Assembly: GCF_900604355.1 (NCBI RefSeq)
Contig: NZ_UWOE01000001.1
Location: 292,617 to 316,616, forward strand
Source of the DNA: Luxibacter massiliensis
GTDB taxonomy: Bacteria; Bacillota; Clostridia; Lachnospirales; Lachnospiraceae
Direction: 5' to 3'
Length of the DNA stretch: 24,000 bases
The position numbers were made by a program, and so were the translations under genes. The notes under the pieces are model-generated. The model made no database searches. It saw only the letters and a program-made list of their open reading frames with translations, and was not told where the DNA came from. Each line of letters starts with the position of its first letter. Within the stretch, counting starts at the first letter, position 1. Shown piece by piece: positions 1 through 24,000 of this stretch.

Positions 1-1
1 C

Positions 2-1105
2 TGCCATGGCAGCGGTAAAAGGAAAGAGGAAAAAGCGTTTCTTGGCAATACACTTTTCATGCTTGTATTTTGCTGTGTACTGCTGACTATATTGCTTGGG
101 GTTACTTATCCTGCAATTTTGTCGGCGTTTGGGGCAACGGGGGAACTGATGAATTATGCGGCTGATTATATTAGAATCTTAGTTTGGGGAGCATCCTTTC
201 AGATTATGGGAACTGGATTACTGCCTATTGTCCGTAATTATCATGGCTCAGTTACCGCTATGGCAGCCATGATTATGGGATTCAGCACAAATGTAGTGCT
301 GGACTGGCTGTTTGTATCTGTATATCAGAAGGGCGTTGCGGGGGCGGCGGCGGCCACATTGATCGGCCAACTTGTGACAGTCGTTCCCTGTGTGCTTTTC
401 CTGTTCCTGAAAAGAATTTTTCATACGGCTGTTCTGCGGCCTGCCAAATCTGTGATATGCCGGATTCTACAGGTTGCCCTTTCCCCATTTGGCCTGACGC
501 TCTTACCCAATATTGTTATTATCATCCTGAACAGAGGGGCATTAGCTTACGGTGGGGAACTGGCGGTATCCTGCTATGCTGTAGTAAGTTATGTAGTGTG
601 TGTGGTTCAGCTGTTATTACAAGGGATAGGTGATGGATCCCAGCCCCTGATTGGCCTTTACCATGGGGCGCAAAATGAGGAGCTTGTGAAACAGGTTCGG
701 AGAATGGCGTATATGTATGCTTTTTGCACATCTGCTGTATGTATGGCAGGGATATTCCTGCTCCGGCATAAAATTCCGGTATTTTTTGGTACATCAGAAA
801 CAGTGGCAGCAGAAGTGACAGATGTGCTTGTGGTTTTTATAGCGGGTTTTATATTTATTGCCTTTCTAAGAATCACAACCGCTTATTTTTATGCTGTGAA
901 GGATAATAAAAGCGCATATCTGCTTATTTACGGGGAACCCTGCGTTCTTGCCTTGCTTGTGGCTTTCGCCCTGCCAAGGTTTCTAGGCGTAGATGGAGTG
1001 TGGCTGTCTGTGCCGGTAAGCCAGGCAGTTCTTGCGGCTATCGGATTTATGCTGTTATGGAGAGGGAAGCAGAAAAAGGAAAGTGACGGACAGGAATCCA
1101 TGTGA
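2..1105 (+). CDS. MATE family efflux transporter, 5'-truncated by the window edge
   Basis: The frame is open from nt 2, with no stop before the ATG at 59 used by the ORF track. The product is a highly hydrophobic multi-TM protein with MATE-like composition. Stop is TGA 1103-1105. Confidence 0.75.
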   Translation, partial: CHGSGKRKEEKAFLGNTLFMLVFCCVLLTILLGVTYPAILSAFGATGELMNYAADYIRILVWGASFQIMGTGLLPIVRNYHGSVTAMAAMIMGFSTNVVLDWLFVSVYQKGVAGAAAATLIGQLVTVVPCVLFLFLKRIFHTAVLRPAKSVICRILQVALSPFGLTLLPNIVIIILNRGALAYGGELAVSCYAVVSYVVCVVQLLLQGIGDGSQPLIGLYHGAQNEELVKQVRRMAYMYAFCTSAVCMAGIFLLRHKIPVFFGTSETVAAEVTDVLVVFIAGFIFIAFLRITTAYFYAVKDNKSAYLLIYGEPCVLALLVAFALPRFLGVDGVWLSVPVSQAVLAAIGFMLLWRGKQKKESDGQESM

Positions 1106-1230
1106 TTAACCCGTGCAGGCATGTGGTATAATTAAAATAAATCAGGCCGGAGCAGGCCCTGAATATGGAGATGATTTCTATAAACCGTCAAAGACACTCC
1201 GGTAAAAACGATGGAAAAGAGGTGGCTGAA

Positions 1231-1815
1231 ATGACAAGGCTGGAACAGCAGCTTGAATTTATCAGGGAGATCGACAAAGTAAAAAATATTTACCGGCAGA
1301 CATACCTGGCAGACGGGGAGCGGAAGGAAAATGATGCCGAGCATTCATGGCATATTGCTGTTATGGCTGTGCTTTTAAAAGAGTATGTCCCGGAGGCAGA
1401 TATCTTGAAAGCCATAATCATGGTTTTAATCCATGACTTGGTAGAAATTGATGCCGGGGACACATATGCATATGATATGAAAGGGGCGGAAACGAAGAGG
1501 CAGAGGGAGGTCAAGGCTGCAGAACGGATATTTGGCTTGCTTCCAGATGACCAGGGCAGTACTTTCCGGGAACTGTGGGAAGAGTTCGAGGCGTATGAGA
1601 CAGCAGAGGCAAAATATGCCCACTTGCTGGACAACTTTCAGCCTCTGCTGTTAAATGATGCATCCGGCGGAAAGAGCTGGAGTGAGCACGATGTGCAGAA
1701 GTCCTGGATATATAAAAGAAATGAAAAAATAGGCGAGACATCGGCAGAAATATGGAAATGTATGCAGGAGATTGTGGATAAGCATATTAAAAAGGGAAAT
1801 GTACGGGACTGCTAA
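1231..1815 (+). CDS. HD-domain metal-dependent phosphohydrolase (YfbR/5'-nucleotidase-like)
   Basis: H..HD..D signature (EHSWH, LIHDLVEIDAGD). I prefer the ATG at 1231 (MTRLEQQLEF) because GAGGTGG sits 5 nt upstream. The ORF-track start at 1165 has no SD. Confidence 0.7.
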   Translation: MTRLEQQLEFIREIDKVKNIYRQTYLADGERKENDAEHSWHIAVMAVLLKEYVPEADILKAIIMVLIHDLVEIDAGDTYAYDMKGAETKRQREVKAAERIFGLLPDDQGSTFRELWEEFEAYETAEAKYAHLLDNFQPLLLNDASGGKSWSEHDVQKSWIYKRNEKIGETSAEIWKCMQEIVDKHIKKGNVRDC

Positions 1816-1871
1816 ATGGACATGCTGCCTTTGAATATAGTATGGTGTTAGAAAGCCGGGGAGGAAAAGAG

Positions 1872-2597
1872 ATGTATGTAGAAGAAGTGGAGCGTCTGCA
1901 AAATATTATAGGCCAAAGTGAGAATATTGTATTTTTTGGCGGGGCAGGTGTATCAACAGAAAGTAATATTCCAGATTTTAGAAGTGCTGATGGAATATAC
2001 CACCAAACCTATAAGTATTCCCCCGAGCAGGTAGTCAGCCACAGTTTCTTTGTATCTCATACAGAAGCCTTTTATGACTTCTATAAAGAGAAGATGATGC
2101 TGTTAGAGGCGAAGCCTAACCCGGCCCATAGAAAACTGGCCCTCCTTGAGCAAGCGGGAAAGCTCAGGGCAGTTATCACGCAGAATATAGACGGCCTGCA
2201 CCAGGCGGCAGGCAGTAAAAATGTATTTGAGCTTCATGGAAGTATCCACCGGAACCATTGTATGGACTGCGGCAGGTTTTACGATGCTCACTATGTAAAA
2301 GGCTCAAAAGGGATTCCGCGCTGCGAATGTGGAGGGATCATTAAGCCAGATGTGGTACTTTATGAAGAAGGACTTGACACAGCGACAATACAAGGGGCAA
2401 TAGAGGCTATTACAGGTGCGGACACCTTGATTATAGGCGGCACCTCTTTAGTTGTGTACCCGGCTGCAGGATTCATAGATTACTTTCATGGCAGATACTT
2501 GGTGGTGATCAATAAATCAGAAACTGCCCGCCCGGTGAAGGCGGATTTAATGATCAATGGGCCCATAGGGGAAGTATTTTCACAAATTAAAATATAA
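1872..2597 (+). CDS. cobB: NAD-dependent protein deacylase, Sir2 family
   Basis: Sirtuin motifs GAGVSTESNIPDFRS, TQNIDGLH, HG, and a Zn ribbon CxxC...CxC (CMDCG...CECGG). ATG 1872 is preceded by GGGGAGGA. Confidence 0.85.
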   Translation: MYVEEVERLQNIIGQSENIVFFGGAGVSTESNIPDFRSADGIYHQTYKYSPEQVVSHSFFVSHTEAFYDFYKEKMMLLEAKPNPAHRKLALLEQAGKLRAVITQNIDGLHQAAGSKNVFELHGSIHRNHCMDCGRFYDAHYVKGSKGIPRCECGGIIKPDVVLYEEGLDTATIQGAIEAITGADTLIIGGTSLVVYPAAGFIDYFHGRYLVVINKSETARPVKADLMINGPIGEVFSQIKI

Positions 2598-2616
2598 GGC
2601 AAAGAGAGAGAGGTAT

Positions 2617-4026
2617 GTGGGATTGTATGCAGAGATTATTGGAACCTTAAGTAACTGGCTGTACAGCTATATTTTGATTATCCTGCTTGTCGGGGCAGGT
2701 ATTTATTTTACAGTCAGAACGAAGTTTGTACAGTTTAAATGTCTGAAAGAGGCATTTAAAGTAGTGCTGGAGCCGAAGTCAGATGAGAAATCAATCTCTT
2801 CCTTCCAGGCGTTGATGGTATCTACCGCGTCCAGGGTGGGGACAGGCAACATCGCAGGAATTTCTACGGCTCTCTGTATTGGCGGCGCAGGGGCCATGTT
2901 CTGGATGTGGCTGATTGCCCTGCTTGGAAGCGCATCAGCGTTTGTGGAGAGTACGCTGGCACAGATATATAAGCGGAAAGCTGCAGATGGAGGCTCCTAC
3001 GGGGGGCCTGCATATTATATTCAGGCAGTCCTTAAGAAAAGGTGGCTTGGCGTTTTATTTGCAGTATGTCTGATTGCAACTTATATGGGCGGGTTCAATA
3101 TGGTTGCGTCGTTTAATATTGCAGATTCTTTCCGCAGATATGATTTCTATCGGCCTGGAGTGACTCCTATTATTGTGGGGATTGTGCTTGCATTTATTTT
3201 TGGTTTGTGTATTTTCGGGGGAAGCAAGCGTATTTCCAGGATTACAGAAGTAATTGTCCCAGCAATGGGCGTGTTTTATCTGGCTGTCTCTTTATTTATT
3301 GTGGTAAGCCACCTGAATTTGCTTCCGGGAGTGATAGCTGCCATTTTTAAAGGGGCATTTGATATTCCGGCAATTTTTGGCGGATTCGCTGGTTCCGCCG
3401 TGATGCAGGGGATTAAAAGAGGACTCTTTTCAAATGAAGCCGGGGTTGGTTCGGCCCCTAATGCTGCTGCTTCTGCCGGAGTATCCCACCCAGTAAAGCA
3501 AGGGTTGGTACAGATGCTTTCTGTGTATATAGATACCATTTTGATCTGCAGTGCCACGGGATTTATGCTGTTATGTTCCGGTGTAGGGCCCACAGAGACT
3601 ATGGCCGGGATGCCTTATGTACAGGAGGCCGTGGCCGGCTCTCTGGGAGGCTTTGGGACAATCTTTATTACAGTGGCATTATTTCTTTTTGCATTTACAA
3701 CATTAATTGGTAATTTCTATTATGCGGAGATGGGACTGCGCTATATATGCAATAAGGTGCCAGAGAAAGGAATCCTCAATGTGTTCCGCATGTGTGCAGT
3801 TTTGATTGTATGTGCTGGCGCTACAATGGATTTTAGTGTGGTGTGGGATACTGCAGATGTACTGATGGGATTGATGGCTTTGATCAACCTTCCAGTTATT
3901 ATTCTTTTGGGAGGGCCGGCCCTGCATTGTATGCAGGATTATCTGAAACAGAAAAAAGAAGGGAAGAATCCTGTATTTAGAGCCAAGGATATAGGATTAA
4001 AGACGAAGACAGATTTTTGGAATTGA
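2617..4026 (+). CDS. Alanine/glycine:cation symporter (AGCS family)
   Basis: AGCS signature SFQALMVSTASRVGTGNIAGISTA and a multi-TM protein. The start is uncertain: GTG 2617 or TTG 2623 after a GAGAGAGG tract. Confidence 0.85.
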   Translation: MGLYAEIIGTLSNWLYSYILIILLVGAGIYFTVRTKFVQFKCLKEAFKVVLEPKSDEKSISSFQALMVSTASRVGTGNIAGISTALCIGGAGAMFWMWLIALLGSASAFVESTLAQIYKRKAADGGSYGGPAYYIQAVLKKRWLGVLFAVCLIATYMGGFNMVASFNIADSFRRYDFYRPGVTPIIVGIVLAFIFGLCIFGGSKRISRITEVIVPAMGVFYLAVSLFIVVSHLNLLPGVIAAIFKGAFDIPAIFGGFAGSAVMQGIKRGLFSNEAGVGSAPNAAASAGVSHPVKQGLVQMLSVYIDTILICSATGFMLLCSGVGPTETMAGMPYVQEAVAGSLGGFGTIFITVALFLFAFTTLIGNFYYAEMGLRYICNKVPEKGILNVFRMCAVLIVCAGATMDFSVVWDTADVLMGLMALINLPVIILLGGPALHCMQDYLKQKKEGKNPVFRAKDIGLKTKTDFWN

Positions 4027-4095
4027 TACAGACAGAATAAATATGACTGTCGAAGAAGAGGGTTTATCCCTCAGCATTGCTGTTAAGGCATGTAA

Positions 4096-4136
4096 GGCCA
4101 GCAAGCTCTCATATTGAGGGGGTGCTGGCCTCTCGT
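4096..4136. terminator. Hairpin between convergent genes
   Basis: GGCCAGCA (4096-4103) pairs with TGCTGGCC (4123-4130), followed by TCTCGTTTT. It lies between the symporter stop and the methyltransferase stop. Confidence 0.35.
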
Positions 4137-4137
4137 T

Positions 4138-5004
4138 TTACAAAATATCTTTTTCCCAACGTCCAGAAGCTCCACAGGGGAGTGTAAGCCGGCTGTGCTT
4201 TACCGGAAGTCCTATTTCCTGCGCGTCCACTGTCCCGCCCCATTTTTTCAATTCTGTGGCAATCATATAGGACAGAACAGCAGGAGCTAACCCAGTTGTA
4301 TAAGAGTTTATTAGAAAAAACAGGGCATCTTTGGATAAAACTTGGGTACAGAGTTTAATAAATGGATGTATCATATCCTCGATTTTCCATATTTCACCCT
4401 TAGGGCCCCTTCCATAAGAGGGGGGATCCATAATAATTGCATCATAAGTGTTTCCCCGGCGTATCTCCCGCTCCACAAATTTGACACAGTCATCTACCAG
4501 CCAACGTATGGGGGCGTCTTCTAATCCAGAGGCCAGCGCGTTTTCCCTGGCCCATGCAACCATTCCTTTGGAGGCATCCACATGGGTAACTTGTGCGCCG
4601 GCAGAGGCTGCGGCCAGCGTGGCGCCGCCTGTGTAGGCGAAAAGGTTCAATACCCGGACAGGCCTGTGTGCCCCCTGTATTTTTGAAGAAAACCAATCCC
4701 AATTTACAGCCTGCTCCGGGAATAATCCTGTATGTTTGAAATTAAAAGGCTTCAAGTTAAAAGTAAGGCTGCCATAGCAAATCTTCCATTGGTGGGGAAG
4801 GTCAAAAAACTCCCATTCCCCGCCGCCTTTTTTACTGCGGTGATAATGGCCATTGGGGCGCTTCCATCCAGAATGCTCCCTGGGGGTGTCCCAAATTACC
4901 TGCGGGTCAGGGCGAATAAGAAGATAATCCCCCCAGCGCTCCAGCTTCTCCCCCTGAGAACAATCTATCACTTCATAGTCTTTCCACTTGTCTGCAATCC
5001 ACAT
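4138..5004 (-). CDS. Class I SAM-dependent methyltransferase (RlmI/YwbD-like)
   Basis: SAM-binding motif VLNLFAYTGGATLAAA..VTHVDAS and the catalytic-type motif IIMDPPSYG. The start is moved to ATG 5004 (MWIADKW), which has AAGAGGA upstream. The track start at 5067 lacks an SD. Confidence 0.75.
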   Translation of the reverse strand: MWIADKWKDYEVIDCSQGEKLERWGDYLLIRPDPQVIWDTPREHSGWKRPNGHYHRSKKGGGEWEFFDLPHQWKICYGSLTFNLKPFNFKHTGLFPEQAVNWDWFSSKIQGAHRPVRVLNLFAYTGGATLAAASAGAQVTHVDASKGMVAWARENALASGLEDAPIRWLVDDCVKFVEREIRRGNTYDAIIMDPPSYGRGPKGEIWKIEDMIHPFIKLCTQVLSKDALFFLINSYTTGLAPAVLSYMIATELKKWGGTVDAQEIGLPVKHSRLTLPCGASGRWEKDIL

Positions 5005-5113
5005 AATTTTATCCTCTTTCTTTTTGGAATGTCTGTTCGTATGATTAAACAGGCAAAAACTATACATATCATCTCATAAACAGTTATTTTTTTCAACAGA
5101 GAGATAAAATCTG

Positions 5114-5142
5114 TTTACCTAAAGCTAAGTCAGTGATAGAAT
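5114..5142 (+). promoter_or_regulatory. Candidate sigma-A promoter for the yedF-selD operon
   Basis: TTTACC (5114-5119), 17 nt spacer, TAGAAT (5137-5142), about 35 nt upstream of the yedF start. Confidence 0.35.
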
Positions 5143-5177
5143 ATATCTATAAGTGCTTCAGGAAGGAGAATTTAAAT

Positions 5178-5795
5178 ATGATAACAGTTAACGCTATGGG
5201 GGACGCATGCCCGATCCCCGTAATTAAGACGAAAAAGGCAATGCAGGAAGTAACAGGCGATGAAGTGTTGGAGGTGCTGGTTGATAACGAGATAGCCGTC
5301 CAGAATGTGACTAAAATGGCATCCAGTGAAGGCGGCCAGGTTACGTCTGAGAAAATTGGGGAGAATCAATTTAAGATTACAGTAAAAGTAAGCCAGACGG
5401 CCGGCAGAAAAGAATCAGCAGACTACAAGGAGGAAATACAGTGTATGCCTGACAGGAGAAAAAATACAGTTGTGGTTATTAGTTCTGACCGCATGGGGAG
5501 CGGAGATGATGAACTTGGAAAAGTGCTTATGAAAGGGTTTATTTTTGCAGTTTCAAAGTTGGACGAGCTGCCATCGGCTATGCTGTTTTATAATGGAGGG
5601 GCTACGCTGACAGCAGAGGGTTCTGAATCTTTGGAGGATTTAAAAGATCTGGAGGCCCAGGGCGTAGAGATCATGACATGTGGTACCTGCCTGGATTATT
5701 ACGGATTGAAAGAAAAGCTAGAGGTGGGGACAGTGACAAACATGTACAGTATCGTAGAAAAAATGAATCAGGCAGAAAGGATTCTGCGCCCATAA
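5178..5795 (+). CDS. yedF: Sulfurtransferase-like selenium metabolism protein YedF (SirA/TusA-like N-domain plus DsrE-like C-domain)
   Basis: N-terminal NAMGDACPIPVIKTKKAM (CPxP TusA/SirA motif). The C-terminal part is DsrE/F-like (VVVISSDRMGSGDDELG...MTCGTCLDYYG). ATG 5178 is preceded by GGAAGGAG. It sits directly upstream of selD. Confidence 0.8.
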   Translation: MITVNAMGDACPIPVIKTKKAMQEVTGDEVLEVLVDNEIAVQNVTKMASSEGGQVTSEKIGENQFKITVKVSQTAGRKESADYKEEIQCMPDRRKNTVVVISSDRMGSGDDELGKVLMKGFIFAVSKLDELPSAMLFYNGGATLTAEGSESLEDLKDLEAQGVEIMTCGTCLDYYGLKEKLEVGTVTNMYSIVEKMNQAERILRP

Positions 5796-5823
5796 AGGAT
5801 AGTGTGGAAGGAGGAAAAGGGAC

Positions 5824-6873
5824 ATGAACAAGGGAAAGGACGTACGTCTGACACAGATGGCAAAAACGGCAGGATGAGCAGCTAAAATTGGTCCTGAGAC
5901 CCTTGCCCAGGTTCTGGGTAAGCTGCCTGAATTTTATGATGAGAACCTTATAGTTGGAATTGAGACATCTGACGATGCCGCAATCTATAAAGTGACGGAT
6001 GAAATTGCCATGATACAGACGGTAGATTTCTTTACTCCGATTGTAGATGACCCTTATACCTTTGGGCAGATTGCAGCAGCCAACTCTCTGAGCGATGTGT
6101 ATGCCATGGGAGGAGAACCAAAGGTGGCCTTAAATATAGTAGGCTTTCCCAATTGTCTGGATCCGGAAATATTAGGTGAGATTTTGAGAGGCGGAGCGGA
6201 CAAGGTAAAGGAAGCAAGAGCGGTTTTAGTAGGCGGGCATTCTGTACAGGATGAGGAACCTAAATATGGCCTGAGTGTCTCCGGTTTTGTGCATCCGGAC
6301 AAGATATATAAGAATTATGGCTGCCAGCCGGGAGATGCCCTTATCCTGACGAAGCAGATTGGCAGCGGTATTATAACAACGGCCGTGAAAGGTGGGATGG
6401 CCTCTGTGCAGGCTGAGAAAGAAGTAATTACAGTGATGGCTTCTCTTAACCAGAAAGCTGCAGAAGCCGCTAAAGGATTTACTGTACATGCATGTACAGA
6501 TATTACTGGGTTTGGCCTGCTCGGACACTGTGCGGAGATGGCATCCGCCAGTGATGTAACGCTGGAGATTCACGTAGAAGATGTGGCTTATATGGAGGAT
6601 GCCCCCGGATATGCTAAGATGGGACTTGTACCGGCAGGGGCCTATAAAAACAGAGAACATAGCGGAGAATTTGTAGATATGGGGTCTGTGGACGAATATT
6701 ATACAGATATGCTCTATGACCCACAGACATCAGGCGGCTTGCTTTTTAGCATTCCTCAAAATGAGCTTGGAGAATTCCTCGCAGAACTAACAGATAAGAA
6801 ACTGGATACGAAGGTCTCTGTAATAGGGCGTGTCCTTGAGAAATCAGACAAACTGATACGGCTGATGCCTTAG
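5824..6873 (+). CDS. selD: Selenide, water dikinase (selenophosphate synthetase), selenocysteine-containing; in-frame UGA at 5875-5877
   Basis: ATG 5824 follows GGAAGGAGG. It translates as MNKGKDVRLTQMAKTAG-U-AAKIGPETLAQVL, the SelD active-site G(C/U)xxK motif, and runs in frame into the track ORF at 5992. The remainder is AIR-synthase-fold SelD (DDPYTFGQIAAANSLSDVYAMGG). Confidence 0.9.
5875..5922 (+). promoter_or_regulatory. Sec-UGA codon plus candidate SECIS hairpin in selD
   Basis: UGA at 5875-5877. The hairpin CTTGCCCAG-GTT-CTGGGTAAG (5902-5922) has 9 bp including one G:U. Its apical loop contains GU and begins 33 nt after the UGA. A smaller GGTC-CTGA-GACC hairpin lies at 5890-5901. Confidence 0.45.
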
Positions 6874-7020
6874 ATTGTATCTGACAATTTACTGTACCCA
6901 TCTGACAGTCCATTTTTGGTGCTGTGTATCAGCCAGACATGCTAATTATCAAACATGGCCAGCCGGTGAGATATTTAGATAGAAATATAAATAATTGATA
7001 GAAGGAGCCTGTATAAAAAG

Positions 7021-8439
7021 ATGGATAAGAAACTTTTGTTCCGCAGAATTCCTAAAGTGGATGTTTTGATGGAGGACGAAAAAATAAAGAAAATGACAGA
7101 GCAGTACAGCTATGACAGTGTATTAGAAGCTGTCAGGGAAGAACAAGAAAAACTGCGGGAATTTATTGGAAGCTGTGAGGATGAGGAAGCTGCAGAAAAG
7201 GAAATAGCTAGTTTGCCGGAGCATATAGAACAGAGAATTGCGTATTTATACCGGCCCAATATGTCAAAGGTGCTCAATGGGACGGGCACGATTTTGCATA
7301 CTAACCTGGGGCGCGCCCCCCTGGGAACTGCACATCTGAACCAGGTTGCCAGAATCGCAGGGGGCTATTCTAATCTGGAATATGATCTGGAAGCCGGAAG
7401 AAGAGGCGAGCGTTATTCTCACTTTGAAAAACTTTTGTGTAGAATAACAGGGGCAGAGGCTGCCATGGCGGTCAATAACAATGCAGCAGCCGTGATGCTT
7501 ATTCTCAGCTCCATGGCCCGGGGCGGCGAAGTAGTTGTATCCAGGGGGGAGCTTGTAGAGATAGGCGGGAAGTTCAGGATTCCAGATGTTATGGAGCAGA
7601 GCCAGGCTGTACTCAAAGAGGTAGGGACAACCAACAAGACTCATCTGTCAGATTATGAGGAAGCGGTCAGTGACCGGACGAGGGCTTTTTTAAAGGTTCA
7701 TACAAGCAATTACTGTATCGTGGGCTTTACGGAGTCAGTGCCTATAAGTGACCTGATTCCATTGAAGGAGAAGTATGGAATCCCTGTAATTGAAGATCTG
7801 GGAAGCGGCGTATTGGTAGATTTGAGTAAATATGGACTGCAGCATGAACCTACTGTGCAGGATTCTATAAAAAGTGGTGCGGATGTGGTTTGCTTCAGCG
7901 GCGATAAGCTTTTAGGAGGCCCGCAGGCTGGAATTATAGTGGGGAAGAAGAGGTATATAGACAAAATGAAGAAGAATCCTCTCACCAGAGCTTTGAGGAT
8001 TGACAAATTTACGGCATCTGCATTGGAGATTGTATTAAAGGAATATTTGTCCGAAGAAAGGGCGGTTCAGAATATACCTGTGCTGCGCATGATTACCCGC
8101 AAAATTGAGGATATCAAAGAAGAGGCAAACAAATTTTGCGGGATGTTAAAGGATGCAAAGTTAGATGCGGAGATAGAAGTTATTGAGTGTGAATCCCAGA
8201 TTGGGGGCGGGTCTTTGCCAATGGAAAGACTTCCAAGTATGGCAGTAACGATCCGGCCCCTGAAAATCACGACTGCCTGTCTGGAGGAGCGGCTGAGGCA
8301 CCTCCCTATTCCCGTGATCGGCCGGGTTGTCAACGACAGGATTCTGCTGGATATGAGAACTTTTGAGGGCAGCTGTATGTCTGATTTCATAGAAGGCCTC
8401 AGAAAATCACATATTCTGGAGAAGGAGAGAGATTTGTAA
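7021..8439 (+). CDS. selA: L-seryl-tRNA(Sec) selenium transferase
   Basis: SelA motifs VLNGTGTILHTNLGRAPL and FSGDKLLGGPQAGIIVG (PLP lysine). The stop TAA overlaps the selB ATG (TAATG). Confidence 0.9.
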   Translation: MDKKLLFRRIPKVDVLMEDEKIKKMTEQYSYDSVLEAVREEQEKLREFIGSCEDEEAAEKEIASLPEHIEQRIAYLYRPNMSKVLNGTGTILHTNLGRAPLGTAHLNQVARIAGGYSNLEYDLEAGRRGERYSHFEKLLCRITGAEAAMAVNNNAAAVMLILSSMARGGEVVVSRGELVEIGGKFRIPDVMEQSQAVLKEVGTTNKTHLSDYEEAVSDRTRAFLKVHTSNYCIVGFTESVPISDLIPLKEKYGIPVIEDLGSGVLVDLSKYGLQHEPTVQDSIKSGADVVCFSGDKLLGGPQAGIIVGKKRYIDKMKKNPLTRALRIDKFTASALEIVLKEYLSEERAVQNIPVLRMITRKIEDIKEEANKFCGMLKDAKLDAEIEVIECESQIGGGSLPMERLPSMAVTIRPLKITTACLEERLRHLPIPVIGRVVNDRILLDMRTFEGSCMSDFIEGLRKSHILEKERDL

Positions 8440-10355
8440 TGAAGCATATTATTATTGGGACAGCAGGGCATATTGACCATGGTAAGACAACGCTGATTAA
8501 GGCCCTGACCGGCAGGAATACAGACCGATGGGAGGAAGAACAGCGCAGGGGAATAACAATCGACCTTGGATTTACGTACTTTGATTTAAGAAATGGGAAT
8601 AGGGCAGGAATTATTGATGTGCCGGGGCATGAAAAGTTTATTAATAATATGGTGGCCGGTGTAGTCGGTATGGATTTAGTTCTTCTTGTAGTTGCCGCTG
8701 ATGAAGGGATTATGCCCCAGACAAGGGAACATATGGACATTCTGGAGATGCTGGGTGTGAAGAAGAGTATCCTGGTACTAAATAAATGTGACTTGGTAGA
8801 TGAGGAGTGGCTGGAGCTTGTAGAGGAGGAGATTCAGGAAGAACTTGCAGGTACGTTTCTGGAAGGGGCACCTGTGATGAAAGTCTCGGCGGCTACAGGG
8901 GAAGGAATAGATGGGTTGGTAGCGTTAATTGAGCATTTCAGCGAAGAGGAGCTGGAGGAGAAAGATATTCATACGATCCCCCGGCTTCCAGTAGACAGGG
9001 TATTTTCTATGTCTGGCTTTGGCACAGTTATTACAGGGACTCTTATTAGCGGGATGATATCAAAAGAGGATACGCTGGAAATGTATCCAAATGGGAAGGA
9101 ATGTAAAATACGGAATATTCAGGTTCATGGTGTGAATGTGGATACATGTTATGCTGGACAGCGTGTAGCCGTAAATATTTCAAATATGAAAAAAAGAGAG
9201 ATTCAGAGAGGATGTGTCCTGGCACCTCCTAAAAGCATGAGGGATTCAAGGCTGATGGATGTGAAGCTGAATATTTTGGATTCTTCCGTGCGTGTTTTGG
9301 GAAACCAGGTGCGCCTTCATTTTTTCAGTGGTACGAGCGAGGTGTTGTGCCGTGCTATATTGTTGGACAGTGAAAGCCTTGGGCCGGGGGAAAGTGGATA
9401 TGTGCAGCTGCGTATGGAGGAAGATGTGGCATTTCGAAGAGGGGATAGATTTATTGTCCGGTTCTATTCACCTATGGAGACTGTCGGGGGAGGCGTCATT
9501 TTAGAGCCAAATGCGTCCAGGAAGAAGCGTTTCAGCCAGGAGGCCATTGAAAGCCTAAGACAGAAAGAATCAGGTTCTGCGGAAGATGTGATTGAACTCC
9601 ATGTACGCGAGTTTAGCGATACTATGGCAGCAATGTCTGAACTGGCTAAATTGTCAGCCCTTTCAATTGAAGAGACATCCCAGGCAGTGTCAGAATTGGA
9701 AAGGCAGGGTTTAGTCTGTGTATTTCCCATGAAGAGAGAGACATTCGTGTGGCATATGGCGGATGAGGCTTCATTGAGGGGACGTCTTGTAAACGCCCTG
9801 CAGGATTATGTCCGAAAGTACCCTTACCGGTATGGTATGCCAAAAGCTGAAGTTCATAGTACATTTTTAAAAAAGGTAAAGCCAAATGTTTTTGACAGAT
9901 ATATCGAATGGCTGGTGGAGAAGGGGGCGTTGTCCCGGCATGAAGAATTTTTAGCGCCAGAGGGATACACAATCAGCCTGGATGGAACCTATAACAAAAT
10001 AAAAGGACAGCTTCTGAATGTACTGAAAGCAGCAGGATACGATTTTGTGAAAATTACAGAAATAAATTTTGGCGGTATTCCCGGGGAGACTGTGGATGAT
10101 ATCTTGATTCTGCTGATAGATTCAGGTGAAATTGTGAAGGTGGCAGAGGGAATGTATACAGTAAGGGAATATATGGATGAGGCACAGGATAAAATTATTT
10201 CAAGGCTTAAGGAGAATGGAAAAATTACAATCGCTGAGATACGAGATATGTTTGCCACAAGCCGGAAGAGTGCAAAACCCATTCTGGAGTATATGGATAG
10301 TATTAAAGTTACAAAAAAAACAGGAGCAGAGAGTGAAAGGATATCAAATCTATGA
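8439..10355 (+). CDS. selB: Selenocysteine-specific translation elongation factor
   Basis: GTPase motifs GHIDHGKT, DVPGH, NKCD, plus a long C-terminal winged-helix-type extension (638 aa), typical of SelB. Confidence 0.9.
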   Translation: MKHIIIGTAGHIDHGKTTLIKALTGRNTDRWEEEQRRGITIDLGFTYFDLRNGNRAGIIDVPGHEKFINNMVAGVVGMDLVLLVVAADEGIMPQTREHMDILEMLGVKKSILVLNKCDLVDEEWLELVEEEIQEELAGTFLEGAPVMKVSAATGEGIDGLVALIEHFSEEELEEKDIHTIPRLPVDRVFSMSGFGTVITGTLISGMISKEDTLEMYPNGKECKIRNIQVHGVNVDTCYAGQRVAVNISNMKKREIQRGCVLAPPKSMRDSRLMDVKLNILDSSVRVLGNQVRLHFFSGTSEVLCRAILLDSESLGPGESGYVQLRMEEDVAFRRGDRFIVRFYSPMETVGGGVILEPNASRKKRFSQEAIESLRQKESGSAEDVIELHVREFSDTMAAMSELAKLSALSIEETSQAVSELERQGLVCVFPMKRETFVWHMADEASLRGRLVNALQDYVRKYPYRYGMPKAEVHSTFLKKVKPNVFDRYIEWLVEKGALSRHEEFLAPEGYTISLDGTYNKIKGQLLNVLKAAGYDFVKITEINFGGIPGETVDDILILLIDSGEIVKVAEGMYTVREYMDEAQDKIISRLKENGKITIAEIRDMFATSRKSAKPILEYMDSIKVTKKTGAESERISNL

Positions 10356-11275
10356 ACCTGAAACAGTTAGAGGCATTTGTATCAGTAGCCGAGGAGGGAA
10401 GCTTTTCAAAAGCGGCAAAGGCCTTGTTCTTGACGCAGCCAACTGTGAGCGCGCACATTTCTTCTTTGGAGCAGGAATTAAATGTCCGCCTGTTTGTGAG
10501 AAATACGAAAGAGGTGAATTTATCTGACAGCGGCAGGATATTGTATGAGTACGCAAAACAGATGGTTGTTCTGGAGAAAAAGATAGAGGCGGCGTTTGAT
10601 GGGACGAGAAAAGAGGAAGGGCACAGCATCAGGATTGCCGCTTCAACTGTTCCTGCCCAGTATCTGCTGCCGTCTATACTCACAGCTTTTAGCAGGAAGT
10701 ATCCCAGGGAGCAGCTGAAGATTACAGAGACAGATAGTGCGGGAGTCGTGGAACAGATTGTAAACCACAATGCAGATATAGGTTTTACAGGCACTGTCCT
10801 GGAGAAAAAGCATTGCTGCTATATTCCTTTTTACAGAGATGAGCTAATTGTAATAACCCCCAATACAGAAAAATTCAGATTTCTTAAGGAGAAAGACGGG
10901 ATAAATACTGAGGACAGATCATGGATTCAGAATGAACCCGTTATTATGCGTGAGGAAGGATCTGGGACGCGCAAGGAGGCGGAGAGACTTTTGAAAAGTG
11001 TTGGGATAGCGGTGAGGGATCTGAACATTGTGGCGACTATAGAGAACCAGGAGACGATTAAGCGGCTGGTGGGCAGTGGGACTGGCATTTCTATTATTTC
11101 CCGGCTGGCGGCTGAAGAAGAAATAGAGGAAGAAAAGGTGCTCAGCTTTCCCCTGGGAGGAGAAGATGAAAGGAGGAATATCAATGTTATTTATAATAAA
11201 AACCTCCAGCTTACAGCTACAGGAGAAAGTTTTCTGCGTATGGTCAGGAAGGTCTATCCAGAGAATGCTGTCTGA
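10352..11275 (+). CDS. LysR family transcriptional regulator, coupled to selB
   Basis: N-terminal LysR HTH (MNLKQLEAFVSVAEEGSFSKAAKALFLTQPTVSAHISSLE) plus a substrate-binding domain. Its ATG overlaps the selB stop (ATGA at 10352-10355). Confidence 0.85.
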   Translation: MNLKQLEAFVSVAEEGSFSKAAKALFLTQPTVSAHISSLEQELNVRLFVRNTKEVNLSDSGRILYEYAKQMVVLEKKIEAAFDGTRKEEGHSIRIAASTVPAQYLLPSILTAFSRKYPREQLKITETDSAGVVEQIVNHNADIGFTGTVLEKKHCCYIPFYRDELIVITPNTEKFRFLKEKDGINTEDRSWIQNEPVIMREEGSGTRKEAERLLKSVGIAVRDLNIVATIENQETIKRLVGSGTGISIISRLAAEEEIEEEKVLSFPLGGEDERRNINVIYNKNLQLTATGESFLRMVRKVYPENAV

Positions 11276-11339
11276 GGCCGAGATATTGCTGAAGTCTGAG
11301 TAGGATAAAATTTAAAGGCACACGGCTGTACAGATTTCT

Positions 11340-11590
11340 ATACCCAAAGGGCACCCCATAAAGCAGGCCCCCAAAGGGCGGGCGGACTGTGTCCGACAAG
11401 GCATACCCAAAGGGCACCCCATAAAGCAGGCCCTCAAAGGGCGGGCGGACTGTGTCCGACAAGGTATACCCAAAGGGCACCCCATAAAGCAGGCCCCCAA
11501 AGGGCGGGCGGACTGTGTCCGACAAGGTATACCCAAAGGGCACCCCATAAAGCAGGGCTCAAGGGGCGGACGGACTGTGTCCGACAAGGT
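11340..11590. repeat. Tandem array 1: four head-to-tail copies of a 63-bp GC-rich unit
   Basis: Units are 11340-11402, 11403-11465, 11466-11528 and 11529-11590 (62 bp). Consensus is ATACCCAAAGGGCACCCCATAAAGCAGGCCCCCAAAGGGCGGGCGGACTGTGTCCGACAAGGT. Copies 1-3 differ by 1-2 nt. There are no unique spacers. Confidence 0.95.
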
Positions 11591-11618
11591 ATATCTTTTG
11601 GGGCATGGATGTAATAAA

Positions 11619-11647
11619 TTGGCTGTAGGCCTTTAGCAGGGTATATA
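11619..11647 (+). promoter_or_regulatory. Candidate sigma-A promoter for the desulfurase-yedE operon
   Basis: TTGGCT (11619-11624), 17 nt spacer, TATATA (11642-11647). It starts 28 nt after the end of repeat array 1. Confidence 0.35.
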
Positions 11648-11745
11648 TAGGGGATATCTATATATACTCTTTATTTATGTTGGTTTTCAATTAGACTCTG
11701 CCTGTGGCGGAGAGTATACTAAAAATGTACATGGGGGATAAAGAT

Positions 11746-12882
11746 ATGATTTATATGGATAATGCAGCAACAACAATGCAGAAGCCAAGGGAAGTGTCAG
11801 AGGCGGTGGTTCAGGCCCTGAACTCTATCGGAAATGCAGGCCGTGGGGCGACGGAAGCAGCTTTAAGTGCATCCAGGGTTATTTACGAGACGAGAGAGAG
11901 GCTTGGCCGCTTTTTTCATGCAGAGAATCCCAGGCGTATTGTGTTTACTGCAAATTCAACAGAAAGTTTGAATATCGCCATAAAAGGTGTTTTAAATCCA
12001 AATGACCATGTAGTTACTACAGTGCTGGAACATAATTCAGTACTGCGCCCATTGTACGAGTGCCAGGAGCATGGGACAAAGCTGACTATTGTGGACTGTG
12101 ATGAAAAAGGGCGCATTTCTTGTGAAATGCTTGAGGATGCTATTAGGGATGATACAAAAGCTGTGGTGTGTACTCATGGTTCTAATCTGACTGGCAATAT
12201 GACTGATATAGAAGAAATCGGGAGGATTGCAAAGAGGCATGGTGTGTTATTCATAGTAGACGCATCCCAGACAGCGGGGGTATTTCCTATAGATGTACAG
12301 AAGATGGGGATTGACATCCTTTGCTTTACTGGGCATAAAAGTTTGCTGGGCCCCCAAGGAACGGGAGGGATGTATGTGAAGGAGGGAGTGGATGTACGCC
12401 CTCTTTTAAGCGGAGGCAGCGGAGTAGATACATATAACACACATCATCCGTCAGATATGCCTACAGCTTTGGAGGCAGGGACTCTGAACGGCCATGGGAT
12501 AGCCGGGTTGGGAGCTGCACTTCTGTATCTGGAGCAGACGGGCATCGACAGTATCAGAGCCACGGAGCTGAGTCTGATGAGGCGCTTTTATGAAGGGATT
12601 TCTGCGGTACCTGGCGTAGAAGTCTATGGGGACTTCGGGACAGATATGAGATGTCCCATTGTTTCCTTTAACATCAGAGATTATGATTCTTCAGAAGTGA
12701 GTGACGAATTATTTGTAACCTACGGCATAGCAACCAGGCCTGGCGCCCACTGTGCGCCCTTAATGCACCAGGCGCTGGGGACCGAGGGACAGGGAGCCGT
12801 GAGGTTCAGCTTTTCTCACTATAATACGGAAGAGGAGATTGATTTCGCAATTCAGGCAATTAGAGAATTGGCAGAAGAGTAG
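11746..12882 (+). CDS. Class V aminotransferase-fold cysteine desulfurase / selenocysteine lyase-like protein
   Basis: PLP lysine motif FTGHKSLLGPQG and the active-site loop RPGAHCAP (NifS/CsdB-type Cys). I prefer ATG 11746 (MIYMDNAATT) after GGGGGA. The track start at 11704 is a GTG. Confidence 0.8.
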   Translation: MIYMDNAATTMQKPREVSEAVVQALNSIGNAGRGATEAALSASRVIYETRERLGRFFHAENPRRIVFTANSTESLNIAIKGVLNPNDHVVTTVLEHNSVLRPLYECQEHGTKLTIVDCDEKGRISCEMLEDAIRDDTKAVVCTHGSNLTGNMTDIEEIGRIAKRHGVLFIVDASQTAGVFPIDVQKMGIDILCFTGHKSLLGPQGTGGMYVKEGVDVRPLLSGGSGVDTYNTHHPSDMPTALEAGTLNGHGIAGLGAALLYLEQTGIDSIRATELSLMRRFYEGISAVPGVEVYGDFGTDMRCPIVSFNIRDYDSSEVSDELFVTYGIATRPGAHCAPLMHQALGTEGQGAVRFSFSHYNTEEEIDFAIQAIRELAEE

Positions 12883-12894
12883 GAGGGAAATCAA

Positions 12895-13992
12895 ATGAAT
12901 TTATCGGATTCAAAAGGAAAACTGGCCATTGCCGGTGTAATTTGCGGTCTTGTTGCTGTGTGCCTGGCTATTTTTGGGAACCCGGCAAACATGGCATTTT
13001 GTATTGCGTGTTTTATCCGTGACACGGCGGGCGCCCTGGGGATGCATCAGGCGGAGGCGGTGCAGTACGCAAGGCCTGAGATCATTGGATTAGTGCTGGG
13101 GGCATTTCTTATTTCAGTAGCTACAAAAGAGTACCGCTCCACCGCAGGTTCATCTCCTATGATACGGTTTGTGCTGGGGATGATTATTATGATAGGATCA
13201 CTCGTATTCTTAGGGTGTCCACTGCGTATGATTATAAGGATGTCAGCCGGTGACCTTAATGCATGGGTAGCGCTGATTGGGTTTATTTTAGGGATTGCAA
13301 CAGGCGTGTTTGCATTAAAGAAAGGGTTCAGCCTTGGCCGTGCACATGTCACAGGTAAAATGAGCGGGGGTGTGCTTTCGGTTCTTATGCTGGCAATTCT
13401 GGTGCTTGCACTGGCAACATCACTTTTAAAAGCAAGCGAGTCTGGCCCGGGAAGTATGCATGCGCCTTTGATCTTGTCATTAGTAGGCGGATTGATTTTT
13501 GGGGCTATGGCTCAAAAGTCCAGGATGTGTTTTGCCGGAGGGATCCGGGATGTCATCCTTATGAAGAATTTTGACTTACTGACAGTTATCGGGGGAATAT
13601 TTGTAGTAATGCTTATATTTAACATTGCTACCGGAAGATTCATACTGGGATTTGATACACCGGGAATCATTGCACACTCTGAACATTTGTGGAACATTCT
13701 TGGTATGTATACTGTAGGGTTTGCTGCAGTTCTTGCAGGAGGATGCCCTCTCAGGCAGCTGATACTTGCAGGGCAGGGTTCCTCTGATTCAGCCGTGACG
13801 GTAGTGGGAATGTTTATTGGGGCAGCAATCTGCCATAACTTCGGCCTAGCAGCCAGCGGTACAGCCTTAAATGCAGAGACAAACGAGGTAGTTGCAGGGG
13901 CAGTGCCTTTGTATGGAAAGATTGCAGTAATAATTTGTATAATAGTATGTTTTATTATTGCTTTCACCAATAAGAGGGAGCAGGCTAAATAG
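12895..13992 (+). CDS. yedE: YedE/YeeE family membrane protein (putative selenium/sulfur transporter)
   Basis: Multi-TM protein with the paired Cys-containing motifs of the YeeE/YedE family (FCIACFIRD, MCFAGGIRD, GGCPLRQLILAG). GGAGGG lies 7 nt upstream of the ATG. Confidence 0.8.
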   Translation: MNLSDSKGKLAIAGVICGLVAVCLAIFGNPANMAFCIACFIRDTAGALGMHQAEAVQYARPEIIGLVLGAFLISVATKEYRSTAGSSPMIRFVLGMIIMIGSLVFLGCPLRMIIRMSAGDLNAWVALIGFILGIATGVFALKKGFSLGRAHVTGKMSGGVLSVLMLAILVLALATSLLKASESGPGSMHAPLILSLVGGLIFGAMAQKSRMCFAGGIRDVILMKNFDLLTVIGGIFVVMLIFNIATGRFILGFDTPGIIAHSEHLWNILGMYTVGFAAVLAGGCPLRQLILAGQGSSDSAVTVVGMFIGAAICHNFGLAASGTALNAETNEVVAGAVPLYGKIAVIICIIVCFIIAFTNKREQAK

Positions 13993-14028
13993 AAGAGAAG
14001 TTGTTAAAAAGGTGACAATTAAGCCTAA

Positions 14029-14064
14029 AGGGGTCTGTCCCTTTTGCAAAAGGGACAGACCCCT
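14029..14064. repeat. Perfect 36-nt palindrome within the operon (between yedE and the tusA-like gene)
   Basis: AGGGGTCTGTCCCTTTTGCAAAAGGGACAGACCCCT. Its 20-nt core GTCCCTTTTGCAAAAGGGAC (14037-14056) recurs at 22053-22072. No clean U-tract follows. Confidence 0.9.
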
Positions 14065-14134
14065 TCGGGGTTCATCAGAAAAATAGTTGAATTATAAGTG
14101 ATTTAGTAGTATTCTGAGAAAGAAGGTTAATATT

Positions 14135-14338
14135 ATGAAAGAAGTAGATGCAAGAGGTCTGTCCTGTCCAGAACCTTTGATGATGACAGCGGAGGCTATG
14201 AAAGAGACATCGGGGCCAGTGAAGGTCCTGGTTACAGAGCCGCACCAGAAAATGAACGTGGAAAAATTTGCAAGAGAGCATGGGAGAAAAGCCGCGTCAA
14301 CAGAGACAGAAGATGGCTTCGCAGTAACAATCGAGTAG
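14135..14338 (+). CDS. TusA/SirA-like sulfur (selenium) carrier protein
   Basis: 67 aa with the DARGLSCPEPLMMT (CPxP) motif that defines the TusA/SirA fold. Confidence 0.75.
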   Translation: MKEVDARGLSCPEPLMMTAEAMKETSGPVKVLVTEPHQKMNVEKFAREHGRKAASTETEDGFAVTIE

Positions 14339-14339
14339 A

Positions 14340-14576
14340 ATGAGAAAAAAAGAATTAAAACTGGTAGTCACATTTCACACAACAGCAGATGCTATGGCTA
14401 TGGAAAGTGCATGTAAAGGGATGAAAATCCCTGGGAGGCTGATTCCCGTGCCTCGCAGCCTGTCCGCCGGGTGCGGACTTTCCTGGTGTGCACAGCTTGA
14501 AGATAAATCTGTGCTTGAGGAAATGATGGAAGCAACTGCTATTGAATACGAAGCCATACAGGAATGTATGGTATAA
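14340..14576 (+). CDS. DUF3343-like small protein (putative Se/S carrier)
   Basis: 78 aa. The pattern FHTTADAMAME..CKG..IPGRLIPVPRSLSAGCGLSW matches my recollection of DUF3343. The start lies 1 nt after the upstream stop (TAGAATG). Confidence 0.6.
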   Translation: MRKKELKLVVTFHTTADAMAMESACKGMKIPGRLIPVPRSLSAGCGLSWCAQLEDKSVLEEMMEATAIEYEAIQECMV

Positions 14577-14590
14577 AAGGCCTTAAAAAG

Positions 14591-14662
14591 AGCCGGCACA
14601 GTAGACGCTGTTGCCATCACTATGTTTAGAGATGGCAGCAGATTCTCATGTGTCGGCTTTTT
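14591..14662. terminator. Bidirectional intrinsic terminator between convergent operons
   Basis: The outer stem AGCCGGCACA (14591-14600) pairs with TGTGTCGGCT (14649-14658) and encloses the inner stem CTGTTGCCATC/GATGGCAGCAG. It is flanked by AAAAAG on the left and TTTTTG on the right. Confidence 0.6.
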
Positions 14663-14715
14663 GAGTATACTTAAGGGCCGTGCTAATCAAACAGCCTTTT
14701 CTGGAAATAAAAGGG

Positions 14716-15321
14716 TCATGCTTTGCCTTTTTGTCCTATACCCTGTTTAAACCCATCCAGCACATGTGGCAGCAGCCTGTCGCTGTATGCGGAAAGTGAG
14801 TAATTGCCTCCGCAGAGTGCCCAGTCATATAGAAGTCCTCTCTCATACATAGTATATATTTTAATCAAGTCCTCTGAGGCTGAAGTATGGCTAAATTCGC
14901 CAGAGTGTATACCTTCTGTTATAATTTCGGATATTAGTTGGAAATAATAGCGGTCATCGTCCAGCAGCGAGCGGTTGTCCCGGGTAACCAGCTGTGAGGA
15001 GTATAAGGAGGCCAGCAAATTTAAATCAATACTGGTCTCAATCATATAAAACAGCTCGTGGTTGAGGAGCAGTAGTTTGTCTCTGGAAGAAAGGGTTTTA
15101 TCAAGGGATGCATTTATTTCTTCGTATTTTTGGTCAAAAAGATCAGACAATGTGGAAAGCAGAGCATCCTTTCCCTTGAAGTAGTGGTAAAAGGTTCCTT
15201 TTGATGTTTTGGAAAGTTTGATAATATCCTCTACAGTCGTATCATCGTATCCATTTTTGTAAAATAAATTCCAGGCGGCTTTTACGATTCTGCTTTTTGT
15301 ACTTTGTTTTTTACGGGGCAT
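14716..15321 (-). CDS. TetR/AcrR family transcriptional regulator
   Basis: N-terminal TetR HTH (RIVKAAWNLFYKNGYDDTTVEDIIKLSKTSKGTFYHYFKGKDAL). SD AAGGAGAG lies upstream. Confidence 0.85.
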   Translation of the reverse strand: MPRKKQSTKSRIVKAAWNLFYKNGYDDTTVEDIIKLSKTSKGTFYHYFKGKDALLSTLSDLFDQKYEEINASLDKTLSSRDKLLLLNHELFYMIETSIDLNLLASLYSSQLVTRDNRSLLDDDRYYFQLISEIITEGIHSGEFSHTSASEDLIKIYTMYERGLLYDWALCGGNYSLSAYSDRLLPHVLDGFKQGIGQKGKA

Positions 15322-15403
15322 AATAATCTCACTCTCCTTATAAAATTTAGATATTCTTTACATAGTAAGTATAACACATCTAAAGGCATTCTTTAACCCT
15401 TGT

Positions 15404-15427
15404 CACTATGAGCGGGAAAACATAGTG
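15404..15427. promoter_or_regulatory. Inverted repeat upstream of tetR, candidate operator
   Basis: CACTATG (15404-15410), 10 nt spacer, CATAGTG (15421-15427). A third half-site, CATAGTA, lies at 15361-15367. All are in the tetR 5' region. Confidence 0.25.
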
Positions 15428-15540
15428 CAATAAAATTCTAAGTTACCGATGTGATAAATATGGAAAAAGAGCTGTTACAAAACGAATTTCAGACAAAATA
15501 ATAGTATTGAAAGAAGACTTAGACTATCTCTTGCCGGATA

Positions 15541-15569
15541 TTAACATTTTGCAACAGCTCCCCTATAAT
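15541..15569 (+). promoter_or_regulatory. Candidate sigma-A promoter firing into repeat array 2
   Basis: TTAACA (15541-15546), 17 nt spacer, TATAAT (15564-15569). The predicted start near 15576 is a few nt before the first repeat unit. Confidence 0.35.
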
Positions 15570-15582
15570 TAAACTTCCACAC

Positions 15583-15876
15583 CTAAAGGACCCCCAAGGG
15601 GCGGGCGGACTTCGTCCGACAAGGTATACCCAAAAGGCACCCCATAAGGCAGGCCCCAAGGGGCGGGCGGACTTCGTACGACGAGGTATACCCAAAGGGC
15701 ACCCCATAAAACAGGCCCCCAAGGGGCAGGCGGACTTCGTCCGACAAGGTATACCCAAAGGGCACCCCATAAGGCAGGCCCCCAAGGGGCGGGCGGACTT
15801 CGTCCGACAAGGTATACCCAAAGGGCACCCCATGAAACAGGCCCCAAAGGGGCGGGCGGACTTCGTCCGACAAGGT
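15583..15876. repeat. Tandem array 2: about 4.7 copies of the same 63-bp unit, in the same orientation as array 1
   Basis: A partial unit at 15583-15625 is followed by 15626-15687 (62 bp), 15688-15750, 15751-15813 and 15814-15876. Consensus is ATACCCAAAGGGCACCCCATAAGGCAGGCCCCCAAGGGGCGGGCGGACTTCGTCCGACAAGGT, about 4 differences per unit from array 1. Confidence 0.95.
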
Positions 15877-15940
15877 ATATTTATTGAACTGGTAATTTTC
15901 AATAAGATATTAGTTTCAAAATTGTATTGGCCTGCAGGCT

Positions 15941-16978
15941 TTACTCTCCGCGGGATACTTTAAAACCATATTTGAGAGGGTCATCAGGGTCGATTACATA
16001 AGTGGACTCTCCTGTGACATAAGCGCTTCCCGTAATTTGAGGAATCACCGCGTGAAACGCCCCAACTGTTGTCTCCTCTTTTATGACTCCTTTAAATTGA
16101 GAACCGATAAAACTTTCATATACAAATGGTTCTCCAATTTTAATCTCTCCCCGTGAGTACAATGTGGCAAGTTTTGCGCTTGTGCCTGTTCCACAGGGGG
16201 ACCGGTCAGCCATATAATCTCCGAAAATTACTACGTTTCGATAATCACATCCTTCTGTCCCTGTGTGGCAGTACAATTCTGCCAGATCTACAGTGGTAAT
16301 ATCCAGTTCGGGATGCTTAATCTCCACTTCCCTATTTACTTGACGTACCAGCTTCATCCCAAAGTCAGTTAGTTTGGGAATGGATTCCTTGTCAACTGTC
16401 CAACCAAGTTGTTCGATATCCACCAGTGCAAAAAAACTTCCCCCGAATGCGATGTCATACTGAACTGATTTTCCGTCGATTACTGTAGTCAGGTTCTCTT
16501 TATATAGAAATGCCGGTACATTGGTGAGGGTGACATTAAGAACTTTATTATTCTTAACTTCTGCCTTTACACGAATAAGTCCGGCTGGAGCGTCCAATAC
16601 TACTTCTGTGTAAGGCTCTTTGGCAGGAACTAAACCTGCCTCAATTAAGGCAGTTGTAGTGCCGATAGTACCGTGGCCGCACATATTAAGATATTCGCCG
16701 GTATCCATGAATATAACACCAAAGTCGGCCTCAGGATTTACTGGCTCTGTGACCAGGGCGCCAAACATGTCGTGGTGCCCTCTGGGTTCAAACATAAGAG
16801 CCTGGCGGTACTTATCAAAATTTTTTGCCAAATACTGCTTGCGCTCCATCATGGTATTTCCTTTCAATTCTGGAAAACCAGACATAATAATACGGGTAAA
16901 TTCCCCCACGGTATGAGTATCGATAGCTTTGAAAGATGCTTCAAATGCGTCCAGGTTGATTTTGGGATTGTAATTCAT
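15941..16978 (-). CDS. prdF: Proline racemase family protein (proline racemase or 4-hydroxyproline epimerase)
   Basis: Both catalytic Cys motifs are present (NMCGHGTIG and DRSPCGTGTSA). AGGAGGAAGG lies upstream. It is adjacent to the prd operon, so proline racemase is favoured. Substrate specificity cannot be decided by eye. Confidence 0.75.
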   Translation of the reverse strand: MNYNPKINLDAFEASFKAIDTHTVGEFTRIIMSGFPELKGNTMMERKQYLAKNFDKYRQALMFEPRGHHDMFGALVTEPVNPEADFGVIFMDTGEYLNMCGHGTIGTTTALIEAGLVPAKEPYTEVVLDAPAGLIRVKAEVKNNKVLNVTLTNVPAFLYKENLTTVIDGKSVQYDIAFGGSFFALVDIEQLGWTVDKESIPKLTDFGMKLVRQVNREVEIKHPELDITTVDLAELYCHTGTEGCDYRNVVIFGDYMADRSPCGTGTSAKLATLYSRGEIKIGEPFVYESFIGSQFKGVIKEETTVGAFHAVIPQITGSAYVTGESTYVIDPDDPLKYGFKVSRGE

Positions 16979-17319
16979 AGTCCTTCCTCCTGATAGGTAG
17001 TTTATAGAATTTGTCTATAAATGATTTCCGGAAATATGTCTAAAATTATCGGCCTTTAAAGGATTTGCATTAATTAAGGAAAATATTCTGTCGGAATATG
17101 CTAATTAGTAATTTCCAAAACCATAAAATAGACTACATTCTAGTATGAAGTTCAGTTTATATTCATTATTATGTATGAAAACCCTTGAAAAGTCAACGAT
17201 TATTTGATAATATAAAAACGTAATAAGGCAAAAATAAATTATTGGATAGTATGTAGGATTTACAAAATTTTTAATGCTTTTTGTCGGCTGGCTGCTTTTT
17301 ATGCCAGTATAGGTGATTT

Positions 17320-17417
17320 GGGGGTAGAAAGGTAACTGGTGTGCCTCCTGGTCTTCAAAACCAGTGTTGGGCGTTTGTAGCGTCCTGGGTGGGTTCGATT
17401 CCCACATACCTCCGCCA
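17320..17417 (+). tRNA. selC: tRNA-Sec (anticodon UCA)
   Basis: 98 nt. The acceptor GGGGGTA pairs with TACCTCC, followed by discriminator G and an encoded CCA. The D stem is extended (AGGTA/TGCCT). The anticodon arm is CTGGT-CTTCAAA-ACCAG with TCA at 17355-17357. The variable arm is long (GGGCG-TTTGTAG-CGTCC). The T arm is GTGGG-TTCGATT-CCCAC. The layout parallels E. coli selC. Confidence 0.85.
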
Positions 17418-17616
17418 AAAAAAATCTGCGGCATATATGCAGATTGATTTATAGATAGTATGAATAATTGAAATACCATGCACCAGACTGTACAGGTTTG
17501 CGCTGAGGCAGAGCCGGGGGGATGGGTAATACCTCCTTTCAGGCGCGGAAAGTTTCAGGCATGGCTGATTTGAGTAAAACTGGTCAGGTAAGAATAAATC
17601 TAAAAGGAGAACGGAC

Positions 17617-18942
17617 ATGGGAAATTTACAGTTTTTGCTGAGGCAGCATGTAGGTGCTCCGTGTAAGCCAGTTGTTGAAACCGGGGATGAAGTGGAGAAG
17701 GGCACATTGTTGGCTGTACCGGAAGGCCTTGGCGCTAATATTTTTTCTAGTGTATATGGGGAAGTGGAAGCTGTTCTTGAGGACCGGGTTGTTATCAGGC
17801 CTGATGAAGAACAGAAAGAAGGATTTGTTCCAATCAGTGAAGGGACGTATCTGGATATGGTGAAGGAGGCCGGTGTAGTCGGGATGGGCGGAGCTGGTTT
17901 TCCTACAGGCGTTAAGCTTGGCACGGATCTGAAAGGCGGATATATTTTGGTAAATGCGGCTGAGTGCGAGCCGGGATTATACCATAATATCCGGCAAATT
18001 GAGGAGAATATGGAGATAACACTCAGAGGGATTAAATACTGTATGGAGATTTCTAATGCAGCTAAAGCTATTATCGCAATTAAAGCGAAAAATAAGAAGG
18101 CTGTGGAAATAATCCGCAGCGCAATTCAGGAGGAAGAGTCTATATTTATCCATCTTTTGCCAGATATTTATCCTATGGGTGAAGAGCGTGCTGTTGTGAG
18201 GGAAGCGCTGGGCAAGTTGCTGGATCCTACACAGCTGCCGTCAGCGGCAGACTCCATTGTGATAAATGTGGAAACGGTTTTGCGTGTAGCAGAAGCTATT
18301 GAGCAGAGAAAACCATGTTACAGTAAAAATATGACTATTATAGGTAAGATAAATGGCGGGAATCAGCCCCATGTTTATATGGATGTTCCCGTTGGGACAA
18401 GTGTAGGAGACCTGATCAGCCAGGCAGGCGGTATTGATGGCGTATATGGCGAGATTATCATGGGAGGGCCTTTCACAGGAACTCCAACAACATTGGATGC
18501 ACCTGTTACGAAAACGACTGGGGGCATAATTGTTACCATTGACCTCCCCGATTTACATGGTGCCCCGGTAGGCCTTTTGATCTGTGCCTGTGGTGGGAGC
18601 GAAGCACGTATGCGTGATATCTGTGAGAAAATGCATGGTAATGTTGTGTCAGTAGGCAGATGTAAACAGGCGGTTGAAATGAAGAATGGAACCTTAAAGT
18701 GTGAGAATCCGGGAAATTGTCCGGGACAGGCCCAAAAATGCCTGCAGTTTAAGAAGGATGGCGCAGAATATATCATTATAGGTAATTGTTCGGATTGTTC
18801 CAACACTGTCATGGGTTCTGCACCAAAGATGAAATTAAAAGTGTTCCACCAGACGGATCACGTGATGAGGACGATTAACCATCCTCTTTATCGCAGGCTT
18901 ACGGTTTCTAAACAGGTAGACCAGCTGCCGGAAGGCAAATAA
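17617..18942 (+). CDS. prdC: Proline reductase-associated electron transfer protein PrdC (RnfC-like)
   Basis: RnfC-type motif GMGGAGFPT, an SLBB-like region, and a Cys-rich C-terminal part. AAAGGAGAA SD. First gene of the prd cluster. Confidence 0.8.
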   Translation: MGNLQFLLRQHVGAPCKPVVETGDEVEKGTLLAVPEGLGANIFSSVYGEVEAVLEDRVVIRPDEEQKEGFVPISEGTYLDMVKEAGVVGMGGAGFPTGVKLGTDLKGGYILVNAAECEPGLYHNIRQIEENMEITLRGIKYCMEISNAAKAIIAIKAKNKKAVEIIRSAIQEEESIFIHLLPDIYPMGEERAVVREALGKLLDPTQLPSAADSIVINVETVLRVAEAIEQRKPCYSKNMTIIGKINGGNQPHVYMDVPVGTSVGDLISQAGGIDGVYGEIIMGGPFTGTPTTLDAPVTKTTGGIIVTIDLPDLHGAPVGLLICACGGSEARMRDICEKMHGNVVSVGRCKQAVEMKNGTLKCENPGNCPGQAQKCLQFKKDGAEYIIIGNCSDCSNTVMGSAPKMKLKVFHQTDHVMRTINHPLYRRLTVSKQVDQLPEGK

Positions 18943-19102
18943 AAGCTGTGTGTAACTGATAGGAAATAGAGGTCCCTGAAAGCCGATAAACTTGGCCTGC
19001 CAGGGGCGGTTCACAATAAAATTTGTGCACCAGAGTTGATTTAGTTGCTATATGAATTTGGCAGATAAGCCGATTTGTATAAGATAAAAGGAGGAAAAGA
19101 GT

Positions 19103-20947
19103 ATGTCAATTACAGCTGAAACAGCAAAAGAACATGCGAAAGACCCGGCAGTGCTTTGCTGCAGGGCCGAAGAGGGCATTACTATTCAGGCGGCGAACCT
19201 GGAGGATCCAGCTATCTTTGATGACCTGGTAGATTCTGGACTTTTAGACCTGGAAGGTGCGCTGACAATTGAACAGGTACTGGGAGCTAAGCTTACTAAG
19301 ACTTGTGATTCTCTGTGCCCATTGACACCAGATGTGGTGGAGGGTGCAAAAGCCGCCGAAGAAAAAGCGGAAGAGAACCCCGCACCGGTTCGGGAAAATC
19401 CCCCTGTTCCACCGGCTGCGGCTATTCCAGCAGTAGGAGGGGTTCTTAAGATCCATATTGGTGAAGGGAAAGATATTGATATTGAACTGCCGATGGGAGT
19501 TGCCGGAGATGGGTCTGCCATTTCGGCGCCTGTCGATGCGCATCACCCCGAAGCTGGCGGGGAGGCTGTAAAGTCTCCAGAGGAGAAGGTGGTCAGAAGC
19601 CTGGTGAGAAAGCATTATAATATTACAGAGGTGAAGCGTGGGCCGGAGACAAAAATTGAAGGGACCACATTGTTTATCCGCGAGGGAATTGAAAAAGAAT
19701 GCATAGAATCTCAGGAACTTGTACATGATCTGAAGATTGATATCATTAATCCAGATAATTACCACACATACTCGGAAACGATTATGGATGTACAGCCTAT
19801 TGCCTGCAAAGAAGGGGAAGATGAGGTTGGCAGCGGCACTACAAGGGTGTTGGATGGCGTGGTTATGATGGTTACAGGTACAGATGCCAATGGAGTGCAG
19901 ATTGGGGAATTTGGTTCTTCAGAAGGGTATCTGGATGAAAATATTATGTGGAACCGCCCGGGGGCGCCTGATAAAGGTGAAATATTCATTAAGACTCAGG
20001 TGACAATTAAAGAAGGGACGAATATGGAGAGGCCAGGCCCGCTGGCAGCCCATACTGCCACGGATCACATTACCCAGGAAATCAGAGAGGCGTTAAAGGG
20101 ATTGGAGGACGACTCCCTGGTTACAGATACAGAAAATTTTGAGCAGATCAGAAGGCCAGGCAAGAAAAAGGTTGTCATTGTCAAGGAAATCATGGGACAA
20201 GGAGCCATGCATGACAATTTGCTCCTTCCTGTTGAGCCAGTCGGCGTACTTGGGGCAAAGCCGAATGTGGATCTTGGTAATGTGCCGGTATGTGTTTCTC
20301 CGCTGGAAGTATTAGACGGATGTATCCATGCGCTGACATGTATCGGGCCGGCATCCAAAGAGATGTCTAGACATTACTGGAGAGAACCGCTTGTTTTGGA
20401 AACACTCCATGATCCTGAGGTGGATCTCTGCGGCGTGATATTTGTGGGCAGTCCGCAGATTAACTCAGAGAAGTTTTATGTCTCAAAAAGAGTCGGCATG
20501 ATGGTAGAAATGATGGATGTAGACGGTGCTTTCATTACGACTGAGGGATTTGGAAATAACCATATTGATTTTGCAAGCCATCATGAGCAGATTGGAATGC
20601 GTGGAATTCCTGTTGTTGGTATGTCTTTCTGCGCAGTTCAGGGTGCTCTGGTCGTTGGTAATAAATATATGACTAATATGGTTGATAATAATAAATCCGA
20701 GTCCGGTATAGAAAATGAAGTGCTTGCCTGCAATACACTCTGCCATGAGGACGCTGTCCGTGCACTTTCGATGCTGAAGAATGCCATGGCAGGAGAGGAA
20801 GTAAAGGCTGCGGAGAGAAAATGGAATCCCAATGTCAAGTCTACGAATGTGGAATTGATATCTAATGTAACAGGCAAGCCGGTCGAACTGGTAAAGAATG
20901 AGCAGTCCCTGCCGATGAGCGAGAAAAGAAAAGAGAAATACGACTAA
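19103..20947 (+). CDS. prdA: D-proline reductase proprotein PrdA
   Basis: 614 aa. The conserved processing region LDGCIHALT-C-IGPASKE places the putative pyruvoyl-forming Cys at codon 413 (20339-20341). AAAGGAGGAAAAG SD. Confidence 0.9.
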   Translation: MSITAETAKEHAKDPAVLCCRAEEGITIQAANLEDPAIFDDLVDSGLLDLEGALTIEQVLGAKLTKTCDSLCPLTPDVVEGAKAAEEKAEENPAPVRENPPVPPAAAIPAVGGVLKIHIGEGKDIDIELPMGVAGDGSAISAPVDAHHPEAGGEAVKSPEEKVVRSLVRKHYNITEVKRGPETKIEGTTLFIREGIEKECIESQELVHDLKIDIINPDNYHTYSETIMDVQPIACKEGEDEVGSGTTRVLDGVVMMVTGTDANGVQIGEFGSSEGYLDENIMWNRPGAPDKGEIFIKTQVTIKEGTNMERPGPLAAHTATDHITQEIREALKGLEDDSLVTDTENFEQIRRPGKKKVVIVKEIMGQGAMHDNLLLPVEPVGVLGAKPNVDLGNVPVCVSPLEVLDGCIHALTCIGPASKEMSRHYWREPLVLETLHDPEVDLCGVIFVGSPQINSEKFYVSKRVGMMVEMMDVDGAFITTEGFGNNHIDFASHHEQIGMRGIPVVGMSFCAVQGALVVGNKYMTNMVDNNKSESGIENEVLACNTLCHEDAVRALSMLKNAMAGEEVKAAERKWNPNVKSTNVELISNVTGKPVELVKNEQSLPMSEKRKEKYD

Positions 20948-20948
20948 G

Positions 20949-21248
20949 ATGAAGGCATTGAGCTATGGAGACAAAATTATCCGTATGGAAGGCGTCATTG
21001 TAGAAGTCTATGATGGATGCGTGGGAATCGATCTGAAAGGCAGGCTGGGGTACCTAAAAATACCTATGCGCATGCTGATCAGTGATTACCCTCTGAAAGC
21101 TGGCCAGGAGGTTGCATGGAACATGAGTTTTATAGAGCAGCTTGGCCCTGAAGTAAATGATAAATATATAAGCAATCTGGAGGCGTCTAACAGACGACAG
21201 GAAGAAATGCATAAAGCAGACAGAAATAACAAGGAGGTAGAACAATGA
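20949..21248 (+). CDS. Small conserved prd-operon protein of unknown function
   Basis: 99 aa. It starts 1 nt after the prdA stop (TAAGATG) and overlaps the prdB start (ATGA), so it is translationally coupled on both sides. I recognise no motif. Confidence 0.6.
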   Translation: MKALSYGDKIIRMEGVIVEVYDGCVGIDLKGRLGYLKIPMRMLISDYPLKAGQEVAWNMSFIEQLGPEVNDKYISNLEASNRRQEEMHKADRNNKEVEQ

Positions 21249-21970
21249 GTTTGACAACCACAAAAGGGTTACAGTCAGAAATTTACGTTCCGATTACCCC
21301 TCCGGCGGTGTGGACACCAGTTAAAAAAGAGCTTAAAGATATGTCTATTGCCCTTGCAACAGCTGCAGGCGTCCACTGCAAGAGTCAGGAAAGGTTTAAC
21401 CTTGCCGGAGACTCTACCTGGAGAAAGATAACGAACGATACGCCGTCAAGCGAACTGATGGTATCCCATGGCGGGTATGATAATGGAGATGTAAATAAAG
21501 ATATTAACTGTATGTTCCCCATAGACAGAATCCATGAATTGGCGGCAGAGGGTTTTATAAGAGCTTGCGCGCCAGTACATGCCGGCTTTATGGGAGGCGG
21601 TGGAAATCAGGATAAATTTAAAAATGAAACAGGGCCTGCAATCGCACAGATGTTCAAAGAAGAAGATGTAGATGCAGTTATCCTGACCGCTGGCTGAGGC
21701 ACCTGCCACCGCTCTGCAGTATTGGTGCAGAGAGCGATTGAAGAGGCTGGAATACCTACAATTATTATTGCGGCCCTTCCCCCAGTTGTCCGTCAGACTG
21801 GTACACCTCGTGCTGTAGCTCCGTTAGTCCCTATGGGTGCTAACGCAGGCGCGCCTAACGATGTAGAAATGCAGACGAATATTATGAAAGCAACACTGGA
21901 GCAGCTGATTAAAATTGATTCACCTGGCAAAGTAGTACCTCTGCCATTTGAATATGTAGCGAAAGTGTAG
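21245..21970 (+). CDS. prdB: D-proline reductase subunit PrdB, selenocysteine-containing; in-frame UGA at 21695-21697
   Basis: The track ORFs 21245..21697 and 21722..21970 share a frame. Read through, they give ...VILTAG-U-GTCHRSAVLVQRAIEEAGIPT, a U-x-x-C redox motif as in the PrdB/GrdB family. Total is 241 aa. Confidence 0.9.
21695..21732 (+). promoter_or_regulatory. Sec-UGA codon plus SECIS-like hairpin in prdB
   Basis: UGA at 21695-21697. The stem CTCTGCA (21712-21718) pairs with TGCAGAG (21726-21732), with apical loop GTATTGG containing GU. The hairpin starts 14 nt after the UGA. Confidence 0.65.
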
Positions 21971-21979
21971 AAAAATAAG

Positions 21980-22016
21980 AAAAAAGGGGCATTCCTAAAG
22001 GAATTGTCCCTTTTTT
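21980..22016 (+). terminator. Intrinsic terminator-like hairpin after prdB
   Basis: AAAAAAGGGGCATTCC-TAAA-GGAATTGTCCC followed by TTTTTT. The stem is imperfect (one bulge, one G:U). Confidence 0.5.
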
Positions 22017-22038
22017 CTCAAACAAATCGAAAAATGGA

Positions 22039-22086
22039 GGTCATAGGGGACAGTCCCTTTTGCAAAAGGGACTGTCCCCTATGACC
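22039..22086. repeat. Perfect 48-nt palindrome immediately upstream of the prdD ribosome-binding site
   Basis: GGTCATAGGGGACAGTCCCTTTTGCAAAAGGGACTGTCCCCTATGACC. Its core at 22053-22072 is identical to 14037-14056. It ends 1 nt before GGGAGG (22088-22093). Confidence 0.9.
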
Positions 22087-22099
22087 CGGGAGGTATTTT

Positions 22100-22867
22100 A
22101 TGCCCAATGTTGAGGAGGATTTAAGGCGTCTTGTTATCAAGACATTTCATATTACGGAAGTTATACAGGATGAAAGAAATGATATTCCCTCCCCGGAGAT
22201 GCTGACTGTCAATCCAGAGTGTGCGAAGGAGTTCCTGCGCCAGGAGCCGTTGATTGACAGTATAGGTATTCACATTATTCCTCCGGGGGCGCATGATAGG
22301 CTAACAAATACAATTATGGACATTATCCCAATATCGACAAAGGTGCTTGGGGAACTGGGAGAAGGGATCACCCATACGCTTACTGGAGTGTACGTTATGC
22401 TTACTGGTGCTGATACGGAAGGGAAACAAACTCATGAATTTGGTTCTTCAGAGGGGAATTTAAAGGAACGGTTATATTTGGGGAGGGCTGGCACCCCTTC
22501 GGATGATGACTATATTATATCCTTCGATGTTATCCTGAAAGCAGGGATGGGACAAGAAAGGCCAGGGCCTTTGGCTGCCCATCGTGCCTGCGACAAGTTT
22601 GTGGGCATATACAGAGAGCGGCTTAAGAAATTGAAAGGGGATCTTTGTGCCGAGCGGCATGAATATCATGATATAGTGCGTCCCGGCAAGAAAAAAGTAC
22701 TTATTATAAAACAGGTAGCAGGACAGGGGGCTATGTATGATACATGGCTTTTTCCTAAGGAGCCTTCTGGTGTAGAAGGAGGACGTTCTATTATTGACAT
22801 GGGTAATATGCCTGTGCTGCTTACCCCTAATGAATATCGGGATGGCATACTTAGGGCAATGCAGTGA
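22100..22867 (+). CDS. prdD: Proline reductase cluster protein PrdD (paralogue of the PrdA beta part)
   Basis: It aligns by eye with PrdA residues about 165-412 (FHITEV, GSSEG, ERPGPLAAH, RPGKKKV.I.K...GQGAM.D). It ends ...RDGILRAMQ, where PrdA has ...LDGCIHALT. Confidence 0.8.
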   Translation: MPNVEEDLRRLVIKTFHITEVIQDERNDIPSPEMLTVNPECAKEFLRQEPLIDSIGIHIIPPGAHDRLTNTIMDIIPISTKVLGELGEGITHTLTGVYVMLTGADTEGKQTHEFGSSEGNLKERLYLGRAGTPSDDDYIISFDVILKAGMGQERPGPLAAHRACDKFVGIYRERLKKLKGDLCAERHEYHDIVRPGKKKVLIIKQVAGQGAMYDTWLFPKEPSGVEGGRSIIDMGNMPVLLTPNEYRDGILRAMQ

Positions 22868-22888
22868 ATGAAAAAAGGAGGGGCAGAT

Positions 22889-23350
22889 ATGGGGATAGGA
22901 CCTTCAACCAAGGAGACGACACTACACCATTTCAGAGACCCGTTACTGGATGTGGTTTCATCAGATGAAGATATTGACCTATTAGGCGTGCTTATTGTTG
23001 GGACTCCAGATGAGAACGAAGATAAAATGTTAGTGGGTACCAGAGCTGCTGTCATGGCAGAATGTATGCGTGCCGACGGGGTGATTCTCTCATCAGATGG
23101 ATGGGGGAACAGCGACGTGGACTATGCGAATATGTGTGAACAGCTGGGAATTCGCGGGATCCCAGTTACGGGCCTGAAGTTCAGCGGGAAAAATGGCGGC
23201 TTTGTAGTAGAAAATAAATACCTGTCGGGCATCAAAGACATTAATAAAAGCGAGGAAGGCATTGAGACCTGCGTGGTAGGAGAAAATAATGTCACTGCTT
23301 TAGATGCCAAGACAGTTGCCGCTATGCTCAAACTGAAAATGAGGCAGTGA
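22889..23350 (+). CDS. prdE: Proline reductase cluster protein PrdE (paralogue of the PrdA alpha part)
   Basis: MGIGPSTKETTLHHFRDPL aligns with PrdA C413-IGPASKEMSRHYWREPL. ATG 22889 has AAGGAGGGG at 6-7 nt spacing. The track start at 22868 abuts the prdD stop and has no SD. Confidence 0.75.
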   Translation: MGIGPSTKETTLHHFRDPLLDVVSSDEDIDLLGVLIVGTPDENEDKMLVGTRAAVMAECMRADGVILSSDGWGNSDVDYANMCEQLGIRGIPVTGLKFSGKNGGFVVENKYLSGIKDINKSEEGIETCVVGENNVTALDAKTVAAMLKLKMRQ

Positions 23351-23511
23351 CTTATGGCAGAGAAAAAATGAACCTGGGAGAAGTATTGTTTAAGGCGATG
23401 CTGCCAATATCTATTGTGGATGGGGACACGTATAGAAGAAGGAGCGTAGAATGTCTTTTATAAGCTGTCTCGAGAAATATATTTTGTGGCATAAATCTGG
23501 TTTAATAAAAA

Positions 23512-23547
23512 GCGAAAGGCACGACCGCAGTCGTGCCTTTCGCTTTT
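23512..23547 (+). terminator. Strong intrinsic terminator ending the prd operon
   Basis: GCGAAAGGCACGAC-CGCA-GTCGTGCCTTTCGC (14-bp perfect stem) followed by TTTT. Confidence 0.75.
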
Positions 23548-23940
23548 GGTATGTCATTGAGAGGTTTTTCCTCGTTGCCTTGCAGTTTGTATTATATACA
23601 AATCTGGGGAATGTCCTACAATGAGGATGTATATATTAATTGGAGTTTACTGCTGCAAGAACGTTCTTGGGGGAAACAATCGGCAGCAGCATAACTGCAA
23701 CAGCAACCATAAGTGGTTTGCATTTCTTATTGACAAATAGCTAATTTTAGAAAAATCTGCCCTCGATTGGAATGCTCTTTTTTAGCTATTGACTTTAAGA
23801 TGAACACACTATATCACTTTACCACGTTAATGTCAATGGGAAAAGTATATTTTTGGCTTTTCTTTAAAAAATATTTTAAGAAAAAAGGCAGATAAATGAA
23901 AGAAAATGGAAATTAAAGAAAGATATATGGATTTATATAC

Positions 23941-23974
23941 GTATACCCAAAGATTCCGTCCCATAAGGTTATAC
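23941..23974. repeat. Degenerate solo copy of the 5' half of the 63-bp repeat unit
   Basis: GTATACCCAAAG...CCCATAAGG matches the array unit exactly over 12 nt and then 9 nt, with a diverged middle segment 2 nt longer. Confidence 0.5.
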
Positions 23975-24000
23975 TTATTGGACTATTAATGTCTAATAAG

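What the first reader, a model, noticed from the sequence alone, without database searches (positions are those of the whole stretch)
11340..11590. 63-bp phased tandem repeat between the selB-coupled LysR gene and the next operon's promoter
Four head-to-tail copies lie here, and the outermost is the most decayed.
- **Elements in each unit:** an 8-bp palindrome GGTATACC is created exactly at every unit junction. There is a GC hairpin GCCC-CCAAA-GGGC and a second hairpin CGGAC-TGT-GTCCG.
- **Not CRISPR:** there are no unique spacers.
- **Not convincingly coding:** the period equals 21 codons, which is why several minus-strand frames stay open and yield the repetitive artefact ORFs in the track.
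- **Phasing:** 63 bp is also six turns of B-DNA at 10.5 bp per turn. The junction palindromes therefore all face the same side of the helix, as expected for a cooperative protein-binding array.
- **Position:** the array ends 28 nt before a candidate -35 box, in upstream-activator position for the desulfurase-yedE operon. On the plus strand it is also the 3' UTR of the LysR gene.

I do not recognise this unit as a named repeat family. A BOX-like modular element is the closest analogy.
Basis: partly seen in the sequence, partly recalled or inferred. Interest (0 to 1): 0.7.

Follow-up and report, generated by a model that had tools for sequence, protein, structure and literature searches.

The report
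Dispersed hairpin repeat family of Lachnospiraceae
The 63-bp tandem array is real, but it is one of many copies of an apparently undescribed, hairpin-forming intergenic repeat scattered through the genomes of Lachnospiraceae gut bacteria, not a dedicated protein-binding array for the neighbouring selenium genes.

Summary
**Observation.** It holds. Window 11339-11593 carries 4.1 head-to-tail copies of a 63-bp unit at 95% identity.

- A second array of the same unit lies on the same strand at 15591-15879 (4.6 copies).
- The unit belongs to a dispersed family. Its 21-nt box GGTATACCCAAAGGGCACCCC occurs at 21 loci in 12 Lachnospiraceae genomes and at 55 gut-metagenome loci.
- About 15 arrays lie in one assembly of the window's own species, beside unrelated housekeeping genes.

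**Anatomy.** Each unit is a near-invariant box followed by one or two GC hairpins. The hairpin sequences differ between lineages with compensatory changes: 96.5% of cells are paired, and 11 of 12 pairs changed on both sides.

**Against a phased operator array.**
- The period ranges from 46 to 83 bp across the family, and 61-64 bp within this species.
- Copy number at both window sites differs between strains (1, 2 or 4 units; 2.6 or 4.6).
- Orthologous lysR-desulfurase spacers in related genera have no array.
- A terminator-like hairpin and a conserved promoter-like site lie between array 1 and the next operon.

**Verdict.** This is a BOX/REP-like small interspersed repeat that expands and contracts locally. 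The "BOX-like" analogy is supported. The phased activator-array reading is not. The agent that spreads the repeat is unknown.

The parts
11339..11593 (+). Array 1. It has four 63/62-bp units (11339-11401, 11402-11464, 11465-11527, 11528-11589) plus a terminal TATA. It lies 62 nt after the lysR stop codon.
   Evidence: TRF, register printout, box matches, covariance-model hits of 70-79 bits.
11337..11357 (+). First copy of the conserved 21-nt box (consensus GGTATACCCAAAGGGCACCCC). Further copies start at 11400, 11463, 11526, 15623, 15685, 15748 and 15811.
   Evidence: The same box is found in 12 Lachnospiraceae genomes and at 55 metagenome loci.
11367..11379 (+). Hairpin 1 of unit 1 (GCCC-CCAAA-GGGC). 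It repeats once per unit.
   Evidence: Sequence. All 4 pairs changed on both sides somewhere in the family, and 97.4% of cells are paired.
11383..11395 (+). Hairpin 2 of unit 1 (CGGAC-TGT-GTCCG). It repeats once per unit. The loop is TTC in array 2.
   Evidence: Sequence. 7 of 8 pairs changed on both sides; other lineages carry TGGAC/GTCCA, TGGGC/GCCCA, GCGCAC/GTGCGA or TCTGCAGC/GCTGCAGA.
15591..15879 (+). Array 2. It has 4.6 units of the same family on the same strand, and starts with a truncated unit. It lies between the TetR start and the proline racemase stop, antisense to both genes.
   Evidence: TRF, sequence, strain comparison showing 2.6 versus 4.6 units.
15876..15907 (+). A 32-bp AT-rich hairpin 'cap' module (TATA-TTTATTGAAC-TGGTAAT-TTTCAATAAG). 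It shares the GGTATA junction and is a second module type of the same composite repeat.
   Evidence: It caps arrays in L022, L042, L074 and L086, and forms its own 32-bp tandem arrays in L085 and L066. It is present after array 1 in all other strains but absent there in the window.
11638..11680 (+). Terminator-like AT-rich hairpin (14 pairs) plus a T-rich tail. It is the probable 3' end of the selDAB-lysR transcript, downstream of array 1.
   Evidence: A hairpin of different sequence sits at the same position in the orthologous spacer of L090.
11692..11720 (+). Promoter-like site TAGACT-17-TATACT for the desulfurase-yedE operon.
   Evidence: The identical hexamers and spacing occur in the L090 orthologue.
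15541..15569 (+). Promoter-like site TTAACA-17-TATAAT (11 of 12) pointing into array 2. Its function is unknown.
   Evidence: It is retained in all strains, but promoter-like sites reading into arrays are no more common in sense (9) than in antisense (9) across the family.
10352..11275 (+). Flanking gene: selenium metabolism-associated LysR regulator. Its start overlaps the selB stop.
   Evidence: Pfam; NCBIfam NF040786 at 430 bits against a cut-off of 250.
11746..12882 (+). Flanking gene: cysteine desulfurase family protein. YedE (12895-13992), TusA and a Se/S carrier gene follow.

Best explanation
The two arrays are local expansions of a chromosomal, non-coding, modular interspersed repeat family found in Lachnospiraceae.

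**Anatomy.** A unit is a near-invariant box (GGTATACCCAAAGGGCACCCC followed by rTAA), then one or two short GC-rich hairpins, then a tail ending in AAGG. In the hairpins only the base-pairing is conserved, not the sequence. Units join head to tail through the palindrome GGTATACC. A second module, a 32-bp AT-rich hairpin, uses the same junction.

**Shown**
- The family is dispersed at many unrelated intergenic sites.
- Both hairpins are maintained by compensatory change.
- Units at different loci of one genome resemble each other more than units of other genera.
- Copy number at a fixed site changes between strains by whole units.

**Inferred**
- Arrays grow and shrink by replication slippage or unequal recombination in register at the repeated junction and box.
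- Units spread between loci by an unidentified trans-acting activity, or by gene conversion, that recognises the box and the hairpins.
- Array 1 is co-transcribed as part of the lysR 3' untranslated region. There its hairpins could at most modulate mRNA decay. It is not an operator for the adjacent LysR or TetR regulators.
For: **Reality of the arrays.** Array 1 and a second array are both detected.

**Dispersal**
- The box lies at 21 loci in 12 Lachnospiraceae genomes and at 55 metagenome loci.
- About 15 arrays lie in assembly ERZ652168, whose contig L042 is the same locus as the window.
- The covariance model finds 109 non-overlapping units.
- Neighbouring genes are functionally unrelated and include no transposase.

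**Structure.** 96.5% of cells are paired, against 78.5% in shuffles and 27-44% in slid controls. 11 of 12 pairs changed on both sides (RNAalifold).

**Period and copy number**
- The period is 46-83 bp, with 1-4 boxes per array.
- Array 1 has 1, 2 or 4 units among strains.
- Array 2 has 2.6 or 4.6 units. Strain L092 carries four identical units, which points to a recent local duplication.
- Many short-read contigs break inside the arrays.

**Similarity of units.** Median identity between loci within a genome group is 0.79-0.89, against 0.63 between the window species and Faecalicatena.

**Absence in relatives.** No unit is found at the orthologous loci L087, L089 and L090, although L090 keeps the same gene order from lysR to the proline racemase.

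**Position and orientation.** Co-directional spacers hold 28 sense and 14 antisense arrays. Convergent spacers hold 10 and divergent spacers 9.

**Databases.** No Rfam family matches. No phage, plasmid or viral-contig match was found.

**Precedent.** The BOX element of S. pneumoniae has variable tandem boxB modules, strain-to-strain length variation and artefactual ORFs (PMC3049150).
Against: - No mobilising enzyme, target-site duplication or empty site was identified, so dispersal by transposition is inferred rather than shown.
- The TATA at both array ends fits a duplicated target just as well as a partial extra unit.
- All related loci were found by exact match to the box, so its near-invariance is partly by construction.
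- The pair counts were made on an alignment fitted to the model.
- Gene calls in related loci come from my own codon-score heuristic.
- The 2:1 sense bias (p = 0.04) and the strict maintenance of the hairpins leave room for a selected function at the RNA or single-stranded DNA level.
Confidence: 0.72

Rival explanations
1. Functional structured RNA modules. The units are transcribed within untranslated regions, or from their own promoter at array 2. They act as RNA, for example as hairpin barriers to exonucleases, as processing sites, or as binding sites for an RNA-binding protein that reads the box.
For: - Both hairpins show compensatory changes.
- Arrays in co-directional spacers show a 2:1 sense bias.
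- Array 1 lies between the lysR stop codon and a terminator-like hairpin.
- A strong promoter-like site points into array 2.
- Arrays in co-directional spacers lie a median of 62.5 nt after the preceding stop codon.
Against: - A third of the arrays in co-directional spacers are antisense, and 10 arrays sit in convergent spacers.
- G.T mismatches (14) are no more frequent than A.C mismatches (17), so no one strand tolerates wobble pairs as an RNA would.
- Promoter-like sites reading into arrays are equally common in sense and antisense, 9 each.
- No Rfam match was found.
- Module number and type vary freely between strains.
Confidence: 0.13
2. A non-autonomous transposon (MITE-like, or REP/RAYT-like). 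Single units are inserted in trans by a transposase that targets TA or TATA. Repeated insertion into the element's own TATA end builds the arrays.
For: - Arrays start at TATACCC and end at GGTATA, with unrelated sequence outside.
- Some arrays mix units of different subfamilies: L040, L075, L054 and L002.
- The 32-bp cap is an almost pure inverted repeat. It shows an exact presence/absence difference flanked by TATA and TATG.
- Units are similar between loci of one genome.
Against: - The terminal inverted repeat of the 63-bp unit is only 6-8 bp.
- No transposase or RAYT-like gene lies near arrays in about 80 loci.
- No empty site was recovered, so no target duplication is proven.
- The window's arrays are internally homogeneous and differ from each other, as local duplication predicts.
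- This idea concerns how units spread. It is compatible with the best explanation rather than exclusive of it.
Confidence: 0.1
3. The array is a helically phased set of palindromic sites bound cooperatively by LysR, TetR or another regulator, and it activates the desulfurase-yedE operon.
For: - The GGTATACC palindrome recurs every 63 bp, about six helical turns, in this array.
- The array lies between a regulator gene and the next operon.
Against: - The period is 46-83 bp in the family and 61-64 bp in this species.
- Copy number is 1 to 4 among strains at this site.
- The same box lies at many unrelated loci and in both orientations.
- It is absent from orthologous LysR_Sec_metab loci.
- A terminator-like hairpin lies between the array and the conserved promoter-like site.
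Confidence: 0.03
4. A bank of weak intrinsic terminators on the minus strand. In array 2, which is antisense to its neighbours, read-through from the proline racemase gene would meet GCCCC-TTG-GGGGC followed by CTGTTTTATG once per unit, insulating the TetR gene.
For: The scan terminator-like sites on the minus strand of array 1 and 2 on that of array 2. Shuffles give 0.6 and 1.0 respectively.
Against: - The stems have only 5 pairs and the T runs are interrupted.
- The T-rich tail is specific to this species' subfamily. Faecalicatena units have ATGAGTTACGGGG at that position.
- Array 1 has the opposite orientation relative to transcription.
Confidence: 0.02

Closest known systems
BOX elements of Streptococcus pneumoniae (boxA-boxB(n)-boxC)
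   Same: - Both are composite, non-coding, intergenic repeats built from modules.
- In both, one module is repeated head to tail a variable number of times and array length differs between strains.
- Both are predicted stem-loops.
- Large arrays of both create spurious ORFs.
- In both, an early idea of a specific regulatory role gave way to a generic interspersed repeat (PMC3049150).
   Different: - The host family is different and no sequence relationship is known.
- Here the whole unit (box plus hairpins) is the repeated module, and there are no distinct A and C end modules. Only an optional 32-bp AT-rich hairpin cap is present.
- The junction is an 8-bp palindrome.
- The hairpin sequences are lineage-specific, with compensatory changes.
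REP sequences and BIMEs of Enterobacteria and Pseudomonas, with their RAYT transposases
   Same: - Both are short GC-rich imperfect palindromes next to a conserved head.
- Both are present in tens of extragenic copies or more and often lie just after stop codons.
- Both are clustered into arrays.
- Both have species-specific sequence variants.

(The REP side rests on established knowledge; RAYT background: PMC5581495.)
   Different: - REPs in BIMEs alternate in orientation, whereas these units are strictly head to tail.
- The conserved head here is 21-25 nt, not the tetranucleotide GTAG.
- No RAYT-like gene was seen near any array.
- REP/RAYT systems are known to me mostly from Proteobacteria (own knowledge, not tested here).
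MITE-like bacterial repeats that duplicate TA (RUP, Correia/NEMIS, ERIC)
   Same: - Both are small, highly base-paired intergenic elements.
- Array ends at TATA would fit a TA or TATA target.
- The 32-bp cap module is essentially two inverted repeats around a loop.

(Reviews: PMC3184786, PMC10969869, listed.)
   Different: - The 63-bp unit has no long terminal inverted repeats.
- Tandem head-to-tail arrays are not typical of MITEs.
- No target-site duplication or parent insertion sequence was demonstrated.

Membership tests
BOX element (pneumococcal) | Composite of modules, with one internal module in a tandem array of variable number. | tested here: met
   There are 1-4 boxes per array. Strains differ by whole units. 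A second module type is present. This is an analogy of architecture only.
BOX element (pneumococcal) | Sequence homology to the boxA, boxB and boxC consensus sequences. | not tested
The hosts are unrelated (Streptococcus versus Lachnospiraceae).
REP/BIME | A short imperfect palindrome, maintained as a hairpin, next to a conserved head. | tested here: met
   Compensatory changes occur in both hairpins. The box is near-invariant (consensus line), with the caveat that loci were ascertained through the box.
REP/BIME | Neighbouring REPs in alternating (inverted) orientation within clusters. | tested here: not met
   Units within arrays share one strand. The only exceptions seen were fold-back variants: L036, L076, and the locus shared by L018, L041 and L067.
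REP/BIME | A cognate RAYT (Y1 transposase) gene, typically flanked by REPs. | tested here: inconclusive
   None was found among about 400 ORFs within 4 kb of arrays or among the roughly 38 neighbours scanned with Pfam. Whole genomes could not be searched.
MITE | Terminal inverted repeats and a target-site duplication. | tested here: inconclusive
   Only TATACC/GGTATA (6-8 bp) is inverted at the ends of the 63-bp unit. TATA at both array ends is equally explained by a partial unit. No empty site was recovered.
CRISPR array | Repeats separated by unique spacers of similar length. | tested here: not met
   The units abut directly and the full 63 bp repeats.
Any Rfam RNA family | A covariance-model match at or near the gathering score. 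| tested here: not met
   Only tRNA-Sec passes in the window. The best matches on the arrays have E of 0.67 or more, far below the gathering scores. Nothing matched on the arrays of 18 related loci.
Operator or activator-site array of the adjacent LysR_Sec_metab or TetR regulator | Sites confined to the regulon and conserved at orthologous loci, with fixed helical phasing. | tested here: not met
   The box lies at unrelated loci. It is absent from orthologous spacers. The period is 46-83 bp. Copy number varies between strains.
Protein-coding tandem repeat | A reading frame preserved across copies and relatives. | tested here: not met
   Only 32 of 77 periods are multiples of 3. Periods of 61, 62, 63 and 64 bp occur in one species. 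The array ORFs have no Pfam match above cut-off.
Intrinsic terminator | A GC-rich hairpin followed by a U run on the transcribed strand. | tested here: not met
   The scan calls no site within the units on the plus strand. On the minus strand there are only weak 5-pair matches, specific to this species' subfamily.

The most novel reading that the evidence does not exclude
The invariant 21-nt box, next to hairpins whose structure but not sequence is conserved, is the recognition site of a conserved and still unidentified Lachnospiraceae factor. That factor could be a domesticated hairpin-specific nuclease or transposase, analogous to a RAYT but acting on head-to-tail units. It could instead be an RNA-binding protein. 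Either way the family would be a new repeat-plus-enzyme system, or a new class of structured RNA modules, in abundant gut Clostridia. It would also generate strain-level length variation and rearrangement breakpoints.
Probability: 0.2. Interest if true: 0.6.

Novelty: new member of a known kind. Interest (0 to 1): 0.35.

Why it matters
- **Annotation.** This array, its twin at 15591-15879 and their spurious ORFs should be marked as interspersed repeats. They should not be marked as regulatory sites of the selenium operons.
- **Assembly.** The family breaks short-read assemblies of common gut Lachnospiraceae, because many contigs end inside arrays.
- **Strain typing.** It gives ready-made variable-number loci for telling strains apart.
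- **Rearrangements.** In two comparisons, synteny breakpoints between related genomes coincide with an array.
- **Open question.** If a cognate factor exists, it would extend REP/RAYT-type biology to Clostridia.
- **Local biology.** The real control region of the desulfurase-yedE operon is more likely at 11638-11730.

Tried and rejected
- **Rfam.** I searched at gathering and at permissive thresholds on the window and on related loci. Nothing matched the arrays. A weak IS605-orfB-I match (E = 0.7) is at chance level.
- **Literature.** A search for the box sequence found 0 papers. Searches for interspersed repeats in Lachnospiraceae found nothing relevant.
- **Phage, plasmid and viral collections.** No match.
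- **Riboswitch or regulon idea.** Rejected, because the downstream genes are functionally unrelated.
- **Orientation bias.** My first ORF heuristic suggested the arrays always face the downstream gene. This did not survive better gene calls.
- **Stand-alone transcription units.** Promoter-like sites reading into arrays are equally frequent in both directions.
- **Strand-specific wobble test.** G.T 14 against A.C 17, which is uninformative about the strand.
- **IS200/IS605-type minimal element** (TTAC cleavage site plus subterminal hairpins on the minus strand). Set aside, because most arrays begin and end at TATA rather than at CCCC|GTAA and no tnpA or tnpB gene was found.
- **Mobile cassette bounded by the two arrays.** Rejected. 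L090 has the same gene order, apart from three extra genes before the TetR gene, and has no arrays.
- **IS110 insertion in strain L023.** It lies outside the array.
- **Empty-site search.** I looked through LysR homologues and through the proline racemase. The spacers in other genera are too diverged, and all strains of this species carry at least one unit.
- **Folding energies.** Not significant for the window's units.

Full report
**1. The observation**

The sequence at 11339-11593 is a clean tandem repeat. It has a period of 63 bp, 4.1 copies, 95% matches and a score of 461 (register). The 21-nt core GGTATACCCAAAGGGCACCCC occurs eight times in the window at up to 3 mismatches, against none in 100 shuffles.

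Three details need correcting:
- One of the three internal junctions reads GGCATACC, not GGTATACC.
- The last unit is 62 nt long and is the most diverged.
- A second array of the same unit, on the same strand, lies at 15591-15879 (4.6 copies, 92%).

**2. Surroundings**

The window is a selenium and Stickland-fermentation region.
- Upstream of array 1 are selD (with an in-frame TGA), selA, selB and a translationally coupled LysR gene. The LysR protein matches NCBIfam 'selenium metabolism-associated LysR'.
- Between the arrays are genes for a cysteine desulfurase family protein, YedE, TusA, a Se/S carrier and a TetR regulator (minus strand).
- After array 2 come proline racemase (minus strand), tRNA-Sec and prdC/prdA/prdB. 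prdB has an in-frame TGA.

After array 1 comes a 14-pair AT-rich hairpin with a T-rich tail (11638-11670), and then TAGACT-17-TATACT (11692-11720). An orthologous spacer from another genus (L090) has a hairpin of different sequence at the same place. It is followed by the identical two hexamers with the same spacing. I therefore read array 1 as lying in the lysR 3' untranslated region, upstream of that unit's terminator. A terminator then separates it from the next operon's promoter. This step is inferred.

**3. The unit is a dispersed family**

An exact-match scan for the box found 21 loci in 12 species-level genomes, all Lachnospiraceae. They include two Faecalicatena contorta strains, F. 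fissicatena, Diplocloster agilis and several MAGs.

The metagenome scan found 55 more loci. Assembly ERZ652168 is the window's species, because its contig L042 is the same locus. It carries about 15 arrays on other contigs.

A covariance model built from 28 units found 109 non-overlapping units in 79 sources. It found none in the orthologous lysR loci of three related genera. Phage, plasmid and viral collections have no match. Rfam has no family for the unit. The held literature does not contain the box sequence.

**4. Anatomy across the family**

Every unit starts with the box plus rTAA. One or two GC hairpins follow, then a tail ending in AAGG, which joins the next TATACC.
- The hairpin sequences are lineage-specific. 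Hairpin 1 is GCCC/GGGC, GCCCC/GGGGC, GTCC/GGAC, GCCT/AGGC or GGCC/GGCC.
- Hairpin 2 is CGGAC/GTCCG, TGGAC/GTCCA, TGGGC/GCCCA, GCGCAC/GTGCGA or TCTGCAGC/GCTGCAGA.
- On the model-based alignment, 96.5% of cells are paired, against 78.5% in shuffles and 27-44% when partners are slid. 11 of 12 pairs changed on both sides (RNAalifold).
- Mismatches are G.T 14 and A.C 17, so neither strand shows the wobble tolerance expected of an RNA.
- Folding energies of the window's units do not differ from shuffles.

A second module shares the junction. It is a 32-bp AT-rich hairpin, (G)GTATAC-TTATTGAAC-loop-GTTCAATAAG. It caps arrays, including window array 2 at 15876-15907, and it forms tandem arrays of its own.

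**5. Dynamics**

At the lysR site, strains of this species carry 1, 2 or 4 units. All except the window also carry the 32-bp cap there. Array 2 has 2.6 or 4.6 units, and one strain has four identical units. Many short-read contigs end inside the arrays.

Periods between successive boxes range from 46 to 83 bp. Within this species they are 61-64 bp. Only 32 of 77 are multiples of three.

Units at different loci of one genome group are more alike (median identity 0.79-0.89) than units of the window species compared with Faecalicatena (0.63). Some arrays mix subfamilies. In two comparisons, homology between related contigs stops at an array, with housekeeping genes on the non-matching side.

**6. 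Position and orientation**

Gene calls in the related loci come from my own codon-score heuristic. With them, 61 non-redundant arrays have both neighbours called:

| Spacer type | Arrays |
|---|---|
| Co-directional, sense | 28 |
| Co-directional, antisense | 14 |
| Convergent | 10 |
| Divergent | 9 |

Among all adjacent gene pairs in these loci, 397 are co-directional, 46 convergent and 40 divergent.

Neighbouring genes are unrelated in function. They include dnaK/dnaJ, argC, an IclR gene, a glycogen branching enzyme, dehydrogenases, transporters and glycosyltransferases. None is a transposase. Promoter-like sites reading into arrays are equally common in sense and antisense.

**7. Interpretation**

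The data fit a small interspersed repeat of the BOX/REP kind. Arrays expand and contract locally in register, as BOX boxB arrays do (PMC3049150). Units are kept similar within a genome by dispersal or conversion.

The data do not fit a phased operator array. The period and copy number are not conserved. The box is not confined to selenium loci. Orthologous loci lack it. A terminator-like hairpin separates it from the promoter-like site.

What spreads the units is unknown. TATA at both array ends fits a TA or TATA target, but it fits a partial unit equally well. No empty site could be recovered.

The two arrays do not bound a mobile cassette. L090 has the same gene order without arrays, apart from three extra genes before the TetR gene.

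**8. Caveats**

- The related loci were found through the box, so its invariance is partly by construction.
- The pair counts were made on a model-fitted alignment.
- De-duplication of metagenome loci was approximate.
- No expression data exist.

**9. Verdict**

The family appears undescribed, yet it belongs to a well-known kind of element.

Noticed in passing
window 15591-15879: A second array of the same 63-bp unit (4.6 copies) lies on the same strand, 4 kb downstream. It sits between the TetR start and the proline racemase stop, antisense to both genes. Copy number is 2.6 or 4.6 among strains.
   Followed up: yes
window 15876-15907; L085 6671-6760 and 12621-12710; L066 about 2530-2590: A 32-bp AT-rich hairpin module shares the GGTATA junction. 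It caps 63-bp arrays and also forms its own tandem arrays. Window array 1 lacks the cap that every other strain has at that site, an exact 32-bp presence/absence difference.
   Followed up: partly
window 15541-15569 (+): A near-consensus promoter-like site, TTAACA-17-TATAAT, points into array 2 and towards the convergent proline racemase gene. It is retained in all strains. No gene is apparent downstream on that strand.
   Followed up: partly
window 11638-11720; L090 about 7050-7130: A terminator-like hairpin is followed by TAGACT-17-TATACT. The orthologous spacer of another genus keeps the hexamers and a hairpin of different sequence. This is the likely real control region of the desulfurase-yedE operon.
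   Followed up: partly
window 5824-6873 and 21245-21970: selD and prdB each carry an in-frame TGA (contexts TAG*AAKIG and TAG*GTCHRS), so both are selenoprotein genes split by ORF callers. tRNA-Sec is at 17320-17417.
   Followed up: partly
L023 14944-16179: One strain has an IS110-family transposase inserted about 45 bp upstream of the TetR start codon, outside the repeat array.
   Followed up: partly
L036 5376-5468; L076 4418-4549; L018 about 2446-2502 (also L041, L067): These are fold-back variants in which the box is followed by its own reverse complement. In L036 this gives a perfect 34-bp inverted repeat. They suggest template switching at the hairpins.
   Followed up: no
L011 versus L040; L056 versus L073: Homology between related contigs stops exactly at an array, with housekeeping genes on the non-matching side. 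The arrays may mark rearrangement breakpoints.
   Followed up: partly
L038 6475-6510; L051 1107-1142: The 19-nt box also occurs inside a called gene, where it would encode ...DIPKGHPA.... This may be chance or the source of the box.
   Followed up: no
L014 5782-5889 and L074 1575-1706: Arrays of different subfamilies (periods 51 and 61 bp) sit just upstream of argC in two different species. This could be an old shared insertion site or a coincidence.
   Followed up: no
L010, L016, L039 flanks: Three arrays lie within paralogous flanking sequence (GGGAGGCTGCGTAACGGG... upstream and ...CTATGTACCGG... downstream). This may be another repeated element and has no Rfam match.
   Followed up: no

Follow-up and report, generated by a model that had tools for sequence, protein, structure and literature searches.

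A dispersed family of 63-bp three-hairpin repeats in Luxibacter massiliensis, viewed from a tandem array beside a proline racemase gene

Introduction

What is a 63-bp sequence, repeated head to tail between the genes for a proline racemase and a TetR-family regulator, doing in the genome of Luxibacter massiliensis? Does it serve the genes beside it, or does it belong to something wider? The species is a member of the Lachnospiraceae, dominant gut commensals whose small non-coding repeats are, to our knowledge, essentially uncatalogued. The genome comprises 4.14 Mb at 44.5% GC in three contigs, and the stretch of DNA analyzed here (the window, 24,000 nucleotides) is C3:292617-316616. Two arrays of the repeat lie in the window, and an initial annotation had read in them a homogenization within arrays combined with constraint on hairpin stems.

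The two arrays

Array 2 (15583-15879, plus strand) consists of 4.6 direct copies of the 63-bp unit, as determined with Tandem Repeats Finder, nhmmer and unit-by-unit reading. It starts inside a unit at about 15583, so that a partial first unit (15583-15624, plus strand) precedes four complete plus-strand units of 62-63 bp (15625-15686, 15687-15749, 15750-15812 and 15813-15875), and it ends on the TATA of a further unit. Array 1 (11339-11593, plus strand) has four units by the same unit-by-unit reading. Tandem Repeats Finder gives 15591-15879 (period 63, 4.6 copies, 92% matches) for array 2 and 11339-11593 (period 63, 4.1 copies, 95% matches) for array 1. These figures agree with the initial count of about 4.7 copies in the orientation of array 1, both arrays being on one strand. 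The units of array 2 abut directly, with no unique spacers of the CRISPR type, and score 83 bits with the covariance model. For a 19-mer of the unit there are 114 genomic matches and for the same pattern read backwards 0, which excludes chance as the origin of the repeat.

Between the two arrays the mean unit-to-unit difference is 10%, and the consensuses differ at 3-5 positions, where about 4 per unit had been claimed. The loop of the third hairpin is TGT in all four units of array 1 and TTC in every unit of array 2, just as first described. The CGGAC/GTCCG stem around it had been called unchanged; this is right for both arrays at large and wrong for the edge unit 15625-15686, in which GTACG breaks a pair and AAAAGGC appears in the first hairpin, both changes being stem-breaking. 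The last unit of array 1 is likewise degenerate. Most array-1 units have GCCC-CCAAA-GGGC as their middle hairpin, which leaves a loop of 5 nt; its counterpart in array 2 is GCCCC-CAA-GGGGC, whose loop is 3 nt. The AAGGGG change that was said to lengthen a stem to GCCCC/GGGGC is indeed seen there, in the middle hairpin of the unit.

A genome-wide family

Searches with blastn and nhmmer (E < 0.001) find 122 units at 63 loci, with both strands of C3 and of C2 represented. One to seven units make up an array, seven being found at C3:3019357-3019790, and nhmmer gives periods of 61-64 bp. The units are GC-rich relative to the genome. Each is 61-64 bp long, starts with TATACC, ends with AAGG and contains three GC-rich hairpins, all of them short: H1, ATRCCC-AAA-GGGYAY; H2, GYCC(C)-loop-(G)GGRC; and H3, YGGAC-NNN-GTCCR. 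Successive units meet in a palindromic junction, GGTATACC. Variant units with a different third hairpin occur at C3:1656153 and C3:3449771, and a 69-bp variant at C3:479051.

By a crude gene call the loci are intergenic. The genes on either side run in the direction of the unit at 17 of them, against it at 16, away from each other (divergent) at 17 and towards each other (convergent) at 13, which does not differ from the expectation from intergenic length over the 63 loci (p 0.28). Nor was a replication-strand bias found, taking the origin near 0 and the terminus near 1.68 Mb of C3. Since the arrays belong to a dispersed family of about 60 loci, the site of array 2 beside prdF and tetR is without special meaning. 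The 5' flanks of the arrays are mutually unrelated, and only TAT(A) recurs on the 3' side: all units begin with TATA, and TAT(A) follows 34 of the 48 complete array 3' ends, so each array is bracketed by TAT(A).

These data bear on a reading of the array as a row of phased binding sites for the regulator of a neighboring gene (TetR, LysR or a prd regulator), which would meet the palindrome GGTATACC once every six helical turns. The junction is the best conserved part of the unit, 63 bp is close to six turns as the 32 bp of a second module (below) is to three, and arrays 1 and 2 both adjoin regulator genes, as identified with Pfam. However, like units lie at about 60 unrelated loci beside unrelated genes, and also in other genera; periods vary from 61 to 64 bp; the unit number ranges from 1 to 4 between strains; and covariation, treated below, indicates intrastrand pairing rather than a fixed sequence. 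We give this reading hardly any credence.

The second module, module B, adjoins array 2 as an AT-rich hairpin at 15876-15912 (plus strand), with a core of TTATTGAAC-7 nt-TTCAATAA at 15881-15905. It has a TATA...AAG junction in common with the 63-bp units and folds with -6.3 kcal/mol (z -1.9). In general form it is a near-perfect 32-bp palindrome, TATAC-TTATTGAAC-loop-GTTCAATAAGG, with the AAGG/TATAC junction of the 63-bp unit. A loose pattern finds 127 copies in the genome. Module B adjoins 20 of the 63 arrays, on either side and in either orientation, and it also stands alone in tandem arrays with a 32-bp period (C3:539402-539522, C3:1390437-1390589, C3:1999006-1999126 and C3:2466642-2466762). 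Some copies in these tandem arrays carry paired stem changes, TTATTGGAC...GTCCAATAA. A pattern scan finds a further module-B-like hairpin, standing alone, where the window ends (23975-23999, plus strand; C3:316591-316615).

Two complex loci on C2 are worth recording. At C2:169299-171821 (L137) two inverted 3-unit arrays bracket a 2.2-kb segment with genes for an N-acetylmuramoyl-L-alanine amidase and a HAD hydrolase. After this pair follows a 5-unit array, C2:172888-173192, in which unit variants alternate to make a two-unit higher-order repeat.

Hairpins and covariation

For the structural analysis 110 units from this genome and 44 from other genomes were aligned; alignment A1 has 89 distinct units. 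RNAalifold on a plain MAFFT alignment recovered the structure only in part, so the stems were defined by hand, as 15 pairs in H1-H3, and then tested. Standard pairs fill 87.4% of the cells in A1, compared with 82.6% in shuffles and 22-42% when the partners are slid. In 8 of the 15 stem pairs, over 97 cells of the 89 distinct units, changes are found on both sides, which is matched by none of 500 shuffles; the covariation score is 0.192 in A1 and 0.101 in shuffles. These compensatory double changes make selection on the stems real. The case for structure rests on covariation, since the folding energies of single units are unexceptional for their composition (z only -0.1 to -1.8).

The changes are readily seen by eye. 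The H2 stem occurs as GTCC/GGAC, GCCC/GGGC, GTTCC/GGAAC, ACCC/GGGT and TCCC/GGGA, and that of H3 as GGAC/GTCC, GCGC/GCGC, GCAC/GTGC and GGGC/GCCC, with a closing pair that is T-A in 37 units and C-G in 37. The third loop is free to vary and takes 11 different triplets. The claim that the stems are constrained, and the loop less so, is therefore borne out, now on units of this and other genomes together. Covariation in the aligned units shows stem-breaking changes to be removed or compensated, which is how the copies retain their hairpins.

The two strands are not equivalent. On the unit strand H1 has two near-constant A.C oppositions, which are G.U on the complementary strand. On that complementary strand 97.6% of the cells are paired (98.3% in H1, where 133 pairs are G.U), against 87.4% on the unit strand, and folding is more stable in 76 of 92 units. 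Whether or not the unit strand is the one transcribed as sense makes no difference to how frequent the A.C mismatches are.

Homogenization and strain alleles

Genome-wide, units differ by 4.1% within arrays and by 19.5% between arrays, and 65 of 79 units have their nearest relative among the units of their own array. Within-array homogenization, first suggested by the shared differences of arrays 1 and 2, is thereby confirmed across the genome. Arrays 1 and 2 themselves fall in a sub-family concentrated at C3:180-437 kb, and they are closest to one another and to the single unit at C3:437533.

Alleles of the two arrays were taken from contigs of other samples that encode an identical racemase or LysR protein, with flanks 99.3% identical. 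Copy number does vary between strains, array 1 having 1, 2 or 4 units and array 2 having 2.6 or 4.6, as read from alleles most of which (L117-L136) are short-read metagenome assemblies in which tandem copies may be collapsed or mis-resolved. Only the polymorphism of module B and the distinct sets of variants are safe, as a collapse of copies cannot create these. At array 2, L117 has 4.6 units, the four complete ones all of one 62-bp variant, and L118 and L119 have 2.6 units with variant combinations of their own. At array 1, five assemblies have one unit followed by module B and two have two units with module B; in the strain of the window there are four units, and the 32-bp module B is missing, precisely, from between GGTAT repeats. 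The loop is specific to the array in all alleles, being TGT at array 1, except for a TAT in one unit, and TTC at array 2.

Among these alleles the cores of H1 and H3 are invariant. Variable columns are fewer in stems than outside, 5 against 11, but the difference is not significant (p 0.09).

Two of the strain contigs have peculiarities of their own. In L128:588-2504 selB is split in two frames (186 and 448 residues) by a frameshift or an assembly error; it is intact, with 638 residues, in the other strains. The last ~47 bases of L119 (4502-4548, a contig end, at window positions 15322-15368 in the TetR start region) are unrelated to the window, through a rearrangement or a chimeric contig end.

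In our judgment array 2 probably arose by the local expansion, in tandem, of one member of a repeat family that is non-coding, modular and dispersed. Unit number may grow and shrink by replication slippage or by unequal recombination between the GGTATACC junctions; as these are identical, array change needs nothing more than slippage or unequal exchange. Local turnover of this kind would leave the units of one array alike and would keep the variants of its founder, which for array 2 are the TTC loop and the 5-bp GCCCC/GGGGC stem. For the 'concerted evolution' of the initial annotation the best reading is that units were duplicated and lost locally, starting from a founder unit specific to the locus, rather than exchanged between arrays.

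Neighboring genes and local transcription

Array 2 had been placed between the prdF stop and the region upstream of tetR, and it lies there. The proline racemase gene (prdF-like; PF05544, E 2.5e-116) is at 15941-16978 on the minus strand, and the array lies 65 bp past its stop. The gene for the TetR-family regulator, identified with Pfam, is at 14716-15321, also on the minus strand and downstream of the array in that direction, the array being 262 bp upstream of the gene.

At gathering thresholds only tRNA-Sec passes among Rfam families in the whole window; its gene (17320-17413; RF01852, 65.7 bits) is between the racemase gene and an RnfC-like prdC gene. Upstream of array 1 are selD, selA and selB. 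Arrays 1 and 2 (11339-15879) form direct repeats around genes for a desulfurase, a YedE-like protein, TusA, an Se/S carrier and TetR. This cassette is present in all strain contigs that span the region (L117, L118 and L130), with no deletion allele.

Open frames run through array 2 on the minus strand at 15519-15902, 15569-15847 and 15583-15873 (127, 92 and 96 codons), and a similar minus-strand frame runs through array 1 at 11244-11587. They arise because the 21-codon period is free of stops. Such frames are likely to end up mis-annotated as genes.

Read on the minus strand, in the sense of the racemase gene, the middle hairpin at 15841-15853 (GCCCC-UUU-GGGGC) is followed by a U-rich tail and resembles a terminator, as does a second one at 15715-15727. 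The signal is weak, as these two sites compare with 1.2 expected in shuffles. In the other direction a promoter-like TTAACA-17-TATAAT (15541-15569, plus strand, 11 of 12 matches) reads into array 2; it shows no sign of use in the mouse-gut metatranscriptome X7, in which no RNA-derived contig covers 15547-15623.

In X7 a racemase contig of depth 69 crosses module B, enters the first unit and reaches 15812; depth is 0 at 15547-15623 and 3-10 in the TetR region. The RNA data are assembler contigs that carry no strand and break inside the array, and X2 and X5 may include DNA carry-over; because contigs break in repeats and are strandless, the X7 pattern is only a hint. It is compatible with a place for array 2 in the 3' end of the racemase transcript. 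The array probably lies in the 3' untranslated end of that transcript, and may end or stabilize it as a local side effect.

Such effects could also be what the family is for. On this account the hairpins are RNA elements that benefit the host by ending transcription or by shielding upstream mRNA from 3' exonucleases, as some REP/BIME elements have been shown to do, and the stems are selected for that function. Because hairpins form on either strand, the orientation-free distribution is compatible with it. Two units of array 2 give, on the minus strand, a 5-bp GC hairpin and then a U-rich tail; the X7 racemase contig reaches into the array, with a coverage of 0 immediately past it; and the reverse strand pairs better (97.6% against 87.4%) and is the more stable in 76 of 92 units. 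Against this, 17 of the 63 loci are between divergent genes, where there is no 3' end to be served, and types of intergenic region are used as their length predicts. The A.C/G.U asymmetry is independent of the direction of flanking transcription, terminator-like sites are no commoner than in shuffles (2 against 1.2), and presence in only 11 of 151 genera argues against a needed host function. We consider the account unlikely.

Under the reading preferred here, that of a dispersed non-coding repeat, the hairpins would be needed for the propagation of the element itself, or as nucleic-acid structure in any transcript that crosses them. They would not be a sequence-specific site for the neighboring prd or selenium genes.

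Mobility and RAYT candidates

Two IS200-type genes are present in the genome, as are two single-copy RAYT-like genes, the latter at C3:3397392-3398171 and C3:2537911-2538678 with NF047646 scores of 72.6 and 82.3 bits, respectively (cut-off 80). The 63-bp units could then be REP sequences mobilized by one of these RAYTs, their hairpins serving as its single-stranded DNA substrates. In keeping with that idea, the mismatches within the consensus are strand-asymmetric, as in RAYT/IS200 substrates, and a repeat-bearing relative (G020) also has a RAYT homologue.

Yet each RAYT-like gene has repeats of its own on its flanks, and these differ from the 63-bp unit. Upstream of C3:3397392-3398171, at C3:3398172-3398571, is a ~120-bp repeat with at least 80 genomic copies and hairpins of the type GGTCAAATACCCCGATGC...GCATCGGGGTATTTGACC, one copy of which abuts a 63-bp array at C3:2692860. 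As it sits beside a single-copy RAYT-like gene, this repeat is a candidate to form a REP/RAYT pair with it. The second RAYT-like gene (C3:2537511-2539078 with its surroundings; 82.3 bits) has AATTTAGGACGTA...TACGTCCTAAATT hairpins on both sides, which have about 10 genomic copies. Neither a 63-bp unit nor module B adjoins either gene, and no unit is found within 2.5 kb. RAYT homologues were found in one (G020) of the five other repeat-bearing genomes and not in the remaining four, and several genomes without the repeat have them. Moreover, the units are direct tandem copies rather than inverted pairs, and replication-strand bias is absent. We rejected a RAYT as the mobilizer, since it is other repeats that accompany the RAYT-like genes and since co-occurrence of such genes with the 63-bp family is lacking; the idea is very improbable.

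Other candidates were considered. An autonomous element bounded by module-B-like arms was rejected, as only the housekeeping genes for the amidase and the HAD hydrolase are present between the two inverted arrays of C2, and in the genome neither a transposase between distant pairs of arms nor a longer element with the ends of the unit was found. GTATAC as a restriction site was also rejected, its observed/expected ratio of 1.06 showing no avoidance in the genome.

Something like a target duplication may mark the ends of the arrays: TAT(A) comes after 34 of 48 complete 3' ends, and strains either have or precisely lack module B between GGTAT repeats. For whole arrays no empty site was recovered. 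The inverted ends of the unit are only 6 bp long (TATACC/GGTATA). We infer the mobility of the 63-bp family from its distribution only, since no mobilizing enzyme or autonomous partner for it was found in the genome.

Taxonomic distribution

A strict 19-mer, searched among 41 relatives of different genera, occurs only in this genome and one other. An exact 23-mer, searched in species-representative genomes, finds 52 stretches, all from Lachnospiraceae or unclassified Clostridiales of gut samples. Its hosts include Faecalicatena contorta, Faecalicatena fissicatena, Dorea, Blautia, Diplocloster, Sporofaciens, Mediterraneibacter, Petralouisia, Frisingicoccus and Eisenbergiella, among others, and the same scan finds six units in tandem in Anaerostipes hominis. 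With the covariance model R1, applied to at most 35 candidates per genome, matches are found in 11 of 151 Lachnospiraceae genera and are multi-copy in 6. The family is thus multi-copy in at least five Lachnospiraceae genera besides this one. Module B was not found at the loci of the 63-bp family in other genera.

Such a patchy occurrence across genera would fit repeated loss or horizontal spread. The family may have spread both into intergenic DNA and between Lachnospiraceae lineages.

Comparison with known repeats

In Rfam the arrays match no family at either gathering or permissive thresholds, the best array hit being M23 with 14.4 bits against a threshold of 41.2 (E 6.9). A search of the literature on intergenic, REP and tandem hairpin repeats of Lachnospiraceae found no description of a 63-bp family. 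The family is apparently undescribed, and the best reading of it is as a BOX/REP-like non-autonomous repeat with VNTR behavior.

BOX elements of Streptococcus pneumoniae have the layout boxA-boxB(n)-boxC, the inner module being repeated in tandem with a copy number that differs from strain to strain (Croucher et al. 2011, PMC3049150). They are strongly folded, can create open frames, are patchily distributed among related taxa and are judged to be parasitic, with no dedicated host function (PMC3049150). BOX is the nearest analogue in behavior, a likeness of architecture and behavior and not one drawn from boxA, boxB and boxC sequences. Like BOX, the 63-bp family is a small, intergenic, interspersed and modular repeat, with one module in direct tandem arrays of strain-variable length, extensive predicted stem-loops, spurious open frames (127, 92 and 96 codons) and a patchy taxonomic distribution. 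Unlike BOX, it is found in a different phylum-level lineage, that of the Lachnospiraceae; its arrays start directly with a unit and have no conserved end modules on both sides; only about a third of them carry module B, which can be on either side and in either orientation; and each unit holds three hairpins of its own.

Some REP/BIME elements act on mRNA stability or on transcription attenuation (PMC3049150). With the REP, BIME and REPIN sequences of Enterobacteria and Pseudomonas the 63-bp family shares an extragenic position, GC-richness relative to the genome, hairpin stems kept by compensation, and tens to hundreds of copies clustered in arrays. It differs from them in that its units run head to tail on one strand rather than being alternately inverted, in that no GTAG-type head is seen in the unit, and in that it does not avoid divergent promoter regions. 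In contrast to REP/RAYT systems, its occurrence is not matched by that of RAYT genes, and the RAYT-like genes of the genome have other repeats beside them.

The MIRU-type VNTRs of mycobacteria are direct tandem repeats of 40-100 bp at tens of intergenic loci, vary between strains and are used in typing. MIRUs are oriented with their operons, and their short frames couple the flanking genes. The 63-bp family is likewise a set of dispersed intergenic tandem repeats with a strain-variable copy number, as seen in mostly short-read assemblies. It differs in the coexistence of 61, 62, 63 and 64 bp periods, random orientation, the lack of a coding phase and the conservation of hairpins.

There is also a likeness to MITEs, as the family is non-autonomous, small and tightly folding, with short inverted ends, TATACC...GGTATA. 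In 34 of 48 arrays TAT(A) flanks the two ends in a way that resembles a target duplication, and module B is a near-perfect 32-bp palindrome that is present or precisely absent between strains. Classical MITEs differ in being AT-rich, whereas the 63-bp unit is GC-rich; its inverted ends have only 6 bp, and no insertion sequence with ends matching the unit was found in the genome.

Conclusions

The arrays are no local feature of the prd or selenium genes and do not point to a regulatory device dedicated to that locus. The covariance model R1 allows such arrays to be annotated and removes the spurious minus-strand frames of 92-127 codons. The arrays also explain assembly breaks at these sites. 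Their strain-variable unit numbers are ready VNTR markers for the tracking of strains in mouse and human gut studies.

The compensatory changes mean that the hairpins are under selection, and this points to mobilization or to activity at the level of RNA. We think it improbable that the three-hairpin unit is a structured element with a conserved activity of its own, spreading horizontally between genera without an encoded transposase, either as the substrate of an unrecognized mobilization machinery of gut Lachnospiraceae or as a transcript-end or insulator module tunable by copy number. If that were true, array length would be a strain-variable dial on neighboring genes, such as that for proline racemase.
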